Assembly (NCBI GenBank): GCA_038867695.1
Contig: JAWBXT010000001.1
Span: 169 to 64,168, forward strand
Direction: 5' to 3'
Length of the DNA stretch: 64,000 nucleotides
Source: Thermoproteota archaeon
GTDB taxonomy: Archaea; Thermoproteota; EX4484-205; JAAOZP01
Shown: piece after piece, positions 1 to 64,000 of the stretch
Numbering within the stretch: the first letter of the stretch is position 1
Layout of the letters: each line of letters starts with the position of its first letter
Notes under the pieces: model-generated
Database searches by the model: none
What the model was told of the DNA's origin: nothing
The model's input: the letters and a program-made list of their open reading frames with translations, nothing else
Position numbers and translations under genes: made by a program

Positions 1-2
1 GC

Positions 3-242
3 ATTAAGAAGGTTCTTAAACAAGATGGAAAAGCCATAATTATCGACCTCTGCGAGCATTCCTTCGAAGAGTTCAGGAGAGAAATGGGAGACATCCATCT
101 TGGGTTTAAACCCGAAGAAGTTTATAAAATGGCTAGGAAATCTTTTTCAAATGTTGAGGTTAATACTATGCCTGGCATCGGATGCAAATGCTCTGGTCGT
201 TCAGTAGAACTGTTTGTAGCCTATATGCAGAACAGCCCGTAG
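3..242 (+). CDS. SAM-dependent methyltransferase, C-terminal fragment (5' end outside window)
   Basis: Open frame runs from the window edge to TAG at 240-242. The tail (VLKQDGKAIIIDL...VELFVAYMQ) resembles class I methyltransferase C-termini. Confidence 0.4.
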   Translation: MKKVLKQDGKAIIIDLCEHSFEEFRREMGDIHLGFKPEEVYKMARKSFSNVEVNTMPGIGCKCSGRSVELFVAYMQNSP

Positions 243-407
243 CATTTAGTTGACTCCATTACCAAAACTAATCTTCGACTTACCTTTGACCAATATTTTG
301 CCTTAAGATATTTTCGAAGTTAGAGTTGGACTAGATTTTTTTAAAAAAAAAACGGAAGGCGCCTACGACTCCCTTCTTTCTAACTAATCATTGACAATGT
401 TATTGGA

Positions 408-836
408 TTAAGGCATCTTGTATTCAATTAGTTCAATCGTCATATTTACACGTAATTCACCCTCTTGGCCAGTGGCTTTAACCTTAATGCTTAACGGTAA
501 GTCTACCCTAATTTGAAAACATTTTTTAAGATCGATCCATGAAGCCCCTTCGCCCGAAATGCTTATGGTTACTTTTTTATTCATGATTGTTACTTCTCCT
601 GAAGCACTTATTTTATGGGTTAAGCGTAAGCAATCAAAGGTTCCCGCTTTAACAGATATGCTTTCCTTACTTGTAATGGATGAGTTGCATGTGCCTACTA
701 ACGTAATCGGCAGGTATGCTTCTTGGAATTTAAGATTCACCAGCATAGTCCATTCATGGCCAATGGGGACAGGGTCTTTAGGATAAGCTTGAATTGTTCT
801 CCAATAACCTTCTAACTCTTCTAAACTCTCCTGCAT
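408..836 (-). CDS. hypothetical protein
   Basis: 142-aa ORF with no recognisable motif, tandem with the next gene. Confidence 0.35.
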   Translation of the reverse strand: MQESLEELEGYWRTIQAYPKDPVPIGHEWTMLVNLKFQEAYLPITLVGTCNSSITSKESISVKAGTFDCLRLTHKISASGEVTIMNKKVTISISGEGASWIDLKKCFQIRVDLPLSIKVKATGQEGELRVNMTIELIEYKMP

Positions 837-842
837 ATACTC

Positions 843-1283
843 TTACAGTTCCTGTGGCTCAATATACTCTATTTCTACTCCGGTTATTGACCCCTTTCTA
901 TCCATCTTGTATTTCACAATCATAGTTGAAGTCAGTTTTTGATTCAAGACGGATACTTGTGTGATAGCTGAATTTCTAATTTTGAATTCGTTATCCGAAA
1001 CCTCCAGTATAGTCAGCGTTTCTTTAGATGAAGTTGAGATTGGAAAACCCGACAGGTCAGATTCCACTCTATACGTTATGTTATACACATAAGATTCGCC
1101 GGGTTTGAAATCATAAGAAAGATCATATTTCTCAGGAGATCGCATTATTAAATATGCAGTGAAGACAACTCCTAGAACTATAATGATAAAAACAACGATA
1201 ATTATTACTTTAAACGGTATTTTAGAAGGAGAAAGTGGTGGCACCTCAGCTTCTCTTATTAATTCCACTTTCTGTCTTAACAT
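843..1283 (-). CDS. hypothetical membrane-anchored protein (single N-terminal TM helix)
   Basis: 146-aa ORF with a hydrophobic stretch (KVIIIVVFIIIVLGVVFTAYLI) near the N-terminus. An AT-rich promoter-like region lies upstream at 1284-1458. Confidence 0.4.
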   Translation of the reverse strand: MLRQKVELIREAEVPPLSPSKIPFKVIIIVVFIIIVLGVVFTAYLIMRSPEKYDLSYDFKPGESYVYNITYRVESDLSGFPISTSSKETLTILEVSDNEFKIRNSAITQVSVLNQKLTSTMIVKYKMDRKGSITGVEIEYIEPQEL

Positions 1284-1458
1284 ATATCTTATTGTTAATG
1301 AAAAAACATATAAATAAACTTTTTAGCCGTCATTTTCCGTCAATTAATATTTTTAAGAAATTTGAAATTTTTAATAAAAATGACAGTTTTCTATCATATG
1401 TCTAAACATGTGAAGAATTATCTTCTAAAGTAAGCTGTTCTCACTTGTTTTTTCAAAA

Positions 1459-1544
1459 TGGACCGGGAGGGACTCGAACCCTCGACCCTCCGGGGGAACC
1501 ATTCCGGGTGCAAACCGGACATTCTACCACTGAACTACCGGCCC
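1459..1544 (-). tRNA. tRNA-Ala (anticodon TGC) with a 14-nt intron at the canonical 37/38 position
   Basis: The reverse complement folds as a cloverleaf: acceptor GGGCCGG/CCGGTCC with the G3:U70 Ala identity pair, T-arm GAGGG-TTCGAGT-CCCTC, anticodon stem TCCGG/CCGGA, loop TTTGCA. A 14-nt insert CCCGGAATGGTTCC sits between positions 37 and 38. No CCA is encoded. Confidence 0.8.
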
Positions 1545-1633
1545 AAAGGTTTTGTTCCACCAGAGGGTATATAAATGCTTCCCGAGAAACGGGAAGAAAG
1601 TTTAAAATGGGCTTTTAATTTTTGACTAGTCGT

Positions 1634-1707
1634 GGCCGCTGTAGCGTAACCAGGCAGCGCGGTGGCCTGTGGAGCCACTTGTCCGAGTTCAAATCTCGGC
1701 GGCGGCC
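1634..1707 (+). tRNA. tRNA-His (anticodon GTG) with genome-encoded G-1
   Basis: Acceptor GCCGCTG (1635-1641) pairs with CGGCGGC (1700-1706). An extra 5' G at 1634 pairs with discriminator C1707, the His-specific G-1:C73. Anticodon stem GTGGC/GCCAC, loop CTGTGGA, T-arm CCGAG-TTCAAAT-CTCGG. Confidence 0.75.
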
Positions 1708-1721
1708 CTTCCTCAAGCTTA

Positions 1722-1763
1722 ATCGTGATCTTGAGCATACGGTTTTCTCCTCAAGATCACGAT
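1722..1763. other. perfect 14-bp inverted-repeat hairpin (ATCGTGATCTTGAG / CTCAAGATCACGAT, 14-nt loop) directly 3' of tRNA-His
   Basis: Read directly from the sequence. Left arm 1722-1735, right arm 1750-1763. Confidence 0.5.
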
Positions 1764-1929
1764 AACAACTACTACGACTATTACCATTACTCTATTGCCG
1801 CGTAGATACAGATTGGCATAACCTGTGGGACTAAACGTATATGTTTGGGTGACTGTGTTATCACCCATTATTTTAAACCTGGTTTTTCAGCGAAAACGTT
1901 TTTAAGCTTCTTAGGAAATTAGGTAATAA

Positions 1930-2003
1930 GCCTCGGTAACTCAGCCTGGTAGAGTGGCAGCCTCGTAAGCTGCAGGTCGAGGGTTCAAATCCCTCCCGAG
2001 GCT
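1930..2003 (+). tRNA. tRNA-Thr (anticodon CGT)
   Basis: Acceptor GCCTCGG/CCGAGGC, D-arm GCTC-AGCCTGGTA-GAGT, anticodon stem GCAGC/GCTGC, loop CTCGTAA, T-arm GAGGG-TTCAAAT-CCCTC, discriminator T. Confidence 0.85.
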
Positions 2004-2086
2004 TGGGGTGAGTGATTTTCTAAGCCCCCTCAAGGGGCTACTGTCGAATTGCCCTGTGGTTGATAATCCGATAAGAATTTTAACTA

Positions 2087-2180
2087 AGCCCCAGGCGAGA
2101 TTTGAACTCGCGGCCTCCTCCTATCTGGTTTTTCCCACATATTACCAAGGAGGCGCTCTGACCAGCTGAGCTACTGGGGC
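2087..2180 (-). tRNA. tRNA-Thr (anticodon GGT) with an intron of about 20 nt after position 37
   Basis: Reverse complement: acceptor GCCCCAG/CTGGGGC, D-arm GCTC-AGCTGGTCA-GAGC, anticodon stem CCTCC/GGAGG, loop TTGGTA. A 20-nt insert (ATATGTGGGAAAAACCAGAT) follows. T-arm GCGAG-TTCAAAT-CTCGC. Confidence 0.8.
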
Positions 2181-2410
2181 TATGTGATTCCGTGTTTTTG
2201 CTGATTTTAAAGTTTTCCAATAGGCTCAAGCCGAACTTTATTCAGAAGGTAATTTGGTAATGTTTTTTCTTCTCCGTATGATTTATTTGATACTAATAAA
2301 AATACGTTTATTCTCCACGACCAAGATATAATGTTTTTGAACAAATTAGTAAAGAAGACTGTATTGAAACCCATATAAAAAGCTATATAAGTTAGCTGAT
2401 GCAATGAAGG

Positions 2411-2782
2411 ATGATGCAAAAAGTAATTGTGGAGGATATAAATGAAGAATCCTCGGAGGAGGAGTTAGTATCTGAGATTCTTGAAATAAGAAGCATGATA
2501 AGTTTAGTGAAAAAGAAAGCGGTTGAGGCGGAGACTGACAAAGACGTTGAAAAACTCGAGTCTCTCCTGCGAATTCTTAAGCTTGAAATGATTAAGAGAA
2601 CAATGCTGCTCGTCAATAAGTGTGGTTTAGGCATAGGGCTTCCGATGGCCCAAGTATTACACAATGGTGGGGGAAGTACTTGGGAACCATTTTACGACGA
2701 TTTTTCGAAGCTTGAAGAGAAGTTAAATAGAGCCTACCGTGCTGCAAGAGATATGTTGAATAATCTGAGCAGGCTGGTTTAA
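2411..2782 (+). CDS. hypothetical acidic coiled-coil protein
   Basis: 123-aa ORF immediately upstream of rpiA (4-nt gap). No PRC-barrel, so not an obvious CdvA. Confidence 0.35.
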   Translation: MMQKVIVEDINEESSEEELVSEILEIRSMISLVKKKAVEAETDKDVEKLESLLRILKLEMIKRTMLLVNKCGLGIGLPMAQVLHNGGGSTWEPFYDDFSKLEEKLNRAYRAARDMLNNLSRLV

Positions 2783-2785
2783 GGG

Positions 2786-3490
2786 ATGAGTAGTCTCCTT
2801 GCCGGCCTGAGGAAATCAGCTTCAAGAAGAGCATTACCTCATATTAAACCAGGAATGATCGTGGGTCTCGGTTCGGGGAGCACGATTGCAGAATCCTTTT
2901 TACCCATTATGATTGAGGAAGCGGGGACAGATGTCGTAAAGAATGTTTTATTCGTTCCTTCTTCCCGCCAAATAGAGTTTAGGGCTCTAGAGATGGGGTT
3001 GAAACTTCTCAGTCTTAATCAGATAGACCATGTTGATTTAACTATAGATAGTGCAGACGTCATAGAGAGAAAAACATTAATTGCAATAAAAGGTGGAGGC
3101 GGAGCTTTTCTAATAGAGAAAGTTCTGAGCTCTATCTCAGAGAAGCTTATTCTCATCGCCGATGAGAATAAGCTTGTCGAAAAAATTCAACCGGGTTTTC
3201 CTATTCCCGTTGAAGTTCCTCCCGACTTCGTTATACTCATTAAAAAACGTCTTGAAAAAGCTCTTGGCGTGAATGTTAAGATTAGAACTGGAAGCGGCAA
3301 GGTGGGTCCTGTCATAACTGACCTAGGAAATGCTATTATAGATGTGCCGCTACCAGAGAATTATAGTTTGGAGCAATTAGACAACTTTCTCAGGAGCATA
3401 CCGGGAGTATTAGAGAACGGTATTTTTAAAGGTCTGGTAAGTAAGGCCTATGTGGGTACGAGCGATGGAGTACTAGAGTTAGAAAGGTGA
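2786..3490 (+). CDS. rpiA: ribose-5-phosphate isomerase A
   Basis: GLGSGST phosphate-binding motif and the RpiA-like motif KGGGGA, at RpiA length (234 aa). Confidence 0.85.
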   Translation: MSSLLAGLRKSASRRALPHIKPGMIVGLGSGSTIAESFLPIMIEEAGTDVVKNVLFVPSSRQIEFRALEMGLKLLSLNQIDHVDLTIDSADVIERKTLIAIKGGGGAFLIEKVLSSISEKLILIADENKLVEKIQPGFPIPVEVPPDFVILIKKRLEKALGVNVKIRTGSGKVGPVITDLGNAIIDVPLPENYSLEQLDNFLRSIPGVLENGIFKGLVSKAYVGTSDGVLELER

Positions 3491-4218
3491 GGATGTTACC
3501 AATGGATCTTGAAAACATTGAAAGAATAAGATTTCTGCTGAGAGAATCTTTGACAGACATAGAGCTTGTATCTTACAACTTGGATAGGATCGTTAAAAAT
3601 CTTAGACAGAAAGATAGCGAGTATTTGCAAAAGGTGAGCTTCTTCCTCGAGAAGAAGGACCATGAGAGGGCTAGGGCATATGCACAGGAAATAGCTATGC
3701 TCAGGAAAGTTGCTAAAATAATCTATCAGTCGAGCCTCCTAGTGCTGACCATTAAGCTTAGACTTGAAACACTCATTGAATCCGAGGAGCTTTATGGAAT
3801 GGTACCGTCACTCATCAGGCTATTATCTGCGGTAAATGAAGTAGGACCTCTGCCAAACTTAGAGAAGGAGTTTGTAGGTGTTAAGGCTAAGCTTGAGGAG
3901 GCTGCTGCAATAATAACCAGCTCAACGGAAATCAGGCTAGATTCTATGAGCGATGAAGCTGAGAAAGTAATTAAAGATGCTGAGAAACTCGCCTTGATGA
4001 AGATTGAAAGCACTTTTCCCAAAGTGCCTCAAAATGTTATTCTAAAGGAGGAAGCGAAACAGAGGGTTTTTGAATACCTTAAAGCTAATTCTGATTCGTT
4101 TAATATTGAGAAGTGTGCAAAAGACCTTTCGATGAGTAGGGAGGATGTTGAAAAGATGTTGAACGAGCTAGTTAAAGAAAGAAGAGTAATAATAAAGCAT
4201 GGGGAAGAGACTATCTAA
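3487..4218 (+). CDS. cdvB: ESCRT-III (Snf7-family) protein CdvB with a C-terminal winged-helix domain
   Basis: Helical Snf7-like core (ARAYAQEIAMLRKVAKIIYQSSLLVLTIKLRLETL) that is paralogous to the 5548..6162 ORF. An FPKVPQN MIM2-like motif is followed by a wH-like tail (CAKDLSMSREDVEKMLNELVKERRVI). It sits next to the Vps4-like ATPase. The ORF begins at GTG 3487; ATG 3493 or 3502 is the more likely start. Confidence 0.65.
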   Translation: MRMLPMDLENIERIRFLLRESLTDIELVSYNLDRIVKNLRQKDSEYLQKVSFFLEKKDHERARAYAQEIAMLRKVAKIIYQSSLLVLTIKLRLETLIESEELYGMVPSLIRLLSAVNEVGPLPNLEKEFVGVKAKLEEAAAIITSSTEIRLDSMSDEAEKVIKDAEKLALMKIESTFPKVPQNVILKEEAKQRVFEYLKANSDSFNIEKCAKDLSMSREDVEKMLNELVKERRVIIKHGEETI

Positions 4219-5369
4219 ATAGAACCCTTTTCCTTCCTCCACTCCTCCATTTTAATCAAGCTTTCCTTACTTATGCTGCTACCCCTGTTTCTTATAGCTT
4301 TAACTAGATCCTCCATCGTTACGGGTCTTGGGTTCCCCTTCATTGGATCTCCTTGTTCGAAGAATTCTTCAATAGTCATTTTAAAAGCATCTTTACATAT
4401 ATTCTCAATATCGTGAGCAGAGTAGCCCTCTGTCAGGCGAGCAAGCTCATCGTAATATATGGGCGGCTTAAGGCTGAGCTTAGAGGTAAAATACATGAAA
4501 AGTCTTTTCCTAGCCCTTAGATCAGGAGGGGGCACATATATCCTTTCTTCAAACCTCCTTAGAAAAGCGTCTGGAAGCAACCAAGGATTGTTGGTTGCAG
4601 CTATAACGTACACGTGTTCAACTCTACCCTTGCTTAATAGGCCATCCATTTCCTGCTGGAGTTGTAGCCTAGCCCTAGCTTCACCCCCGGTTTCATAAAC
4701 ATGTGTCCCAACAATACTCTCAACCTCATCGATAAAAACTATCGCAGGTTCACTTGAACTACTGTTCTTCCTCGCATGCTCAAAGAGCTTTGCTATATTC
4801 TTCTCGGACTCGCCCAGCCATTTTGAGAGTATCGATGATGCTTTAACCAGATAAAAAGTTGCTCTAATACTATTAGCCAAGGCTGCTGCTAGAAGAGTCT
4901 TACCACAACCTGGCGGACCGTAAAAGAGTATTCCTGTAGACCATGGTAGCTTGTATACATCGGGTCTGATAGTTGGAAATATCACGTTCACATATAGCTT
5001 CTTCTTAGCCTCGTCCAAATCAACGATATCATCCCACTTTACAGAGGGTTTCTCGATTAGAACGACGTCTTGGAGCCACTTATCTTCTTCTTTCTTCTCA
5101 GTTTTATCAACATAAACGACTTCCTCCTTTTTCTTAGCCAAACTATCGAGCTTCTCAACCCTTTTCTGATATTCTCTAATCCTATCCAGATACACTCTCT
5201 TTATGCTGTCATTATCTGAAAGCGTATAAAGCTGCATAAGTATCTCGATAGTCTCTCTATAGAGCCTTATGGCGGACTTGTAGTCTCCCTGACTATCTAA
5301 GCTGACAGCTTCATGAGCTTTTCTTATCGCAGTTCTTTCAAGCTCAGTCCTCCAGCTTGAACTGGACAC
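4215..5369 (-). CDS. cdvC: Vps4-like AAA+ ATPase with N-terminal MIT domain
   Basis: N-terminal MIT-like helices (AIRKAHEAVSLDSQGDYKSAIRLYRETIEIL), Walker A GPPGCGKT, and AAA second region of homology. Convergent with cdvB, with a 4-nt stop overlap. Confidence 0.85.
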   Translation of the reverse strand: MSSSSWRTELERTAIRKAHEAVSLDSQGDYKSAIRLYRETIEILMQLYTLSDNDSIKRVYLDRIREYQKRVEKLDSLAKKKEEVVYVDKTEKKEEDKWLQDVVLIEKPSVKWDDIVDLDEAKKKLYVNVIFPTIRPDVYKLPWSTGILFYGPPGCGKTLLAAALANSIRATFYLVKASSILSKWLGESEKNIAKLFEHARKNSSSSEPAIVFIDEVESIVGTHVYETGGEARARLQLQQEMDGLLSKGRVEHVYVIAATNNPWLLPDAFLRRFEERIYVPPPDLRARKRLFMYFTSKLSLKPPIYYDELARLTEGYSAHDIENICKDAFKMTIEEFFEQGDPMKGNPRPVTMEDLVKAIRNRGSSISKESLIKMEEWRKEKGSI

Positions 5370-5547
5370 TTCTATTCTAATTTCATTATCACGTAAGTTT
5401 CCTAATTAAGTTTTCCATTTAGAAAGCTTTCTGAATATAATATCTATCCAAATGTGGCCTTTGTATCTAGCGGCTCGCTTATGTTTTCTTATCGTAAACC
5501 ATTTCAAAAAATATTTAAGCTACGTCAATAGTTTTAACTGACTAAAA

Positions 5548-6162
5548 ATGGTTCCATTACCATGGAAGAAGCCTCGACCTCCTCCTCAGCCAGCTGATAC
5601 TACGACTTTCCAAGACACTCTCAGAGAAGCTGTTATGATGCTTAAGGTTCAGGAGCAGAACCTCGACCGTATTTATAGCAGGATAAAGGCAAGAGACGAA
5701 CAGCTTTTCAAAGAGGTAGAAAAAGCACTTGTAGAACGGGATAATTCTCGAGCCTTAGTCTACGCTAATGAGGTTGCTCAAGTAAGGAAGATGGGTAAGA
5801 TTATCCTAAGCAACAAGCTTGCTCTTGAGAGAGTAATACTCCGGCTTGAGGATACACTGGACTTTAAAGATACACTGAAAGTCTTAGGTCCTGTTGTGAA
5901 CGTTGTTAATAGGGTTGGGAGCGAGATAAGAAACGTGGCGCCTCAGGTAGCCGAGAGCCTAAGACAGATAGAGGATATGATGAACCGCGTACTAATACAG
6001 GCTGGTGAAGTTTCCGGTTACGAACCGTATGTCTCAACAGACAGAGAGGCTGATCAAATTCTTAGAGAAGCATCTGTATTAGCGTCGCAGAAGATGAAAT
6101 CTAGTTTTCCAGATATACCGGAATCCATTAGACAACAGATGGAGGAGACTAGTTCTGGATAG
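5548..6162 (+). CDS. ESCRT-III (Snf7-family) paralog, CdvB-like without winged helix
   Basis: Its core (ALVYANEVAQVRKMGKIILSNKLALERVILRLEDTL) aligns with the 3487 ORF. It has a Pro-rich N-terminus and a C-terminal SSFPDIPES motif resembling MIM2. Confidence 0.6.
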   Translation: MVPLPWKKPRPPPQPADTTTFQDTLREAVMMLKVQEQNLDRIYSRIKARDEQLFKEVEKALVERDNSRALVYANEVAQVRKMGKIILSNKLALERVILRLEDTLDFKDTLKVLGPVVNVVNRVGSEIRNVAPQVAESLRQIEDMMNRVLIQAGEVSGYEPYVSTDREADQILREASVLASQKMKSSFPDIPESIRQQMEETSSG

Positions 6163-6170
6163 AAATACAG

Positions 6171-6989
6171 TCAAGAACTGTATCCCAGTCTAGTAGCAGC
6201 CTTCAGGCTTTTCGCGTAATTAGTTAACCCTTCTAAGAGGCTTGTTAAATTGCCATATTTCTCTTCCACAAGTTTTACAAAAGCACTCCCAACTATAGCA
6301 CCATCCGCACCACACGATATTACTGATTTCACGTGCTCAGGCTTAGATATGCCGAACCCTACAGCTAGGGGGATTGTATTTACGGTATATGGGTGTAATC
6401 TCCTTATTGTTTGGATAGTGAGCTGAGCAACCTGCTCTCTCATACCGGTTACACCGAAGATTGATACAAGGTATAGGAATCCTGATGTCATCTTCAGTAT
6501 TTTTCCCAGCCTGCTAGAAGATGTAGAAGGAGCTGCAAGGAAAATCGTGTTAATACCATTTTTCTCAGCATTATCCTTGTATTCTTCAGCTTCCTCAATA
6601 GGCAAGTCTGCTACAATTATTCCGTCGACACCGCTCCTATTTGCATCTTCCAAGAATTTTCCAATCCCCCTCTTGAAGATAATGTTATAGTATGTTAACA
6701 GGACTATGGGTATTTCAACAGCCTTTTTCACTTCTTTAACTATGTTTAAAACAGTATCTGGAGTCGTACCTGCATTGAGTGCTCGAACATCAGAAGCCTG
6801 TATCACAGGTCCGTCTGCTATTGGATCAGAGAATGGGATTCCAATCTCAACGATGTCTATCCCTCCCTTTACAAGAGCTTCAACTATTCTAGGAGTATAC
6901 TTTGGAGAGGGGTCTCCTCCAGTCACGTAGGCGATTAACGCGCCTTCATTGCGTTTCTTTAACTCTCGAAATGTTTCAGGAATACTCAT
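6171..6989 (-). CDS. trpA: tryptophan synthase alpha chain
   Basis: TrpA-like sequence (YVTGGDPS...[19 protein letters not shown]), last gene of the trp operon. Confidence 0.9.
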
Positions 6990-8188
6990 ATTTTAACACC
7001 CAATTCGTTTGCAACAACTTCTACATCCTTATCTCCTCTGCCGGATAAGTTTACTATAAGTATCTCGTCCATACTCATTTTCTCGGCAAGCTTCTTAGCG
7101 TAAGCTAAGGCGTGGCACGGTTCTAACGCTGGTATTATACCTTCAAGCTTAGATAATTCGAGGAAAGCCTCAAGAGCCTCGTCGTCTGTAACAGCATCGT
7201 ATTTAACCCTCCCTATACTCTTGAGAAAACTATGCTCCGGCCCTACTCCAGGATAGTCTAGACCTGCTGAAATGCTGTGTGTAGTCAATATCTGTCCATT
7301 ATCGTCTTGTAGAACATAAGATAGCATTCCATGGAAAACACCTTCAGAGCCGGCACAGAGGCTTGCCGCATGCCTCCCCGTATAAAGCCCCTCTCCAGCA
7401 GCTTCAACGCCATAGAGCTCCACGTCTTTGTCTTCGATGAACGGGTAGAATATCCCAATCGCATTACTTCCTCCTCCAACGCAGGCAACTATTGCATCTG
7501 GAAGTCTCCCTTCTTGGGTGAGTATCTGCTCCCTCGTCTCAATACCAATAATGCTCTGGAAGTCTCTGACGATCATAGGGTAAGGATGCGGCCCGACGAC
7601 GGAGCCTATTAGATAATAAGTAGTCTGAACATTAGTAACCCAATCTCTCAAGGCCTCGTTTATCGCATCCTTAAGCGTTTTCGAACCTGATTCAACAGAG
7701 TGTACTTCTGCACCCAGGAGCCTCATCCTGAAAACGTTTAGGCGTTGCCTCTTCATGTCTTCAGCACCCATGTATATCTCAGCCCTTAAGCCCAATGCCG
7801 CGCAGGCCATGGCTGTTGCTACACCGTGTTGGCCAGCGCCGGTTTCAGCAATGACTCTCGTCTTCCCCATGCTCTTAGCTAGAAGCGCTTGGCCTATTGT
7901 ATTGTTTATCTTATGGGCACCGCCGTGTGCCAAGTCTTCTCTCTTCAAATATATCTTTGGGCCGCCTAGTTTCTCAGTAAGGTTGGCTGCATAGTATAGA
8001 GGAGTGGGCCTGCCAGCGAATTTTTCAAGGTAATACTTCAGTTTCTTCTTAAACTCAGGGTCGTCTCGGAATCTTAAGTATGCTTCTTCAAGTTCTTCTA
8101 GCGCAGGCATGAGTGTTTCTGGGACGAATCTTCCTCCGTAACGTCCGTATTTCCCGTCCTTGGGATATTCGTAAACTATTCTATTCAC
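6986..8188 (-). CDS. trpB: tryptophan synthase beta chain
   Basis: PLP-enzyme motifs HGGAHKINN and GGGSNAIG. 4-nt overlap with trpA. Confidence 0.9.
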
Positions 8189-8832
8189 GTCTCCGCCTCC
8201 TTTGCTCTCCTGATAAACGTTAACACTTTCTCCGGGTCTTTAACGCCCGGCCTTGCTTCAACGCCGGTTGAAACATCGACTGCATACGGTTTAACGATAT
8301 TCACGGCGGTTGCGACATTCTCAGGGGTCAGACCTCCAGCTAATACTAATGGCTTGGGCTGAAGCCTGTCTCGTATAATCCTGCTTAGCCTCCAGTCATG
8401 GGTTTTACCTGAGCCTCCTAATCCATTATCCGTCGAACTATCTAAAAGCACCATTTCGAATAATTTAGAATATTCTACCGCCAAGTCTAGAGCATTGGGG
8501 AGCCTAGCGTTTACTGCTCCTATGACTCTTTTCCCACGAGCCTCCTCAGCAAAACGGGTTAGTAAACTAGGTTCACCGTGTAACTGTATGTAGTCTGCAC
8601 CGAGTTGCATAACGCTATTCAAATCCTCCAGGTTCCTGGAGACTGTGACAACTACGCTCTTAATGCTGGTCGGAATGGCAGATATTAAGCGGGCAGCGGC
8701 ATCGTGCTTCAGGTTTCTTGGAGAAGAGGGAACGTTTACGACGAACCCTACGAAATCTGCTCCAGCATTTACGGCTAATTCAAGGTCTTCAACTCTGGTT
8801 ATTCCGCATATTTTTACTCTTACCATTTTCAA
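8185..8832 (-). CDS. trpF: phosphoribosylanthranilate isomerase
   Basis: N-terminus VKICGIT...AGADFVGFV is typical of PRAI. 4-nt overlaps with both neighbours. Confidence 0.8.
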
Positions 8833-9614
8833 TCCACTTCAACAAAGCTCCTGATTTTTTCCCCAACATTTTCCGAAAGCATAATAGAGGTACCGATTAG
8901 AAATGCATCTACACCGTATTCTCTTAAGAGTCTTATTTGCTCAGGAGACTCTATTCCGCTTTCGCTTACAATTATTTTTCCACATTTACCGTATTTGCTG
9001 AGTATGGTCACGGTGGTATTGACGTCTACGTTCAGATTAGAAAGGTTCCTATTGTTTATCCCAATCATATCCGCTTCCGAATCTACAACTTTAAGAAACT
9101 CGTCTTCAGTATGAACCTCTAGTAGAACCTCCATGCCATAATAATGAGCAAGGCAAATCATCTCTTCTAAATCAAATTTAGAAAACCCTCTATCGAATAA
9201 TGTTTGAATAAGCAGTATTGCATCGGCTCCGATTCGCGAAGCTGTCTCGATTTGAGCATTACTTACAATAAAATCTTTCATTAAAAGAGGTAGGCTTACA
9301 ATCTTCCTAATTTCCTTAAAGACATCTAGGGACCCGTGGAAGTATTTAGGTTCTGTTAAGACAGAAATACCGACTGCTCCGGCCCTCTCTGCGGAAAGGG
9401 CTATCTGAACAGCCTCCTCTTTTTTTCTCAAAAAACCTTTTGACGGAGATGCTGATTTAAACTCGGCTATAACCGGATTCTTACTACAGGACAATATTGC
9501 TTTTCTTAAGCTAACTTTTTCATGTTCAACAGTATCCGCATTGTAATAACCGGATTCTATAGTTTCAATAACATTCTTCATAATTTTCTCCAGAAAGTCA
9601 ACCATTATTTTCAA
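8829..9614 (-). CDS. trpC: indole-3-glycerol-phosphate synthase
   Basis: IGPS-like sequence (IAEFKSASPSKG, TIM-barrel pattern) in operon context. Confidence 0.85.
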   Translation of the reverse strand: MKIMVDFLEKIMKNVIETIESGYYNADTVEHEKVSLRKAILSCSKNPVIAEFKSASPSKGFLRKKEEAVQIALSAERAGAVGISVLTEPKYFHGSLDVFKEIRKIVSLPLLMKDFIVSNAQIETASRIGADAILLIQTLFDRGFSKFDLEEMICLAHYYGMEVLLEVHTEDEFLKVVDSEADMIGINNRNLSNLNVDVNTTVTILSKYGKCGKIIVSESGIESPEQIRLLREYGVDAFLIGTSIMLSENVGEKIRSFVEVD

Positions 9615-10662
9615 GCTCCTCTAGGATTGATAGATTCCCTCCACTGTATTTTATGAGGTCTTTAAGCTTATTGTAAGCCGTACCGCTTTCTAACGATTCC
9701 CTCGCTATTTCAAACGCTTCGGAAAGATTCTTAGCCTTCCCACCTAGAAAGATTGCAGCCGCAGCGTTAATCAAAACCATGTTTCTTTTCGAAACAAGTC
9801 TATCATCTCCCACACGGTTTCTTAATATGTCTAAAGCCGCCTTTACGCTCTCCTCTTTGGAAGAGACTTGAATGTAGTTTTTATCCGCTCTTTTTAAATT
9901 AAAATCCTCTGGTTCGATGTATTTTGAAACAATCTTTCCGTTGGACACGAGGAGGACATTAGTTCTACCGGTTATGGAGATCTCATCTAATCCATCTGAG
10001 CCGTATACTACCATCGCATTCTCCACACCTATATTCTTGAGTACATTTGCAATGGGTTTAAGGAGATACTTTTCACAGACCCCCATCAGCTGAGCATTAG
10101 CACCGGCGGGATTGGTCAGAGGACCCAGAATGTTGAAAACTGTTCTTATCCCTATCTCTCTCCTGGGCACTACCGCATGCTTCATAGCTGGGTGGAAAAC
10201 TGGGGCGAACATGAATCCTATTCCAATGCTTTCTATAGACTTCTCCACGGCCTCAGGGCTCATGTTAAGGTTGAAGCCTAATGCTTCGAGAAGGTCTGCA
10301 CTACCGCAATTACTCGTTACGGAACGGTTTCCGTGTTTCGCTACGTAAACGCCTGCTCCAGCAGCGATGAGGGCTGCTAAAGTGCTTACGTTAAAAGTCT
10401 TCACAGAGTCTCCCCCTGTCCCACAGGTGTCGACAAGTCTACCGTTAACACTGGGGTTAATACGAATGCAGAACCTCCTCATAACGGATGCGAATGCAGT
10501 TATCTCTTCGACAGTCTCTCCTTTCATCCTCAACGCAGTAATGAATGAAGCTATCTGGGCATCGCTTGCTTTACCAGACATTATTTCAGTCATCGCTTCC
10601 TCAGCCTCTTCTGGAAGGAGGTCTTCCCTTCTAACCAGCTTCGCTATACATTCCCTTATCAA
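9598..10662 (-). CDS. trpD: anthranilate phosphoribosyltransferase
   Basis: DTCGTGGD motif and glycine-rich loops. Confidence 0.9.
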   Translation of the reverse strand: MIRECIAKLVRREDLLPEEAEEAMTEIMSGKASDAQIASFITALRMKGETVEEITAFASVMRRFCIRINPSVNGRLVDTCGTGGDSVKTFNVSTLAALIAAGAGVYVAKHGNRSVTSNCGSADLLEALGFNLNMSPEAVEKSIESIGIGFMFAPVFHPAMKHAVVPRREIGIRTVFNILGPLTNPAGANAQLMGVCEKYLLKPIANVLKNIGVENAMVVYGSDGLDEISITGRTNVLLVSNGKIVSKYIEPEDFNLKRADKNYIQVSSKEESVKAALDILRNRVGDDRLVSKRNMVLINAAAAIFLGGKAKNLSEAFEIARESLESGTAYNKLKDLIKYSGGNLSILEELENNG

Positions 10663-10665
10663 AGC

Positions 10666-11250
10666 TTATACACCTCCCTCGAGAAAATTCTTCAATATCC
10701 TCCTCCCCTCTTGGGTAAGTATAGACTCGGGATGGAACTGTACCCCTTCAATAGGGTATTCAACATGTCTTAAACCCATTATCTCACAGTCCTCCAGTGA
10801 ATATGCGGTTATTTTCAATGAGGAGGGCATGTCAAAGGCGCTTACTACTAAAGAATGGTAGCGTGTAGCTTCGAATGGGTTAGATACTCCTCTGAATATC
10901 CCTCTACCATCGTGCTTAATCATACTCGTCTTTCCGTGCATAAGCCTGCTTGCATGAGAAATCTTTGCGCCGAAAGCGTACGCAATACCTTGGTGCCCTA
11001 AACACACGCCGAGTATGGGAATCCTAGGGCCTAGTTTACGTATTATTGAAACACAGTTTCCAAAATACTTCTTGTCTTCCGGAGTACCTGGGCCGGGTGA
11101 TATTATGATTCTGTCAGGCCTAAGCTTACTAGCCTTCTTATAATTAAGTACATCATTCCTAAAAACCATTACTGATGCGCCTAATTCTCCTAAGTACTGG
11201 GCGATATTGTATACGAAAGAATCGTAATTGTCTATTAAGAGGACTCTCAT
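10666..11250 (-). CDS. trpG: anthranilate synthase component II (glutamine amidotransferase)
   Basis: Class I GATase with catalytic GVCLGHQ and an HPE motif. Confidence 0.85.
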   Translation of the reverse strand: MRVLLIDNYDSFVYNIAQYLGELGASVMVFRNDVLNYKKASKLRPDRIIISPGPGTPEDKKYFGNCVSIIRKLGPRIPILGVCLGHQGIAYAFGAKISHASRLMHGKTSMIKHDGRGIFRGVSNPFEATRYHSLVVSAFDMPSSLKITAYSLEDCEIMGLRHVEYPIEGVQFHPESILTQEGRRILKNFLEGGV

Positions 11251-12656
11251 TATCCCCCACCCGCCACTTTCAGAGCCTTCAATAAAGCTCTTGCCTTATG
11301 CTCTGTTTCAAACCATTCCTTCTCGGGAATGGAATCTGCAACGATTCCTGCTCCAACTTGAATGTGTCCCCTGTTTTTGTTCACTACGAGGGTTCTAATC
11401 GTTATTGCAAAGTCAGCATTACCGTTGTAAGAGAAGTATCCCACTGCACCAGCATAGGGTCCTCTCCTAGTCGGCTCAAGCTCCTCGATTATCTCCATCG
11501 CCCTGACTTTAGGAGCTCCGGAAACCGTTCCAGCAGGCAGCATAGTTCTAAGAACATCGAAGCAATCCTTGTCTGGTGCAAGTACTCCAACAACCCTGGA
11601 GACAATATGTTGGACATGGCTATACCTATGTATTACCATAAAATCAGGCACTTTTACCGAGCCATATTCCGCAACTCTACCTAGGTCATTCCTAGCTAGG
11701 TCTACAAGCATTACGTGTTCTGCTCTTTCCTTAGGGTCTGCTAAGAGTTCTTTCGCCAGCTTATCGTCTTTTTTCGGATTCCCAGTCTTCTGACGCGTAC
11801 CCGCTATCGGATATGTTTCAATAGTCCTATTCTCGACCCTAACAAGCATTTCAGGGCTTGACCCTATTATGCAAGTGTTACCGTGTTTTAAGAAATACAT
11901 GTAGGGAGAAGGGTTGATTTTACGCAGAGCTCGGTAGAAGCGCATAAGGTCTCCACCAATGTTAAAACTATATCTTTTTGATAATACAACTTGAAAAATA
12001 TCCCCGTTGAAAATGTACTCCTTAGCCTTAGTTACGATTTCTTCATAGTTCTCTTTGCAAATATTCGGCTTCAGCTTGTTAAACTTCAAACTCCCAAAGC
12101 TTATACTAGACTTTAACTTTCTTTCCAGAATATTCAATCTATTCTCAACGGTATAGAAGTAATATGCCTTCCTCCTAGTGTGATCGAACACTATCCCATC
12201 ATCATAAATACCCATCTCCAAATCTGGAAGCTTCAAATCATCTACAGCTATAGATGGGAGTTGTTCCCAATACCTTACAGCGTCGTAGGAAACGTAGCCA
12301 ACAGCACCACCAGCGAATCTGGGACATTTCCGCGAAAGCACTTTAACACTTATCTCTTCTCTTATGATTTCAAGCGGATCGCTAGTTTTAACAACATCTT
12401 TCTTATCACCTGTTATCTCTGTCCTACGGTCCTTAACTTTAATTATCATCCTTGGATCAAAACCTATGAAGGAGAATTCTGCAAGCTTTTGAGGACCAGT
12501 CACTGATTCCAGTAAATACACATAATCATATTCGTACACCAGCCTGGAGAAAACGTCAATTGGGCTTTCATAATTGATTTCCTTGATTTTAAAATCTATT
12601 TTAACAATTCCGCTAGACGGTCGATTACTAAGAGAGACGATGGTTCGAGTAGCCAC
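11250..12656 (-). CDS. trpE: anthranilate synthase component I
   Basis: Chorismate-binding enzyme fold, first gene of trpEGDCFBA. The ORF extends to 12821, but the first ~55 codons are non-TrpE-like (Cys/Phe-rich). GTG at 12656 is the likely start. Confidence 0.8.
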   Translation of the reverse strand: MATRTIVSLSNRPSSGIVKIDFKIKEINYESPIDVFSRLVYEYDYVYLLESVTGPQKLAEFSFIGFDPRMIIKVKDRRTEITGDKKDVVKTSDPLEIIREEISVKVLSRKCPRFAGGAVGYVSYDAVRYWEQLPSIAVDDLKLPDLEMGIYDDGIVFDHTRRKAYYFYTVENRLNILERKLKSSISFGSLKFNKLKPNICKENYEEIVTKAKEYIFNGDIFQVVLSKRYSFNIGGDLMRFYRALRKINPSPYMYFLKHGNTCIIGSSPEMLVRVENRTIETYPIAGTRQKTGNPKKDDKLAKELLADPKERAEHVMLVDLARNDLGRVAEYGSVKVPDFMVIHRYSHVQHIVSRVVGVLAPDKDCFDVLRTMLPAGTVSGAPKVRAMEIIEELEPTRRGPYAGAVGYFSYNGNADFAITIRTLVVNKNRGHIQVGAGIVADSIPEKEWFETEHKARALLKALKVAGGG

Positions 12657-12844
12657 AAGTCCTTTCGCGAAAGTAAAGCAATATATAAAAAATTCTGAAC
12701 AAATGAATGCATGTATACATTCGTACATAAAAGGAAATAATAAATTCTTCTGGGAATCCATAACGTACTCTGATAACCCATTTTTGTTGAAAACAATTAG
12801 GGGCTGAACAAGAGAAACCAATAAATAGCTATTCTACATAATGG

Positions 12845-13153
12845 GTGGAGGCTCAAATGAGCGGGAAAATAACCATATCTAGAGAAGAAATGCTACATTA
12901 CGCTAGGCTTTGCAGAATCTCATTAAGCGAGCAGGAAATAGACAGGCTTTTGAAGGATGTTAACGAGATACTCGGGTATTTTGAAACCATAAGAAGCCTT
13001 CAGCTGGATGCTGAACCCATGACTTATGTAACTGGCGTAAACGAGTCTCTTAGAGAAGATGAGCCTGCCGAAACTCTTAGTGAAGAAGAAGTCTTCAAAA
13101 ACGCTGGGGAGAAAGAGGATAAATGGTTCGTATCTGGTCAACTATGGGGTTAA
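12845..13153 (+). CDS. gatC: Asp/Glu-tRNA amidotransferase subunit C
   Basis: 102-aa acidic helical protein directly upstream of, and overlapping, gatA. Confidence 0.65.
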   Translation: MEAQMSGKITISREEMLHYARLCRISLSEQEIDRLLKDVNEILGYFETIRSLQLDAEPMTYVTGVNESLREDEPAETLSEEEVFKNAGEKEDKWFVSGQLWG

Positions 13154-14574
13154 ACAGCTTTTCAGAGCAGGTTATAGAGGTTCAGGAGGGGTCTATAGAC
13201 CCTGTGGAGAGGGTACATCAAGCTCTCGAAAAGATCGAGGCAAATAGGAAATTGAACGCATTCATAACGGTAGATGCAGAGGGAGCATTGAAGAAGGCTG
13301 AGGAGATTAAGAGGAAAAAAGCTAAAGGCGAGAAATTAGGCGTATTGGCAGGAATCATAGTAGCCGTTAAAGACAATATTTCCACAAAAGGCTTAAGGAC
13401 TACATGTTCTTCCAAAATGCTTGAAAACTATGTTCCCGTTTATGATGCCACTGTTATAGAGAGGATAAAGGTTGAGGATGCAATTATAATAGGAAAAACT
13501 AACATGGATGAGTTTGCAATGGGATCTAGTACTGAAACATCATTCTTCGGACCCACGAGAAACTTTTTTGACCACTCTAGAGTAGCAGGGGGAAGCAGCG
13601 GTGGAAGTGCCGTCGCAGTCGCATGCGAGGCCGTAGACGTTGCGCTAGGAAGCGATACTGGTGGTTCAATAAGGAACCCTGCTGCATTCAACTCCATAAT
13701 TGGTTTGAAGCCGACATACGGTAGAGTTTCACGCTACGGCTTAATAGCGTATGCAAGTAGCCTAGACCAGATAGGACCTATGGCCAAAGACACTTTACTA
13801 ACATCACTTCTTCTCCAAGTAATAGCTGGAAGAGACTTAAGGGATTCAACCACTCTTAACAAGCCTGTTCCAAATTATGTTGAAGAAGCTCTGAAGAAAA
13901 CAAAAGGGGTTAAGATAGGTGTGATAAAGGAGGGTTTCGATAATGTAGATGAAAGGGTTTCTAGAAAGGTCTATGATGCATTAAAAGCTCTTGAGGAAGC
14001 CGGGTGCCTTATCGAAGAAGTTTCTATGCCCTTTATAAAATATGCTCTTCCTGCATATTACATAATAGCCACTGCGGAGTGTTCGAGCAACCTGGCCAGG
14101 TTCGACGGAATCCGTTACGGAGGAAAACCCGTAAGGGGAAAATGGGAAGAACAGCTTGTTAAGATCAGGACAGAATGCTTCGGAGAAGAAGTTAAGAGGA
14201 GGATATTCTTAGGCACTTTTGTACTCTCCGCAGGCTATAAGGAGGATTTCTACATAAAAGCCTGTAGAGTTAGGAGGAGGATATACGACGAGTTTAAGCT
14301 TTTACTCAAGAATTATAGTGCTCTGGCAACACCTACAATGCCAGTCCTACCCTGGAAGATAGGGGAATTCCTCTCCCCATTAGAAGTTTATATGATGGAT
14401 ATTGAAACCGTTGCAGTTAACCTAGCGGGATTGCCTGCGATAAGTATTCCGGCAGGATTTGTGGACTCCCTACCTGTGGGACTTCAACTAATAGGAGGCC
14501 ATTTTGATGAGGCAACGTTGTTAAGGATATCATATGTCTACGAGAATGAAATAGGTTTTACTAGATGGTTTTAG
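13123..14574 (+). CDS. gatA: Asp/Glu-tRNA amidotransferase subunit A (amidase signature enzyme)
   Basis: Amidase signature GGSSGGSA and Ser-cisSer-Lys context. The true start is probably an internal Met near 13144. Confidence 0.85.
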   Translation: MVRIWSTMGLNSFSEQVIEVQEGSIDPVERVHQALEKIEANRKLNAFITVDAEGALKKAEEIKRKKAKGEKLGVLAGIIVAVKDNISTKGLRTTCSSKMLENYVPVYDATVIERIKVEDAIIIGKTNMDEFAMGSSTETSFFGPTRNFFDHSRVAGGSSGGSAVAVACEAVDVALGSDTGGSIRNPAAFNSIIGLKPTYGRVSRYGLIAYASSLDQIGPMAKDTLLTSLLLQVIAGRDLRDSTTLNKPVPNYVEEALKKTKGVKIGVIKEGFDNVDERVSRKVYDALKALEEAGCLIEEVSMPFIKYALPAYYIIATAECSSNLARFDGIRYGGKPVRGKWEEQLVKIRTECFGEEVKRRIFLGTFVLSAGYKEDFYIKACRVRRRIYDEFKLLLKNYSALATPTMPVLPWKIGEFLSPLEVYMMDIETVAVNLAGLPAISIPAGFVDSLPVGLQLIGGHFDEATLLRISYVYENEIGFTRWF

Positions 14575-14630
14575 ATCCTCAAGGGAGGCGCAGAAAGGTT
14601 ATAAACCAGTTTTAAATTCCTCCTCGAGGG

Positions 14631-15725
14631 ATGCTTCAGAAGGCTCCTATGCTGCTCATACCTGGTCCGATAACGCTTCCCGAGAGAGTTTTGAAAGCTA
14701 TGGCTAAGCCAATAATAAATCACAGAGGGGAAGAATTTCACAGGCTTTACGAAGAGATAGAGGAGGGATTAAAATACGCCTTCCAGACTGAAAACGACGT
14801 TTACATAATAAGCGGCTCTGGCACTGCTGGGATAGACATGGTTTTCCAGAACTTCGTTTATGAAGGGGAGAGGGTTCTGATACCCGACTTCGGAGATTTT
14901 ACGGAAAGAGCTGTGGAGAACGCTTTAAAAGTGGGTGCTAAACCAGTTACTGTTAAGGCGGAGTGGGGTAAGCTTCCGAGCCTAAGGGAGATAATCAGCA
15001 TAATCGAGAAGGGGGATGTGGAAAGCATTTTCATAGTGCATAACGAGACCTCTACCGGTGTAACGTTCAGAATGATGGAGGAAATACGTAACGTCATTGG
15101 AGATAGGGATATACTTGTTTTCGCAGATACTGTTTCAGACCTTGGTGTAGAGCCTTTTTACACCGATAAGTGGCGTATCGATGTCTGCGTAACAGCCAGC
15201 CAGAAAGGCCTTGGAGGACCTCCTGGATTATCCTTTGCATCAGTAAGCAAGAGGGCTCTAGAAAAGGGGTTAGGCAACCCTAGAAGGAGAAGTTTTTATC
15301 TCGATATCGAGAAGTTACATAAGTTTCATTTGAGGAAAGAGACGCCATTTACTCCCGCCATCACGTTGTTATACGGTATGGCTGAGGCCCTCAATATACT
15401 TAGAGAAGAAGGCTATGAGGGGAGGATAAGAAGACACAGGGAGAATGCTGAGATGATATACGAATTCTTAGAATCAGAGGGGTTTGAAGTTTTTCCGCAA
15501 GAGGAGAAGTACCGATCAATATCCATAATAGTTTTCAAAAACAAAAATTTTGATGCATCCAAAACGATTAAAAAACTATATGAAGAATATGGAATACTTA
15601 TTGCGAGGGGGATGGGTAAGCTGAGAGATGAAACCACCAGGATAGGAAACGTTGGATACGAGGGAAAGGAAGAGATAGAGTATTTCCTCAGATCATTCAA
15701 AACCATATTGAATACTATGCGGTAG
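14631..15725 (+). CDS. class V aminotransferase (serine-pyruvate / alanine-glyoxylate family)
   Basis: SQKGLGGPPGLSF PLP-lysine region in an AGXT-like fold. Confidence 0.8.
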   Translation: MLQKAPMLLIPGPITLPERVLKAMAKPIINHRGEEFHRLYEEIEEGLKYAFQTENDVYIISGSGTAGIDMVFQNFVYEGERVLIPDFGDFTERAVENALKVGAKPVTVKAEWGKLPSLREIISIIEKGDVESIFIVHNETSTGVTFRMMEEIRNVIGDRDILVFADTVSDLGVEPFYTDKWRIDVCVTASQKGLGGPPGLSFASVSKRALEKGLGNPRRRSFYLDIEKLHKFHLRKETPFTPAITLLYGMAEALNILREEGYEGRIRRHRENAEMIYEFLESEGFEVFPQEEKYRSISIIVFKNKNFDASKTIKKLYEEYGILIARGMGKLRDETTRIGNVGYEGKEEIEYFLRSFKTILNTMR

Positions 15726-15844
15726 ATATTATGATAGTTTATACTGCTGGTTTTTAACAAACGACTCTTTTTGAAGCAGAAGCTTAACACAATATTAATT
15801 GGGCTTTAAAGGATCGTATGAAAAAAGATTATTATAAAATAAAT

Positions 15845-16579
15845 CTACTCTACTTCTTTTACAGCTACTTCAGCCCTGGTCTCTATCCTTTCGATCTTAC
15901 CGTCACGTATCCAGAATATCCTATCACTGACGTCGATCATTTTCAAGTCATGCGTTGCGTTTATTATGGTAACTTTCTTTTCAGTATTTAGTGTCTTCAA
16001 GAGGTTGATTATCTCCAATCCAGTGTGAAGATCAAGGTTTCCAGTCGGCTCATCTGCAAGGACTATAACCGGATCATTTACTAGTGCCCTAGCTATTGCA
16101 ACCCTCTGTTGCTGTCCGCCTGAAAGTTCACCAGGCTTATGGTCCAACCTGTCTCCTAAGCCTACCCTAGTTAGCATTTCTCTAGCTCTCCTCACTCTTT
16201 CATCTCTCTCAACTCCAGTGAAAATCATCGGCATCATGACATTCTCCATCGCTGTTAACACAGGTATAAGATTAAATGTTTGGAAGACATAACCTATCTT
16301 CTTGGCCCTTAGCCATGCTAGCTCGTAGGCATCGAGGCTTGCTATATCCACTTCGTCAATGAACACTTTCCCCCTCGTAGGTCGATCTAAGCCTCCAACC
16401 ATGTTGAAGAAAGTGGTCTTGCCGCTTCCCGACGGGCCCATTAGTGAAAGATATTCTGACCTTTTGATTCTCACACTCACTCCGTCTAGGGCTTTTACCG
16501 TTACTGGACCCATTATATAGTATTTCGCCAGATCCTCCGTCTCAACAGCATACTCATATCTTAGGGACATTTCCCGCAC
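15845..16579 (-). CDS. ABC transporter ATP-binding protein (MacB/LolD-like)
   Basis: Walker A GPSGSGKTT, LSGGQQQR signature, Walker B ILLADEPT. Confidence 0.85.
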   Translation of the reverse strand: MREMSLRYEYAVETEDLAKYYIMGPVTVKALDGVSVRIKRSEYLSLMGPSGSGKTTFFNMVGGLDRPTRGKVFIDEVDIASLDAYELAWLRAKKIGYVFQTFNLIPVLTAMENVMMPMIFTGVERDERVRRAREMLTRVGLGDRLDHKPGELSGGQQQRVAIARALVNDPVIVLADEPTGNLDLHTGLEIINLLKTLNTEKKVTIINATHDLKMIDVSDRIFWIRDGKIERIETRAEVAVKEVE

Positions 16580-16582
16580 CTC

Positions 16583-17236
16583 CTAAGCTTCATACCTTAA
16601 TGCCTCCGTGGGACTCAGCCTAGAAGCAATGTAAGCAGGCACCAGAGAAGATATTGTTGCTATGAGTACACCTAAGAGTATGTCTATCAGCGGGTTTGCT
16701 AAAAGTACCAAAATATCGTTGAAGCTACGGGGCATGAAGAAATTAGTCCATAGTCTAACTGCACTGACGAATATTTCGGGATTAGCTCTAGAGAAATACT
16801 GCCATAATGTTGCTACACCCCATCCGGCGATGGCACCTATGCTACCACCTATTAGACCTATTAGAAAAGCCTCTATCAGAAATATCTCTATCACGTGCGA
16901 ATTCATTGCACCTAGGCATTTCATGGTCCCTATCTCCTTGTATCTCTCAGTAACGCTCATAAGCATACTGTTTACGATTCCTACCGAACATATTAGTATA
17001 GCGATAATCGCCATCCAGATCTGATATGTCTGTACAAGTACTCCAGATCCCTCCTGGTATAGTAATGAAACTATTCTTCCGGTCGTTAGGAGGAAGGAGA
17101 GGAAAGAAATTCCTAGTATTATTGAAGTCATTGTTATAAGCGCTCTGCTGAACCTGAATCTGATGCTTTCTAGGCTAAGGAAGAACGCTTCCGAAAGGGG
17201 GAATTTCACTCCCTTATTCTCGCTCAACCGTCCCAC
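16583..17236 (-). CDS. ABC transporter permease, short FtsX-like 4-TM domain
   Basis: Four hydrophobic helices directly upstream of the ATPase (3-nt gap). Confidence 0.55.
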   Translation of the reverse strand: MGRLSENKGVKFPLSEAFFLSLESIRFRFSRALITMTSIILGISFLSFLLTTGRIVSLLYQEGSGVLVQTYQIWMAIIAILICSVGIVNSMLMSVTERYKEIGTMKCLGAMNSHVIEIFLIEAFLIGLIGGSIGAIAGWGVATLWQYFSRANPEIFVSAVRLWTNFFMPRSFNDILVLLANPLIDILLGVLIATISSLVPAYIASRLSPTEALRYEA

Positions 17237-17458
17237 CCATTGTGGATTTCCAGCATATTTAAAGCTTATTAATCTTTATGTGTAGCACTCTGTACATGAA
17301 CATAAGCGATTTCATAGGGAATTTAGAGAGGATAACGCTAGTTTTAGCAGTAGGTATCTTAGTGATAATCATATACTTTATCGTCAGAAAAACTATTAAG
17401 CGTTGAACAATGATTGTACGTAAATATCCCAGGCAACATATTAAACAATGGTTTATAA

Positions 17459-18976
17459 TTGGAGAGAATGCAGATGTCTAGAGAGGAGCTTATCCAGAGG
17501 TATATTGAGGCTATTCTTGAAAAGAGGAGGGAGATATCAAGAGAGGAGCTTATCCAGAAAATAGAGGAGAGGAAGAAGCATGCCCGCGTTAGCGAAGCAT
17601 ATAGAGAGGTCTGGGCTGTTTTCAGCATAGCGAATGAATTGGGTGTAAGGTTGGAGGATATTTCACTAGAAAAGGAGATTAAGATTGGCAGCATTGTTTC
17701 TGGACTTACCAATATTTCGACGCGGGGGAGAATTATTGCCGTTCTTGAGCCGAAGGAAGTCGAATCCGGCAATGGGAAAATCATGATAACAAGGGTTATA
17801 ATAGGGGATTCCTCCGGCTGGTGTTACTTATACTTGTGGAGAGAGAAAGCAAACTTGCTCCAGGAGCTCGGTATTGACGTCGGAGATGTTATCAAAGTAG
17901 CTAGAGCATACAGTAAGGAAGGAAGACTTGGGACCGTGGAGATACATCTAGGTAATACAGGAAGCATATCAAAGATTGGAGAAAGCCCCGACATACCTCC
18001 CAGAGAAACTTTCTTTAAAAAACTCAGAGAACTAAACTATAATGACAATGTCGTTAACATTAAGGCTATGGTAATAGGGGTTTCTGAGTTAAAGAAGTTT
18101 TCAGATCCAGTGAGGGGCGAGGGGGCTGTTAGGAGGATTATCCTGGCGGATGGAGATTTTAGAATGCCGTTAACCCTCTGGCATGAACATTCTACAAGAA
18201 TAGCCGAAAAAGATGTTTTCAGTATGGTTCTAGTAGCCGGAGCTAGGCTTAGGAAGGGCTTAAGCGGAAACCTAGAATTAGAACTCAATTCAATGGGGTA
18301 TTTAGAAATACTCAATAAGACAGGAGAGGCGAAGTATAGTGTTCTTTCTAAGGTAGATCGGGGTAAACTCGTCAACCTAAAGCTTCAGGTACTCAAAATG
18401 TTTAAGGATAATACTATCTCCTTAGGAGGAAGGGTTCGAAGGGTTATGGATACCATTGTCTCAGACGGTGAATCCTACGCCGTATTAACTTGCTGGGGCA
18501 ACATTATAGATAAGCTTAGACAGATAGATGCTGAAGGTAAGAGAGTATCATTTCTAAACGTTATCGTTAGAAACTGTGAGAGACAAATATTGCTAAGCAC
18601 GACCTCGTCTACAACTATAATTGGTGTTGAAGAGGGTCTTCCGAACCTGAAGATTCCTGAAAGAGCATATAGGATTAGTGAGCTTGAACCAGGTATGAGA
18701 AAGATTCATGTTGAGGGTGTTGTTTCCACAAACCCAGAAGAGCAGGATGTCGTTTTAGCCACCGGAGAAAGGATAAGAGTATGCCGTCTAAACCTGATGG
18801 ATGATACGGGGTTGGTGGAAGTAATAGCATGGCGCGAGAATACCAGCAAAATACTAGAATTAAGGGCGGGAGAGGGGATAAGAATTAAATGGTGCAACGT
18901 TAGGGAGAGGGGAATAGGAAGATTATGCATTGAGGTTACTGACGATAGTGAGATAGAGGTGGTGAATTTTGGGTGA
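17459..18976 (+). CDS. RPA-like protein with four predicted OB-folds and an N-terminal repeated helix (putative ssDNA-binding protein)
   Basis: Four blocks of about 100 aa each with an OB-fold-like beta pattern. SREELIQ is repeated at the N-terminus. No zinc-finger motif is present. Confidence 0.5.
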   Translation: MERMQMSREELIQRYIEAILEKRREISREELIQKIEERKKHARVSEAYREVWAVFSIANELGVRLEDISLEKEIKIGSIVSGLTNISTRGRIIAVLEPKEVESGNGKIMITRVIIGDSSGWCYLYLWREKANLLQELGIDVGDVIKVARAYSKEGRLGTVEIHLGNTGSISKIGESPDIPPRETFFKKLRELNYNDNVVNIKAMVIGVSELKKFSDPVRGEGAVRRIILADGDFRMPLTLWHEHSTRIAEKDVFSMVLVAGARLRKGLSGNLELELNSMGYLEILNKTGEAKYSVLSKVDRGKLVNLKLQVLKMFKDNTISLGGRVRRVMDTIVSDGESYAVLTCWGNIIDKLRQIDAEGKRVSFLNVIVRNCERQILLSTTSSTTIIGVEEGLPNLKIPERAYRISELEPGMRKIHVEGVVSTNPEEQDVVLATGERIRVCRLNLMDDTGLVEVIAWRENTSKILELRAGEGIRIKWCNVRERGIGRLCIEVTDDSEIEVVNFG

Positions 18977-19250
18977 TGAGGCTGTAGTTATTGTTGGGAG
19001 AAAGAAACCTTGGAGTTACGTTACGGCATGTATTACCGTGTTCAATAGTGGAAGCAAAACACTTACCATAAGGGGTAGAGGTGAGAACATCTCTAGAGCA
19101 GTTGATGTTGCCAACTTATTGCGAAGAAACATAGCAGGCACACAAATAATCGAGGTAAGGATTCTGGAAGAAAGCGGTGGTGGAACTTCGAGAATAACTC
19201 CCGTGATTGAAATAGTTGTGGAAAACCCTCACTTAAAAGAAGCTAAGTAG
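18969..19250 (+). CDS. albA: DNA/RNA-binding protein Alba
   Basis: Alba hallmark VVIVGRKKPWSYVTA...TIRGRGENISRAVDVANLL in a 93-aa protein. A TTG start at 18969 overlaps the upstream TGA (18974-18976). Confidence 0.8.
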   Translation: MGDEAVVIVGRKKPWSYVTACITVFNSGSKTLTIRGRGENISRAVDVANLLRRNIAGTQIIEVRILEESGGGTSRITPVIEIVVENPHLKEAK

Positions 19251-21005
19251 CAATAGGAATGTTAATAGTATTGTGGAAATAATTAAAATATAAATCAATT
19301 TTTCACAGAATTCCACAAAATTCTCAATTATTTTAAAAATCCCTCCCGTAACCTTAACACCATTTACCTTTCCGACCCAAGCTTTTGCCGAGTATGACGA
19401 AAGACTTCCAATTGCATTGTTAATAGATTTTACACAATATTCTAGTAGAATCTCTCTCCTTGTTTTAAAACCAATTGGAAAATACCCTCTCTTAGCTTTT
19501 CTAATTCCCGTTAAAAGATGCGTATCAGTCGTAACGATTTCTAATGTCGATAGATTTAGCAAATTCTTAAGATTCTCGACAAGGTAATTACGTAAGCCAG
19601 CGACCATATTGTTTCCGTCGATTACCACAATAGCATGGTTTTCATCCTCGGCTTTAAAAACTAGGGTTGATATTCCTCCTGGCCCTATTTCTTCCTTTGG
19701 GAGTATGGCGGGACGAATCCTATCAAACCCGATTTTAAAACTTTTTGGAGATGATTTCTGTAAGCATTCTAACGCATTATTTAATAGTCTAGCGAACGTC
19801 TCTTCATCAGGATCCGATACTTTCCAGCTTGAGGGGTCAATCGAGTTATGTGCGTCAATAATTATCAATGGGATAAAACCATAGCGACTCACAACACTTG
19901 AAAATAGTGGAAACCATCTTGGAGGAAGATCTTCCATAGAATGTCCTGGGCAGGATAGTAAAACGATGCAGTAAGAGAATATACGAAGCAAGGTAACGCA
20001 ATATCCCTCAGCCTCCTTTTGAATTACGTTTGCACGATAATCTTCTAAGTACTTTGCAGAATTTAACGCCTCTATCATTTCTTTCTTAATTTTTTCAACT
20101 ACCCTCCAAGAAGAAAGATTAAAACTGTGATCTGATAAATTACGGAGTAAGAGCATTCTAAGACTACTGTCCTCAAGTTCATTAATTAAACGACTTGGTA
20201 ATGAACTGCTTCCGACCGTACCAAATGGCCCGAAATGGGCCGATAAGCCGAATATCGATAAGTTTGTTCCATCTTCAAGAGTAAAGAGAAGTAGCGATAA
20301 TTCTAGATTCTTCTCCTCACATATTTCCTCAAGAACGTTTTCAAATGGTTCAGAATTCTTGTTTAAATAATATTCTAAATAAGCTTGGAATATCTTTAAG
20401 GGACTTATTGGAGCATTTTTCTTCCATTTAATGCTTATAATAAACAGGAAAAGTATGCTAGTAGAGAAAGATATTACGAGTGGCAATATTATGTTGACCC
20501 ATTTTTTCATTGCTATTAAGCTTAATACGAGCCAACGAGAAGATTGTAAGAATAAGTGAAGTAGAGATATTACAAAAACAATATGAATACTTTTTCTTAA
20601 GAAGCCTAACATTACGAGTGTAGTGATGAAAGAGGATAATGCTATACCCAGTGAAGTCAAGAAGAATGCTGTAAAACAAGAGTTCTGATTAAGAGTAAGA
20701 GTAAAAATCCATCCTACGAAAAAAAGTAGTGCAAAAATAAATTCTTGGACGGATTGAAGCGCTAGGAGTCTTCGGAAAGTAAAAATCCTATCTCCTTGGA
20801 AAAAAATCTTGTGAACGAACATTGAGCATAAGAGAGGCGAAAATATCAATATTGATATCTGTGGGGCAGCTCTTAGAATGGGGCAAGAATATAATAGAAA
20901 TATTAAAATTATTGTTTCCAAAAACAGGTTTATAAATATTATTACACGTAGAGACGGAAATGAGAAGAGGAACTTAACATAACGAGATGCATCTCCGGAG
21001 GACAA
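19233..21005 (-). CDS. large polytopic membrane protein (N-terminal multi-TM region plus soluble domain), DUF2070-like
   Basis: About seven hydrophobic helices in the first 230 aa, then a soluble domain. The family assignment is from memory only. Confidence 0.45.
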   Translation of the reverse strand: MSSGDASRYVKFLFSFPSLRVIIFINLFLETIILIFLLYSCPILRAAPQISILIFSPLLCSMFVHKIFFQGDRIFTFRRLLALQSVQEFIFALLFFVGWIFTLTLNQNSCFTAFFLTSLGIALSSFITTLVMLGFLRKSIHIVFVISLLHLFLQSSRWLVLSLIAMKKWVNIILPLVISFSTSILFLFIISIKWKKNAPISPLKIFQAYLEYYLNKNSEPFENVLEEICEEKNLELSLLLFTLEDGTNLSIFGLSAHFGPFGTVGSSSLPSRLINELEDSSLRMLLLRNLSDHSFNLSSWRVVEKIKKEMIEALNSAKYLEDYRANVIQKEAEGYCVTLLRIFSYCIVLLSCPGHSMEDLPPRWFPLFSSVVSRYGFIPLIIIDAHNSIDPSSWKVSDPDEETFARLLNNALECLQKSSPKSFKIGFDRIRPAILPKEEIGPGGISTLVFKAEDENHAIVVIDGNNMVAGLRNYLVENLKNLLNLSTLEIVTTDTHLLTGIRKAKRGYFPIGFKTRREILLEYCVKSINNAIGSLSSYSAKAWVGKVNGVKVTGGIFKIIENFVEFCEKLIYILIISTILLTFLLLLSFF

Positions 21006-21009
21006 TCTT

Positions 21010-21195
21010 CTATATTCCTAAGACTAGCAATAATATGCTAAGTGCTATGAATATTGTTGAGAAAACAACTATAATTATAGGTTTTATCTGGAATCCCCTT
21101 CCTCTTTCTCCAAGAGTACTAAATAATCCTGCAGTTCCTGCGGGAAGGCGCGTAGACCTCCGGTCTCCCTTCTTTTTTGCGCGTTCTTCAGGCAT
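21010..21195 (-). CDS. small membrane protein (possible)
   Basis: 61-aa ORF with a basic N-terminus and one TM helix, ending 4 nt before the large membrane protein gene starts. Confidence 0.25.
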   Translation of the reverse strand: MPEERAKKKGDRRSTRLPAGTAGLFSTLGERGRGFQIKPIIIVVFSTIFIALSILLLVLGI

Positions 21196-21297
21196 TTATA
21201 CCCGTAATTATTTCATTCTTAGGGTAAATAAACCTTTATCTTAATCAGCTCAAGTTAAAAAAGATAAAAACTTACTACTATCTTGAATCCTAGGTAG

Positions 21298-22782
21298 TTG
21301 AGTCAGAACGAGACAATTATAAAGAGAAGGATATTGGCAGAGGCAACGCGCTTAGGGATGCTTCTAAACCCAGAGGCGCTTTCAATACTTGTCGAAAAAT
21401 ATGATGAGAAATCTATTCATACAGTTCTAAACAAACTGGCTGAAGAAGCTAAGAAAGAGGGGAGTACTATTGTTGTCTCAAAAGAAGCTGTAGAAAAAAT
21501 TATTAGCAAAAGTGAAAAAAGCGAGGTATCAATAGGGGTACATCATCATGTTTTAGCTAAGGATATTGAAGAAAGGATTGAGATTTTAAAATCCTATGAT
21601 GCTAAGAATGTCTCAGATGATCTTGAAGCTAGGAGACAATATTTCGTTAATAGGTATTCAAAGATCTCTTCAATACTAAGAAGCAGAGCAGATATGGTTC
21701 CTTATTACTCGTTAAGAAAAGCACGTAGCCTTCCAGACCGCTCAGAGGGGAAGACCATAGTTATGGTATACGAAAAACGTGAGAATTATCTTATAGTTGA
21801 GGATATGGATTTCACTACTAAGGTAATGATTCCTAAGGATTGTGGTAGGGATTTAAGAGATAAGATCGGTAGGCTTTTACCCGATTCAGTGGTTGGAATA
21901 TCCTTCTACGTCTCTAACTCTAGGCTTTTCTGCAAGTCTTTGATTTTTCCAGATGTACCGATAAAGAGGTTTAAGTCCACCGAGGAAGACGTATCAGTCC
22001 TCCTAACCTCAGACATCCATTATGGGAGCCAAAAGTTCTCTGAAAAAGCCTTCATGAGAATGGTCAAATGGCTGAGGGAAGGAGGGCCTACTGAGAGGGA
22101 AAAGGAGCTATCTTCTAAGATCAAGTATGTGATTATAGCAGGAGACCTTGTAGACGGTGTTGGAATTTACCCTCAGCAAGAAAAAGAGTTGAAGGTAAGG
22201 GATGTGGATAAACAGTATACGGGGCTTTCAAGCCTTCTGAGCCAAATACCAGAATACGTCAGAATTATAGTGATACCTGGAAATCATGATGCAGCTCCAC
22301 GGGCTATTCCCCAGCCTCCCATATTCCACGAGTACGCTGAAAGGTTTAAGGATAGTGGAAACATTATCTCGCTTAGCAATCCTTGCGTAGTCTCGTTACA
22401 TGGTGTTAAGTTCCTAGTCTACCACGGCACAAGTATAGAGGATATTGCAACCTTCGCTAAAAATGCTAGTTATGACAGGCCTGAGAACGCTATGGAGATC
22501 ATGCTTCAACTTAGACATTTAGCACCAGTATACGGATCTCGAACCCCTCTATTGGCACATTATCAAGACGAACTTGTCATAGATGAGGTCCCCGATGTAT
22601 TACACACTGGCCACGTACACGTTTTCAGGAATGGGATTTATAGGGAGATCAGGCTTGTTAATAGTGGAACATGGCAAGAAAGAACAAAGTATCAGGAACA
22701 GCTTGGAATATTGCCCACTCCGAATATTGCTGCAGTACTCATGCTTAAGAACGGCTCTGTTTCTCCGATAAAATTTGCTTAA
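21298..22782 (+). CDS. DNA polymerase D small subunit DP1 (calcineurin-like phosphoesterase)
   Basis: PDE motifs DIHYGS, IIAGDLVDGVGIYP, IPGNHDAAPRAIPQP, RHLAP and HTGHVHV match archaeal DP1, with an N-terminal OB region. Confidence 0.8.
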   Translation: MSQNETIIKRRILAEATRLGMLLNPEALSILVEKYDEKSIHTVLNKLAEEAKKEGSTIVVSKEAVEKIISKSEKSEVSIGVHHHVLAKDIEERIEILKSYDAKNVSDDLEARRQYFVNRYSKISSILRSRADMVPYYSLRKARSLPDRSEGKTIVMVYEKRENYLIVEDMDFTTKVMIPKDCGRDLRDKIGRLLPDSVVGISFYVSNSRLFCKSLIFPDVPIKRFKSTEEDVSVLLTSDIHYGSQKFSEKAFMRMVKWLREGGPTEREKELSSKIKYVIIAGDLVDGVGIYPQQEKELKVRDVDKQYTGLSSLLSQIPEYVRIIVIPGNHDAAPRAIPQPPIFHEYAERFKDSGNIISLSNPCVVSLHGVKFLVYHGTSIEDIATFAKNASYDRPENAMEIMLQLRHLAPVYGSRTPLLAHYQDELVIDEVPDVLHTGHVHVFRNGIYREIRLVNSGTWQERTKYQEQLGILPTPNIAAVLMLKNGSVSPIKFA

Positions 22783-22784
22783 AC

Positions 22785-23516
22785 CTATTCTACTCCCATG
22801 ATCTTAAGGTATAGAAGAGTTGAGGTAAGCAGTACTGAAACGAGGCAGAGAAGATAGTCCCCTCTTTTAAACTTTAAAAGCTTGTAGCTTGTTCTCTTAG
22901 GTAGAGCCCCAAAAGCCCTAACCTCCATTGCGTCAGCAATTTCGTAAGTTCTCCTTATGGTTCCGACGAGAAGAGGTATGAGTATCGGCATAAGGTTTCT
23001 TATTCTCGTCCTGAATCCACCTTTCTCAAGCTCCAGCCCACGTGAACGCTGAGCGTCGTATATTGATTGAAACTCATCGTAGATAACAGGTATGAATCGA
23101 ATAGCCATTACGAAAGAGAATGTTAATTCCAAGGGGACCTTTGCTGCACTCATGGCTCTTCCAATATCCTCTGGTGTTGACGATAAGAAAAACCAAGACA
23201 TTGATGATGATAATACTATAAGTCTTATTGAAAGCACAAATCCTGTGAAGAGTGTTCCACCGAAGAATATTTGAGTAATAAATATTATTGCAAAGAAGAA
23301 CACGAGCCCTCTTAATGAGTAGACCCATTCCTTGAGAGCCTTAGCTAACCAAAGCAAAACTATTTGTAACATTAGGATCGCGGTAAGTACGCGTATATCG
23401 AGAAAAACTACTGAAAACAACATTAATACTATTGATAGTATAAATTTAGATCGGGGATCCAGTCTGTGGATTGAAGAATCCTTCCTCTTGTATTTGAACG
23501 CTTTTAAGAACGACAC
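22785..23516 (-). CDS. ECF transporter transmembrane (T) component, CbiQ-like
   Basis: Five to six TM helices with an EcfT-like R-rich cytoplasmic loop, adjacent to two EcfA ATPases. Confidence 0.75.
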   Translation of the reverse strand: MSFLKAFKYKRKDSSIHRLDPRSKFILSIVLMLFSVVFLDIRVLTAILMLQIVLLWLAKALKEWVYSLRGLVFFFAIIFITQIFFGGTLFTGFVLSIRLIVLSSSMSWFFLSSTPEDIGRAMSAAKVPLELTFSFVMAIRFIPVIYDEFQSIYDAQRSRGLELEKGGFRTRIRNLMPILIPLLVGTIRRTYEIADAMEVRAFGALPKRTSYKLLKFKRGDYLLCLVSVLLTSTLLYLKIMGVE

Positions 23517-24340
23517 TTATGAAACACCTTTATCAGAAAATTGCTTATCTCGTTGAAGTCTTCTTCGACAATTGGAAGACCAAGCTCTTCTTCAAGCTCA
23601 ATTAAGAAAGGTTTTCTTAAAGACGCTCTCTCTATCACATCTTGATTCGAAAGAAGCTCGCGTAGACAGCCGTCTCCAATTACTTCACCCCTGCTTAAAA
23701 CTACTGCTCTTTTGCACAGGTTTGCAACAAAATCAACATCATGAGTGATAATTATGATGCTTCTACCCTCGGAAACTAAACTTCTGAGAACTTTTTGAAT
23801 ATTCATCCTTTGAGCATAATCCATACCTATCGTTGGCTCATCCAGTATCAACAGCTCTGGATGCCAAACCATTATAGATGCGATTGCTAACCTTTTCTTC
23901 TCTCCACCACTTAGTTGAAAAGGACTTCTACCCCTATACTCTTCTAATCCGAATGTTTTAAGGACTTCATTGACATTTCTCTCGGTTTCATCCTCAGAAA
24001 AACCGAAGTTCCTTAGGCCGAACTTAATCTCCTCTTCAACACTCTCTGCAAAAAACTGATGATCGGGGTTATGACAAACAAAACCTATTTTCCTAGCTAT
24101 TTTAGCAACCGAGAGGTTTCTAGTATCTACACCGTCGATTTTAACGTTTCCCTGAGTTGGCTTAAGTAGACCATTGATGTTTTTAGCAAGCGTGGTTTTG
24201 CCCGCACCGTTTTCACCCAGTATGGCTATGCTCTCTCCCTCTTTAATACTGAGATTAATATTTTTCAGAGCATAGTTTTCAGCATCTGGATACTTAAAGA
24301 AAAGATTCTCGACAACTATTTCGACCAACTCTTTTTTCAC
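23504..24340 (-). CDS. ECF transporter ATPase component A
   Basis: Walker A GENGAGKTT, LSGGEKKR signature, Walker B ILDEPT. The ORF extends to 24403 but must start downstream of the upstream gene's stop at 24337. Confidence 0.85.
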   Translation of the reverse strand: MKKELVEIVVENLFFKYPDAENYALKNINLSIKEGESIAILGENGAGKTTLAKNINGLLKPTQGNVKIDGVDTRNLSVAKIARKIGFVCHNPDHQFFAESVEEEIKFGLRNFGFSEDETERNVNEVLKTFGLEEYRGRSPFQLSGGEKKRLAIASIMVWHPELLILDEPTIGMDYAQRMNIQKVLRSLVSEGRSIIIITHDVDFVANLCKRAVVLSRGEVIGDGCLRELLSNQDVIERASLRKPFLIELEEELGLPIVEEDFNEISNFLIKVFHKCRS

Positions 24341-25236
24341 CCGTCTTTTCTTAAATAAGAGAAGAGCTCCTTGATATTGTTTGGAGGCTTTTCTAAACCA
24401 CATCTTTCCTTGATCCTGAAATATACATGGAGAAGAGGTGGAATGTTTATCGGAATTCCTCTTTTAAAGCTCTCACTGAGGACTACTAGGGGGTCGCCAT
24501 CGAGAACTATTCTACCATCTGACACTACGATCATTCTTGAAATGTAATTAAGAAGTAGGTTAATCCTATGCTCTATAATTATTAGTGTTATTTTCCTCCC
24601 TTTTTCCTCAAGACTTCTCTTAAGCCTGAAAATGCTTTGAATTAGGTTGATTGAAGAAGAAGGATCCAGCATAGAAGTAGGCTCGTCAAAAATTATCAGA
24701 GAGGGACGCATGGAAAGTATAGATGCGATGGCTGTCTTCTGTTGTTCTCCACCCGAGAGATTGTTTGGAGAAAGATACCTAAGATGCTCTATTCCAACAA
24801 GCCTGAGTGATTCATCAACTCTATTGTGTATCTCGTCTGGAGGGAGAGCAAGGTTTTCAGGTCCGAATGCGACATCATCCTCTACACTGAATGTAAACAG
24901 TTGATTTTCAGGATTCTGAAAGACTATTCCACAGCCTGTTGCAATTTTACTCACAGGATTCTCCCATATGTTCATACCCAGGACATAAGCCTCGCCGCTG
25001 AATTCTCCTCCATAACTATGCGGTATTAGGCCCATAATTATTCTGGCTATTGTAGACTTCCCGCAACCTGATGGCCCCGTTATAAGTACACTCTCTCCCT
25101 CTTCAATTTTAAGGTTGATATTAGATAACACGTTCCTCTCAGAACCAGCATATCGGAAGCTTACGTTTCTCAGGTCAACTACGTTCATTATCAGTTTTGA
25201 CCCAAGATTAAGGAATGGTTTAAAAAGTCTTTGCAC
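24337..25236 (-). CDS. ECF transporter ATPase component A'
   Basis: Walker A GPSGCGKST, LSGGEQQK signature, Walker B IIFDEPT. Confidence 0.85.
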   Translation of the reverse strand: MQRLFKPFLNLGSKLIMNVVDLRNVSFRYAGSERNVLSNINLKIEEGESVLITGPSGCGKSTIARIIMGLIPHSYGGEFSGEAYVLGMNIWENPVSKIATGCGIVFQNPENQLFTFSVEDDVAFGPENLALPPDEIHNRVDESLRLVGIEHLRYLSPNNLSGGEQQKTAIASILSMRPSLIIFDEPTSMLDPSSSINLIQSIFRLKRSLEEKGRKITLIIIEHRINLLLNYISRMIVVSDGRIVLDGDPLVVLSESFKRGIPINIPPLLHVYFRIKERCGLEKPPNNIKELFSYLRKDG

Positions 25237-25249
25237 CTCATTTAGTTTT

Positions 25250-25615
25250 TCAAGCAGAGAGACTGCCTCTGCCCGATGAAAGAGCGGTTTTCAACTCGTT
25301 TTCAAGTTCGTTAACCCTTTCCCTAATTTTGCTCTCCTGTCTTTCGATTGCACTTAACCTGACTTTAACAAGTTCCTTTTGCTCGTTCAGTTCATTTATC
25401 AAATCTGTTTTACTTTTCCTAATTAGAATCCTACCCGTTATTCTGTATACCGGCGTGTTTTCATCAATAGAAGATAATTCTTGTAGGGCGGATTCTAATT
25501 CTCTAGCCTCCAGCTTAGCCTGCTCCTTCTGAATGAATAAGGATTCTAGGGTTTGCTGAAGCTGTTGAAGCCTGGAGAGCTTCTCCTGTAATTGAAGAGG
25601 CAGTTCCTGCGACAT
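25250..25615 (-). CDS. pfdB: prefoldin subunit beta
   Basis: 121-aa coiled-coil, beta hairpin, coiled-coil arrangement with Q-rich heptads, in the exosome superoperon. Confidence 0.75.
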   Translation of the reverse strand: MSQELPLQLQEKLSRLQQLQQTLESLFIQKEQAKLEARELESALQELSSIDENTPVYRITGRILIRKSKTDLINELNEQKELVKVRLSAIERQESKIRERVNELENELKTALSSGRGSLSA

Positions 25616-25674
25616 TGACTTCCACCTTATTTACTGGAAGGTACTTAAAAATATATGTTTAAGGCGTAAAGCCT

Positions 25675-25917
25675 CTAAACGGCTTCTAGGAGGAGAGCGA
25701 CTTGTTCTGCCATGTTAATTAGACCTAAGATATTCCTGAGTTTTTCAGCTACTTTAGAGGGTTTATTACCCCTAAGGAGCAACAATAGCTTATTGTTGAG
25801 AGTCTTTACACGCATCCCGATTCTTGACTCCTCAATCACTTCTTGCAAACAAGCCTTATAAATTATAGCAGGCATATACTCATCATCATATTTAAGAACT
25901 AGTTTAACCCTTATCAT
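25675..25917 (-). CDS. small conserved archaeal protein, possibly KEOPS subunit Pcc1
   Basis: 80 aa with no Cys, so not RpoP. The C-terminal pattern KPSKVAEKLRNILGLINMAEQV resembles Pcc1. Its position after L37ae matches the archaeal superoperon. Confidence 0.35.
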   Translation of the reverse strand: MIRVKLVLKYDDEYMPAIIYKACLQEVIEESRIGMRVKTLNNKLLLLLRGNKPSKVAEKLRNILGLINMAEQVALLLEAV

Positions 25918-26181
25918 CTAGATTTCGGCCTTAACGCCTGCAGCCCTAGCAGCAGCCTCGCCTATTTTAGTAAATGGTTCGTATGCTCCTCCGGCAAAGG
26001 TATAATCGCATTTTCTGCAGCTCCAAATACCTACGCTAAGCCTTTTTAGGACACCGGTCCCGCATCTAGGACAGTTATAAACAGCACGCCTTTTCTTTAA
26101 AACCTGCATATATCTCTCTCTTAATGAGAAGCCGTACTTTACACCTAGGGCTCCGGATATTTTCTTCCTAGTCATTTCCAC
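25918..26181 (-). CDS. rpl37ae: 50S ribosomal protein L37Ae
   Basis: Zn-ribbon CPRCG...CRKC in an 87-aa protein. Confidence 0.85.
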   Translation of the reverse strand: MEMTRKKISGALGVKYGFSLRERYMQVLKKRRAVYNCPRCGTGVLKRLSVGIWSCRKCDYTFAGGAYEPFTKIGEAAARAAGVKAEI

Positions 26182-26992
26182 TGAGCTGGCTATATGCGAC
26201 TCTTCTTAACTCTTTCCCCAGAGTTATTGACCTCTCTAAAAGCTCCAAAAAGCTTCTTGGCGGAATCATACCTCCTCCGTTTTTCTGTATCGCACAGAAC
26301 CTGTCGTCGGACTTAACCGTCATGGAGATAGTAAAGTCTGAAGCATATTCCTCGTTCAGACATGGATCTACAACGTACTTGTCTCCAAAGAAAGCGTATG
26401 TTATCGAGACGGGGTGGTCCTTAAGCTCAAGCTTGAAGTATTCGTCTAGTTTCTTAACATTCTGTCCTTCAACACTATATTTTGGAAGCATCGTGGTGCC
26501 AAGAGCATTTACACTCGCTATAACCGAAGCATCTATCAAGTTACCATCATAATCAAGGATGTAGAGGTCTATGTATAGAGAATAAACAGACCTACCGGGA
26601 ATTATACAGAGTGAAGAGAGATCTATCGTTTTAGACTCTCTGATACTTCTATCAACATATCGAGCTAGAGATATTGATTCCTCCGATGGGGGCCCTGGTT
26701 CGAAGACTGGTGAAGCTAAGGGAACTAGCTCAGCGTTCACGATCAGAATACCCTCATTCGGAGTATCTGCAAAGGGTAATGCTACGCCTACTTTAACAGC
26801 AGCCAGAATCTTAGTGTTGCCAAGTTCTACGAATGCGGAGCCTTCTGCTTTCTCGATATAACCTAGCCGTATATTTATATTCCTGTATTGAAGAAGGTTT
26901 CTTCCATCGACCCTCTTATTCTCAGCTAATAGTTTATAAAGCTCCTGTTTCTCAAGCTTTGAGAGAAGGGGTCTCTGCTCAGTTATGGACAT
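26168..26992 (-). CDS. rrp42: exosome complex component Rrp42 (RNase PH-like)
   Basis: RNase PH fold downstream of Rrp41. Confidence 0.8.
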   Translation of the reverse strand: MSITEQRPLLSKLEKQELYKLLAENKRVDGRNLLQYRNINIRLGYIEKAEGSAFVELGNTKILAAVKVGVALPFADTPNEGILIVNAELVPLASPVFEPGPPSEESISLARYVDRSIRESKTIDLSSLCIIPGRSVYSLYIDLYILDYDGNLIDASVIASVNALGTTMLPKYSVEGQNVKKLDEYFKLELKDHPVSITYAFFGDKYVVDPCLNEEYASDFTISMTVKSDDRFCAIQKNGGGMIPPRSFLELLERSITLGKELRRVAYSQLSGND

Positions 26993-27720
26993 TAAACTTC
27001 CCTCCGCGAAATCGAAAACCTCTCTTTTAATGCGTCAACTTGCATCTTGTGAATCTTCTGCGTAGCAGTTATAGCTAGAGATAGCGCTTGCTCAATTTCT
27101 TCTTTCGACATTATTCCATCCATTTGGAGCAATGTAATCCTATCGAGAGTCGGGTTGTAAGCAATAGGCATATCTGCCTCACCATACTTGTCTTCAAGAT
27201 CATTAAGGTCTACTATTACTTTTCCGTCAGCTTTTCCAACCGCACAGGCCGCAGTTAATCCCCTTAATGGTATACCAGCATCTGCAAGAGCTAAGACTGC
27301 TGCTGTTAAACCGGCGCAACGAGTACCTCCGTCGGCTTGTAAAACCTCTATGAAAATATCTATTACGGTTCTTGGGAATAGAGAAGTCATAACAAGCGGT
27401 TCAAGAGAATTTCTAATGATCATTGAAAGCTCTATTTCCCTTCTGCTTGGTGCAGGGCTCTTTCTCTCCGATGTTGAGAAAGGCGCCATATGATACCTGC
27501 ATCTAAGAATACATCTGTCCGGTAACGAGATATGCTTAGGAAGAGCTTCCTTTGGGCCGTATACTGCTGCTAATATCTTATTTTTGCCCTGCTCAATATA
27601 AGCTGAGCCTTGGGCATTGGATAATACGCCAACCCTAATCTTAATCGGCCTAAGCTCGTCCAGAGCCCTATCGTCTATTCTCCTCCCATTCTCTTTAAAC
27701 AGACTTATTTTCTCCCCCAT
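26992..27720 (-). CDS. rrp41: exosome complex exonuclease Rrp41 (RNase PH)
   Basis: RNase PH domain with phosphate-binding residues (GTR, ADGG regions). Confidence 0.85.
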   Translation of the reverse strand: MGEKISLFKENGRRIDDRALDELRPIKIRVGVLSNAQGSAYIEQGKNKILAAVYGPKEALPKHISLPDRCILRCRYHMAPFSTSERKSPAPSRREIELSMIIRNSLEPLVMTSLFPRTVIDIFIEVLQADGGTRCAGLTAAVLALADAGIPLRGLTAACAVGKADGKVIVDLNDLEDKYGEADMPIAYNPTLDRITLLQMDGIMSKEEIEQALSLAITATQKIHKMQVDALKERFSISRREV

Positions 27721-27724
27721 ATCT

Positions 27725-28423
27725 CTACGACTTCCTTCCTACGAGTAATGCTTCAACCCTCTCGGTTAACCCATATATATGTGATTCCCTTTCCACCATA
27801 TCTATCACACTTCTAATCTTTACAATAATGTTGCTATCCTCAGAGTGCACTATTATACGGCCATTCTGGCCTACTGTAAGCTTAACCCCAGTTGCCCGCT
27901 CTATGACAGATAGCATAGATCCTTTCTTACCTATTAGACGCGGGACTTTAGACGCGGTTATGTTCAGAAGAGCCCCGCTTGAAACTACTCCAAGCCCCTT
28001 ACCCTTCATCGTTATTACCGGAGATGAGAATATTGACGCATCCTTTACAATCCCGGTTATAACCACCCCGTTCTCCAGGATTCTACCGATGTTATCTCTT
28101 GATAATCGGATCCTTTTCTCAGGGTATTCTGAGATGGGTAGAAAAGCTAGGAATGGGGAGTTTATATCTACGGTCCAGCCTGCTATATTAGGCTCTTTAA
28201 CAATCCCAATTACAAGATCTCCCACTCTGGGCTGATAGAAAGATTTCAACGAGATAACATCCAAGCGTTTCCCGTCCGCCCTGACTATTCCGACTGTTGT
28301 TGCGAAAATCCTGTCTGAGATTTTTAGCGTATTCGTACCCGGAATATAGAACCTACCTTCCCCTACCAGTTCACCCGGAACAACTATGGGCCTCTGCCTC
28401 TGCTGCTCATTGCCTTGAGACAA
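27725..28423 (-). CDS. rrp4: exosome RNA-binding subunit Rrp4 (S1 + KH domains)
   Basis: S1-like barrel followed by a KH motif IGKKGSML. No Zn-ribbon, so not Csl4. Confidence 0.8.
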   Translation of the reverse strand: MSQGNEQQRQRPIVVPGELVGEGRFYIPGTNTLKISDRIFATTVGIVRADGKRLDVISLKSFYQPRVGDLVIGIVKEPNIAGWTVDINSPFLAFLPISEYPEKRIRLSRDNIGRILENGVVITGIVKDASIFSSPVITMKGKGLGVVSSGALLNITASKVPRLIGKKGSMLSVIERATGVKLTVGQNGRIIVHSEDSNIIVKIRSVIDMVERESHIYGLTERVEALLVGRKS

Positions 28424-28465
28424 TTCTAAACCTCCTTAGCGTCCTCCAGTATGTTAAGCAGGTTA

Positions 28466-29155
28466 TCACGCCCCTATATCAACTTTTACTTTATCTCCGT
28501 ATTTCTCATTCAGCTTTTCAAGGAAGTACGACATTAAGACAGAAGGGATTCTAGCCGATATTTTCACACTCCTATCCTTCTGGGCTTTAGTATGGTCAAC
28601 CTCGCCGAAGGAGTTTAGGAAACCGTATACGTCAGTAGATTCTTCCTGTTGACACGTTAATGTTAAAGAAACTTCATTAACCTTAAACTGCAGGATTTGT
28701 CTCAGCGCCTTGATGACATTCTTGATCTGTTCCTCAGGAGGTTTAAAAGGGTCTATTGAGATACCGATTTGATTAAGGGCTTGCTCAATCCTAAGGGAGG
28801 GGATCGGGTTTCCCAGCGAGGGGTCGAGAAGAGTTTTTGAAAGCATTGCTATCGTTTGTTGTCTTTTGCTTTCAATCATTCTACGCCTTTGCTCGCTTGT
28901 AAGCTGGAGCTCTCCTTCCAGTAGTATTTTTTCAGCTATCTTAAAGACATCTGTTGTTCCAAAGAATTTTTTCAACTTCTCCGAAGAAACTCGGAGCCCC
29001 TTCTTAGAATCCGAGTAAACCTCATCTACTAAAAGGATTTTTCTTATGTCACCCTTGCCTGTAAGCTTAAAATTCAAGGCAGGATCTGGAGCAACAATTA
29101 TCTCAAATTTTTCACCCCGTATAGAAAGCCTGCTTACAGTAGATTGTTTACTCAA
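28466..29155 (-). CDS. ribosome maturation protein SDO1/SBDS
   Basis: SBDS N-terminal FYSH-like region at 229 aa, in its superoperon position. Confidence 0.7.
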   Translation of the reverse strand: MSKQSTVSRLSIRGEKFEIIVAPDPALNFKLTGKGDIRKILLVDEVYSDSKKGLRVSSEKLKKFFGTTDVFKIAEKILLEGELQLTSEQRRRMIESKRQQTIAMLSKTLLDPSLGNPIPSLRIEQALNQIGISIDPFKPPEEQIKNVIKALRQILQFKVNEVSLTLTCQQEESTDVYGFLNSFGEVDHTKAQKDRSVKISARIPSVLMSYFLEKLNEKYGDKVKVDIGA

Positions 29156-29162
29156 TTCTGAT

Positions 29163-29867
29163 CTACTTCGCCTTCTCGTAATATTTCTTTACTTCTTCAT
29201 AACTTAGAACTCTAAACTTCTTATCGTCAGTCCTAATTATTCCAATTCTAAGCCTGTCCGGAGCTACTTCTTCTTTCAAAACTTCAATGCTCCCTCTGAT
29301 CCCCATTATTATCGCCTCATCCAAGTTCGCATTAATCGAATAGTTGTTTCTAAAGTACTTTAATATATCTTCCCTTCCCACGCCAATTGCCGAAGCGAAG
29401 TACTTGAAGTATATTCCGGTAGGATCCAACTGGTAAAGGCTTGCTCCAAGCATGTCAACACCGCCTATAAGCATTGAAATACCGAAGGGCCTCATCCCAG
29501 CGTGCTGAGTATAGGCCTGTACGGTATTGCTTAGCTTCCTCACAAGATACTCTACATCCATGGGCTCATCGTACAGAAGCCTGTTTATCTGCGCCTCGTT
29601 CCTAGCATACTCTACTAGGAGCCTAGCGTCAGAGTTAAATCCTGCAACCACCGTAGCTATGTGTTCATCTATTTGGAAAAGCTTCTGACTGAAAGTCCTG
29701 TCCTGAAGCATATCTATCCTTTTCTCTATACCAGCAAGTACAATGCCCTCTTCAACCTGTATACCCCATGCTGTAGGGCTGTTATTAACCATCACCATCG
29801 CATAGTCTACTTGAAGGATTCTTCCATCAGGCGAAAAACCGTATATTCGCTCGTAACCAGGTATCAT
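29163..29867 (-). CDS. psmA: proteasome subunit alpha
   Basis: YERIYGFSPDGRILQVDYA N-terminal signature with the 20S alpha fold. Confidence 0.85.
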   Translation of the reverse strand: MIPGYERIYGFSPDGRILQVDYAMVMVNNSPTAWGIQVEEGIVLAGIEKRIDMLQDRTFSQKLFQIDEHIATVVAGFNSDARLLVEYARNEAQINRLLYDEPMDVEYLVRKLSNTVQAYTQHAGMRPFGISMLIGGVDMLGASLYQLDPTGIYFKYFASAIGVGREDILKYFRNNYSINANLDEAIIMGIRGSIEVLKEEVAPDRLRIGIIRTDDKKFRVLSYEEVKKYYEKAK

Positions 29868-29875
29868 GATCCTTT

Positions 29876-30202
29876 CTAAATATAATCTGAAGCCTTATAA
29901 TCTTTGCCCTGCCGGATTTCTGGAGTGCAGAATTTACTAACAGCTTTTCTTAAAGTACCGGAGACGCCTCTTATCTTAAGTCTAAGAAGAGGGTGATTTC
30001 TGGTAAGACTTTCCAAAGTCATCCTAAGAATCGGAACAGCCTTATGCGGACATTTTACGACAATAACCTTATTATAATTACGGACTATCTTAAAACTGAA
30101 ACTTGGCTGCATATTTTGAGCGTTTCTAAGAGTCTTAATTAGCGCTTCATAATCATTTGTCTCGAAAACCACATACCTCGTCTTATACTCTTTTACTGGC
30201 AT
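29876..30202 (-). CDS. RNase P protein component Pop5 (Rpp14-like)
   Basis: 108-aa protein with a TRYVVFE-type N-terminus, first gene of the exosome superoperon. Confidence 0.5.
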   Translation of the reverse strand: MPVKEYKTRYVVFETNDYEALIKTLRNAQNMQPSFSFKIVRNYNKVIVVKCPHKAVPILRMTLESLTRNHPLLRLKIRGVSGTLRKAVSKFCTPEIRQGKDYKASDYI

Positions 30203-30279
30203 TTCTCCTTTCCACTACTCTTGCTAGGAGATAAACCTATATAGTGAGTAGGGGAACTGATGCTGAGTAAAAGAGAGAA

Positions 30280-32733
30280 ATGGAAGCGAGGAAGGGACTG
30301 CTACTAGTCTCCGTCTCCTATGATGGAAGCAGTAGGAGGGTTTTGCTTAAGCTTTATGATCCGGAGAATCAGGAGATGATGATTTTCCCGTCTAACGAAA
30401 ACCATCAGCCCTATTTGTTAACCGACCTAAGCATTGAAGAATTGATGAACAATCCGCAGTTAATCAATCATCACGGGTTTGAAAGGATTGAGGAGGTTAA
30501 GAAATATGATCTGCTGGAGGATAGAGAGAAGATCTTTAGGAAAATCATTGCAAAAGACCCTTTGTCGATAGGCGGATCCGCAACGTCCATAAGAGAAATA
30601 CTGGGAAGGGTTTGGGAAGCAGATATTCATTATACTTGGTGTTACATATACGATACAGATAAGAAACCAGGACTCTATTACGATATAATTGACGGTAAGC
30701 TTGTAGAAAGACGTTTAGAAACAGTGCTTGAGGATGTTGTTAAGCCTCCTGAATCCCAGTATCCCGAGATCAGGGAGTTGATTGAAATACTTAATCAACC
30801 AATACCATTCATGAAGCTTTCCTCACTCGATATAGAGGTTAAGCCTCCTGGTCCCAATCATGTTCCTGACGCTAATAAGGCGGAGGATTCGATAATATCC
30901 GTAGCCTTCAAATCAAATACAGGAGATGATAAAGTATATGTCCTCGACGATTTTGATGGAGAGGAGTATGACGGGACTAAGAAAATAATCCATGTTTCAA
31001 GCGAAGTAAACCTTTTGAGAGAAGTCTTTAAGGAACTCAAGAAATATCCGTTTTTGGTAACGTTTAACGGTGACAAATTCGACCTTCTATACCTATACAA
31101 TAGGGCTGGCAAGCTGTCGTTGGACGAAGAAGTGCCACTGGAGAAAGGAAGAGACTACGTCGACCTTGTTAACGGGGTTCACATAGACCTCTATAGGGTT
31201 TTCTTCAACAAGTCGATACAGAACTATGCATATGGAGGAGCCTATAAGGAGGCGACGCTTGATGCTATTGGAAAAGCCTTAATTGGCAAGGGTAAGGTAA
31301 CATTAACTGAAGATATCTCACTTCTGAAGCCTAGAGAGCTTGCGGAGTACTGTTTTAGAGACGCTGAGATAACTTTCGACTTAATTGCTAACAAGGACTA
31401 CCTGCTCCTAAAGCTCCTTGTACTTTTCATGAGGATAAGTAGATTACCTATGGAAGATATTGTTAGACACGGAGTCTCCACATGGATTAAAAGCATGCTT
31501 CTAAGTTTACACAGGAGGAATAACTATCTAATACCTAGGCAGGAGGATATTTTACAGCTTAAAAGCGAAAAGAAGTCTGAAGCTATTATAAAGGGCAAGA
31601 AGTACAGGGGGGCGATAGTACTCGAGCCTAAGCCGGGCTTATATTTTAACCTTGTAATACTCGACTTTGCGTCACTATATCCTAGCATAATAATGAACTT
31701 CAACATAAGCTATGAGACTGTTAGGTGTGGCCATGAAGAGTGTAAAAGCAATACTCCGATGAATTCTCCACATTGGATATGCGTGAAGAAGAGGGGGATA
31801 GAGAGCTCCATAATAGGAGCTTTAAGAGAGCTTCGGGTAAAGTATTATCAGCCTCTTTCTAAGAAGGCGGAAAACCCTGAGAAACGTGCGTTTTATGACG
31901 TTGTGCAGAGGGCGATAAAGGTCTTCATAAATGCCAGCTACGGAGTTATGGGGGCGGACACATTCCATTTCTACGCTCCTTCGGCTGCTGAAACAGTGAC
32001 GTGGATAGGCAGGGGGATATTTACCGAGCTCGTTGAAACAGCAAATAGTCTTGGCATAGAAGTTGTTTATGGAGATACCGATTCGATATTCCTCAGAAAC
32101 CCTAGGTCTCAGGAAGTGGAGAAACTCATCGAACTCATAAGGGAGAAGTATAATATTGAGCTTAATATTGATAAGGTTTACAGATACGGAGTCTTCAGTC
32201 AACGCAAGAAGAACTACCTTGGAGTTACTGAGGACGGTAACGTGGACATAAAGGGCCTTGTTGGAAAGAAGAGTTCAACGCCCAAGTTCGTAAAGCAAGC
32301 ATTCCACGATATGATCAGCATACTTAGCAAAGTTAGAAATGAAAAAGAGTTTAACACGGCCGTTTCAAGCATTAAAAGCATGATAAACGAGTACGTTGAG
32401 AAGCTTGTGAACAAGCAGCTTAGCCTTGAGGAACTTGCTTTCGACGTAATGTTAAGCAAGCCTCTAAATGACTATGAAAAAAGCACGCCGCAGCACGTTA
32501 AGGCAGCGAAACAACTTGAAAGAGAATTGGGGGTTAAGGCTAGGGCTGGCGACATAATATCTTACGTTAAGGTTAAGAATGGCGTAAAACCCGTTAAACT
32601 GGCCCGGATAGAAGAGATAGACCTTGATAAGTATCTGGAAGTTATGAAAGCTACTTTCGAACAGGTTCTTGACCCCTTGGGAATAGAGATAGAACCCCCA
32701 AGAAGAAGCCTAAAGCTTAAAGACTTCATGTAG
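30280..32733 (+). CDS. polB: DNA polymerase, family B
   Basis: Exo I LDIEV, Pol motif A DFASLYPSII, motif C YGDTDS, and a KxxxNSxYG region. Confidence 0.9.
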   Translation: MEARKGLLLVSVSYDGSSRRVLLKLYDPENQEMMIFPSNENHQPYLLTDLSIEELMNNPQLINHHGFERIEEVKKYDLLEDREKIFRKIIAKDPLSIGGSATSIREILGRVWEADIHYTWCYIYDTDKKPGLYYDIIDGKLVERRLETVLEDVVKPPESQYPEIRELIEILNQPIPFMKLSSLDIEVKPPGPNHVPDANKAEDSIISVAFKSNTGDDKVYVLDDFDGEEYDGTKKIIHVSSEVNLLREVFKELKKYPFLVTFNGDKFDLLYLYNRAGKLSLDEEVPLEKGRDYVDLVNGVHIDLYRVFFNKSIQNYAYGGAYKEATLDAIGKALIGKGKVTLTEDISLLKPRELAEYCFRDAEITFDLIANKDYLLLKLLVLFMRISRLPMEDIVRHGVSTWIKSMLLSLHRRNNYLIPRQEDILQLKSEKKSEAIIKGKKYRGAIVLEPKPGLYFNLVILDFASLYPSIIMNFNISYETVRCGHEECKSNTPMNSPHWICVKKRGIESSIIGALRELRVKYYQPLSKKAENPEKRAFYDVVQRAIKVFINASYGVMGADTFHFYAPSAAETVTWIGRGIFTELVETANSLGIEVVYGDTDSIFLRNPRSQEVEKLIELIREKYNIELNIDKVYRYGVFSQRKKNYLGVTEDGNVDIKGLVGKKSSTPKFVKQAFHDMISILSKVRNEKEFNTAVSSIKSMINEYVEKLVNKQLSLEELAFDVMLSKPLNDYEKSTPQHVKAAKQLERELGVKARAGDIISYVKVKNGVKPVKLARIEEIDLDKYLEVMKATFEQVLDPLGIEIEPPRRSLKLKDFM

Positions 32734-32756
32734 CAGAAATAAAGGGAAGAGAGATT

Positions 32757-33704
32757 ATGAGCGAGAAACCCAATGTCATAGTCGTTGGAACAGGCGGCTT
32801 TGGGAAGAACCATGTCAGAGTCCTTGCAGAACTTGGAAGCCTTGGAGGAGTATGCGACATAGATAGGGAGAAAGCCCGTACATACGGTAAACTTTACAAT
32901 GTCCCCTGTTACTTTGATGTTTCTGAAATACCGGAATACACTTATAACGGAGCAATTGTTTCAACACCCACTTCAACTCACAAGGAAGTGGCAGTACAAC
33001 TGGCATTAAAAAACGTAAAGCATCTTTTAGTTGAGAAGCCCTTCACTCCTACTTTGAAAGATGCATTTGAGCTTATTGGTTTCTTGAAAAAGAAGAATGT
33101 TAAGATCATGGTTGGGTTTATTGAGAGATTCAATCCTGCTGTAAGAATAGTCAGGAAGTACATTGAAGAAGGGGCTTTAGGCGAGATAATCATGGCCTCA
33201 GCAACGAGAGTAAGAAGATGGCCAGAGAGGATAACCGATTCAGGAGTTCTCTTAGATACTGCAATTCACGACATAGACTTGATGAGATACCTTTTCTCAG
33301 AGAACCCGATTAAAGTGTATGCTAAAATGGGAAGGTCGATGCATAGGATTCATGAGGATTATGCGACAATACTCTTAACTTTCCCAAGTGAGAGAATGGC
33401 CATAATTAAGGCAAACTGGTTAACTCCATACAAGATAAGGAGTATAGAAGTAATAGGATCTGAAGGCATGGTTGAAGCCGACTTAGTTACGCAACAAGTG
33501 ACTCTCAGTTCTAAGGATGATAGAATAACACCTTTTTCCGAGTGGAGCGAGCCCCTTCGCTACGAGTTAAAACATTTCTTAGAGTGCATAGTTAATGATG
33601 CAAACCCCACTCCTGGAGAGGAAGATGCTTTAAAGGCCCTTGAAATAATCGAGGCTAGCATTAGATCCTCTAGAACGGGGAATTCCGTAGAGATAGGTAC
33701 GTAA
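32757..33704 (+). CDS. Gfo/Idh/MocA-family NAD(P)-dependent oxidoreductase
   Basis: N-terminal Rossmann VIVVGTGGFGKNH with a C-terminal alpha/beta domain. Confidence 0.8.
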   Translation: MSEKPNVIVVGTGGFGKNHVRVLAELGSLGGVCDIDREKARTYGKLYNVPCYFDVSEIPEYTYNGAIVSTPTSTHKEVAVQLALKNVKHLLVEKPFTPTLKDAFELIGFLKKKNVKIMVGFIERFNPAVRIVRKYIEEGALGEIIMASATRVRRWPERITDSGVLLDTAIHDIDLMRYLFSENPIKVYAKMGRSMHRIHEDYATILLTFPSERMAIIKANWLTPYKIRSIEVIGSEGMVEADLVTQQVTLSSKDDRITPFSEWSEPLRYELKHFLECIVNDANPTPGEEDALKALEIIEASIRSSRTGNSVEIGT

Positions 33705-33734
33705 CCTTTTTAAAAAAGCTGTTTAAAGAGGAGC

Positions 33735-34133
33735 GTGGCATTGAGCATCGAGGAAAGCGCTGGAAAAGCAGCTTCGATTAAAAAAACTTTTTTGAGAAAG
33801 AGGTTACTCAATTTATTTCCGGGGATAATTCTTGCACTAGCATACTTTTTAACAAGTATTAGCAGGGGAGGGGGGACATACAATCTGATTATCGCAGGAG
33901 CTCTTATAGCGATCTCTCTTTGCATACGGTTGATTTCTGAAACAATGCTTAAGAGAGTTGTAAGATGCATGTTTCTAACAGGATTAGTTATGGGGGTTGC
34001 TGGAATCTCTCCGCCGATATATTTTGCAGTCTCTCAAGGGGTAGTATCCTTAATGGATTTGACGTTTAGCATTATTTGTATAATCCTCACTGTGACAACT
34101 ATTGTTAGGGTAAAGGATTTTAACATACTGTAG
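33735..34133 (+). CDS. hypothetical small membrane protein (3-4 TM)
   Basis: Hydrophobic helices only. Confidence 0.35.
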   Translation: MALSIEESAGKAASIKKTFLRKRLLNLFPGIILALAYFLTSISRGGGTYNLIIAGALIAISLCIRLISETMLKRVVRCMFLTGLVMGVAGISPPIYFAVSQGVVSLMDLTFSIICIILTVTTIVRVKDFNIL

Positions 34134-34189
34134 AGAAAGTAATCATTGAAGCATAGAAAAGTTAATTACCACCTTGATAAATAAAATAG

Positions 34190-34672
34190 ATGTTGAATAA
34201 GGCGAACGTACTGGCAGTTGGTGTACTGTTTATAGCAATAGGCCTGTATCTCCAAACGACGTATAACATTGAAGGGCATCAGATTGGAGAATATTTAAAA
34301 ACGTTGGATGTAAACATATTCACATTGTTGGTAACGATTCTTTTTTGGGGAGGCTTAATAGTTGTAATAATTTCAATAGTAATTAGACCGAAGAGGAGAA
34401 AAATAGTTATTCCTACCGAAGCTGTTGAAGTTCCTCAGAAGGAAGAGGAGGAAGCTACATATGGAGTTGAAGAAGCTGTAGAAGCTGCGAGAGAAGAGGA
34501 ACAGTCCTACGAGGAAGCTATTAAAGAAACCTCAGAAGAGGAGCATTTTAAAGAAGAGGAGGAAGAGAAACCTAAGAAACTAGGCGAAGTAATTGGCTTC
34601 TGCCCGAGGTGTGGATCCCCAGTAACTGAAGGGATAAGATACTGCAGGAAGTGCGGCCTAAAACTGAAGTAG
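34190..34672 (+). CDS. membrane protein with E-rich acidic linker and C-terminal Zn-ribbon
   Basis: Two N-terminal TM helices, an EEE-rich segment, and a C-terminal CPRCGSPVTEGIRYCRKCG. Confidence 0.4.
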   Translation: MLNKANVLAVGVLFIAIGLYLQTTYNIEGHQIGEYLKTLDVNIFTLLVTILFWGGLIVVIISIVIRPKRRKIVIPTEAVEVPQKEEEEATYGVEEAVEAAREEEQSYEEAIKETSEEEHFKEEEEEKPKKLGEVIGFCPRCGSPVTEGIRYCRKCGLKLK

Positions 34673-34734
34673 AAAGTTTGATTCTAAGAGTTAATTTTAT
34701 AAAGGTAAAATAAAGTATCTCTTACAGTCAGAAA

Positions 34735-35796
34735 TTGGGAAGAATAAAGGTAGCGATAGCCGGGGTGGGAAATTGCGCCTCAGCCCTAATTCAGGGAGTC
34801 TATTACTATAGGGAAAGCGGCGAACAAACAGGCTTAGCCCATCCAAATGTGGGCGGATATCTTCCAGGGGACATAGAGTTTGTAGCAGCCTTCGATATCG
34901 ATCGTAGAAAGGTTGGTAAGGATTTGGGTGAAGCAATATTTGAGAAGCCAAATAATACGATCGTGTTTCAAAAGGTTCCGAAGCTCGGTGTGATGGTTAA
35001 GAAAGGCCCCGTTCTTGATGGAGTAGGCCGTTACCTAAGGGAGGTTATAAAGTTCTCTGAGGGTAAGGATATTGATGTCGTTGAAGAATTAAAGTCTTCT
35101 GGTGCAGACATATTAATAAACTATCTTCCCGTGGGAAGCGAGCAAGGCAGTCGCTTCTATGCTCAATCAGCGTTAGAAGCAGGTGTAGCATTCGTAAATG
35201 CTATGCCAACTTTCATAGCATCGTCTGAAGAATGGCAGAAAAAGTTTGAAGAAAAGAGGTTGCCGATAGCGGGCGACGATGTAATGAGCCAGCTTGGTGC
35301 AACTGTTTTACATAAGACGTTGATAAAACTGCTTGTGGACAGGGGTGTTAAGGTGGACGAGTCTTACCAGCTTAACATAGGCGGAGACACGGATTTTCTA
35401 AATATGCTGGAGCAACAGAGACTTGTTTCTAAGAGGGAAAGCAAGACCTCCGCAGTTAGGGCAATGTCCCCCTACGAGATGCCTCTTAGAATAGGCCCCA
35501 GTGATTACATACCATTTCTAGAAAATGAGAAAATATGCTACATATGGATTAAAGGTAGATACTTTGGTGGAGCACCCTTGTCAATAGACCTTAAGCTTTC
35601 AGTAATAGACTCACCGAACAGCGCAGGAGTAATAATAGATGCTTTAAGAGGAGTCAAGGTTGCTCTAGATAGAGGGATTAGCGGACCACTGATAAGCGTA
35701 TCTGCATACTGTTTTAAGCACCCTCCAATCCAGATGCCTTATGAAGAGGCTAAGAGAAGGTTTGAAGAGTTCGTAAGAGGTGAGCGTGAAAGGTAG
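34735..35796 (+). CDS. myo-inositol-1-phosphate synthase (archaeal type)
   Basis: N-terminal NAD-binding GRIKVAIAGVGNCAS. The central region (AGDDVMSQLGATVLHKTL...NIGGDTDFLNMLEQQRLVSKRESKTSAV) matches the MIPS catalytic core. Confidence 0.7.
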   Translation: MGRIKVAIAGVGNCASALIQGVYYYRESGEQTGLAHPNVGGYLPGDIEFVAAFDIDRRKVGKDLGEAIFEKPNNTIVFQKVPKLGVMVKKGPVLDGVGRYLREVIKFSEGKDIDVVEELKSSGADILINYLPVGSEQGSRFYAQSALEAGVAFVNAMPTFIASSEEWQKKFEEKRLPIAGDDVMSQLGATVLHKTLIKLLVDRGVKVDESYQLNIGGDTDFLNMLEQQRLVSKRESKTSAVRAMSPYEMPLRIGPSDYIPFLENEKICYIWIKGRYFGGAPLSIDLKLSVIDSPNSAGVIIDALRGVKVALDRGISGPLISVSAYCFKHPPIQMPYEEAKRRFEEFVRGERER

Positions 35797-35803
35797 CTTC
35801 TGT

Positions 35804-36226
35804 TTAAAAGCTGATCCTAAGCTCTACAATTGCTTCAGAGCCTTCCCTCAACTTTTCAACTATTCTTCGATCTATATCTAAAGCACTCTTATTGCTTCTA
35901 ATCCCCACAGTCTTGTCGCAAATGTATGAGCTTTTCCTAAATACCATTGTACGATCATCCTTAAACGTGAGAGCAGGATTGCCGTAGCAGTAAAATTCGT
36001 CCATAAGGTTTCCAACAATTATTTTAACACTCATCTTAACGTGTTTTCTCGCCGCATTCTTAAAATCATCTGAAAGAGTTCGAGGAGACTTATCTGCGGA
36101 AACTAAGAGGAAACAGTCTCCAGTTTTTCCTACTTCAATATCTCTAGTGATTGCCAACGTAGTTGGATGAGTAGCCCCTATATTCCTATGCCCTCTCCCC
36201 CTGACTGTTTCAATTACCGTGTTCAT
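35804..36226 (-). CDS. DUF371-family protein
   Basis: RGHRNIGATHPTTLAITRD motif recalled as typical of archaeal DUF371. Confidence 0.4.
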   Translation of the reverse strand: MNTVIETVRGRGHRNIGATHPTTLAITRDIEVGKTGDCFLLVSADKSPRTLSDDFKNAARKHVKMSVKIIVGNLMDEFYCYGNPALTFKDDRTMVFRKSSYICDKTVGIRSNKSALDIDRRIVEKLREGSEAIVELRISF

Positions 36227-36278
36227 GTTGGGGGAAATAGTTTTATCTCGGATTTAAGAAATACTGTTAATAGGGATA

Positions 36279-36965
36279 ATGGGAAATAATTTAGATCAGT
36301 ACTTTGAAAAGAGGAAGAGGCTTGTTGAGCAACTTGTTGAAGAAGGGGTGATAAAATCGGAGAAGGTGAAGAATGCTATGCTGAGGGTCCCTAGACACGA
36401 ATTCGTATGGCCAGACCAGCTGAAGCATGCTTACGATGATACTCCACTACCCTTGGGAAAAACAAACCAGACAATATCTGCACCTCACATGGTTGCGTTA
36501 ATGAATGAGCTTCTTGATGTCCAAGTAGGTGATAAAATTCTTGAAGTAGGCACTGGAGGCGGATATCACGCGGCCACCCTTGCTATCCTAACCTGCCCTA
36601 ATCTTGATTCGCTAAGACCCTTAGTCTTCACGATTGAAATAAACCGTGAGTTGGTTGAATTTGCGAGGAAAAACCTCTCAAAGCTTGGATTTGACAGGGT
36701 TGTTAAAGTTATAGAGGGCGATGGGTCTAAAGGTTACTGGGAGGAGGCTCCTTACGATTGTATTTCGGTAACTGCGGCAGCACCAAAAATCCCTCAACCA
36801 CTCGTAGAGCAGTTGAAGCCAAATGGAAGAATGGTAATACCTGTTCAATCAGAGTTTTTTGAGCAGAACCTCTTTCTCGTCAGGAAAGACGAGAAAGGGA
36901 GGATAAGCACGGTTAATATGGGACCAGTAATATTCGTTCCACTTCGTGGAGAATACGGATTCTAA
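36279..36965 (+). CDS. pcm: protein-L-isoaspartate O-methyltransferase
   Basis: SAM-binding motif I LEVGTGGGYHAA, PIMT pre-motif TISAPHM, at PIMT length. Confidence 0.85.
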   Translation: MGNNLDQYFEKRKRLVEQLVEEGVIKSEKVKNAMLRVPRHEFVWPDQLKHAYDDTPLPLGKTNQTISAPHMVALMNELLDVQVGDKILEVGTGGGYHAATLAILTCPNLDSLRPLVFTIEINRELVEFARKNLSKLGFDRVVKVIEGDGSKGYWEEAPYDCISVTAAAPKIPQPLVEQLKPNGRMVIPVQSEFFEQNLFLVRKDEKGRISTVNMGPVIFVPLRGEYGF

Positions 36966-36966
36966 T

Positions 36967-37989
36967 TTAAAACCATTTTGACAAGGCCCCTTCAGCAGGG
37001 CGTTTTTTCTTAACTTCCTCAATGGCCTTAGTAATCCTGTCTAGAGAGAAATCGTGTTCATCATGTAGAAATCTTACAATACCGTCTTCATCTATGTCCC
37101 TCCACTCAAGTTCACCTAATTCCTTGACTTCGGGATGTAGGAAGAACTCCTTAGCATCGTAGTATCTCTTAATCTTCGATAGGTCTTCTCCATACTTCTT
37201 GAAGATGTCTTCTAGACTTAACCCACTTCTAACGAGTTCCAGCGCCCTCTTAGGTCCGATGCCCTTTATTCCCTCAGTGTAATCGGTGCCCACTAGCAGA
37301 GCAATATCTATCAACTGTTCTCTAGTGATTGCCAGCGTCTTCAAAGTTTCGTCAAGGGAAATCTCTTCCGGATTAACTTCCACATACGCTTTCTTGCCTG
37401 GAAGCTTCCTCCTACCCGTTATCGTCAGATTTCTCACAAGCATTTTACCTCCGAAGAGGAGAGAGTCGAAATCTTGACTACCCACATAGTCTGCTACACC
37501 AGTAGCAACCATGTACGCAGCCTGTGCTTCTCCCTCCGAGGGTGCGTGTACGACGGGTATGCCCATTAGTGTAATTAGCTTCTCGGCGGAATCAATAAGG
37601 TACTTATCTAAAGTTGCAGATATCTGAGCATACCTACGAGCCTCCTCGATCCTTCCGGCTGCTAGAGCCTCCTCATATTTCTTAGAAGCTTCCTCACGTA
37701 GCATTCTTCTTCTCTCTGACTCTTCCATCTTAATCTTAGGAGGCTCGCCGTCAAAGACATAGATTGGCTTAAGACCTGCAGATAGAAAGTTGCACGTCCT
37801 ATAAAATATTCCTGAAAGATGACTTGTGACCCTTCCTTTAGAATCCATTAAAGGCCTTCCGTCAGCCCCCCTTATTATTGTCAAAAATTGGTAGAGCGTA
37901 TTATACATATCTATTGCGATCCTCTTGTTTGCAAGGTTTTCAAGCCTTGTCTCCCTAGCCGGGATTATGTCTCCCAGCTGAACGCCCAT
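36967..37989 (-). CDS. fen: flap endonuclease 1
   Basis: XPG-N/XPG-I domains (MGVQLGDIIP..., IAIDMYNTLYQFL, GTDY) and a C-terminal PIP-like tail. Confidence 0.9.
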   Translation of the reverse strand: MGVQLGDIIPARETRLENLANKRIAIDMYNTLYQFLTIIRGADGRPLMDSKGRVTSHLSGIFYRTCNFLSAGLKPIYVFDGEPPKIKMEESERRRMLREEASKKYEEALAAGRIEEARRYAQISATLDKYLIDSAEKLITLMGIPVVHAPSEGEAQAAYMVATGVADYVGSQDFDSLLFGGKMLVRNLTITGRRKLPGKKAYVEVNPEEISLDETLKTLAITREQLIDIALLVGTDYTEGIKGIGPKRALELVRSGLSLEDIFKKYGEDLSKIKRYYDAKEFFLHPEVKELGELEWRDIDEDGIVRFLHDEHDFSLDRITKAIEEVKKKRPAEGALSKWF

Positions 37990-38042
37990 TCTAAATATAT
38001 GTGTCCCAAGATGTTATTAACGGTTTCGGGTTTAGAAGTCGT

Positions 38043-38288
38043 TCACGTACTGTGGTTAACGAGTTCTAATCTCTGGTCTTTCTTCCCTGAAGCAAAGACC
38101 CTGAGTAGGCCTCTTATTTCCATCGTCATCAGTTCCCTCTCAACTTCTGAGATGCTTACTTTCCCCACATCTTTTTCTAAACTTCTTAGCAGTTCTGAGA
38201 GCGTGATGCTTCTCTTCTTCTCGAGGATGTCGAATATATAGTTTCTAAGTGGGATTATCCTCTTGTATTCTTCAGATACTCTAACCAC
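38043..38288 (-). CDS. hypothetical small protein (wHTH-like)
   Basis: 81-aa ORF overlapping the EF-1beta stop by 8 nt. Confidence 0.3.
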   Translation of the reverse strand: MVRVSEEYKRIIPLRNYIFDILEKKRSITLSELLRSLEKDVGKVSISEVERELMTMEIRGLLRVFASGKKDQRLELVNHST

Positions 38289-38568
38289 CCTCTTTCCAGA
38301 CCTCCACTTTCCTAGTTACGTTTATTATTTCCATCTCAGAAACACCGTTGGTCTTTTTAATCTCCTCTTCAATCCTGTCGGAGACACCGTCTACTTCAGG
38401 AGCCTCAACGTTTATTAGAAGAATCTTCATACCAAAGAAGTACTCAGCTACTTGGTGAGCAATTATTTTGCCGCTTTTTAAATTCTCCATCAATTTCTTT
38501 AATAGACTATCTAAATCCGTTGTATTTTCGTCGGGGAAGACCCTCAGAGTGTAAACGATCTGCTTCAT
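38281..38568 (-). CDS. ef1b: translation elongation factor 1-beta
   Basis: 95-aa protein with the aEF-1beta guanine-exchange fold pattern (GMKILLINVEAPEVDG). Confidence 0.7.
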   Translation of the reverse strand: MKQIVYTLRVFPDENTTDLDSLLKKLMENLKSGKIIAHQVAEYFFGMKILLINVEAPEVDGVSDRIEEEIKKTNGVSEMEIINVTRKVEVWKEGG

Positions 38569-38710
38569 TTTTCCTCTCCTCTGCCTCCTATACTCAATTC
38601 AGTTAACTTGGTTTTTAAATGCGACATCCGACAACAAGCCCTCGAAAACCTATATAAAGCTTTTCTCAACTCGGAGGAAGCTTGTTTAAAGAATTAAGTT
38701 TAACTGAATC

Positions 38711-38872
38711 TCAGGGCATTATGTAGCCGCACTTCGGACATTTAACCTCTCTGGCGAACGTTCTACACTTCTCGCAACGCCATATAGTCACTTCACCGCA
38801 GTTAAAGCACGTTAACTTTACATATTTCTCGTAGGGATCTATCGGCCTGTTGCAAGACATGCATACTACCAT
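38711..38872 (-). CDS. small Zn-ribbon protein (53 aa, COG2888-like) conserved next to EF-1beta; not in the supplied ORF track
   Basis: Reverse-complement translation gives MVVCMSCNRPIDPYEKYVKLTCFNCGEVTIWRCEKCRTFAREVKCPKCGYIMP, which has four CxxC pairs. Confidence 0.65.
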   Translation of the reverse strand: MVVCMSCNRPIDPYEKYVKLTCFNCGEVTIWRCEKCRTFAREVKCPKCGYIMP

Positions 38873-38925
38873 TTTGCGCGGTGGATGAGACCAAGCCGTT
38901 AATAAGCTTAGCGGTATGAGAACGG

Positions 38926-39330
38926 ATGGAAAAGCTTAAGCCGTTACTACGGTTTCTGAGAAATCTTATGGGTAGCTTTAGGTTTAAACAGTGCATAGTA
39001 GTCAGGGACGATTTGAAAATGTCATTAGGAAAGACCTGTGTCCAAGTTGCACATGCAGCCGTCTCAGCAGCTGAGGAGACTCGTAGGCTTAAGCCGGAAT
39101 GGTTTAACGAATGGTTTAAAGAAGGACAGAGGAAAATCGTCCTGAGAGTTAAGTCCCTAGAGGAACTGGTTAAAATCAAGGACATGGCTTTAATCGAGGG
39201 GGTTTCTGCTTGCCTCGTTTCAGATATGGGTCTTACCGAATTACCCCCCGGTACAGTAACCTGTCTAGGCTTGGGACCGGCTCCTGAAGAATTGATGAAT
39301 AGAATTACCGGGGGCTTACCTCTCTTGTAG
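38926..39330 (+). CDS. pth2: peptidyl-tRNA hydrolase, archaeal Pth2
   Basis: KQCIVVRDDLKMSLGKTCVQVAHAAV core with C-terminal GLGP. The true start is probably an internal Met. Confidence 0.8.
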   Translation: MEKLKPLLRFLRNLMGSFRFKQCIVVRDDLKMSLGKTCVQVAHAAVSAAEETRRLKPEWFNEWFKEGQRKIVLRVKSLEELVKIKDMALIEGVSACLVSDMGLTELPPGTVTCLGLGPAPEELMNRITGGLPLL

Positions 39331-39358
39331 AAAAGGGGATGCTAAGGTTTATTAGGTT

Positions 39359-40879
<1,521 letters not shown>

Positions 40880-40982
40880 AAAATTAAACGATTATAAAAA
40901 GGCAAATAGAAAAAATATCACCCTAAAAAAGCTTAAAACTTTCGGTTAATACTACTATTGTTAAAGGCAGGATAGTTGAGAA

Positions 40983-41642
40983 ATGTACCCCACAGAGACA
41001 ACGTTACGGCTTAAACGGCAACTCCTGCAAACATGCCAGGAGCTTGCAAGATATGCCGTGGACTCGGTGAGAGAAGTCCATAATCTAGTTTTGGCTTGTT
41101 TTGACGATGATATTTCGAAACTGGATGAGGCTTTGAATAACATAATTGCTCTTAAAAACAGGTCGATAGAGACCAAGAGAAATCTTTCGAATGATCTGGT
41201 TGAAGCAGGAGCAATAATGGTAAGCAGGGAGGATTTCCTGAGGTTAGCATCACCTTTAACCGGAATACCGGATCTCTGTGAGGGAATAGTATACAGGTTG
41301 AGAGAATTCTTTATGAGGAAGAAAACCGTAGAAAAGAATTTAAAGGAACATTTTAAAGAGCTAACAGTCAAGGCTCTAGATTCAGTTGTTAAAATGAGAG
41401 AAGCAATATTTACACTAGGCTTCGAGACTTCTAAAATACAGGAGTTTGCAAAAAACGTTGAAACTTGCGAAAAGGAAGTTGACAACCTTTTCAGATCACT
41501 GGAGATTAAGATAATATTTTCAAAAACTGATGTCTCTACAATACTACTCCTAAAAGATGTTGCAAACCTTATCGAAGAGGTTGTTGATAGGGCTGCAGAT
41601 GCTGCAGACGCTGCGAGAGTACTGTCTCTAAGTGTATTCTAA
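40983..41642 (+). CDS. DUF47/PhoU-like helical protein
   Basis: 219-aa all-helical protein. The assignment is by overall pattern only. Confidence 0.35.
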   Translation: MYPTETTLRLKRQLLQTCQELARYAVDSVREVHNLVLACFDDDISKLDEALNNIIALKNRSIETKRNLSNDLVEAGAIMVSREDFLRLASPLTGIPDLCEGIVYRLREFFMRKKTVEKNLKEHFKELTVKALDSVVKMREAIFTLGFETSKIQEFAKNVETCEKEVDNLFRSLEIKIIFSKTDVSTILLLKDVANLIEEVVDRAADAADAARVLSLSVF

Positions 41643-41645
41643 AAA

Positions 41646-42221
41646 TTGGTGTGCGTAATGAGTGATAACTTAGCTAAAATAACTGCTGAATTGGTGGGGG
41701 ATCGTCTTATAATATGGGATATAAAGGATTCTCAGGAGGTATATCGAATGGGTTTCTTCGGCAAACCGGTTGGTATTCCTAAGCCTAAGGATTCTAACTT
41801 CAATGCTCCCTTAACATTAGACCTATTTGAGGGACTGTATCTTCTAGAAAAGGGAGTGATAAGAATCGTTGACAAAGACGGTAGAAGAGTGGAACCTGAA
41901 CAACTGTTTAGAATAGCTTCTAGAATCCATGAGGATTTTAAAAGTAAGTTTATAGTTTATAGGGATCTGAGGAATAGAGGATTCATAGTTACTCCTGGAA
42001 TAAAATTTGGATGCGATTTCGCGATATATGAGCACGGCCCAGGAATAGATCATGCGCCGGCAATACTCGAAGTTAAGAAGGTAAGCGATAAAATAGACGC
42101 ACCTGAATTCATCCGCGCAGGGAGGCTTGCGACCTCTGTTAAGAAGCTGTTCGTTTTTGCAATATCTGATACTAAAAACAATAATGTTAAATACTTGGTA
42201 TCTAAATGGTGGAAAGCATAA
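41646..42221 (+). CDS. endA: tRNA-splicing endonuclease catalytic subunit
   Basis: Catalytic-domain signature YRDLRNRGFIV...GIKFGCDFAIYEHGPGIDHAPAILEVKK with the Tyr/His/Lys triad context. Confidence 0.8.
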   Translation: MVCVMSDNLAKITAELVGDRLIIWDIKDSQEVYRMGFFGKPVGIPKPKDSNFNAPLTLDLFEGLYLLEKGVIRIVDKDGRRVEPEQLFRIASRIHEDFKSKFIVYRDLRNRGFIVTPGIKFGCDFAIYEHGPGIDHAPAILEVKKVSDKIDAPEFIRAGRLATSVKKLFVFAISDTKNNNVKYLVSKWWKA

Positions 42222-42287
42222 ATTTAAGTAAAATTATAGAGAACCCTACTATTTCGAGTTCATTTTCTTGTAGCTACTTTTGGAGCT

Positions 42288-42659
42288 TTAAACCATACGC
42301 TCAAGTACGTGTCTCTTCAAGCTATCTATCAGATTAGAGTCAAGAGAGTTAATAACCTTAAATATTCTTACATCAGTAACCTTGTAAAGCCGTCTATTTC
42401 CAACTTTGCTTTCCTCGACCATCCCACATTCCTTCAATATCTTCAAGTGACGTGAAACTGCTGGCTGAACAACTCCTGTCCTCTTTACAATATCGCTTAC
42501 ATACTTTCCGCCTTCCTTAAGGAGCTCCATAATCTCTAACCGGGCAGGATCGCTTAGAGCCTTGAACACCTTTGCTCTGAATACTTCTGGTTTCTTCCCT
42601 GCTTGCTTCATGGCTTCAGTATAGTCTTTAATACGTATATTTAAGTATTCACTGTTCAT
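42288..42659 (-). CDS. ArsR/SmtB-family transcriptional regulator
   Basis: HTH segment ARLEIMELLKEGGKYVSDIVKRTGVVQPAVSRHLKIL. Confidence 0.8.
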   Translation of the reverse strand: MNSEYLNIRIKDYTEAMKQAGKKPEVFRAKVFKALSDPARLEIMELLKEGGKYVSDIVKRTGVVQPAVSRHLKILKECGMVEESKVGNRRLYKVTDVRIFKVINSLDSNLIDSLKRHVLERMV

Positions 42660-42836
42660 AAGAAAAATAACAAAAATTAAATAAATACCCTAGTGAAAAA
42701 AAGCTTCTAAAAACAATGTGGAAGTTAAATGGGAATAATAGATAAATGATTCTCTGCTAAAGTCGAATTTAGACATAATGATACATATGAGACATTAATG
42801 GAAAATAACGTATCTAGCTGTTTTTCCTCTAAGAAG

Positions 42837-43004
42837 TCCCGCGGGCTGGATTTGAACCAGCGACACTCCGGTTTCTGTCCGCCCGGTAGGCTGAACGCCT
42901 CCACCCGCGGTGGAGGACTACAGCCGGAAGCTCTACCAGGCTGCTCTTTAAATACTGGATTTGCATACGTGCAAGCCCAGTATTTAAATCTGAGCTACCG
43001 CGGG
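42837..43004 (-). tRNA. tRNA-Tyr (anticodon GTA) interrupted by two introns (D-loop ~48 nt, anticodon loop ~44 nt)
   Basis: Reverse complement: acceptor CCCGCGG/CCGCGGG with the archaeal Tyr identity pair C1:G72 and A73. D-arm GCTC...AGCCTGGTAGAGC is split by a palindromic insert (ATTTAAATACTGG...CCAGTATTTAAA). Anticodon stem TCCGG/CCGGA with loop CTGTAG plus a second insert. T-arm GCTGG-TTCAAAT-CCAGC. Confidence 0.7.
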
Positions 43005-43028
43005 ACGTTTTTGTTATACGTCTACGTC

Positions 43029-43042
43029 CTTTTTAACTTTTC
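43029..43042 (-). promoter_or_regulatory. putative BRE/TATA (GAAAAG TTAAAAAG) about 25-38 nt upstream of tRNA-Tyr
   Basis: A/T-rich box at the expected archaeal promoter distance. Confidence 0.3.
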
Positions 43043-43262
43043 TTCGGGTATATTTTCGAGTCGAAGAAACAATAATACAGTTACCAATAGCACTGCTTCA
43101 CTAGGCTTTAAGCTCGGTGCTGTCAACTTAAAACTCACCCTAATATATCCCTGTTTTTAAAAAGGAGGCTAATGACCATTGTTTTCCCTAGGCTTTTACC
43201 GGACCTTCTTTTTAGGAGGGAAACGTTTATTACCACCTTTTCCATACCCCACTTGACGCTGC

Positions 43263-43520
43263 TTGGTTAGTAAGAAAAACATTAGTAAAGTTAACATACT
43301 CGATCATGTTTTAGTGCCCCGTCACCGGGTTTTATCTATTGAGGAGAAGGAAGCCCTCCTGAAAAAGTATAATATTAAACTCTCGCAATTGCCCAAGATG
43401 CTTACCAGCGACCCTGTTGCTGTGGCCTTAGGAGCTAAACCTGGAGATGTTGTAGAAATCATAAGAAAGAGCCCCGTTGCCGGGGAGACTTTAGCATATC
43501 GATTAGTAGTGGAGGGGTAG
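43263..43520 (+). CDS. rpoH: DNA-directed RNA polymerase subunit H (Rpb5-like)
   Basis: [18 protein letters not shown]...[22 protein letters not shown], immediately upstream of rpoB. Confidence 0.8.
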
Positions 43521-43524
43521 GGGT

Positions 43525-46500
43525 TTGGGCAATATAGCTGAAGAGCTTACCGAAGCCGACCTCTGGACAGTTGCTGAGAGCTATATTAAGAGTATCGGGC
43601 TGGCGAGGCATCACATAGATTCGTTTAATGAGTTTGTAGACAAGGATATGCAGAAAATAGTTGATGAGGCTAAGAGCATAGAGGTTAATGTAGAAGACAA
43701 GATCATCCGCGTGGAGTTTGGAGAAATAAGAGCCCATGTACCGAGAATCATAGAGCCCAGCGGAGCTGTAAGAAACGTGTACCCCATGGAAGCTAGGATG
43801 AGAAACTTCACATACGCTGCTCCGATTTATCTTGAGATTAAAGAGTTGAGGGATGGGAGGGAGACTAGACAAGAGGTTCTCATAGGGGAGATCCCCATCA
43901 TGGTTAATTCAAGGTACTGTGCACTCGCCGGCCTCGGCCCTGATGCGAGAATCAGGCTTGGGGAAGACCCCTATGACCCTGGTGGATACTTCATAATAAA
44001 CGGCTCCGAGAGAGTCATAGTCGGTGTCGAAGACCTTGCTCCAAATAGGATAATCCTGGAGGAAAAGAAGATAGGCCCGTACTCCTTTTACATCGCCCGA
44101 GTATTCTCGACCACTGTAGGATATAGGACGAGGGTTGAAGTAAGACTGAAGGGACAGAGTAATGAGCTCAAAGTCTATCTTCCAGGAGTTGGACAGGAAA
44201 TTCCATTCGTAATAATGCTGAAGGCTCTTGGAATGTCTTCAGACAAAGAGATAGCAGAGCATGTTTCACCATTCCCTGAAATCCAAGAGTTGCTGGCACC
44301 ATCTTTCGATGCTGCCCAGAATATTATGAGCAAGGAAGACGCCATAATGTTTATAGGTAACAGAGTTGCCTACGGTCAGTCCGACAAGGTTCGTTTAAAT
44401 AAGACTCAGAACGTTCTAGATAAAATTCTGCTACCCCATATCGGTATGGATGAGTCTGCCCGATACAATAAAGCTCTTTTCCTCTGTGAAATGGCTGAAA
44501 GAATTCTCGCTATGAAGCTTGGCTGGCGTCCTCCAGATGATAAGGATCATTATAGGAATAAGAGGATTAGGCTTGCAGGAGGGCTTCTTGCCGAGCTATT
44601 TAGAACATCCTTCCGAAGGATGGTTAGAGACTTTAGGTACCAGCTTGAAAAGTTCAGCCTCAGACACAGAGCCATTTATTCCTTCTCGAACCTGATCACT
44701 ACAAGCCTAATCACCGATACTATAAACCAAGCCATGGCTACTGGGAACTGGGGGAAGAGACTTGTCGGTGTAACTCAGCTTCTGGATAGAACTAACTACA
44801 TATCTGTTCTAAGCCATTTAAGGAGAATTCAGTCTCCCCTGAGTAGAAGCCAATCAAACTTCGATGCTAGAGATCTACATCCCACTCAATGGGGTAAGCT
44901 GGATCCCAACGAGACTCCAGAGGGTGTGAATTGTGGTCTTGTGAAGAACATGAGCATAGGGGCGCAGGTCTCGGTTTCAGCAGACAAGTCCGTACTGGAC
45001 AGGGTTCTTTCAAAATTTGGCATCATCCCTGCAACTAAAGCTGATTTGGAAACCCGTTCAACGGCTTCAAAGATATTCATAGACGGAGTTTTAGTCGGTT
45101 ACTCTCACTCTGGCGAGGCCCTGGTTAGGGAGATCAGGAGCCTGAGGAGGAGAGGAGTAATACCGCCGGAGATAAACGTAGCATATTACGAGTTTAACTA
45201 TGGTGGGAGGATTGTTAAAGAAGTCTACTTTAACGCTGACCCTGGCAGAGTCAGAAGACCCCTTATAGTCGTAGAAGACGGGCAGGTCAAGCTTACTAAG
45301 GAGCATGTTTCTAAGCTAGCCCTCGGTAAAATAAGCTTTGACGACCTTGTTAATAACGGGGTGATCGAATTCTTAGATGCTGACGAAGAGGAGAATGCTC
45401 TCATAGCAGTATCGTTGAAAGATGTTACGAATGAAACAACGCATTTAGAGATAAGCCCGATACTCATGTTTGGCGTTGTTTCCACATCCGTCCCCTTTGC
45501 AGAACATAATCATTCCCCCAGGAATACTTATGAAGCGGCGATGGCTAAGCAGGCTCTTGGACTTCCATTCACTAATGTCAGCAATACCTTTTATACAACA
45601 TTCCACGTCATAACTTATCCGCAAATCCCCCTAGTGGCCTCTAGGGTCGATCCGATCATAGGCTTAGATAAGAGGCCCACGGGACAAAATTTCCTCGTAG
45701 CAGTACTCTCCCACCCATACAATATGGAGGACGCTATAGTTTTGAATGCCGCATCAATACAGCGGGGCCTTGCTAGATCAACTACTTACAAGTCGTATGA
45801 AGTCGAGGCCAGGAGATATCCTATGGGCGAAGTAGATAGGATAGAAAAGCCGGATTCCCAAGTTAGGGGCTACAGAGGAGACGAGGCTTATGCTAAGATA
45901 GAAGAAGACGGGATAGTTTCGATAGAAGCGGAGGTTAAGGGTGGAGAGGTTATCGTTGGAAGATCAAGCCCACCAAGGTTTTTTGAAGAATACAAGGAGC
46001 TTGTTTTCCAAGCGCCTGCTCGAAGAGATTCCTCAGTAGCCTTGAAACCGTCTGAGAGCGGTTATGTGGACAGCGTGATGATAACAGAGGATTTGGAAAA
46101 TAATAGGCTAATAAAAGTGAGAGTTAGGGATCATAGGATTCCGGAAATAGGGGACAAGTTTGCTTCTAGGTCTGGTCAGAAAGGGGTTATTGGAATGCTT
46201 GTCCCTCAGACGGATATGCCCTTCACGGAAGATGGTTTGGTCCCAGATTTATTGATAAATCCGCATGCCATTCCATCTAGAATGACTATAAGCCATTTCC
46301 TTGAATCATTATTCGGCATTGCCGCAGCACTCGAGGGTAGACAGATGGATGGAACAACCTTTATACATACGCCGGAACAAGAGGTTCAAAGGATTCTCGA
46401 AGAACACGGTTTCTCACCATATGGCGAGTTTGACTTTATAGATGGTATTACTGGAAAACGTTTTAGAGCGAAGGTTTTCATGGGGATAATTTACTACCAG

Positions 46501-46887
46501 AGACTCCATCACATGGTCAAGGATAAGATGCATGCAAGGGCTAGGGGACAGGTCCAGATGCTAACGCATCAACCTACCGAAGGAAGGTCTAGAGGGGGCG
46601 GCTTAAGATTTGGTGAAATGGAGAGGGACTGTTTAGTAGGACACGGAGCAGCCAGGCTTCTCCAAGACAGGCTTTTAGAAGAATCAGATAGGGCTATAGT
46701 ATACGTGTGTGAGAAATGTGGCACTTTTGCTTATTATGATGCCAAACAGAAGAAATACGTCTGTCCACTCTGTGAAAAAGGAAAGGATGTTAGCGGTATC
46801 GAGATTTCCTACGCGTTCAAGCTTCTCCTTCAAGAGTTGATGAGTCTCGGAATCTTCCCAAGAATAAGGGTTAGGGAGAAGGTGTAG
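43525..46887 (+). CDS. rpoB: DNA-directed RNA polymerase subunit B (unsplit)
   Basis: 1120 aa with the GDKFASRSGQKG catalytic region and a C-terminal Zn-ribbon CEKCG...CPLC. Confidence 0.95.
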   Translation: MGNIAEELTEADLWTVAESYIKSIGLARHHIDSFNEFVDKDMQKIVDEAKSIEVNVEDKIIRVEFGEIRAHVPRIIEPSGAVRNVYPMEARMRNFTYAAPIYLEIKELRDGRETRQEVLIGEIPIMVNSRYCALAGLGPDARIRLGEDPYDPGGYFIINGSERVIVGVEDLAPNRIILEEKKIGPYSFYIARVFSTTVGYRTRVEVRLKGQSNELKVYLPGVGQEIPFVIMLKALGMSSDKEIAEHVSPFPEIQELLAPSFDAAQNIMSKEDAIMFIGNRVAYGQSDKVRLNKTQNVLDKILLPHIGMDESARYNKALFLCEMAERILAMKLGWRPPDDKDHYRNKRIRLAGGLLAELFRTSFRRMVRDFRYQLEKFSLRHRAIYSFSNLITTSLITDTINQAMATGNWGKRLVGVTQLLDRTNYISVLSHLRRIQSPLSRSQSNFDARDLHPTQWGKLDPNETPEGVNCGLVKNMSIGAQVSVSADKSVLDRVLSKFGIIPATKADLETRSTASKIFIDGVLVGYSHSGEALVREIRSLRRRGVIPPEINVAYYEFNYGGRIVKEVYFNADPGRVRRPLIVVEDGQVKLTKEHVSKLALGKISFDDLVNNGVIEFLDADEEENALIAVSLKDVTNETTHLEISPILMFGVVSTSVPFAEHNHSPRNTYEAAMAKQALGLPFTNVSNTFYTTFHVITYPQIPLVASRVDPIIGLDKRPTGQNFLVAVLSHPYNMEDAIVLNAASIQRGLARSTTYKSYEVEARRYPMGEVDRIEKPDSQVRGYRGDEAYAKIEEDGIVSIEAEVKGGEVIVGRSSPPRFFEEYKELVFQAPARRDSSVALKPSESGYVDSVMITEDLENNRLIKVRVRDHRIPEIGDKFASRSGQKGVIGMLVPQTDMPFTEDGLVPDLLINPHAIPSRMTISHFLESLFGIAAALEGRQMDGTTFIHTPEQEVQRILEEHGFSPYGEFDFIDGITGKRFRAKVFMGIIYYQRLHHMVKDKMHARARGQVQMLTHQPTEGRSRGGGLRFGEMERDCLVGHGAARLLQDRLLEESDRAIVYVCEKCGTFAYYDAKQKKYVCPLCEKGKDVSGIEISYAFKLLLQELMSLGIFPRIRVREKV

Positions 46888-46890
46888 ACA

Positions 46891-49800
46891 ATGAGTCAAG
46901 AAGTTGAGATAAAGCAGATAGATTCGATAAAGTTTGGAGTACTGTCTCCCGCTGAGATCAGGAGACTCTCCGTAATGGAAATAACGACTGACGAGACATA
47001 TGATCAAGATGGGCTCTCAGTTCCCGGCGGAATAATGGATACACGTCTAGGCACTATAGAGCCCAGGCAGAGATGCAAGACTTGCGGCAACCTGCCTGAT
47101 AAATGCCCAGGACACTTCGGCCACATAGAACTACCTGTTCCAGTAATACATGTTTCATTCGCACGGGAAATTGAGCGCGTTTTACAATCTACTTGCAGAC
47201 AGTGTGGCAGAATCCTCCTGCCAAACGATAGAATAAGCCATTACAAAGAGAAGATGAGGGAGTATGAGGATCTCTATGGTATCGTACCAGAACAAATCTT
47301 CGATCAGATAAAGGATGAAGTTAGGAGGGCTAACAGGTGTCCACACTGCGGTGCTGAGAAATACCAGATAAAGCTTGAAAGACCTACGAAATTCTATGAG
47401 AGAGATCCGGAGGGGGCTCTCAGACTATTAAACTCTCGGATAATAAGAGAGCGTTTAAACTCGATCCCCGATGAAGACCTTAGGCTCCTAAACATAGATC
47501 CGGAGGTCGCTCATCCTGCATGGTACGTTATAGAAGTTCTTCCGGTTCCGCCAATTCAGGTAAGACCCTCGATAATACTTGAAACTGGAGAAAGGTCTGA
47601 AGACGATCTGACCCATAAGCTTGTCGACATAATAAGGACGGCGCGCAGGATAAGGGAATACATAGAGTCCGGGGCATCCCCACTAATAATACAAGATCAT
47701 GAGGATCTTCTGCAATATCACGTAACAACATATTTCGACAACGAAGCTGTTGGAATACTCCCAGCTCAGCATAGGACCCGCAAGACACTTAGGACGCTTG
47801 CACAGAGGCTGAAGGGTAAGGAGGGGCGTTTCCGGAAAAACCTTTCTGGAAAGAGAGTTGACTTCTCCGCCAGGACAGTAATATCTCCTGACCCCTATCT
47901 CGACATCGATGAGGTTGGAGTCCCCGTGGAGGTTGCTAAGATACTCACAGTGCCTGATAGAGTTACTTACTGGAACAGGGACTGGTTAATGCAGCTCGTC
48001 AGAAACGGACCGTTCACTCACCCCGGCTCAGAATATATAATTAGACCTACTGGTGCTAAGCATAAGCTCCAGTTCGTTGAGAATAGGGAAGCACTGGCTG
48101 AAGCACTCGATGTAGGCTTCATTGTCGAAAGACACTTACTTGATGGGGATTTCGTTATTTTCAACAGGCAGCCCTCGCTTCACCGCCTCTCAATGCTCGG
48201 GCATAGAGTAAGAGTTCTTCCCGGGAAGACCTTCAGACTGAACCCCAGCGTCTGTCCGCCCTATAACGCTGACTTCGACGGGGATGAAATGAACCTCCAT
48301 GTTCCACAGAGCATCGAGGCCTCTGTAGAAACAAGTATGTTGTTAGGAGTCAAAAACCATTACCTTACTCCGAGGTATGGCGCACCGATAATGGGAGCTA
48401 TAAGAGATTTCATAACAGGGGCCTACCTCCTAACTAGAAAAGACACCTATCTCACTAAGGAAGAGTTTACGAGAATATTGTATGCTGCAGGTTATGAGGG
48501 GGATCTCCCAGAGCCCGAGGTTAAAACGCCAGAACCCCTATGGTCAGGCAGGCAGGCGGTCAGTCTTCTGCTCAGGAGAGACTTCAACTACGTTGGCAAA
48601 ACCAGTGTAGGAAGTACAGCAAGCAAAGAGGAGGCGGAAATAGTAATAAAGAACGGTAAAATAATATCTGGAGTTATCGATAAGGCTTCAATAGGCGCTG
48701 AGAAAGCGGATACAATCCTACATAGGATAATAAAGAAGTACGGGCTTGAGGAGGGCCATAGATTCCTATCCTCGTTCGAGAAAATGGTTAGGGAGTTTAT
48801 TCTATTAAGAGGCTTTAGCTTCAGTTACCGGGATGTAGAACTGCCTAGAGACGTTCAGGAGCGAGTTGAAAGGGAGGTAGATCAGGCGGATATTGAGGTG
48901 GAGAAACTGCTTGAAGACTGGAAGAGAGGCAGGATAAAGAGAATTCCAGGTATGAGTGAAGAAGAAAGCCTGGAGGCTTACATAATGGATGCTCTTTCAA
49001 ATGTTAGGAGTAAAGTAGGTAGCCTCGTTTCATCGTCACTAGGAATGGATAACAGCATGGTTGTTATGACCAAGACGGGGGCAAGGGGCTCGGACCTTAA
49101 CGTTGGTCAAATATCCGGTTGTCTAGGGCAGCAGGCTTTAAGGGGCAAGAGAATCTTCAAAGGATATTTTGAGAGGCCTCTACCCCATTTCCATAGGGGG
49201 GACCTAGGCCCGCTTGCAAGAGGATTCATAAAATCCAATTATTACCAAGGCCTTTCACCCATAGAGCTTTTCTACCACTCCATGAGCGGGCGGGAGTCTC
49301 TTGTTGATACTGCAGTCAGGACTCAGCAGAGCGGATATCTACAGCGCAGGCTGATACATGCCCTAGAATCTCTCAGGGTAGAGTACGATGGAACCGTAAG
49401 AGACTCCTACGGCAATATTATCGACATAATATACGGTGAAGACGGTGTAGACCCTTCAAAGAGCGACCATGGGAAGTCTGTCGACGCCTTCAGGATAGTG
49501 GAGGAATACTCATTATCTTTGCCGAAGAAGGGAAATCCAGCGAGTAAACAGGCTGTTAAGAAGATGATTGAAGAGCACGGCAGGATACTCCCAACCAGCA
49601 TCAAGAAGGAGGCTTTCCACGCTATAGTCTCTAAGCGTCTCCCAGCATCAGCCGCTAGGAAAGTTGTGGAGAGAATAGTTGAAGAGTATAAGAGGGCGCT
49701 CGTGGAAGCCGGCGAGAGCGTTGGAATCGTCGCAGCACAATCCATAGGAGAACCTGGGACTCAGATGACCCTCAGAACTTTTCACTACGCTGGTGTCAGA

Positions 49801-50736
49801 GAGGCGAACGTAACTCTAGGGTTACCGAGGCTTATCGAACTTCTTGATGCTAGGAAGACGCCGAAGACGCCGATGATGACCGTCTATCTAAAAAGCCCCT
49901 ATAACAAGGATTATAGCAGGGCACTTAGAGTCGCTAGGAAGATGGTTTATACGACAATCGAGGACGTTGCCAGAATAGGGTTGAAATCAACTACTGCGCA
50001 TGATTACCTCGTCATACACCCTGTTAAAGAATGGTTGGCAGAAAGAGGGCTTTCTGAAGACGATATACAAAAAGTACTTAAGGCACTGAACCTGAAGTTT
50101 AACGTTAAAAGCGACGGCAGCTTTGAAATACCCATTAGAAACGACTCGCAGAAACTCGAGACTAAGATAAGGAAGACTCCCGTGAGTGGCATAACTGGAG
50201 TCAAGGGGGTTCTCTTAAAGGAGGAGAATAATGAATACTGTATAATAACAGAGGGGAGCAATCTATTGGAGGCCTTCAATATTCCTGAGGTGGATTACAC
50301 CAAGACTATAAGCAACGATATCCATGAAATCGCTGAAGTACTTGGCATAGAGGCGGCAAGAGCAGCCTTAATAAACGAGATGTGGAAGACTCTGAATGAA
50401 CAGGGCTTGGACGTTGATTGGAGACATCTCTCACTCGTTGCGAGTGCAATGACCCAAGATGGAACTGTGAAGCAGATAGGCAGACACGGGGTAAGTGGAA
50501 GCAAACAGAGTATTCTGGCTAAAGCCGCTTTCGAGAGGGCTGTTCAAGTCCTCGTTGAGGGGGCTGTAGCAGGGATGGAGGATAAGCTACTCGGTATGAC
50601 TGAGAGAGTTCTCGCAGGCTCGGAAATTTACGCTGGAACAGGGATGGTCAAGGTATATGTTGATATAGGAGGTTTTACGAGGGGCAGGGAGGGTGCTGAG
50701 GATGTCCGAGAAAACTTCGTTAAGCAGCAGGCTTGA
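46891..50736 (+). CDS. rpoA: DNA-directed RNA polymerase subunit A, apparently fused A' + A'' (1281 aa, single ORF)
   Basis: N-terminal Zn motifs, NADFDGDEMN catalytic loop, YGEDGVDP (A' C-terminal region), then in the same frame MIEEHG...AAQSIGEPGTQMTLRTFHYAGV (trigger-loop start of A''). There is no intervening stop. Confidence 0.85.
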   Translation: MSQEVEIKQIDSIKFGVLSPAEIRRLSVMEITTDETYDQDGLSVPGGIMDTRLGTIEPRQRCKTCGNLPDKCPGHFGHIELPVPVIHVSFAREIERVLQSTCRQCGRILLPNDRISHYKEKMREYEDLYGIVPEQIFDQIKDEVRRANRCPHCGAEKYQIKLERPTKFYERDPEGALRLLNSRIIRERLNSIPDEDLRLLNIDPEVAHPAWYVIEVLPVPPIQVRPSIILETGERSEDDLTHKLVDIIRTARRIREYIESGASPLIIQDHEDLLQYHVTTYFDNEAVGILPAQHRTRKTLRTLAQRLKGKEGRFRKNLSGKRVDFSARTVISPDPYLDIDEVGVPVEVAKILTVPDRVTYWNRDWLMQLVRNGPFTHPGSEYIIRPTGAKHKLQFVENREALAEALDVGFIVERHLLDGDFVIFNRQPSLHRLSMLGHRVRVLPGKTFRLNPSVCPPYNADFDGDEMNLHVPQSIEASVETSMLLGVKNHYLTPRYGAPIMGAIRDFITGAYLLTRKDTYLTKEEFTRILYAAGYEGDLPEPEVKTPEPLWSGRQAVSLLLRRDFNYVGKTSVGSTASKEEAEIVIKNGKIISGVIDKASIGAEKADTILHRIIKKYGLEEGHRFLSSFEKMVREFILLRGFSFSYRDVELPRDVQERVEREVDQADIEVEKLLEDWKRGRIKRIPGMSEEESLEAYIMDALSNVRSKVGSLVSSSLGMDNSMVVMTKTGARGSDLNVGQISGCLGQQALRGKRIFKGYFERPLPHFHRGDLGPLARGFIKSNYYQGLSPIELFYHSMSGRESLVDTAVRTQQSGYLQRRLIHALESLRVEYDGTVRDSYGNIIDIIYGEDGVDPSKSDHGKSVDAFRIVEEYSLSLPKKGNPASKQAVKKMIEEHGRILPTSIKKEAFHAIVSKRLPASAARKVVERIVEEYKRALVEAGESVGIVAAQSIGEPGTQMTLRTFHYAGVREANVTLGLPRLIELLDARKTPKTPMMTVYLKSPYNKDYSRALRVARKMVYTTIEDVARIGLKSTTAHDYLVIHPVKEWLAERGLSEDDIQKVLKALNLKFNVKSDGSFEIPIRNDSQKLETKIRKTPVSGITGVKGVLLKEENNEYCIITEGSNLLEAFNIPEVDYTKTISNDIHEIAEVLGIEAARAALINEMWKTLNEQGLDVDWRHLSLVASAMTQDGTVKQIGRHGVSGSKQSILAKAAFERAVQVLVEGAVAGMEDKLLGMTERVLAGSEIYAGTGMVKVYVDIGGFTRGREGAEDVRENFVKQQA

Positions 50737-51010
50737 GCTTCTTGCTAAAACTGGTGTCTTTGTAACTGGTTTCAATGAAGTTTACAGACTCGTTCTAAGA
50801 GGAAAACTGGAAGGAGTAATATACGTCTCAAAACTGCCGGAGCCTTATTTGAGGATGCTTAAAAACGCTTTAGAGCTTTCAAAAACTCCGTCAATAGTCT
50901 ATGAGGGCTCTCGAGTATCATTAGGAAAGGCGTTAAGCTTAAAATATCCGGTTGCTGTCTTAGGAATAGTAAATCAAGGGGAATCGAAGATACTGGAGGA
51001 ACATAAGTAG
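50702..51010 (+). CDS. rpl30e: 50S ribosomal protein L30e
   Basis: SRLELLAKTGVFVTGFNEV...VLGIVNQG. ATG 50702 overlaps the rpoA end by 35 nt; the ORF track begins at GTG 50693. Confidence 0.8.
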   Translation: MSEKTSLSSRLELLAKTGVFVTGFNEVYRLVLRGKLEGVIYVSKLPEPYLRMLKNALELSKTPSIVYEGSRVSLGKALSLKYPVAVLGIVNQGESKILEEHK

Positions 51011-51012
51011 AA

Positions 51013-51462
51013 ATGTCGAGTAGGAGCGATGTGAAAACAAGTTGGTCGAATCAAGAATTAAGCTATATCGGTTTCTTCGAAAATGCAACCGGAGCAAGAG
51101 TAGTAGACTGTCTAATAGCAAACAATGATAAAACAGTCTTCTTCATACTTAAACCTGAGGATTTTGAAAGGATCAAGAATAGTTGCAGGATCCTGCTCCA
51201 GCATTTTTCAAAGAGAATAGGTAGAGAAGTGCACGTAATGGGACTCTATGATGATGTTGAAACCTTCCTTAGGCAAGCTCTCCACCCCGTTAAGGTGCTT
51301 AACATACAGATTAATAATGGGACCAAAGGCGGAAGAGTAGCCTATGTGACCGTTAACGATATGGATAAGGGAAGAGCAATAGGTAAAAACGGTTTCAGAA
51401 TACAGGGTATAAGAGAAGTTGCCAAAAGGTATTTTGGCGTAAGCGACGTTAAAATACGCTGA
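51013..51462 (+). CDS. nusA: transcription termination/antitermination factor NusA (archaeal KH-domain form)
   Basis: Two KH modules, including a GKNGFRIQGIREV GxxG loop. Confidence 0.8.
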   Translation: MSSRSDVKTSWSNQELSYIGFFENATGARVVDCLIANNDKTVFFILKPEDFERIKNSCRILLQHFSKRIGREVHVMGLYDDVETFLRQALHPVKVLNIQINNGTKGGRVAYVTVNDMDKGRAIGKNGFRIQGIREVAKRYFGVSDVKIR

Positions 51463-51504
51463 ACCAGGAAGCTTAATAAGTACCTTCTCAAACGAGGCTT
51501 CAGT

Positions 51505-51933
51505 ATGGGGAAAGGAGAATTCGCAGCCAGGAAACTGGTACTCATACGTAAAAAGTTTAGATGGAGCTCTAGGTATTATACTAAGAGGGTTTTAAGGCTT
51601 AAAGAGCTCTATGACCCGCTTGAAGGAGCTCCCATGGCTAGGGGAATAGTCTTGGAGAAGGTCGGAATAGCGAGCAAGCAGCCTAACAGCGCGGTGAGAA
51701 AGTGTGTGAGAGTCCAGTTGATAAAGAACGGGAAGGAGATAACGGCTTTCGTCCCAGAGGATGGGGCTTTAAACTTCATAAACGAAAGGGATGAGGTCAT
51801 TATCGCAGGGATAGGGGGCACATTAGGCAGATCCATGGGGGACATCCCGGGAGTAAGGTATAAGGTCATAAGCGTCAACGGCGTTTCTCTAGATGCGCTT
51901 CTAAGGGGGAAGAAGCAGAAGCCGACGAGGTAA
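51505..51933 (+). CDS. rps12: 30S ribosomal protein S12
   Basis: [27 protein letters not shown]. Confidence 0.9.
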
Positions 51934-51959
51934 AACTTTTATAAGCTTAGCTGTAGGCT

Positions 51960-52547
51960 GTGTCCAGCTTGGCTAAGCCTAGCATAGAGTGTAAGGTATT
52001 TGACAAATGGGGTTTCGAAGGGATAGAGGTAAGGGATCCTGGGCTAGCCCAGGTGATTAGCCTCAGACCGGTGAGAATCCCGCATTCTGGAGGTAGACAT
52101 GAGAAGAAGAAATTCTGGAAGTATAATGTTAATATTGTCGAGCGCTTAGTGAACAGGGTAGCACAGACGGCTAGAGCAGGAGGTAGGAAGGCGAAGGCAA
52201 TAAACATCGTTAAGGATGCTTTCGAAATAATAAGCCTTCAAACAGGCAGAAACCCTGTAGAGATTCTCGTTGAAGCACTCGTAAACTCTGCCCCGAGGGA
52301 AGACACTACTAGAGTAAGCTACGGCGGCATAGTCTACTACCAGTCTGTAGACATTTCGCCGGGTAGGAGAGTAGACCTTGCGATAAGAAACATCGTGGAT
52401 GGAGCTAAGATGAAGAGTTTTAAAAACAGGAAGACGATAGCTGAGGCACTCGCCGAAGAAATAATCAACGCCGCTAACAATGACGACTCCAGTTACGCAG
52501 TCTCTAGGAAGAAGGAGCTTGAGAGGCACGCCGAAGCCTCGCGTTAA
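51960..52547 (+). CDS. rps7: 30S ribosomal protein S7
   Basis: uS7 fold (AINIVKDAFEII, RVDLAIRNIV). Confidence 0.9.
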   Translation: MSSLAKPSIECKVFDKWGFEGIEVRDPGLAQVISLRPVRIPHSGGRHEKKKFWKYNVNIVERLVNRVAQTARAGGRKAKAINIVKDAFEIISLQTGRNPVEILVEALVNSAPREDTTRVSYGGIVYYQSVDISPGRRVDLAIRNIVDGAKMKSFKNRKTIAEALAEEIINAANNDDSSYAVSRKKELERHAEASR

Positions 52548-52627
52548 ACCCTAGAGCAATCCTGTCAGCCTTCTACAGGGTTCTCAATACCCTTGGTGAA
52601 AAGCTTATAATCAGAGCCCCGGAATAA

Positions 52628-54064
52628 TTGAATATGGGGGCGTTCCAAGAGAAGTTTGAAAAGGCGGAGACTGCTTTCAATTTTGAAGAAGTTATCCTAC
52701 TACCTGGTTTTTCAGAAATCGAACCCAGGGAGATAGGCCTGAGAACAATGTTTTCGAAAAACATCCAGATAAACATCCCCCTTGTCTCTTCACCGATGGA
52801 TACTGTAACCGAGTCTGAAATGGCAATAGCGCTCGCGAGACACGGTGGAATCGGCGTCGTACATAGGAACTGCTCCGCAGAGGAGGAACTGGAGATGGTT
52901 AAAGCAGTGAAGAGGGCAGAGTCTTTCATAATCAGAGATGTGATAACGATAAACAAGGAGGCTACTGTAGGAGAAGCTGCTGAAATAATGAGGAGACACA
53001 AGATATCGGGGCTCCCCGTTGTTGAGGGCAATAGGCTGATCGGGATAATAACCGGAAGAGATGTGAGGTTTGCAAATCCCTCGATAAGGGTTGAGGAAGC
53101 TATGACTAGGGATGTAGTAGTAGCAAGCCCAAGCGTCACTCCCGAGGAGGCTGTGGAGCTAATGAAAATGCATAGGGTTGAGAAGCTGCCGGTTGTAGAT
53201 GATAACAAGAGGCTCGTTGGACTAATAACCTACAAGGATGTGGCGCTCAGAGGAGAGTATAAGGAGGCTACTAGAGACTCTGAGGGTAGACTGAGGGTTG
53301 CTGCAGCAGTATCCCCGTTCGACATCGACAGGGCCAAGATGCTGGCTAAGCATGCAGATGCTCTAGTAATAGATGTCGCACACTTCCATAATAGGAACGT
53401 TATAGAAGCAACGCGGAAGCTTGTGAAGGAAGTGGCCATAGACATTATAGTCGGGAGCCTGGGTACCAAGCAGGGAGTACTGGACTCGGTATCCAGAATA
53501 GAAAGTGTCGCCGGGCTTAGGGTGGGGATTGGAAGCGGCTCAGCATGTATAACGACGGAGATTACTAGAGCGGGAGCACCCACGCTCTTCGCAGTAGCCC
53601 AGGCTGCAGACGCCCTTGAAGAACTTGGTTTGAAAGTACCGGTGATTGCAGACGGAGGAGTTAGGAACCCAGGGGATGTTGCGCTAGCAATAGCCTTAGG
53701 AGCATCCTGCGCCATGTTGGGATATGTTTTAGCAGGCTGCAAGGAGAGCCCGAGCCCTATGACCATAATAAACGGCAAATACTTCAAGCTGCACAGGGGC
53801 ATGGGCAGCCAGTCGGCGAGGCAGAAGAGAATGGCGTTGGATAGATATGCAACGCTGGCGAAAGAAATACCCGAAGGCACTGAGATCTGGGTGCCCTATC
53901 GCGGAGACGTATCTTCAGTAATAAGCGAATTCGCAGCAGGAATAAGGGCAGCAATGGGCTACGCCGGAGTATCCAACATCGAAGAGTTGAGGAGAAAAGG
54001 GAGGGTAGCGAGAATCATTTCACGGATGGAAAAAAGCACTGTGGGCCAGAGCACTATGGTATAG
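52628..54064 (+). CDS. guaB: inosine-5'-monophosphate dehydrogenase with tandem CBS domains
   Basis: IGSGSACITTE catalytic Cys loop, GGVRNPGD, and a CBS pair in the flap. Confidence 0.9.
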   Translation: MNMGAFQEKFEKAETAFNFEEVILLPGFSEIEPREIGLRTMFSKNIQINIPLVSSPMDTVTESEMAIALARHGGIGVVHRNCSAEEELEMVKAVKRAESFIIRDVITINKEATVGEAAEIMRRHKISGLPVVEGNRLIGIITGRDVRFANPSIRVEEAMTRDVVVASPSVTPEEAVELMKMHRVEKLPVVDDNKRLVGLITYKDVALRGEYKEATRDSEGRLRVAAAVSPFDIDRAKMLAKHADALVIDVAHFHNRNVIEATRKLVKEVAIDIIVGSLGTKQGVLDSVSRIESVAGLRVGIGSGSACITTEITRAGAPTLFAVAQAADALEELGLKVPVIADGGVRNPGDVALAIALGASCAMLGYVLAGCKESPSPMTIINGKYFKLHRGMGSQSARQKRMALDRYATLAKEIPEGTEIWVPYRGDVSSVISEFAAGIRAAMGYAGVSNIEELRRKGRVARIISRMEKSTVGQSTMV

Positions 54065-54347
54065 AATCAAGCATGATATGCGGCATGAGCGCCAAGAAAT
54101 ACGGTGAAGCCTTCAACCTGTGCTTGGCGAAAAAGGGTGTGGAAACCAGAACCAGTAATGATGGTGAATGAGTCAGCCCGTGGTGTCCGAAAGGCGTGCC
54201 GAACGAAAGTGGGAAAGCATAGTCAATGTCGGGAGCTACGCCAAGCATGGTTGCAAGCACTCCGTCGCGAGGCCCGTTGCTCCTAAGCCTTGTTAGAGCA
54301 GCGTAGGTAACTAAGTATCCTGCGAGAGCGTGAACCGACCCTATCAT
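54054..54347 (-). pseudogene. truncated paralog (first 97 aa only) of a YdjM/DUF457-like membrane-bound metal-dependent hydrolase
   Basis: About 70% identical in protein and nucleotide sequence to the N-terminus of the 270-aa ORF at 59428..60240 (MIGSVHALAGYLV...FGHHGLTHSPSLLVL). It ends abruptly, overlapping the guaB stop. Confidence 0.55.
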
Positions 54348-54616
54348 GACTAGCCACCATGTCCCGTTTACTGTTTCAGGCTTGCATAGTGAAGCTAATA
54401 ACTTTCCCTACTGCTCTTACGGGTCTTCCTAAACCTGTTTCCCATCCGCTCTCCCCCCGCCAACCCTGTTTAAGTAGGACCGTTATCTTTCTCTCGAATT
54501 CCCTGCATTTGGGGGAGCTCGCTTTCCACGAGAGGCCCTTTAATCCCCTGAACCCTTACAGATAACCCTAGGGGTATTTGTCTTCTTACATAGGTTTCTG
54601 ATTTAATTGTTTCGGT

Positions 54617-55612
54617 TTAGAGACAAAATATGGGGTCTGGTGCCTTTATGTCGCCGAAGAGTACGTGGGCTGCTTCTCTGCATCCGCCCTTGCATTTTTC
54701 AAGTTTGGGGCAGCCTTCACACATCTCAGGGGTATAGCGCAACTCTTTGAAGCCCCTCACGTATTCTGATGTTTCATAGAGTTCTTTAGGATCTGATTCA
54801 AGGCAGTTACCCAGAACCACTGGAGAATGATTACAAACCTTCAATCCTCCAGAGGGATCTATTGCGCAATGAAGATCCTTTCCTGCCATGCACCCTTCCT
54901 TTAGAAGAAACTTATACTCTCTCAATCCCTCAAGACATGGAGGTGTGGGTGTACCTACGAATGGCGCAATCCCGTATTCTTCACACGCCTCCTCAACTAT
55001 GTTCAGCATCTCCACTAACTCTTTCTCCTTTAGGCTTAGACTTTGCGCATTTCTTAATCCTCTGCCCCCAGGAAGAAACCTGTTAATCAACACAGAATTC
55101 ATATCCATTGAAGCAACTAGAGCTATCGTATCCCTAAGATCACGCAGATTTAGACGATTAACAACGATTACTGCTGACATGGATACACTATAATCCATAA
55201 GCGCTACTATCCCCTCCAAAGCTCTATTGAAGCTACCATTTACTCCCGTAAGCTTTTCATGCGTTTGCTGCAAGCCGTGAATAGAAATCTGCACGACCCT
55301 AAAGTTCTCTGCTATCTCCTTTGCCAGCTTCGCGCAAAGAAGTCCGTTTGTTAAAAGAGAATTCTTGAAACCCTGATCCTTCGAGTATCGCGCTATCTCA
55401 AATATATTTCGGTTTAGAAGAGGTTCTCCACCAGAGAAAGCAAGATTATCTACACCCCATTCTTTAAGCTTGTCGATTATAGTAAAAAAATCCTTTGGTG
55501 GGAGTACCTTCTTCCGAGGGTATCGTTGCGCCTTTGTAGCCCGCCACGGATTATAGCAGAACTTACAGCATAGGTTGCAGGAGTATGCAACCTCGAGTAC
55601 AGCGACCTTCAT
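54617..55612 (-). CDS. radical SAM enzyme with C-terminal SPASM-like Cys-rich domain
   Basis: CNLCCKFC (CxxxCxxC) near the N-terminus, a GGEPLL SAM motif, and a C-terminal Cys cluster (CAIDPSGGLKVCNHS...CEGCPKLEKCKGGC). Confidence 0.8.
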   Translation of the reverse strand: MKVAVLEVAYSCNLCCKFCYNPWRATKAQRYPRKKVLPPKDFFTIIDKLKEWGVDNLAFSGGEPLLNRNIFEIARYSKDQGFKNSLLTNGLLCAKLAKEIAENFRVVQISIHGLQQTHEKLTGVNGSFNRALEGIVALMDYSVSMSAVIVVNRLNLRDLRDTIALVASMDMNSVLINRFLPGGRGLRNAQSLSLKEKELVEMLNIVEEACEEYGIAPFVGTPTPPCLEGLREYKFLLKEGCMAGKDLHCAIDPSGGLKVCNHSPVVLGNCLESDPKELYETSEYVRGFKELRYTPEMCEGCPKLEKCKGGCREAAHVLFGDIKAPDPIFCL

Positions 55613-55614
55613 AC

Positions 55615-55908
55615 TTACTTCCGAAGGGGTTCGAGCTCCTTAAGATGGGTTTCAAAATGTTGAATAGCGGCTTCCCCTATTCTGGAATCAAGCTTCCCTT
55701 CTCTGACAAGAGTTTTTACCAGCTCTATTCTAGCTTTAAAGTATTTTTCCATTAATATTGGCTCCGGGTCAGGGTCAAATAGTGGAAGTGTTTTTCCAGC
55801 TTGCACAGGATCTATCCTATTGCTAACAATTATTTCCCACATAGGAGGCAGATAGCATATAGGAGGCCTAATCCTTATTCTGTCCCAAACGTTTATTTTG
55901 CTGATCAT
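55615..55908 (-). CDS. hypothetical 97-aa protein translationally coupled to the radical SAM gene
   Basis: Its stop at 55615-55617 is 2 nt from the radical SAM ATG at 55612. It has an N-terminal Pro/Trp-rich segment and a C-terminal helical region. Confidence 0.4.
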   Translation of the reverse strand: MISKINVWDRIRIRPPICYLPPMWEIIVSNRIDPVQAGKTLPLFDPDPEPILMEKYFKARIELVKTLVREGKLDSRIGEAAIQHFETHLKELEPLRK

Positions 55909-56552
55909 TTCAACTTTTAGGAAGAGAATCCTCTATTTATATCTTGTGGACTATTTTATTTTATATGGAAAGTAACATTTCTGATGTATACATCTGTAAA
56001 TTAAACAAATTACATTACTATTAAAAACACATCAAAATGTTGTTTTTTAAGCAATAAGGCATGTTTCAAATTCTTATCTACATATAGTAGAACATTATGT
56101 CGAAAAACGACATTATACAGTCTCATATTAATATTTTCTCATCTACCATGAATTATTTAAAGTTCTTTTTCAAATTCACTTCAACCCCTCTTTAAATCAG
56201 CTAATCCTTCCTCCCTTCAATCTTTTATAATCAAAAAGAAGATGGCGTACTACGTGCTAGAGTCTGCTTTTCCGGTTAATTTCAATTTCCAGATTTATAT
56301 GGACTCTATGAAGCGCCCTCGCACCCATCTATTTTAAGTAATGTGTCATAAGGCTTTTAAGCATTCGAAGCGGTTTAGCTAAAAGTGTTGTGGAGATAAG
56401 AAATCCATGCCTCTCTTCTCTAATTGCAGATGTTGATTACCATTTTTTTAGAGAATATTTTGGTGGAGGCTTTACGTCATCGAGTCGCTTAAAGAACGGT
56501 TCAGACCGGAATGTATGTTAAATGATATAGAGTATTATCTAAAGGATTAAAA

Positions 56553-56777
56553 TTAAAGGAGCTTTATGAACTCTTCGACTGTTAAGCCTGCTTGCCTTAT
56601 GATTGCTCTTAGTGTTCCCTTGGTTATTTCCCTATGTTTCGGCACGGTTATCCTTCGATGAGGCTTCTCTTTCTGCCTTAGAATTATGTGGCTTCCAGTC
56701 TGATGGTCAATTTAGTAACCGATTTTAGAAAGTGCTTTAACAACATCCATACCGGAGACTACTGGCAGCTTAGACAT
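56553..56777 (-). pseudogene. hicA: hicA-family (YcfA-like) mRNA-interferase toxin gene with an in-frame TAA at codon 22
   Basis: Reverse-complement translation gives MSKLPVVSGMDVVKALSKIGY*IDHQTGSHIILRQKEKPHRRITVPKHREITKGTLRAIIRQAGLTVEEFIKLL, the canonical HicA motif set. Confidence 0.6.
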
Positions 56778-56928
56778 TAACTTCAACCAGCTCTTCTTCT
56801 ATGGATGGAGGAATCGGTTCATCATGCTTCTTCAAGCTAGCTAAGTAGCCAGCGATAGCATCCTTAATATTTGAGATCAGGGACAAAATTATGAAAAATC
56901 GCGATTATAGAGCTCTTAAACTCAATCA
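56770..56928 (-). pseudogene. hicB: hicB-like antitoxin remnant (frameshifted/deleted), 3' end overlapping hicA start by 8 nt
   Basis: MYFLIEFKSSIIAIFHNFVPDL, then a +1 shift into NIKDAIAGYLASLKKHDEPIPPSIEEELVEVNV, a HicB-like C-terminus. The stop overlaps the hicA ATG (ATGTCTAA). Confidence 0.4.
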
Positions 56929-57900
56929 GGAAATACATATTTCCAGCTTTTTCAGAATTTTTAGTTTCCTAGCAAGTCACTTAGGTATCGATCCTCTCCC
57001 AAAAAGGTTAACTTATTTTAGTCAACTATTTTAACCAGTAATTCAAAAATGGTTGTCAGAAAATTGGCTTGAACTAACAGCATTTATATTTGCCATTATT
57101 TCTTTTCTCTTGAGTCTACTGAAACTTATTTAATATATTCCATATTTCTTCGTCTTTTCTCTTTAGCATATACTAGTGTTTCTATTCTCTTCTTATTCAC
57201 TTTTAATTCTCCTCCCGTCTCTTTACCCACCATGCTATTGTTCCCAAAATAGATATTATGAATATTGATTCAACCAGCTTCTCGGTAAGTGGTTCCTCTG
57301 GAAATGCGAGCCATTCAAATACGATGAAGACCATGGCCATGATTAATAATATCTTAGACCACTTAGCCAATCCAGCTCACCCATGTCCAGTACGCTTAGT
57401 TTTGTTTTTAAGAGAAGCGTCAAAGCATATACCCACTCCTATAAACTTTATGAATGAACAAGGAAAAAATTTCTCGATTAGAAGCAGAAAATAATCCAAG
57501 ATTCTTGCGTGAAACTGAGGATGCTTTAATCTCATTATACGCATCTCCAATTAGAATCCGTGTCCCAATACCTAAACCATCGATTGCTGAAGCCAAGAGT
57601 TTTATTGAACGTCATCCGAATTGAGTGGCTTTCATCAGCGGTATCCTCGCAACAGTTATCGCAGAAATAATTCTTTCCTCTATTCTTCGCATATTATCCT
57701 TCTAATAGGATCTTAGATAAAAAGAGGAACAAAACCTAACTTGGTAAATGTCTCCGGACTAAATCTGAGAACAGGAAAAAGAAGTAACTCTAAAGAGGAT
57801 GCTGCAAGAGGTGAAAAATGATTGGGACTATTGGTTAACATACCATAGGGATTAAAATAGCCTTTAACAAAGCCTTTTCCATCCTTCAAACGCCTTAAAC

Positions 57901-57950
57901 CTTAAATATCCCTCCATGAAGCTATTGGGACAGCAAGGAGGAAAAAAGAA
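57901..57950 (+). promoter_or_regulatory. tuf upstream region: TATA-like CTTAAATAT (57901-57909) and strong Shine-Dalgarno GGAGG (57937-57941) 9 nt before ATG
   Basis: Read directly from the sequence. Confidence 0.35.
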
Positions 57951-59276
57951 ATGAGTTCGTCAAGCAAACCACACTTGAATCTCGTGGTCTGCGGACATGT
58001 GGATCACGGGAAGAGCACAACTACTGGTCACTTGCTTTACTTGACTGGCTACGTTGACGAGAGGAAGATGAGGGAGCTTGAAGCAGAGTCTGCCAAGACT
58101 GGTCTGGGCGATACTTTCAAGTTCGCGTGGGTCCTGGACAAGCTGAAGGAGGAGCGTGAGCGTGGTGTAACCATCGACGCAGCATACGTAAAGTTCGAAA
58201 CTAAGAAATATTACTACACTATTATTGATGCTCCTGGCCATCGTGACTTCGTAAAAAATATGATTACTGGTGCTAGCCAGGCTGATAGTGCTTTGCTGAT
58301 TATCTCTGCGAAGAAGGGTGAGTTTGAGGCTGGTACGAGTCCTGAGGGTCAGACTACTGAGCATGCTTTCCTGCTGTTTACCCTCGGCGTTAGGCAGATT
58401 GTTATCGGTGTTAACAAGATGGATGATCCTTCTGTTAACTGGAGCCAGGATAGGTTTAACGAGGTTAAGAAGAATGTTGAGGATTTGCTGAGGCGTATTG
58501 GTTTCAATCTTGAGAAGAACCCGATTCCGATTATTCCTATTAGCGGCTGGACTGGCGATAATCTTGTTAAGCCTAGTGATAAGATGCCTTGGTACAAGGG
58601 TCCTACTTTGATTGAGGCTCTTGACGCTTTTCAGCCTCCGCCTAGGCCTGTTGACAAGCCTTTGAGGATTCCGCTTCAGCAGGTTTTCACTATTCCTGGT
58701 GTTGGCACTGTTCCCGCTGGCAGGGTTGAGACCGGTGTGTTGAAGCCTAATACTAGGGTTGTTATCAGGCCTCTGGATAAGATTGTTGAGTTGAAGACTA
58801 TTGAGATGCATCACACGCAGCTTGAGAAGGCGGAGCCCGGTGACAATGTCGGTATGGCCATTAAGGGTGTTTCTAAACAGGAGTTGAGGAGGGGCATGGT
58901 TATGGGTTATCCTGATAACCCGCCGACTGTTGCTAAGTCTTTCGTAGGCAGGATTATTGTTATTAGGCATCCTACTGCTATCGCCGCCGGCTATACTCCT
59001 GTGCTCCACGTGCATACTGAGCAGGTTGCCTGCACTTTCGAGGAGCTTCAGAAGAAGATTGATCCTCGTACTGGCGCGGTTATTCAGGAGAAGCCTGATT
59101 TCCTGAAAACCGGTGACGCCGCTATCGTGAAGTTTAGGCCCTTAAGGCCTATTGCGATTGAAGTATATTCTGAGTTCCCCCAGTTGGGTAGGTTTGCAAT
59201 CAGAGACATGGGCATGACTATCGCCGCAGGCATCGTTACGGAGATTCCTGAGAAGGTTCCTTTCGAAGCTAAATAG
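57951..59276 (+). CDS. tuf: translation elongation factor 1-alpha
   Basis: GHVDHGKST, DAPGH, NKMD and SGW G-domain motifs in a 441-aa protein. A T-rich terminator-like tract follows at 59290-59310. Confidence 0.95.
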   Translation: MSSSSKPHLNLVVCGHVDHGKSTTTGHLLYLTGYVDERKMRELEAESAKTGLGDTFKFAWVLDKLKEERERGVTIDAAYVKFETKKYYYTIIDAPGHRDFVKNMITGASQADSALLIISAKKGEFEAGTSPEGQTTEHAFLLFTLGVRQIVIGVNKMDDPSVNWSQDRFNEVKKNVEDLLRRIGFNLEKNPIPIIPISGWTGDNLVKPSDKMPWYKGPTLIEALDAFQPPPRPVDKPLRIPLQQVFTIPGVGTVPAGRVETGVLKPNTRVVIRPLDKIVELKTIEMHHTQLEKAEPGDNVGMAIKGVSKQELRRGMVMGYPDNPPTVAKSFVGRIIVIRHPTAIAAGYTPVLHVHTEQVACTFEELQKKIDPRTGAVIQEKPDFLKTGDAAIVKFRPLRPIAIEVYSEFPQLGRFAIRDMGMTIAAGIVTEIPEKVPFEAK

Positions 59277-59427
59277 TTTCAGTTTTAAACGCTTTTTATT
59301 TTTACATCCTCCTTTTAGTGTCTATTATGCATTTTTCAACATTATCTCTTGCCTCCAACCTTGGATATTTTTGGTTTCAACGCAAATTATTTATGTCCTC
59401 GGGGGCGACCCTAAGGGCATCTGACCG

Positions 59428-60240
59428 ATGATTGGCCCAGTTCACGCTCTGGCAGGATACCTCGTCGCTTACATTTCCTTGAAAATGCTAAAGAATAGGG
59501 AGCCTCACGATGGGGTACTCGCAGCCATACTTGGGGCAGTACCTGACGTTGATTACATATCTCCACTACCATTCGGCACACCGTTTGGGCATCATGGAGT
59601 AACCCATTCGCCTTCACTGCTGGTGCTAGCTTCTGTACCATTTTTAGCCAAGTACAGGCGTAAAGCAGCCCCATATTTCCTGGCACTCACGTCTCATATC
59701 GTAGCGGATTTTGTTGATAATACTGTCCCACTATTGGCACCATTCTCATGGGAGGAGTTCGGCCTACGTTTTTCACTCTCTTCTTCGACCCTACCCCTGG
59801 CTCATTCCATACAGCTTTTCATTACCATGATTTCGGCATATGTTATGGTCAAGGGTAAGAAGCAACTCCCAATATCTTTGCCTGAGAGATATGATAAGCT
59901 GGCAACACCAGCCTTAATGTTGCTTGCACTAGTAGTCCCGTTTCTGCCATGGTTAATGCACAAAGACATCCAGTTTTTCATTAACTTATCTGTAGAACCA
60001 TATTTTGCAGTATCCATTGTATTAGTGATATCTTCCTTAACACTCGTATTCCTGATTCTAATGTTGAATAGTAAACTTCTAGTCCAGAGGCTTAAGCATT
60101 ATTGTTATTCATTAAATCGCTGCTTATATAAGCGTAATAATGTTCTTACTCATCCTTCCGTCATATATATCGCTAATGGTTTTCCAAATATTGCACAAGG
60201 CTCGTCTGCTGGCAAGTGGTCCGAAAATGCTTTTCAATAA
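59428..60240 (+). CDS. YdjM/DUF457-like membrane-bound metal-dependent hydrolase (full-length paralog)
   Basis: HxGxTHS motif (FGHHGVTHSPS) and multiple TM helices. The truncated paralog lies at 54054..54347 in inverted orientation. Confidence 0.55.
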   Translation: MIGPVHALAGYLVAYISLKMLKNREPHDGVLAAILGAVPDVDYISPLPFGTPFGHHGVTHSPSLLVLASVPFLAKYRRKAAPYFLALTSHIVADFVDNTVPLLAPFSWEEFGLRFSLSSSTLPLAHSIQLFITMISAYVMVKGKKQLPISLPERYDKLATPALMLLALVVPFLPWLMHKDIQFFINLSVEPYFAVSIVLVISSLTLVFLILMLNSKLLVQRLKHYCYSLNRCLYKRNNVLTHPSVIYIANGFPNIAQGSSAGKWSENAFQ

Positions 60241-60493
60241 GCATGTAAAACCTTCTGGCCAAGGATATTCTGGTTCCTCGGTCATCCTTGCTTAAAGCAA
60301 GTTCATTTAGGAAATCGTTCAGAAGGATGTGAAGCTCCAAGTTTTCTCTCCTCCTCTTTTCTACATATTCTAGGAATGCTTTGAACAGTATCTTGGAGTA
60401 TTCATTCATTCTCCTGAGCCCCATTATTATCTGCAGCCTCAGCTCACTATATGACTTTGCAATAGCCTTCAAGTCACCATGATCTTCCGCCAT
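60173..60493 (-). CDS. hypothetical helical protein
   Basis: 106-aa ORF overlapping the 3' end of the hydrolase gene by 68 nt, with no motif. Confidence 0.25.
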   Translation of the reverse strand: MAEDHGDLKAIAKSYSELRLQIIMGLRRMNEYSKILFKAFLEYVEKRRRENLELHILLNDFLNELALSKDDRGTRISLARRFYMLIEKHFRTTCQQTSLVQYLENH

Positions 60494-60620
60494 CTCTCTT
60501 AATCCTATTCAATAATCTTTTAAGCCCCCAACTATATTCTCAAGCCAGGAGAATGAAAAAGGCCTTAAGTAGTTTCTAAAAACTGCCTCGTCGGAAAACC
60601 TAAGCTTAGTTGTTAAGCTT

Positions 60621-61226
60621 TCAGCCAAGATAGTTTTCTTCAACCGTTTCTGTCTTATCTATTATCAATAGGTCTATACCGTTGCCGCTAGCAGAGTCTC
60701 TTTCCAATGCTGTCCTTATCGCTTTCAACGCAAGGCTTTTCGCCTCGCTCATACTCATACCATCCTTATACTCTGCCTCTAATATTCCGAGAGCTATCTC
60801 AGTCCCGCTTCCTGCAGCAGCATACTTATCCTCTATTACGGAGCCCAACGCATCGAGCACGTATATTCCATGAGTGTCGAAGGTGAATCCACCTATGAGT
60901 GTCTGCGTTATAAGAGGGAATAGCCTGTTTGCGAAAAGAATGTTAGATAACAGTTTTGAAAGGGCCTTCGCAGTTATTTCTCTCGAAGTATTATACTTGA
61001 ACATTCTAGCATGATAGTTAAGCTCCCTCACTATCGTTTGAACATCCGATATTAACCCTGCGGAGGCTAGACCTATTCGCGGAGTTATTTGAAAAAGCTT
61101 CTTAACCGACTTCCCGATTACAAAGGTGCCGTATGCCGCCCTCCTATCAGCCCCGAGTATCACACCGGTGTCGTAAACTAATCCAACAACTGTTGCACCT
61201 GGAACTATCTCACCCATATCCTGCAA
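60621..61226 (-). CDS. psmB: proteasome subunit beta
   Basis: Short propeptide MQDMGEIVPGA followed by catalytic Thr (TVVGLVYDTGVILGADRR). Confidence 0.85.
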   Translation of the reverse strand: MQDMGEIVPGATVVGLVYDTGVILGADRRAAYGTFVIGKSVKKLFQITPRIGLASAGLISDVQTIVRELNYHARMFKYNTSREITAKALSKLLSNILFANRLFPLITQTLIGGFTFDTHGIYVLDALGSVIEDKYAAAGSGTEIALGILEAEYKDGMSMSEAKSLALKAIRTALERDSASGNGIDLLIIDKTETVEENYLG

Positions 61227-61295
61227 ATCACCTTTACTTCATCATAGTCAGGGTCAGAAATAAGCTTTTATCGAAGGATTGGGGCTTCAGCCTCG

Positions 61296-62384
61296 ATGGC
61301 TGGATTGCTCGAGATAGATGGCTCCATGGGGGAAGGCGGAGGACAGGTTTTAAGGACTGCTGTAGCTCTTTCAGCACTCTTGAAAAAGCCCGTCAGAGTC
61401 TTTAACATTAGGGCTAAGCGTTCAAACCCTGGCTTAAGGCCGCAGCACCTTGCAGCTGTAAAAGCTGTAGCGAGGCTGACTGGAAGCAGGGTTGAGGGGC
61501 TGGAGGTCGGCTCTAAGCAGATATTTTTTACACCGGGCGAGGTTAGGGCCTCCGATATTGAACTTGATGTTGGGACCGCTGGAAGCATATCTCTGGTTCT
61601 TCAAGCAATAATGCCTGTCTTGGCTTTCAACCCTAGGGAGGCTAATCTGATTCTTAAAGGAGGCACTGATAACCCTAGAGCACCACCCATAGACTATGTG
61701 AGAGAAGTTTTAGCAGAAACCCTTTCCAGAATGGATTATGATGTTGAAATAAAAGTTGAACGCAGAGGATTCTACCCTAGAGGTGGGGGGATAGTGCGAT
61801 TCAAATCAAGACCTGTTAAAAGCCTGAAGCCGTTTGACCTCACTGATTTCCCGGGACTGAAGAGCGTTAAAATTTTTGTATACAGCTCCAGACTGCCGGG
61901 GCACGTGGCTGAAAGGATCGCCGGCTCAGCATCTTCCCTGCTAAAAAGAGAATTTGGCATCGAGCCGCTGGTTGAATACGAGATTATGAGCGGAGGGGAG
62001 CGTAATGCCCCATTAGACCCTGGCTGCGGAATATTGATAATCGGAAGACTAGAGAATAATGCTGTGTTTGCATCAAGCGCCCTTGGAGAGAAGGGTAAGC
62101 CTTCTGAGAAGGTTGGCGGCGAGGCTGCTGCAGAGTTTATCAGACAAGTTAAGCATAAGGCTCCAGTAGACAAGAACCTAGCTGATCAGCTTGTAGTATA
62201 TGCGGCCCTAGCAGAGGGTGTTTCAGCGCTAAGGACCCATGAGGTTACGCTGCATACTTTGACGACTATAAGACTTGTAGAGCTTTTCTTACCTGTCAGG
62301 TTTGAAGTAAATGGTGAAGTAGGCTCCCCTGGCGGTTATAGAGTTAACGGAGTAGGTTTTAAGCAGAATAGGATTGGAGACTAA
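61296..62384 (+). CDS. rtcA: RNA 3'-terminal phosphate cyclase
   Basis: IDGSMGEGGGQVLRTAVALSAL N-terminus at RtcA length. Confidence 0.85.
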   Translation: MAGLLEIDGSMGEGGGQVLRTAVALSALLKKPVRVFNIRAKRSNPGLRPQHLAAVKAVARLTGSRVEGLEVGSKQIFFTPGEVRASDIELDVGTAGSISLVLQAIMPVLAFNPREANLILKGGTDNPRAPPIDYVREVLAETLSRMDYDVEIKVERRGFYPRGGGIVRFKSRPVKSLKPFDLTDFPGLKSVKIFVYSSRLPGHVAERIAGSASSLLKREFGIEPLVEYEIMSGGERNAPLDPGCGILIIGRLENNAVFASSALGEKGKPSEKVGGEAAAEFIRQVKHKAPVDKNLADQLVVYAALAEGVSALRTHEVTLHTLTTIRLVELFLPVRFEVNGEVGSPGGYRVNGVGFKQNRIGD

Positions 62385-62423
62385 TGTTTATCAATACTCT
62401 AAACGAGGGTAGGGGGATTAGGG

Positions 62424-62954
62424 ATGGATAAGAATCCTCTCTACATCGGCCGTTTCCAGCCCGTTCACAGGGGCCATGTGCATGCCATAAAGTATATTCT
62501 TTCAAACCACAATTGTGTTATCATAGCTATAGGAAGTTCTTTGACAAGCCATGAGAAGGATAATCCTTTCACATTCGGGGAAAGGCTTCAAATGCTACGC
62601 CTCGCCTTCGAGGAGGCTGGGATAGATAGTGACAGATGCGTAGTAACTGGTGTTCCTGACGTACCGAGCATGCACTTCCTCTGGGTCCGGATGGTTGAAG
62701 CCATGTCGCCTCCTTTTGAAGTGGTTTATACTAATCAGCCTTTTACGAGGAGGCTTTTCACCGAGGCAGGTTACGAAGTAAGGCCCATACCATACCTTGA
62801 GAGAGAGAAATACTCCGGCATAGAGATAAGGAGGAGGATACTTTCAGGCGAGGACTGGAGCCAGCTGGTTCCCGCTAAAGTATTTGAGTACATAAAGGAA
62901 ATCCAAGGCATTGAGAGAATAAGAGCTTTAGCAGCTTCCGACGAGGCTTTTTAA
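62424..62954 (+). CDS. nadM: nicotinamide-nucleotide adenylyltransferase (archaeal NadM type)
   Basis: GRFQPVHRGH (H/T-x-G-H nucleotidyltransferase motif) at 176 aa. Confidence 0.8.
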   Translation: MDKNPLYIGRFQPVHRGHVHAIKYILSNHNCVIIAIGSSLTSHEKDNPFTFGERLQMLRLAFEEAGIDSDRCVVTGVPDVPSMHFLWVRMVEAMSPPFEVVYTNQPFTRRLFTEAGYEVRPIPYLEREKYSGIEIRRRILSGEDWSQLVPAKVFEYIKEIQGIERIRALAASDEAF

Positions 62955-63000
62955 GGCTGGAGGAGCATTTATAAACTGTTTTACAAGCCGGTTCTTAAGA

Positions 63001-63720
63001 ATGGAGCCGGGATCGCTCATACTCGTCGACTACACCCTCACCGTGAAAGAGACCGGTAGCGTCATAGAGACGACAATAGAGGAGGATGCGAAGAAAGCGT
63101 TGATCTACAGGGAAGGCGAGAAGTATTCTCCCAAGTTGGTTTACTTAGGCGGGAAGTGGGTTCTAGAAAGCTGGGAAGAAGAATTGCTGAAAAGCGAGGT
63201 AGGTGTAGAAAGAACCGTCGAAATACCTCCGGAGAAGGCATACGGCTTTAGGGATCCTAACAAGGTTAAAACCTATGCTGCAAGGAGGTTCTCAAAGCCT
63301 CAAGAGCTTACTCCAGGTGCACTAGTCGAGGTAGATAATAGGATAGGCGTCGTCAGAAACATTAGTGGAGGCAGAATCCAAGTTGATTTTAACCCTCCGC
63401 TAGCAGGTAAGACACTCATATACAAGTTTAAAGTAGTAAAAGTCTTAGAAGAGGATGTAGAGAAAGTGAAGTATCTCGTCAACAGGAGGCTTCCGGAGGC
63501 CTCTATTGAAGAAATCCTCGTGGAAGTGGAGGGGGATACTGTCACTGTGAGGCTTCCGAATAAAGTCCTGCTCTCCGAGGATATTCAACAGATTAAGAAG
63601 GCTGTTTTTGAAGATATTGTAGGAATAATAAAAGGTGTTAAGGCAGTCAGGTTTATAGATGTTTTTGCAATTCCCGAAGAGCCAAAGAGCAAGACTGCTG
63701 AAGAGAACACTCCTTCCTAG
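63001..63720 (+). CDS. FKBP-type peptidyl-prolyl cis-trans isomerase (long archaeal FKBP with insert-in-flap and C-terminal domain)
   Basis: FKBP core (LVDYTLTV...GEKYSPKLVYLG) with a C-terminal extension. Confidence 0.75.
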   Translation: MEPGSLILVDYTLTVKETGSVIETTIEEDAKKALIYREGEKYSPKLVYLGGKWVLESWEEELLKSEVGVERTVEIPPEKAYGFRDPNKVKTYAARRFSKPQELTPGALVEVDNRIGVVRNISGGRIQVDFNPPLAGKTLIYKFKVVKVLEEDVEKVKYLVNRRLPEASIEEILVEVEGDTVTVRLPNKVLLSEDIQQIKKAVFEDIVGIIKGVKAVRFIDVFAIPEEPKSKTAEENTPS

Positions 63721-63725
63721 ACTCC

Positions 63726-63995
63726 CTATTCTAGAATTTCAGCCTTAATCAGAACTAGCTTCCTTTCAGGACAGTTGAAAGTGCCGATTACTTCTATCAC
63801 TCTGACTCTACGGTTAGCGATGAGTGCATTGAATAAAATGGGGCACTCTTCCACCATCCCGCAATCTGTCTTACATAAGGAGTCGTCAAGGTTAAGCTCC
63901 GTCACTGCCCCCTCTCTAATCCTCCCAGAAGAGGCGACTAAGACTATTGGTTCAAGAGAAACTTCGTAGGGAACAGCCTCGTCGCCTCTGAGCAT
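63726..63995 (-). CDS. hypothetical protein, C-terminal fragment (start outside window)
   Basis: Open frame reaching the window edge. It contains CKTDCGMVEECP. Confidence 0.25.
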   Translation of the reverse strand: MLRGDEAVPYEVSLEPIVLVASSGRIREGAVTELNLDDSLCKTDCGMVEECPILFNALIANRRVRVIEVIGTFNCPERKLVLIKAEILE

Positions 63996-64000
63996 ACAGT

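Follow-up and report, generated by a model that had tools for sequence, protein, structure and literature searches.

An RPA-type gene followed by alba within a conserved archaeal gene neighbourhood

In the stretch of archaeal DNA considered here (64,000 nucleotides, hereafter the window), two same-strand open reading frames follow one another on the forward strand, the first an RPA-type gene and the second an alba gene. The locus raises the question of what keeps a tandem OB-fold protein and a chromatin protein side by side, and of how much may be read from the overlap at their junction. The first-pass annotation had taken this overlap to imply co-translation and equal stoichiometry of the two products, and had suggested that the operon may mark a dedicated nucleic-acid-handling complex. 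The analysis described below points instead to known protein families placed in a conserved gene neighbourhood, the latter apparently unreported. No second copy of either the RPA or the Alba gene was detected within the 64-kb window.

The RPA-type protein and its relatives

The features of the locus are collected in Table 1. Mechanical ORF calling confirms the forward-strand frame at 17459-18976, to which the first-pass annotation assigned 505 residues; the frame stands, while its start does not. The true start is ATG 17474, giving 500 residues, because homologues are 500 residues long and begin MSREEL, because one relative (L002) carries a stop codon immediately 5' of the matching ATG, and because the upstream candidates TTG 17459 and ATG 17468, both rejected here, fall within a conserved Shine-Dalgarno-like GGAGAG element. 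Across related loci GGGAGAGG/GGAGAG is kept 7-10 nt 5' of the ATG. Farther upstream, the window and all Brockarchaeota loci with a located true start have GTAAATA(T/C) at one and the same distance from the first codon of RPA, and this TAAATA-type element is a putative promoter. At the other end of the gene pair a T5 run, predicted to serve as a terminator, falls within the 3' end of the convergent DUF2070 gene.

Table 1. Coordinates of the genes, protein domains and putative expression signals of the locus
Feature	Position	Strand	Evidence or remark
Candidate TATA box of the rpa-alba operon, TAAATA-type	17421..17428	+	about 50 nt upstream of ATG
Shine-Dalgarno-like GGAGAG	17461..17466	+	7 nt before RPA start
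RPA (replication factor A) gene, 500 aa	17474..18976	+	NCBIfam, PDB match, MSREEL orthologues
N-terminal three-helix domain (AROD-like), residues 1-60	17474..17653	+	model helices; P. abyssi AROD-OB1 alignment
OB fold 1, residues ~72-170	17687..17983	+	model strands 81-168; 1O7I and P. abyssi OB-1 sequence matches; W122 invariant
OB fold 2, residues ~185-283	18026..18322	+	model strands 193-282; hhalign to OB1; W236 invariant
OB fold 3, residues ~290-388	18341..18637	+	model strands 299-387; hhalign to OB2; W341 invariant
OB fold 4, residues ~398-498	18665..18967	+	Pfam tRNA_anti-codon; hhalign to OB1; W453 and W473 invariant
Shine-Dalgarno-like GAGGTG	18956..18961	+	inside RPA 3' end, 7 nt before Alba start
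Alba gene, 93 aa, TTG start	18969..19250	+	Pfam Alba; PDB 2Z7C; sole usable start
T5 run, possible archaeal oligo-T terminator	19299..19303	+	49 nt past Alba stop

The 500-residue protein is a clear homologue of archaeal RPA/replication factor A. NCBIfam replication factor A models match it at E-values from 5e-30 to 1e-20, the best alignment covering residues 17-485, with all scores below the equivalog cut-offs; to judge by these scores, it belongs to the RPA family without being the equivalog of any curated model. Among solved structures, phmmer finds Pyrococcus abyssi Rpa1 (8AA9/8AAJ, E 2e-9, 8AA9 being AROD-OB1) and the Sulfolobus solfataricus SSB 1O7I (E 6e-6). An exhaustive HMM search returned 985 representatives at E<=1e-10, many of them full-length matches of about 500 residues labelled replication factor A1 or Bathyarchaeota, and the nearest named relatives carry Brockarchaeota or Bathyarchaeota labels. 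The nearest methanogen homologue (P0025, 433 aa) shows 28% identity over 45% of the query. A profile search with alignment A1 returned the identical 29 proteins as the single-sequence search; the contig scan used the narrower alignment A3, the 15-sequence alignment A2 being too diverged.

The AlphaFold2 model (pLDDT 87.6, pTM 0.76) consists of three N-terminal helices (residues 3-17, 23-34, and 41-55) followed by four beta-barrel units. Foldseek matches to the model are all tandem-OB proteins, including RPA70 (4GOP/1JMC), P. abyssi RPA (8AAJ; E 1e-14 for P. abyssi Rpa1), HIN domains, CST, and RADX. Comparison of the units with hhalign aligns OB1 with OB4 at 94% probability (E 9e-8), OB1 with OB2 at 79% (E 1.6e-5), OB2 with OB3 at 76% (E 2.2e-5), and OB2 with OB4 at 70%, which shows the four OB folds to be homologous to one another, the third being the most diverged. 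The fourth matches the Pfam tRNA_anti-codon OB domain above the gathering score (E 7.6e-7), and in the family alignment each fold carries one invariant tryptophan at an equivalent position (W122, W236, W341, and W453). The four successive OB-fold units noticed at first reading are thereby borne out by model, structural search and profile comparison, and the nearest family, on both predicted structure and sequence, is RPA. A Cdc13/Stn1/CST-like or RecJ-associated identity was rejected: the CST and RADX hits are generic tandem-OB fold matches, and the matches at the level of sequence are all to RPA or SSB.

The N-terminal helices match the AROD domain of Pyrococcus Rpa1, and phmmer aligns residues 14-180 with the crystallised AROD-OB1 chain of P. 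abyssi (8AA9). The heptad SREELIQ, correctly reported as occurring twice, is found at residues 2-8 and 24-30, within the AROD-like domain, and corresponds in the DNA to a 36-nt direct repeat (17463-17498 and 17523-17558, 86% identity, spaced 60 nt). The lack of zinc-ribbon and winged-helix features, also reported earlier, is upheld by the cysteine pattern, by Pfam and by the model. The protein has no CxxC motif, its six cysteines are scattered and none is invariant in the family alignment, and it gives no Pfam Rep_fac-A_C match, unlike the homologues P0026-P0029 and those of loci L107/L108. A C-terminal winged helix is absent from the AlphaFold2 model. In other archaea the winged helix is a domain of the RPA2 subunit, so that its absence here is expected.

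None of this makes for an unusual archaeal RPA, since a zinc-less four-OB protein (MacRPA1) and the AROD domain have both been described (PMC3273820, PMC10122647). MacRPA1 of Methanosarcina acetivorans has four OB folds and RpaC of Haloferax volcanii three, in each case on a single polypeptide with a conserved N-terminal domain and no zinc finger (PMC3273820); the protein of the window agrees with this published description in its N-terminal domain, tandem OB folds and want of a zinc finger. The H. volcanii RpaC gene is monocistronic (PMC3273820), whereas the RPA gene of the window is followed by alba. The AROD domain is widespread in archaeal Rpa1 (PMC10122647), and that of P. abyssi Rpa1 (8AA9, 8AAJ) aligns, three helices together with OB-1, at E 2e-9, including the SREE motif that opens helix 2. 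P. abyssi Rpa1, however, has a zinc-finger OB fold and forms a trimer with Rpa2 and Rpa3, all encoded in one operon, while in the window protein all four OB folds are plain and a zinc site is lacking, and neither Rpa2 nor Rpa3 genes lie nearby. MjaRPA of Methanocaldococcus jannaschii combines four OB folds with a zinc-finger DBD-C-like domain (PMC8329085). Against the MjaRPA-type model NF009032, residues 17-485 align to the first 480 of 651 positions, which comprise the N-terminal domain and the four OB folds; nothing in the window protein corresponds to the zinc finger or to the DBD-C-like OB fold at the C-terminus, and the score is 104 bits against an equivalog cut-off of 773. The C4/C3H finger typical of the zinc-finger class (MjaRPA, MacRPA2/3, eukaryotic RPA70 DBD-C) is likewise lacking.

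The Alba gene and its junction with rpa

The second gene encodes an Alba protein (Pfam PF01918, E 4.6e-13; 49.2 bits, gathering cut-off 25), whose closest solved structure is Pyrococcus horikoshii Alba 2Z7C (E 2e-11); 13 solved Alba chains match at E<1e-4, and a protein search returned 27 close orthologues. It aligns over its full length with archaeal Alba proteins (Sso10b, P. horikoshii 2Z7C, Archaeoglobus fulgidus 1NFH) and has in common with them a basic N-terminal motif of the GKKP type, which reads GRKKP here, as well as the RGR-ISRAVDVA core. It differs from this set in a TTG start inside the preceding gene and in scores short of the NCBIfam AlbA cut-offs (56.1 bits where 90 are required, and 50.1 where 88.25 are), and is a diverged Alba rather than an equivalog. 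The Alba frame opens only at 18966, an in-frame stop at 18963-18965 closing it upstream, and TTG 18969 is the sole ATG, GTG or TTG ahead of the conserved fold; the next in-frame start does not come before about residue 50, so that initiation later than the TTG would cost half of the Alba fold. The overlapping start first proposed is thus the sole usable one, with no separate start downstream, and a TTG is present in every one of 16 loci, even though clades differ in the RPA codons that overlap it. A weak TTG start would seem strange for Alba, given how plentiful the protein is in Sulfolobus, and may be a sign that Alba is less abundant here.

The TTG codon (18969-18971) ends 2 nt before the RPA stop codon TGA (18974-18976), and the two frames overlap by 8 nt, in agreement with the stop/start overlap described in the first-pass annotation. 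The Shine-Dalgarno-like GAGGTG is presumably complementary to the 3' end of archaeal 16S rRNA, and GAGGTG/GGAGG-type purine runs occupy the equivalent site in the 15 Brockarchaeota loci (L001-L015) and in L016 and L018. No A/T-rich TATA-like box was seen in the 60 nt 5' of alba. The junction thus has the geometry of a coupled bicistron, with both genes on one strand, overlapping frames, a Shine-Dalgarno element in the upstream gene, a single start and a conserved arrangement. Same-strand junctions elsewhere are also tight: L016 has a 5-nt gap or a GTGA overlap, L018 has a 1-nt overlap (TAGTG), and an overlap of the window type is absent from L016, L022, and L024.

Such overlaps are a routine form of gene junction in the window genome. 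Among same-strand neighbouring ORF pairs in the window, 13 of 45 overlap and 26 of 45 lie within 20 nt of each other. With overlap this common, the equal stoichiometry read from it is not borne out, and neither is the dedicated complex. In the larger sister group, moreover, Alba is encoded on the strand opposite to RPA, which implies that co-translation is not what keeps the two genes together.

Conservation of the gene neighbourhood

RPA is followed by Alba in all 15 Brockarchaeota loci found, and in each an in-frame TTG precedes the stop codon of RPA by 5-11 nt; same-strand adjacency extends to RPA relatives at only 30-37% identity, so that the pair is indeed syntenic in related genomes. Every one of the 15 also has FtsX/ABC genes upstream and DUF2070, Sec61-beta and DP1 genes downstream; L024 (Bathyarchaeota ex4484_205) has in addition the gatA and aminotransferase genes of the block, and the gene for the PolD small subunit lies about 2.3 kb from that for RPA in the conserved block. 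Of the 38 Bathyarchaeia-type loci whose downstream flank reaches 2.5 kb or more, 23 have Alba within 2.5 kb downstream of RPA, always on the opposite strand and never upstream. In this larger sister group Alba is co-oriented with DUF2070 and convergent with RPA; it is likewise on the strand opposite to RPA in L025 and L026, while in L023 an unrelated gene lies between the two. The position of Alba just downstream of RPA yet on the opposite strand in these 23 loci suggests that the linkage is part of an old block of synteny, made up of RPA, Alba, DUF2070, Sec61-beta and the PolD small subunit, and that Alba was inverted in place within it.

Operons that contain RPA genes are known, namely RPA41-RPA32-RPA14 in Thermococcales and RPA with COG3390 (RPAP) in Halobacteriales and Methanosarcinales (PMC2643942, PMC3273820). 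The present pair resembles them in that an RPA gene is followed tightly, and lineage-wide, by the gene for a small nucleic-acid-binding partner. It differs in that the partner is Alba and not an OB-fold subunit, and in that this partner stands on the opposite strand in sister lineages. Nothing indicates that Alba is a subunit of RPA, and the two genes are not co-oriented throughout the lineages that keep the pair (the 23 Bathyarchaeia-type loci, L025, and L026). A linkage of RPA with Alba was not reported in a genomic-context paper on archaeal replication genes (PMC2643942), in a 2024 survey of the Alba family, or in the literature found by searching, and the description of the arrangement as outside the textbooks holds to that extent.

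The two genes remain neighbours down to about 25-35% RPA identity, on either strand, and are more persistent than the usual neutral gene order. Such persistence leaves room for a real functional link. Alba was not found near the RPA genes of a methanogen, an Asgard archaeon, or two other lineages.

Proposed explanation and its alternatives

The window probably contains a housekeeping rpa-albA locus of a Candidatus Brockarchaeota genome, co-transcribed and translationally coupled, which arose by inversion in place and is maintained for co-regulated dosage. The explanation builds on observed family membership, fold, gene geometry and conservation. The first gene encodes a single-polypeptide archaeal RPA with an acidic-type AROD-like N-terminus and four tandemly duplicated OB folds without a zinc finger, the invariant tryptophan of each fold lying at what would be the base-stacking position of other SSB and RPA OB folds. 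By homology it is predicted to bind single-stranded DNA, and would coat it in replication, repair, and recombination. The second gene encodes a canonical Alba, a small dimeric binder of dsDNA and RNA. One promoter upstream of rpa would drive both genes, a single transcript being consistent with the lack of a promoter-like box before alba. Ribosomes would start Alba at the TTG by means of the GAGGTG element in the last rpa codons; initiation from within the end of rpa would couple Alba synthesis to rpa translation, making its output proportional, though not equal. Co-transcription and coupling are both read from geometry. The arrangement would have arisen when alba was inverted in place inside the block gatA, aminotransferase, ABC/FtsX, RPA, Alba, DUF2070, Sec61-beta, PolD-DP1. 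Alba1 of Sulfolobus shields dsDNA against melting by SSB, as summarised in PMC2817471, and a thermophile may benefit from co-regulating the amounts of an ssDNA binder that melts duplexes and a chromatin protein that stabilises them. By this rationale, also an inferred one, co-regulated dosage is the most likely benefit, rather than an obligate RPA-Alba complex.

Selection for a dedicated RPA-Alba complex, possibly assembled co-translationally and acting for example at ss/ds junctions, forks, or R-loops, would also account for the adjacency, which from Brockarchaeota to Bathyarchaeia-type lineages far exceeds a random expectation estimated here at about 0.3% (for a 1-2 copy gene in a genome of about 2 Mb). 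Every same-strand case has a tight junction, and the linkage is no general property of RPA, the methanogen, the Asgard archaeon, and the two further lineages having no Alba nearby. Most loci outside the Brockarchaeota branch are convergent, however, with Alba co-oriented with DUF2070, so that co-transcription and co-translation are not conserved; L023 tolerates an unrelated gene between the pair, both proteins are standard and have no extra domain or extension for docking, and overlapping junctions are the norm in the window genome. Such a complex is accordingly judged improbable. Somewhat less probable still is a pair centred on RNA, in which Alba would be mainly an RNA binder and the multi-OB protein would bind ssRNA, the two protecting or chaperoning RNA in heat rather than serving replication. 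The orthologous Alba carries an RNA-binding label in some sources, one report describes a hyperthermophilic SSB with high-affinity RNA binding (PMC5346138), and the 2024 Alba survey has the Alba domain passing from RNA binding to DNA binding; but the closest similarity of the OB protein is to genuine replication RPAs, the PolD gene belongs to the same conserved block, and no RNA-specific genes, such as those for RNase P, the exosome, or the ribosome, are linked to the pair.

Two further readings concern the junction itself. It is very unlikely that the overlap is incidental and that alba has its own promoter or a different start: gene callers give the Alba orthologues 82-98 aa and so place the start inconsistently, and in lineages in which alba is separated from rpa or inverted it clearly relies on a promoter of its own, but in the window the closed frame leaves TTG 18969 as the only start before about residue 50, the TTG is conserved in all 16 loci, and no TATA-like box was seen in the 60 nt upstream. 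A programmed +1 frameshift at GGG-TGA, yielding an RPA-Alba fusion protein, was rejected as scarcely credible, the slippery context not being conserved. A +1 shift over the stop T after GGG (18971-18973) would indeed enter the Alba frame at GAT 18975, and a Shine-Dalgarno-like element lies just upstream, as it does at the bacterial RF2 frameshift site. In L001-L015, however, the codon before the stop varies (GGC-TAG, GAG-TAG, CAG-TAG) and allows no +1 re-pairing, while the TTG is always present, and the genes of L016, L022, and L024 do not overlap in this manner.

Both proteins being standard, the general picture of archaeal replication is unchanged. The new element is an RPA-Alba neighbourhood conserved across two large groups of uncultured archaea, for which no report was found in the literature searched, and the locus provides a clean example of a conserved block within which one small gene has been inverted in place. 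In Bathyarchaeia and Brockarchaeota the common form of RPA is the zinc-less four-OB type with an AROD domain, a type already known in methanogens and haloarchaea. It is possible, though rather doubtful, that in the Brockarchaeota/Bathyarchaeia branch of Thermoproteota RPA and Alba work as a genuine functional module, their persistent adjacency reflecting selection for joint regulation or action of an ssDNA binder with a dsDNA/RNA binder; they would then act together at replication forks, ss/ds junctions, or R-loops, and the Brockarchaeota operon with its coupled TTG start would be the tightest form of the association. For the antagonism between SSB and Alba1, observations to date come solely from in vitro work with the Sulfolobus proteins, and the locus offers the hypothesis that cells may regulate together an ssDNA binder that melts duplexes and a chromatin protein that stabilises them.

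A four-OB replication protein A lacking a zinc finger

The larger protein of the pair spans 500 residues, and its assignment to the RPA family, like that of its smaller partner to Alba, is secure. NCBIfam replication factor A models match it with E-values of 5e-30 to 1e-20, one alignment covering residues 17-485, with all scores under the curated equivalog cut-offs. Among solved structures the best matches are Pyrococcus abyssi Rpa1 (8AA9 and 8AAJ; E 2e-9), over the N-terminal domain and first OB fold, and the Sulfolobus SSB (1O7I; E 6e-6). At a threshold of E<=1e-10, an exhaustive profile search returned 985 cluster representatives, many of them full-length matches of ~500 aa labelled replication factor A1 or derived from Bathyarchaeota. 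A confident AlphaFold2 model (pLDDT 87.6, pTM 0.76; input alignment of 18 homologues) places three N-terminal helices (residues 3-17, 23-34, and 41-55) before four beta-barrel units (residues ~72-170, 185-283, 290-388, and 398-498), each with the usual OB-fold succession of strand-strand-strand-helix-strand-strand. Foldseek comparison with the PDB recovers tandem-OB ssDNA binders, including RPA70 (4GOP, 1JMC), P. abyssi RPA, HIN domains, CST, and RADX. Profile-profile comparison identifies the four units as homologous repeats (OB1-OB4 94% probability, E 9e-8; OB1-OB2 79%, OB2-OB3 76%, OB2-OB4 70%), and each carries, at the corresponding position, a tryptophan that is invariant in the family alignment (W122, W236, W341, W453). 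The first-pass annotation of an RPA-like protein with four OB folds and no zinc ribbon is thus borne out: neither a CxxC motif nor an invariant cysteine occurs in the sequence and family alignment, and Pfam gives no Rep_fac-A_C match. A winged helix, also reported missing, is indeed absent, but this is uninformative because that domain is part of the Rpa2 subunit.

The four-OB, zinc-less architecture is already known rather than novel. MacRPA1 of Methanosarcina acetivorans shares both features, and RPAs without zinc fingers are widely distributed among archaea (PMC3273820). The three N-terminal helices are the equivalent of AROD, a domain known from P. abyssi Rpa1 and reportedly widespread in Archaea (PMC10122647). 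Within it the duplicated SREELIQ noted earlier is real: one copy opens helix 1 (residues 2-8) and the other helix 2 (residues 24-30). Both are encoded by a 36-nt direct repeat (60-nt spacing, 86% identity) that stretches 5' over the start codon into the ribosome-binding region, and in some relatives (the Brockarchaeota loci L001, L003, and L005) an ATG with a GAGGAGG-like run ahead of it is retained in the second copy. Either the 5' end would have been duplicated or there is a possible internal start, yielding RPA without helix 1.

The rpa-alba operon and its junction

The mechanical call of the rpa frame (see table) begins too early. The start is ATG 17474, because close homologues are all 500 aa with the N terminus MSREEL, a stop codon immediately precedes the matching ATG in locus L002, and the earlier candidates, TTG 17459 and ATG 17468, are ruled out by lying within a conserved GGAGAG-type ribosome-binding element. 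About 50 nt upstream of the ATG lies a GTAAATA(T/C) element, likely a TATA box, which the window shares with all Brockarchaeota loci whose true start could be placed. An antisense frame over the rpa 5' end is presumably a shadow ORF.

Features of the rpa-alba region and other observations in the window
Feature	Position	Strand	Remark
RPA open frame	17459-18976	+	mechanical ORF call begins at TTG 17459
Alba	18969-19250	+	93-codon frame directly after RPA
FtsX/ABC pair	upstream of RPA	-	flanking genes
DUF2070 membrane-protein gene	downstream of Alba	-	flanking gene
Direct repeat, 36 nt	17463-17498, 17523-17558		encodes the SREELIQ pair
Antisense ORF	17359-17784	-	141 codons
Stop closing the Alba frame	18963-18965	+	TGA
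rpa stop	18974-18976	+	TGA
Alba/DUF2070 overlap	19233-19250		18 nt, 3' ends
Small ORF	21010-21195	-	61 codons
Conserved gene block	13123-22782		also L024 1-9491
tRNA (ARAGORN)	2086-2181	-	96 nt, type undetermined, four-base anticodon 'tggt'
tRNAs Ala, His, Thr	1458-2004		ordinary, adjoining the 96-nt tRNA

The small protein is a normal, somewhat diverged Alba. It scores 49 bits against a Pfam cut-off of 25, falls below the NCBIfam AlbA cut-offs, and aligns over its full length with solved Albas of P. horikoshii, A. fulgidus, and Sulfolobus; both the N-terminal basic motif and the RGR-ISRAVDVA core fall within the alignment. Its frame is closed upstream by a TGA, and TTG 18969, with GAGGTG 7 nt upstream, is the only ATG, GTG, or TTG before about residue 50, which upholds the proposed start overlapping the rpa stop; the frames share 8 nt. 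In 15/15 related genomes the rpa stop is preceded at 5-11 nt by an in-frame TTG, while the rpa codons overlapping it differ between two subclades, which supports this TTG as the Alba start and is an argument for translational coupling. Fusion of RPA to Alba by a +1 frameshift, permitted by the geometry in the window, was rejected since the needed codon context is not conserved. The overlap itself is routine and carries no special signal, because, by simple longest-ORF calls, the window has 45 same-strand neighbour pairs, of which 13 overlap and 26 lie within 20 nt. Translational coupling gives proportional synthesis, not necessarily equal, and the equal stoichiometry once read from the overlap does not follow.

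Since the flanking genes on both sides are on the minus strand, rpa-alba forms a two-gene operon, for which co-transcription is predicted. Any terminator of alba or the DUF2070 gene falls inside the other gene. The small ORF between DUF2070 and the PolD small-subunit gene, easily missed in annotation, is homologous to genes in related loci with Pfam Sec61_beta matches. Elsewhere, the 96-nt ARAGORN call is probably a misparsed intron-containing archaeal tRNA.

Distribution of the RPA-Alba neighborhood

A protein identical to the window RPA is annotated in a Thermoproteota MAG, and orthologues with 67-81% identity occur in MAGs labelled Candidatus Brockarchaeota, Thermoproteota, Nitrososphaerota, Crenarchaeota, or Thaumarchaeota. 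Alba directly follows RPA in all 15 related genome loci (L001-L015), and those with enough flank share upstream ABC and FtsX genes and downstream DUF2070, Sec61-beta, and PolD small-subunit genes. More distant homologues (P0023 and P0024, 30-33% identity) also precede a same-strand Alba, with a 5-nt gap or GTGA overlap and a TAGTG overlap as junctions, so that the synteny sought in relatives is found. Same-strand Alba also follows P0058 (labelled Bathyarchaeia; 12-nt gap) and, after a gap of 43 nt, P0215 (Bathyarchaeota ex4484_205), which shares its upstream genes gatA, aminotransferase, ABC, and FtsX with the window; at P0059 an opposite-strand adenosine-kinase-family gene intervenes. The block common to Brockarchaeota and the ex4484_205 locus (L024) runs gatA, aminotransferase, ABC ATPase(-), FtsX(-), RPA, Alba, DUF2070(-), Sec61-beta(-), PolD small subunit; L024 lacks DUF2070 and has the PolD large subunit after the small. 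The RPAs of these lineages are only ~30% identical despite the common block.

Scanning metagenome contigs with a Bathyarchaeia-type RPA profile yielded 80 loci. Alba lies <=2.5 kb downstream of RPA in 23 of the 38 with at least that much downstream flank, and of 12/14 RPAs of four-OB size, and never upstream. It is on the opposite strand in every such case, often 20-200 nt from the rpa stop (tail-to-tail, e.g., L027, L035, L043, L045, L046, L048, L064, and others within L027-L106), and frequently co-oriented with DUF2070, which, where detected beside Alba (e.g., L027, L054, L065), lies upstream on the same strand. No Alba was found near the RPA genes of a methanogen, a Promethearchaeota MAG, a 686-aa zinc-type RPA, or another 518-aa RPA. 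On the methanogen-type contig (MCH gene; L019-L021, 5001-7236) RPA is tightly paired with a different partner: 4 nt separate the gene for a 433-aa RPA, which has a weak DUF2240 Pfam match, from a RadA/Rad51 recombinase gene downstream.

The pair is conserved and apparently undescribed, in keeping with the earlier view that it is not a textbook arrangement, although literature coverage was incomplete: a search for an archaeal RPA-Alba operon found nothing relevant. A systematic genomic-context study of archaeal replication genes nowhere mentions Alba, its RPA linkages being limited to the Thermococcales RPA trimer operon and RPA41-COG3390 pairs (PMC2643942), and a 2024 survey of Alba domains includes no RPA, OB-fold protein, or gene neighborhood (PMC11621453).

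Basis of the linkage

On these comparisons the RPA-Alba neighborhood is old and confined to this Thermoproteota branch. It persists with Alba on either strand, and only in Brockarchaeota and their nearest RPA relatives are the two genes tightly joined and co-directional. The simplest reading is an ancestral housekeeping block within which the ~300-bp alba gene seems to have flipped strand in place, so that it came under rpa promoter control in one lineage and apparently went with DUF2070 in the other. The difference in Alba strand, so read, speaks against attributing the linkage to co-translation or an obligate complex. There may still be a looser functional link, because gene order rarely outlasts such divergence without selection. 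The evidence favors co-expression within an old synteny block over the dedicated RPA-Alba machine suggested initially. Sulfolobus Alba1, as summarized in PMC2817471, inhibits MCM and shields dsDNA against melting by SSB. Joint expression could plausibly serve to balance a duplex-melting ssDNA binder against a duplex-stabilizing chromatin protein.

Follow-up and report, generated by a model that had tools for sequence, protein, structure and literature searches.

A tRNA-Tyr gene with two putative introns in relaxed splicing motifs near the splicing endonuclease gene of a Brockarchaeota-related member of the Thermoproteota

In Crenarchaeota, Thaumarchaeota and Aigarchaeota, two- and three-intron tRNA genes, D-arm introns and relaxed forms of the motif known as bulge–helix–bulge (BHB) are all on record; these features co-occur with a loop-bearing tRNA-splicing endonuclease (EndA), and the introns differ between close strains (PMC4090602, PMC4033280, PMC3293823, PMC5829648, PMC12397907). 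The loop and its lysine let such enzymes cut D-loop introns and bulge–helix–loop introns without other factors (PMC3241643, PMC6379350, PMC5829648). In Aeropyrum pernix (A. pernix), a D-loop intron is cut in vitro by the loop-bearing (αβ)2 EndA alone, and more slowly than an anticodon-loop intron (PMC3241643).

Here we describe a locus with the same elements in a 64-kb window (by which we mean the whole stretch of DNA analysed). Altogether, our results make it highly probable that the window carries a functional tRNA-Tyr(GTA) gene with its own promoter and two introns, which we infer to be spliced by protein, in a Brockarchaeota-related member of the Thermoproteota. An arrangement of this kind is already familiar from this archaeal group, so that the locus is a new example and no new phenomenon; its one slightly unusual aspect is how densely different intron states are gathered at a single locus.

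Anatomy of the tRNA-Tyr gene and its two introns

The Rfam tRNA model RF00005 covers positions 42837–43004 of the window on the minus strand over the full model, scoring 38.7 bits (E value 1.3e-4) on the unspliced gene. The assignment of this 168-nt stretch as a tRNA-Tyr(GTA) gene with two introns draws, in addition, on ARAGORN applied to the spliced form and on 17 orthologous loci. ARAGORN did not call the gene in the raw window, and with intron options it missed or mis-typed it; Rfam together with manual splicing succeeded. The analysis thus supplies the annotation of a gene that ARAGORN misses, on a contig whose gene table lists protein-coding genes only.

We number the pre-tRNA along the minus strand from window position 43004 (position 1). 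Exon 1 spans 1–15 (window 42990–43004, minus strand) and contains tRNA positions 1–15, namely the acceptor 5′ strand, U8 and A9, the D-stem 5′ strand GCUC, and A14 and G15. Intron 1, of 49 nt, follows in the D-loop between G15 and C16 (16–64; window 42941–42989, minus strand), placed there by the minimum free energy (MFE) fold and orthologue comparison. Exon 2 (65–87; window 42918–42940, minus strand) contains positions 16–37, that is, the remainder of the D-arm, the anticodon stem 5′ strand, and C32 U33 G34 U35 A36 G37. Intron 2, of 45 nt, lies at the canonical 37/38 site (88–132; window 42873–42917, minus strand) and is defined by a central helix present in all 14 orthologue variants, and exon 3 (133–168; window 42837–42872, minus strand) contains positions 38–73 with the anticodon stem 3′ strand, the variable loop, the T-arm, the acceptor 3′ strand and A73. 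The intervening sequence totals 94 nt (49 + 45). The original prediction of a 168-nt tRNA-Tyr gene with about 94 nt of intervening sequence therefore turns out to be exact in its count by Rfam and in-silico splicing, and the orthologues, in-silico splicing and structure counts agree with its placement of one non-canonical insert in the D-loop and a second insert after position 37.

Splicing in silico gives a 74-mer that ARAGORN recognizes as tRNA-Tyr(GTA) with a normal cloverleaf, a C1–G72 pair and A73, and that is identical to the exons of intron-poorer orthologues. The discriminator is A73, and CCA is not encoded in the gene. Upstream lies an archaeal BRE/TATA-like promoter element, GAAAAGTTAAAAA (window 43030–43042, minus strand), which was read from the sequence and ends ~25 nt upstream of the mature 5′ end; orthologous loci have this element, GAAAA(A)GTTAAAAA or GAAAA(A)GTT(T)AAAAA, at the same distance (~25 nt) from the mature 5′ end. 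With the Rfam tRNA model, no other tRNA-Tyr was seen in the 64-kb window. Two other tRNA genes in the window also bear introns, one of them at the non-canonical site 44/45.

From the window sequence alone, the border of intron 1 is ambiguous within a repeated CAG. Because D-arms without an intron exist in orthologues, the D-loop segment is a true insertion; these intron-less D-arms place it between positions 13 and 16, and the BHB register then gives 15/16. The intron ends in GAGC-AG, and GAGC pairs with the D-stem 5′ strand G10–C13 (GCUC) to form a 4-bp central helix separating two 3-nt bulges, A14 G15^A on the 5′ side and A G^C16 on the 3′ side (^, cut). Behind the 5′ bulge, intron 1 folds into an 18-bp hairpin, a near-perfect palindrome; the insert had been described as palindromic at the outset. 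The structure appears unaided in the unconstrained MFE fold, in which the whole precursor has a z score of -7.9. Across the five genes with the long form of this intron, 99.1% of cells are paired, as opposed to 21–49% with the partners slid, two pairs have compensatory changes, and wobble pairing maintains the central helix as GAGC, GAGU or GGGU. Five sequences are too few for the shuffle control to reach significance, and the support for intron 1 therefore comes from the slide control and the register. In the short-form intron of two orthologous loci (L007 and L020) the central helix contains a mismatch (GAGA). The 3′ bulge of intron 1 is open, A9 and U8 being unable to pair with C17 and U17a, and with no outer helix to close this bulge the motif is relaxed and resembles a bulge–helix–loop. 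If both strands are cut behind the second base of their bulge, the intron-less D-arm sequence is recreated exactly. Intron 2 obeys the same rule, as does the canonical intron in the window's tRNA-Thr(GGU) gene, and these two provide an internal calibration.

Intron 2 has the central helix CUGU (32–35)/ACAG with bulges A36 G37^U and A A^A38. All four pairs of this helix form in each of the 14 distinct orthologue variants, with ACAG or, in three of them, GCAG, in which the A-to-G change keeps U35 paired as U–G; the anticodon stem and the 3-nt bulge A-A^A38 are strict in 14/14 variants. Behind the 5′ bulge (A36-G37^N) the helix comprises just 0–2 bp, with an intron hairpin in its place whose stem is variable and has compensatory changes among orthologues, and intron 2, though canonical in position, consequently also has a relaxed motif. 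Folding of each insert, the check proposed in the original prediction, thus yields BHB-like borders for both, and as modelled both introns lie in relaxed BHB motifs.

A different 3′ border for intron 2 was weighed, in which the intron would be 30 nt long, ending before an internal ACCGG and leaving a tRNA with a long variable arm. This is the solution that ARAGORN gives on a construct without intron 1, and a second ACCGG is indeed present inside the intron; we nevertheless find this reading barely credible, the least probable of those considered here, as its border lacks a 4-bp central helix in register. With the 45-nt intron, on the other hand, the CUGU/ACAG helix is perfect and the bulges measure 3 nt in 14/14 variants, including those with insertions close to the 3′ border. 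Archaeal tRNA-Tyr is, moreover, a class I tRNA with a short variable loop.

Within the 45-nt intron, a 14-nt block, CAGCCUACCGGGCG (window 42880–42893), is invariant except for one change among the loci, a G to A in L008. In a nearest-neighbour model at 37 C, the fold needed for intron 2 cutting has an energy of -77.2 kcal/mol and lies 10 kcal/mol above an alternative at -87.2 kcal/mol, in which the invariant block pairs with the D-loop and with G30–G34. This energy gap counts against the splicing model, as do the open 3′ bulge of intron 1 and the GAGA mismatch in L007 and L020. The explanation that a 9-bp pairing with the D-loop conserves the block was rejected: an equal run occurred in 179 of 2000 shuffles, the duplex energy was matched in 472 of 2000, and the G to A change in L008 fits a local mini-hairpin equally well.

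Intron states at orthologous loci

Orthologues were gathered via contigs encoding close EndA relatives and by scanning species-representative genomes with the 3′ exon, which gave 17 further loci (18 with the window) from hot-spring MAGs of Thermoproteota and 'Candidatus Brockarchaeota'. All three tRNA-Tyr exons are 100% identical in 17/17 of these related loci; the 18 loci with identical exons span at least 12 species-level genomes, and their introns and flanks diverge. The 37/38 intron is present in all loci with a length of 45–51 nt. The D-arm is more changeable: it lacks an insert in five loci (L008, L009, L011, L015 and L021), has a 21-nt insert at 15/16 in four (three distinct sequences, L005 and L006 being the same), has the long 15/16 form of 49–54 nt in the window and in L013, L018, L022 and L023, and has an insert of 22–25 nt at 22/23, different from the 15/16 introns, in another four (L014, L016, L017 and L019). 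With an extra 16-nt insert at 44/45 in L009, there are five intron configurations across the 18 loci, and they are scattered patchily on a rough tree.

These patterns bear on whether the gene is a pseudogene, that is, a tRNA-Tyr put out of action when a palindromic (MITE-like) element inserted into its D-loop, as could be argued from the near-perfect palindrome of the insert and from the lack of an ARAGORN call. We regard this as very improbable. Invariant exons, shared by 18 loci in at least 12 species-level genomes, and a promoter conserved in the orthologous loci, side by side with freely varying introns and flanks, speak against it, and the introns evolve as expected, with exons constrained, inserts absent, short, long or elsewhere, and helices that undergo compensatory changes. 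Moreover, the insert ends in a mimic of the D-stem, in exact BHB register, that is maintained through wobble-compatible changes, and no second tRNA-Tyr was seen in the window. The palindrome is found nowhere else in the window, and in a metagenome scan it was found solely in tRNA-Tyr; with no further copies in the window and all metagenome matches being tRNA-Tyr genes, a mobile repeat was likewise discarded as an explanation of the long palindromic intron. On this comparative evidence, the locus is a real tRNA-Tyr gene that probably works in an uncultured hot-spring archaeon.

More tentatively, and with doubt on our part, we suggest that this tRNA-Tyr locus may be a site of ongoing intron turnover and that the invariant 14-nt block of intron 2 possibly has a function of its own. 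The D-arm introns (short 15/16, long 15/16 and 22/23) and the 44/45 intron seem to have been gained, lost and exchanged between lineages. In L022, the flanks resemble those of the 22/23 clade (69–77% identity) and the 24-nt leader and D-loop intron resemble those of L023, which looks like a short-patch replacement; exchange may, with L022 as an example, proceed by short-patch recombination, for which the invariant promoter and exons would supply the shared sequence. As for the invariant block, it may form a protein-binding mini-hairpin, or it may pair with the D-loop and so order the two splicing events. In the 18 loci, intron gain and loss are caught in a 'snapshot' such as field reviews have called for (PMC4033280), and the set could be used to study the origin and movement of BHB introns.

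The splicing endonuclease and its gene neighborhood

The endA gene (window 41658–42221, plus strand) encodes the catalytic (α) subunit of the tRNA-splicing endonuclease, a protein of 187 aa with the Pfam domains tRNA_int_endo_N and tRNA_int_endo. The open reading frame opens at a TTG at 41646 and has an ATG at 41658, and the deposited NCBI protein has 187 aa and is 100% identical; a catalytic EndA subunit had been predicted correctly, and its proposed length of 191 aa, which was counted from the upstream TTG, gives way to 187 aa from the ATG. Among solved structures, the protein comes nearest to the α subunits of A. pernix (3P1Z_B, 4e-48), S. tokodaii (2CV8) and P. aerophilum (2ZYZ_B). EndA scores 167 bits against the A. 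pernix α subunit compared with 77 bits against the M. jannaschii homotetramer (1A79), and the match to the ARMAN enzyme (4FZ2) is far weaker at 5e-18. In the 191-aa numbering, Y128/H136/K167 align with the A. pernix catalytic triad Y125/H133/K164, and R160 and W188 align with its bulge-binding R157/W183 (residues according to PMC3241643). Codons at 41763–41792 (plus strand) specify the ten residues KPVGIPKPKD of the Crenarchaea-specific loop, an insertion that in a MAFFT alignment is common to the α subunits of A. pernix, S. tokodaii and P. aerophilum and absent from the M. jannaschii α4 enzyme and the M. kandleri α subunit. The loop lysine, K46 in the 191-aa numbering and K42 when counted from the ATG, aligns with A. 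pernix K44, the role of which has been described (PMC3241643, PMC6379350). The alignment thus supports EndA as an enzyme of a kind suited to both introns, of the broad-specificity crenarchaeal type, and the loop and lysine fit the earlier expectation that non-canonical introns require a broad-specificity endonuclease.

Two other architectures can be set aside. The ε2 enzyme (ARMAN type), which the original prediction had listed as an alternative, has a ~390-aa three-unit protomer (αN-α-βC) and is excluded by the size and domain layout of EndA, with 187 aa, one N-terminal and one catalytic domain. An α4 homotetramer of the M. jannaschii type is ruled out by the presence of the loop and the lower score against 1A79. 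We infer an (αβ)2 subunit composition and the identity of the partner subunit. No β subunit was found in the 64-kb window, either by phmmer with the α subunit against 281 ORFs or when 10 ORFs that were small or had no annotation were run against Pfam; this carries little weight because β is too divergent for a sequence search from α, and PDB searches from α and from the M. kandleri β part of 5X89 left the crenarchaeal β chains unmatched even at E<=10. An enzyme that is a homo-oligomer of the loop-bearing α subunit alone, instead of an (αβ)2 heterotetramer, would be in line with the loop (L1) being noted in TACK and Asgard lineages too, beyond the classical Crenarchaeota (PMC5829648), and with there being no α paralogue in the 64-kb window. 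We consider it unlikely, given that the closest solved relatives are all α subunits of heterotetramers, that Thaumarchaeota, Crenarchaeota and Aigarchaeota are reported to have (αβ)2 enzymes as a rule (PMC5829648), and that β is beyond the reach of a search with α in a 64-kb window that represents a few percent of the genome.

Immediately upstream of endA is a PhoU_div/DUF47 gene (40983–41642, plus strand), and between endA and the tRNA gene is a gene for an ArsR/SmtB-family HTH regulator (42288–42659, minus strand; Pfam HTH_5, 3.7e-17; NCBIfam HTH_metalloreg, 2e-23). From the end of endA (42221) to the tRNA-Tyr gene there are 616 nt, matching the ~0.6 kb with an intervening ArsR regulator that had been described. 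The gene order PhoU_div–endA–ArsR–tRNA-Tyr–rpoH–rpoB is kept in 17/17 loci of the clade, and the PhoU_div/DUF47–endA pair is conserved more widely than the endA/tRNA-Tyr pair. No tRNA gene is found beside endA in a more distant Brockarchaeota MAG (L024) or in Caldiarchaeum (L026). The adjacency, lost outside the clade, does not bear out proximity to endA as a functional link, and judged by gene order it is clade-level synteny. It could still be asked whether tRNA-Tyr sits beside endA for function, such that the enzyme is co-regulated with a demanding substrate, possibly via ArsR, as the constant order in the clade might suggest, together with a locus from another lineage (L025) in which endA adjoins an intron-containing tRNA-Phe gene with archease nearby. 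We find this improbable to a considerable degree: the 17 loci are close relatives (EndA 81–100% identical) with wholesale synteny, so that the order may simply be inherited, no tRNA flanks endA in L024 and L026, and the tRNA-Tyr gene lies on the opposite strand to endA with its own promoter. A further local feature is the predicted 9-bp extension of the acceptor stem. Its two extra pairs, G-2:C+1 and U-1:A73, are present in the window, but in most orthologues the bases flanking the gene on both sides are different and unpaired. The proposed leader/trailer helix is thus not conserved, and the extension is probably due to chance.

Proposed processing and comparison with known systems

In our model, transcription from the BRE/TATA promoter of the gene would generate a precursor of ~170 nt. 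In intron 1, GAGC would imitate the D-stem 3′ strand by pairing with G10–C13 while the long hairpin closes the 5′ bulge A14 G15^A, and the 3′ cut (A G^C16) would be made four base pairs across, in a bulge without an outer helix. Intron 2 would be cut at 37/38 in a motif in which the anticodon stem, AA^A38 and CUGU/ACAG are strict and the 5′ outer helix has 0–2 bp. Cutting would fall to the splicing endonuclease for which the gene 0.6 kb away supplies the catalytic subunit, and the loop and lysine of that subunit would enable it to cleave motifs that are relaxed or off-position. An RNA ligase would afterwards join the halves, and CCA, which the gene does not encode, would have to be added.

The multi-intron tRNAs of Crenarchaeota/Thermoproteales and Caldiarchaeum, which SPLITS and tRNAscan-SE class under 'non-canonical intron', likewise combine 37/38 introns with non-canonical (D-arm) introns in relaxed BHB motifs, and they have up to three introns per gene, the presence or absence of which differs in close relatives as it does here (PMC4090602, PMC4033280, PMC3293823). 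The difference lies in the host, which here is a Brockarchaeota-related Thermoproteota MAG; in the literature searched, no report of tRNA introns in this lineage was found. The 15/16 site of tRNA-Tyr is not among the positions in the open-ended list available from PMC4090602 (20/21, 22/23, 25/26 and others).

Pre-tRNA-Thr2(UGU) from A. pernix resembles the tRNA-Tyr precursor in having a D-loop intron (PMC3241643). That intron is described as having a canonical BHB motif and is the only one in its gene, whereas tRNA-Tyr has an open 3′ bulge and a further intron. The α subunits of crenarchaeal (αβ)2 enzymes, with ~185 aa, share with the EndA of the window the two domains, the Y/H/K triad, the R/W pair and the loop Lys; they have a β partner, in contrast to the 64-kb window, in which no β subunit was found. 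The (αβ)2 EndA of M. kandleri is accompanied by a D-loop (20b/21) intron in pre-tRNA-Glu and is thus another heteromeric enzyme found together with an intron in a D-loop (PMC5829648), but its α subunit, in which the specific loop is missing, is poor at cutting relaxed motifs, while the EndA of the window has the loop. The locus thus adds, in a Brockarchaeota-related lineage, a further case linking loop-bearing splicing endonucleases with disrupted tRNA genes.

Introns and possible intron transfer in the D-arm

Orthologous tRNA-Tyr genes of related Thermoproteota and Brockarchaeota metagenome-assembled genomes carry a distinct second type of D-arm intron, which is 22-25 nt long, lies between positions 22 and 23, and is present at loci L014, L016, L017, and L019. 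As read by eye, its central helix joins U17a-U20 (UGGU) to ACCA, GCCG, GUCA, or GCUA, all of which can pair. The 15/16 and 22/23 introns never occur together in one tRNA-Tyr gene. At two further orthologous loci, L007 and L020, the short 21-nt D-loop intron ends at its 3' side in GAGA-AG and not in GAGC-AG, thereby placing a G10-A mismatch within the 4-bp central helix; this mismatch may be tolerated by an enzyme of relaxed specificity, or splicing of these transcripts may be impaired.

The tRNA-Tyr locus L022 combines features of two lineages. Its 150-nt flanks are 69-77% identical to those of the 22/23-intron clade (L016, L014, and L019) while its 24-nt leader and long 15/16 intron resemble those of L023, another of the orthologous loci. 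Because flanks and leader plus intron thus differ in their affinities, we suggest that a short-patch replacement moved the intron from one lineage to another.

A conserved block in intron 2 of tRNA-Tyr

Intron 2 of the window tRNA-Tyr gene, at the canonical 37/38 position, contains a 14-nt block, CAGCCUACCGGGCG (window positions 42880-42893, minus strand), that is unchanged in 13 of 14 orthologue variants, and the remaining sequence of the intron is variable. In an alternative predicted fold, the block would pair with the D-loop and G30-G34, and this fold is modeled as 10 kcal/mol more stable than the bulge-helix-bulge fold; the complementarity does not exceed chance. A mini-hairpin of the block is also possible.

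Other interrupted tRNA genes in the window

In the tRNA-Ala(UGC) gene (1459-1544, minus strand), the variable region is interrupted at 44/45 by a non-canonical intron of 14 nt, UGGUUCCCCCGGAG. CCGG in this intron and CCGG of the 3' strand of the anticodon stem form a 4-bp helix, and removal of the intron leaves a clean tRNA-Ala of 72 nt. An analogous insert of 16 nt is found, also at 44/45, in the orthologous tRNA-Tyr of L009. The gene at 2087-2180 (minus strand), labeled "tRNA-???" by ARAGORN, encodes tRNA-Thr(GGU) and is interrupted by a canonical 37/38 intron of 20 nt whose central helix is UUGG/CCAG, bringing the interrupted tRNA genes to three of the five in the window.

Gene neighborhood of endA and the RNA polymerase largest subunit

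A PhoU_div/DUF47 gene (40983-41642, plus strand) lies directly upstream of endA (41658-42221, plus strand), the two being separated by about 15 nt. The pair is more broadly conserved than the endA/tRNA-Tyr pair, and the arrangement recurs in distant lineages, namely another Brockarchaeota metagenome-assembled genome (L024), a JGI lineage (L025), and Caldiarchaeum (L026). In L025, whose EndA shows 58% identity, the gene after endA encodes tRNA-Phe(GAA) and contains an intron (L025 positions 5657-5759, minus strand); approximately 1 kb beyond it lies a gene for archease (6563-6994, minus strand), a cofactor of the RtcB tRNA ligase.

Finally, the RNA polymerase largest subunit of the window is encoded by a single 1281-aa open reading frame (46891-50736, plus strand). 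Because this frame covers Pfam Rpb1 domains 1-5, A' and A'' are not separate. Thaumarchaeota typically have an unsplit rpoA, which is unusual among other archaea.

Follow-up and report, generated by a model that had tools for sequence, protein, structure and literature searches.

A rare archaeal gene pair coding for a radical SAM/SPASM enzyme and a small helical protein that is its probable substrate

A two-gene archaeal unit as a probable substrate–maturase system

We analyzed a 64,000-nucleotide stretch of DNA from a Thermoproteota archaeon (the window) and found that it carries a rare, uncharacterized archaeal two-gene unit, in which a gene for a 97-aa protein directly precedes one for a 331-aa radical SAM (rSAM)/SPASM enzyme. 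On balance, we consider it probable that the two genes constitute a substrate–maturase unit. Judging from the sequences, the small protein is most likely the substrate of the enzyme, modified at a short site of the form P-x-C-[Y/H/F]-x-P. A sequence-only reading of the same DNA had proposed a peptide- or protein-modification pair, and our analysis supports this: the enzyme falls into no NCBIfam equivalog family, while the small ORF is conserved and strictly linked to the rSAM gene. To our knowledge, radical SAM/SPASM maturases have been characterized mostly in bacteria and on peptides with a leader followed by a core. The substrate layout of this compact archaeal pair, which lacks an RRE domain and has its site at the N-terminus of a folded protein of ~95 residues, is unusual.

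Organization and setting of the locus

Both ORFs lie on the minus strand, with the coordinates, sizes and spacing that the sequence-only reading had given them. The small-protein gene (55615–55908; ATG start, TAA stop at 55615–55617) is separated by a 2-nt spacer (55613–55614) from the ATG (55610–55612) of the enzyme gene (54617–55612), the two forming a tight co-translation unit. On the same strand, a TATA-box-like element, ATATAAATA, can be read at 55934–55942, about 30 nt upstream of the ATG of the small gene. Its position points to a bicistronic mRNA of the pair that has a short leader or none, the putative promoter role following from the usual archaeal TATA-to-start distance.

One flank of the pair is occupied by rpoB/rpoA and the genes for an L7Ae-family protein, NusA, S12, S7 and IMPDH, and the other by the gene for EF-1alpha; a truncated YdjM-like ORF (54054–54347) also flanks it. 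As had been claimed, no pqq, ahb or mft genes are found near the pair in the annotation of the window from 40 kb onwards. The 2 kb upstream of the small gene (55909–57950) shows a dip in G+C content to ~31–39% versus ~45–50% in the flanks, and includes a 53-residue match to the HicA family (56553–56711) with no standard start codon. An Rfam search of positions 53900–58100 (E ≤ 1) recovered no structured RNA. The earlier description of this neighborhood as a decayed island is partly right, in view of the truncated YdjM-like ORF, the low-G+C stretch and the start-less HicA match.

An RRE-less radical SAM/SPASM enzyme outside the curated families

The enzyme belongs to the radical SAM superfamily, matching the Pfam model PF04055 at 88.2 bits (cut-off 29.5) as well as Fer4_12. 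Its CX3CX2C cluster motif, CNLCCKFC (55556–55579, minus strand; codons 12–19), supplies C12, C16 and C19, which are invariant in 23 of 23 rSAM family members. The SPASM-type auxiliary-cluster region (54623–54937, minus strand; codons 226–330) literally displays the seven-Cys pattern CX9-15GX4C...CX2CX5CX3C...C in the form C241-x13-G255-x4-C260, C298-x2-C301-x5-C307-x3-C311 and C330, so that both cysteine motifs named in the sequence-only reading are present. The last of these, C330, is retained in just 5 of the 23 members; C226, C241, C249, C260, C298, C301, C307 and C311 are invariant, and these eight further cysteines would suffice to bind a pair of auxiliary Fe-S clusters. The Pfam SPASM model PF13186 has no match to the window enzyme at E ≤ 1 and is present in some of its relatives at 36–40% identity. 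PqqE aligns with the window enzyme over its full length, C-terminal Cys region included.

SkfB and PqqE are also its best sequence matches in the PDB. The AF2 model of the 331-aa enzyme (pLDDT 86.5) has no extra N-terminal domain, and Foldseek retrieves with it SkfB (2.9e-16), SuiB (2.8e-13), anSME (8e-13) and PqqE (1.1e-10), with TM values of 0.67–0.76. The predicted fold resembles those of the peptide/protein maturases SkfB, SuiB and anSME, and neither the model nor the Foldseek matches reveal an RRE domain.

Classification against NCBIfam placed the enzyme in none of the equivalogs: no curated cut-off was reached, and all scores, including those for AhbD, NirJ, PqqE, MftC and anSME, are 3–5 fold under it. 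The best match is GeoRSP (TIGR04303; 122.9 bits versus 400). Membership of the AhbD/NirJ/AhbC group can be rejected from the scores for AhbD (112.8 versus 500), NirJ1 (106.7 versus 650), NirJ2 (102.6 versus 500), NirJ (101.9 versus 515) and AhbC (95.6 versus 650), as can that of PqqE (111 versus 381.35) and MftC (88 versus 265). The anSME score is likewise far under its cut-off, with the cut-off of TIGR03942 being unreached by relatives too. Prokaryotic viperins (pVip) were also considered and dismissed, with NF038283 scoring 73.9 versus 180 and the PADLOC pVip models covering the rSAM core alone (residues 8–182). The enzyme thus shows no confident assignment to AhbD or another cofactor pathway.

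A conserved N-terminal site followed by a helical hairpin

The small protein has the Pro/Trp-rich N-terminal string WDRIRIRPPICYLPPMWEI exactly as it had been quoted. Within this part, we propose RPPICYLPPMWE (55834–55869, minus strand; codons 14–25), which contains RPPICYLPPMW, as the recognition and modification site. Its family consensus is P-x-C-[Y/H/F]-x-P-x-x-[W/F], with C18, P21 and an aromatic residue at position 19 retained in all full-length members and C-H-x-P seen at the site in the divergent archaeal ones. Across the archaeal family, the site begins ~7–15 residues from the N-terminus and the folded domain comes after it. This domain includes a C-terminal helical hairpin (55624–55761, minus strand; codons 50–95) with the invariant motifs K72-L-D74 and H84-x3-H88, which we propose to be a docking ('follower') module. 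The AF2 model is all-helical and free of strands; its helices at residues 50–69 and 75–95 (pLDDT 83–89) bear out the helical C-terminus of the sequence-only reading, and it is weak across the proposed site (pLDDT 56–69). A three-His metal site comprising H56, H84 and H88 was rejected, because Y or F replaces H56 in divergent members and HxxxH alone is invariant.

Conservation spans the entire small protein, site included, with the C-terminal two thirds being as conserved as the site and the site region showing no hypervariability. Such conservation beyond the site is also compatible with a structural partner. The dN/dS of the small gene is 0.12–0.21; in the comparison with the 87%-identical homologue L057, the small gene has a value of 0.15 and the rSAM gene one of 0.11. 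These values indicate that both ORFs are real genes under selection rather than chance ORFs.

Three roles had been offered for the small protein, namely substrate, leader, or PqqD/RRE-like chaperone, and they fared differently. A PqqD/RRE-like chaperone finds no support, given the all-helical model together with the absence of sequence or fold matches: none of the 39 family members matches PqqD in Pfam (PF05402), Foldseek of the model against the PDB returned nothing with E < 1, and the family profile found no match among PDB sequences. The leader option is half right, in that a conserved Pro/Cys/Tyr/Trp stretch is indeed N-terminal, but this stretch behaves as a core and the helical part comes after it. 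The substrate role is the one we favor.

Phyletic pattern and strict linkage of the pair

At 90% identity, the small-protein family forms 39 clusters; a search of 1.84 billion representatives yielded 18 at 50% identity, and the family is found in 5 of 185,579 species representatives. The named members so far come only from Thermoproteota, Bathyarchaeota, Methanoperedens and Hodarchaeota. A full-text literature search, motif strings included, turned up no account of the family. At every intact close-family locus with upstream DNA recovered (the window, L001–L018, L027, L029 and L057–L061), the small gene lies directly 5' of the rSAM gene, and the rSAM gene comes next after every small gene. The spacer is mostly 0–6 nt (0 in Bathyarchaeota, where stop and start form TAAATG, 2 in L057 and 6 in L002), and is 71 nt in L003. 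The small gene occurs in tandem copies in L002 and in Bathyarchaeota (L004/L007); such duplication typifies precursor genes.

When 13 loci were compared all against all, the pair emerged as the sole genes common to the lineages; the statement that the pair sits alone is right insofar as only these two genes are conserved. An FAD-dependent oxidoreductase was rejected as a third gene, being lineage-specific and found upstream in Bathyarchaeota alone. No linked protease, exporter/transporter, immunity gene or oxidoreductase is conserved across ~12 archaeal lineages, and the pair has been deleted in a sister lineage. A selenocysteine-containing partner, as in GeoRSP, was also considered, prompted by four 76-aa members starting right after the Cys site. 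However, the L004 DNA has a normal full-length second copy (MSENFDRIRIRAPICYFPP...) with a TGT Cys codon; hence, the 76-aa forms are mis-called starts and not cases of TGA read-through.

The same site upstream of related radical SAM clades

Related tandem rSAM/SPASM pairs (33–35% identity) are preceded by 45–47-aa peptides, with a helical acidic leader and a C-terminal core closely resembling the archaeal site: RPWLCYMPMPW, RWLCYRPVPW, PWLCYRPEPV, RPFCFMPVP, KPWICFKPAIP and RPWMCFRPAIP. A PSSM built from the archaeal site alone ranked one of these cores (L026) first among 211,639 positions, at 19.4 bits, where 20 shuffles peaked at 15.9, and placed three further cores at ranks 3, 7 and 17, this one core alone being individually significant. 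In hhalign, the archaeal site region pairs exactly with the leader-type cores (P=3.8e-4, probability 36%). When all ORFs of the non-archaeal loci were searched with an HMM of the archaeal site (20 columns), the leader-type peptides were missed, indicating that the site signal is short.

In a sister clade (P0030/31/35/37), the site recurs in the gene lying immediately 5' of the rSAM gene: as VPPTCHAPPMNPPW and PPPTCHGAAPSPPW, in tandem, in L062, and as DPPCVMCHLPA in L064. In L053 and L054, D-x-W-V-[TS]-C-H-L-P-A-L-P lies inside a polytopic membrane protein encoded 5' of the rSAM gene; the membrane-protein versions of the site are VPPTCHAPPM and WVTCHLPALP. The second L062 paralogue has C-H-G-A-A-P, so that the Pro at +3 is not absolute. 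In all, a P-x-C-[Y/H/F]-x-P-type site occurs on at least four unrelated scaffolds beside related enzymes, and it is always present in the product of the gene next upstream of the window rSAM gene and of those of its nearest relatives. In a rough neighbor-joining tree (midpoint-rooted, no support values), the site-bearing clades group with the archaeal clade, apart from the large remaining group. That large group, at 36–40% identity (P0036–P0123), was set aside as evidence: the one context sampled, L055, has genes for HSP70, AAA and TPR proteins followed by the rSAM gene, and is unrelated.

The recurrence of RPPICYLPPMW-type sites in genes 5' of related rSAM clades makes the small protein most likely a substrate. 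A rival notion is that the enzyme instead acts on a tetrapyrrole or other small-molecule cofactor in the manner of AhbD or NirJ, with the small protein being a carrier to which the cofactor is attached via the Cys-His/Tyr site, or unrelated. The NCBIfam models that fit the enzyme best include AhbD, NirJ, NirJ1/2 and AhbC, and these come first for the sister clade, the sites of which are C-H; that of L064 literally spells CXXCH (C-V-M-C-H), the attachment motif of haem c. Yet CXXCH is seen in this one sequence only, the +1 Phe in several leader-type cores cannot ligate iron, the haem-family scores are all far under cut-off (e.g., AhbD 113 versus 500), no haem or sirohaem genes are nearby or conserved across lineages, and the best structural matches are protein/peptide maturases. 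We regard a cofactor-directed activity as very improbable.

The leader-type loci also include genes for HlyD-type export and B12-rSAM enzymes, with those of the HlyD type being seen only there and not in the archaeal loci. Such clusters, with HlyD-family secretion and extra B12-rSAM tailoring, resemble secreted-peptide pathways and raise the prospect that the archaeal pair makes a classical RiPP natural product, the modified N-terminal segment of which would leave the cell as a bioactive peptide after excision by a protease encoded elsewhere. The tandem duplication of the precursor genes and the dispensability of the pair, deleted as it is in a sister lineage, would fit this, and a small co-oriented gene adjoining a maturase with strict co-occurrence is what a RiPP locus displays. 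The leader-then-core layout, classic in the leader-type relatives, is absent from the archaeal family, as are an RRE domain or partner and a linked leader protease or exporter from the archaeal loci. Against a secreted product, none of ~12 archaeal lineages has a linked protease, transporter or immunity gene, the C-terminal two thirds with their invariant His, Lys and Asp exceed the needs of a disposable follower, the core region is not hypervariable, and the sister-clade sites lie within membrane proteins that cannot be simple precursors. Hence, we hold this outcome to be unlikely.

Slightly more doubtful still is that the small protein is a helper (a chaperone, scaffold or recognition subunit with a PqqD/RRE-like role and another fold) that delivers an unlinked target to the enzyme. 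The lack of an RRE domain in the enzyme makes a separate recognition partner plausible; full-length conservation, the confident hairpin with its invariant KLD and HxxxH, and tight gene coupling, which is typical of two-subunit enzymes too, all accord with a helper. What speaks for the substrate role instead is that the site appears on four unrelated scaffolds upstream of related rSAMs, including leader-type peptides where its C-terminal position makes it the core and nothing else. Further, PqqD/RRE signals are absent in fold and sequence, it would be unusual for a subunit gene to be duplicated in tandem, as the small gene is in two lineages, and no third conserved gene is available to act as the real substrate.

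A possible course of the modification

Starting from the substrate–maturase reading, the C-terminal helical hairpin of the small protein (residues ~50–95), with its invariant KLD and HxxxH, is probably a docking module. Docked on the enzyme, it would present R14-P-P-I-C18-Y19-L-P21-P-M-W24-E25 to the active site, where a 5'-deoxyadenosyl radical would take a hydrogen from within the segment of residues 14–25 and a covalent modification would be installed. By analogy with the sacti-/ranthipeptide maturases and QhpD, our first choice for this modification would be an intramolecular thioether that links the invariant Cys18 with a carbon close by, a guess that is more apt to be wrong than right. 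Alternatively, the aromatic residue at 19 and Pro21 could be joined in a three-residue cyclophane, or Cys18 could be oxidized to formylglycine. Since there is no linked protease or exporter and the whole protein is conserved, we expect the small protein to stay in the cytoplasm, modified and whole, and not to be cleaved and secreted as a peptide. An N-terminal core followed by a folded domain is unusual among rSAM-modified peptides.

A wider interpretation, to which we give a small but appreciable chance, is that the rSAM superclade is an unrecognized protein-modifying family making a single, specific modification at a portable P-x-C-[Y/H/F]-x-P site grafted in evolution onto unrelated scaffolds, with the archaeal product staying intact and bearing an enzyme-made cross-link or protein-derived cofactor instead of being a secreted natural product. 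The scaffolds concerned would range from the archaeal helical-hairpin protein through membrane proteins, both single-pass and polytopic, to leader-type peptides. An example of such a product would be a Cys-aromatic thioether beside the invariant HxxxH, as a redox or metal site.

The family is rare and dispensable, and thus its physiological importance is probably narrow. Its wider value lies in the at least four scaffolds with the same site, which provide a comparative series for substrate recognition by RRE-less SPASM enzymes and allow the chemistry at the invariant Cys-aromatic-x-Pro site to be compared; testing needs just two small genes.

Comparison with known systems

The sacti- and ranthipeptide maturases SkfB, CteB and PapB are likewise SPASM or twitch rSAM enzymes whose genes adjoin that of a small substrate; they make thioethers from an essential Cys in this substrate, and SkfB is the best match of the window enzyme in both sequence and fold. 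However, these maturases have an N-terminal RRE, which the window enzyme lacks, and their precursors have a leader followed by a core with several cysteines, in contrast to the one Cys in the N-terminal region preceding a folded helical domain here. The NCBIfam models for SkfB, StsB and PapB all score far under cut-off.

GeoRSP, the best NCBIfam match, differs in the selenocysteine of its peptide partner, for which the archaeal partner has a TGT-encoded Cys. The PqqE/PqqD/PqqA and MftC/MftB/MftA systems likewise rely on a small substrate that is encoded by a neighboring gene and has a conserved aromatic residue, and the core of MftA is at the extreme C-terminus, as in the leader-type relatives. 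Nevertheless, no PqqD/MftB-like partner or other pqq or mft gene accompanies the archaeal pair, and PqqA and MftA are without the invariant Cys of the archaeal site. In the case of the triceptide maturases and His-Xaa-Ser systems, the archaeal aromatic-x-Pro formally fits the aromatic-X-X cyclophane motif, and HxsC-type models match the related tandem enzymes, albeit with scores far under cut-off; triceptide motifs are usually repeats and have no counterpart to the invariant Cys.

The anSMEs resemble the window enzyme in size, in having a SPASM region and no RRE, and in fold (Foldseek TM 0.71–0.75), and they work directly on a full-length protein, at a Cys within a short site that includes Pro. 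In sulfatases, this site reads C/S-x-P-x-R, its Pro being at +2 and followed by an Arg, whereas the archaeal C-[Y/H/F]-x-P has its Pro at +3, and no sulfatase gene neighbors the pair. QhpD/QhpC differs from the archaeal pair in several respects: a relationship in sequence was not detected, TIGR03906 being absent from the listed matches of the window enzyme (45 bits versus 453 for a relative), dehydrogenase subunits and QhpG-type genes are not found near the archaeal pairs, and in QhpC several Cys-Asp/Glu links occur together with a Cys-Trp quinone, as opposed to a single site in the small protein. Still, QhpD is a SPASM rSAM enzyme that cross-links Cys in a protein of ~80–110 aa that is retained, uncut, as a functional polypeptide, so that QhpD/QhpC comes closest to a system whose end product is a modified small protein.

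The gene pair and its genomic surroundings

By ORF reading, the 97-aa small gene (55615-55908) and the 331-aa radical SAM/SPASM (rSAM) gene (54617-55612) lie on the minus strand of the window, the TAA stop of the former being followed by 2 nt and then the ATG of the latter, which confirms the spacing claimed in the sequence-only reading. The rpoB-rpoA-L7Ae-NusA-S12-S7-IMPDH block borders the pair on one side and EF-1alpha on the other. Contig JAWAYR010000002.1 of a Thermoproteota MAG (GCA_038818465.1) matches the window at 99.9% identity. Flanking the pair and overlapping the 3' end of the IMPDH gene is a truncated YdjM-like ORF of 97 aa (54054-54347, minus strand; profile positions 1-108 of 176), also present in the identical contigs L058-L060, with a full-length 270-aa YdjM paralogue beyond EF-1alpha (59428-60240, plus strand). 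The 2-kb region between the small gene and EF-1alpha (55909-57950) shows ~31-39% G+C versus ~45-50% in its flanks, is mostly without a counterpart in the sister contig L019, and features neither a long ORF nor an Rfam match. Within it are a 53-residue HicA-family toxin match (56553-56711, minus strand), lacking a standard start codon and a HicB partner, and a hydrophobic 55-aa ORF (57203-57370, minus strand). Elsewhere, a tRNA cluster (1458-2181) contains a tRNA-Ala of 88 nt and a 96-nt call whose "anticodon" has four bases (tggt); such odd calls are probably intron-containing archaeal tRNAs mis-parsed by ARAGORN.

An HMM scan across all fetched loci revealed a strict two-gene linkage: every intact close-family rSAM gene has the small gene directly 5' to it, and every small gene is followed by the rSAM gene. 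Spacer length ranges from 0 nt in Bathyarchaeota (TAAATG) through 2 nt in the window and locus L057 and 6 nt in L002 to 71 nt in Hodarchaeota; the small gene is found in tandem copies in L002 and one Bathyarchaeota lineage. The "76-aa" entries in the duplicated loci are mis-called starts rather than selenoproteins. No third gene common to the lineages was found. Both genes are under purifying selection (small gene dN/dS 0.12-0.21, rising to 0.36 when the L002 paralogues are compared). The pair is dispensable, because in a sister lineage (L019; contig Ga0209080_1000652, 3921-4807; ~87% DNA identity to window 54599-56307) an 810-bp deletion corresponding to window 55410-56219 has taken out the small gene with the promoter region, as well as the first 68 rSAM codons, and the rSAM remnant carries a frameshift. 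It is undergoing loss in this lineage.

The radical SAM/SPASM enzyme

The enzyme belongs to the radical SAM/SPASM class, with Pfam matches to Radical_SAM (88 bits) and Fer4_12. The CxxxCxxC cluster and seven-Cys SPASM-like region noticed earlier are both present, as C12-x3-C16-x2-C19 and, in the C-terminal third, C241-x13-G-x4-C260, C298-x2-C-x5-C-x3-C311 and C330. Its homologues form a tight clade of ~25 clusters (58-89% identity), the next ones being at most 40% identical; C12/16/19 and C226/241/249/260/298/301/307/311 are invariant in this clade, while C330 varies. The HMM classification proposed at that stage, with AhbD and PqqE among the models run, left the enzyme below the cut-off of every NCBIfam equivalog model: GeoRSP (123 bits; cut-off 400), AhbD (113; 500), PqqE (111; 381), the NirJ family (~102-107; 500-650) and MftC (88; 265). 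The AF2 model (pLDDT 86.5) shows one rSAM barrel and a SPASM domain, and as modelled the enzyme lacks an N-terminal RRE (the PqqD-type peptide-recognition domain). The closest structures are SkfB, SuiB, anSME and PqqE, and the top PDB sequence matches SkfB and PqqE. A viperin identity was rejected, the PADLOC viperin models covering only the generic core. The cluster loop (residues 19-23; window 55544-55558, minus strand) reads C-K-F-C-Y-N-P-W, conserved across the clade as CxFCYN[PA]W; its third cluster Cys followed by Y-x-P-W recalls the C-Y-x-P...W pattern of the proposed substrate site, probably by coincidence.

The small protein family

Single-sequence search recovered three clusters of small-protein relatives and profile search 39; an exhaustive HMM scan over 1.84 billion representatives yielded 18 clusters at 50% identity. 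Named hosts are Thermoproteota, Bathyarchaeota, Methanoperedens and Hodarchaeota, and the protein is present in only 5 of 185,579 species representatives. The alignment displays three conserved parts: an N-terminal block, D-R-I-R-x-R-P-P-x-C-Y-x-P-P-x-W-E (C-H-x-P at the site in divergent members); a variable linker containing P-D-P-x-P; and a C-terminal hairpin in which R60, K72-L-D74 and H84-x3-H88 are invariant. The AF2 model (pLDDT 74) is all-helical, with a confident hairpin and a low-confidence N-terminal block. The earlier suggestion of an RRE/PqqD-like chaperone found no support, since Foldseek against the PDB returned nothing with E<1, no family member matched PqqD, and a PDB sequence search gave no match.

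Recurrence of the site beside related enzymes

Relatives of 33-35% identity on high-G+C metagenome contigs (L021, L024, L026, L028, L030, L052) come as rSAM/SPASM pairs in tandem, with one or two ORFs of 45-47 aa ahead of each pair. These ORFs encode an acidic helical leader (MSKEKILKALKDEELKKQLL..EVEELEERVA; pattern MSKE.I..AL..EEL...LL..LEVEELEERVA) and a C-terminal core of the pattern [RK]-P-W-x-C-[YF]-x-P-x-P-W (RPWLCYMPMPW, RWLCYRPVPW, PWLCYRPEPV, RPFCFMPVP, KPWICFKPAIP, RPWMCFRPAIP). Some loci have a HlyD-family gene or one or two ApyD-like B12-rSAM genes nearby. This peptide family is apparently undescribed, and NCBIfam has no model for any part of the system. The cores align with the archaeal R-P-P-I-C-Y-L-P-P-M-W, sharing Arg -4, Pro -3, a hydrophobic residue at -1, the Cys, an aromatic +1, Pro +3 and Trp +6. 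A weight matrix built solely from archaeal sequences ranked the L026 core first of 211,639 positions (19.4 bits, where 20 shuffles of the whole set reached 15.9 at most), with further cores 3rd, 7th and 17th. hhalign paired exactly the two regions (P=3.8e-4, probability 36%); a very short HMM of the archaeal site did not retrieve the cores.

In a sister rSAM clade (P0030/31/35/37), the site is likewise present in the gene immediately 5'. The products are two tandem single-pass membrane proteins of ~95 aa (L062, 2356-2920; VPPTCHAPPMNPPW and PPPTCHGAAPSPPW), a 90-aa single-pass membrane protein adjoining the archaeal gene tiaS (L064, 975-1247; DPPCVMCHLPA), and a polytopic membrane protein (L053, 3081-3842; L054, 4124-4897) whose D-x-W-V-[TS]-C-H-L-P-A-L-P is conserved between homologues 50% identical. 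Membrane proteins in this position carry P-P-x-C-H-x-P. The L064 site, C-V-M-C-H, is a literal CXXCH haem c motif; this single instance and the distant AhbD/NirJ similarity of the enzyme would fit attachment of haem at the site, but Phe at +1 in several cores contradicts it.

NCBIfam has no model for any of the site-bearing 5' neighbours. C-[HYF]-x-P has a background frequency of at most 3.9e-4 per residue, true positives counted in, so its occurrence in the genes directly 5' to the rSAM in five separate clades is far beyond chance.

Other rSAM neighbourhoods were also observed. Directly upstream of the pair in a Bathyarchaeota contig (L011, CAVZJV010000014.1, 1140-5320) is a second, distinct peptide-type cluster coding for a 494-aa rSAM with a Cys-rich C-terminal region, a further 330-aa rSAM-like protein and Cys-rich small ORFs, one of which contains the repeat PACWSCGTGPTPACWSCGTGPTPAC. 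In L055 (1-9443), the 335-aa rSAM P0056, a member of the large 36-40% group, belongs to an operon of very different make-up: HSP70, AAA ATPase, 659-aa protein, TPR protein, P0056 and zinc-ribbon protein.

Proposed function and relation to known systems

We infer that the small protein is the substrate of the enzyme. Its N-terminal site would be the place of radical chemistry, and the hairpin might serve as a docking element in place of a leader and RRE. The product would remain an intact cytoplasmic protein, since no protease or exporter is linked and conservation is full-length. By analogy with SkfB, PapB and QhpD, our first choice for the modification is a thioether from Cys18; an aromatic-x-Pro cyclophane and formylglycine formation would be the alternatives. 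No curated model exists for either protein, and full-text literature searches turned up no description of the pair family. Radical SAM/SPASM substrate-maturase pairs are already known; the novelty here lies in the unusual and apparently portable site, together with the inverted layout of the putative substrate in archaea.
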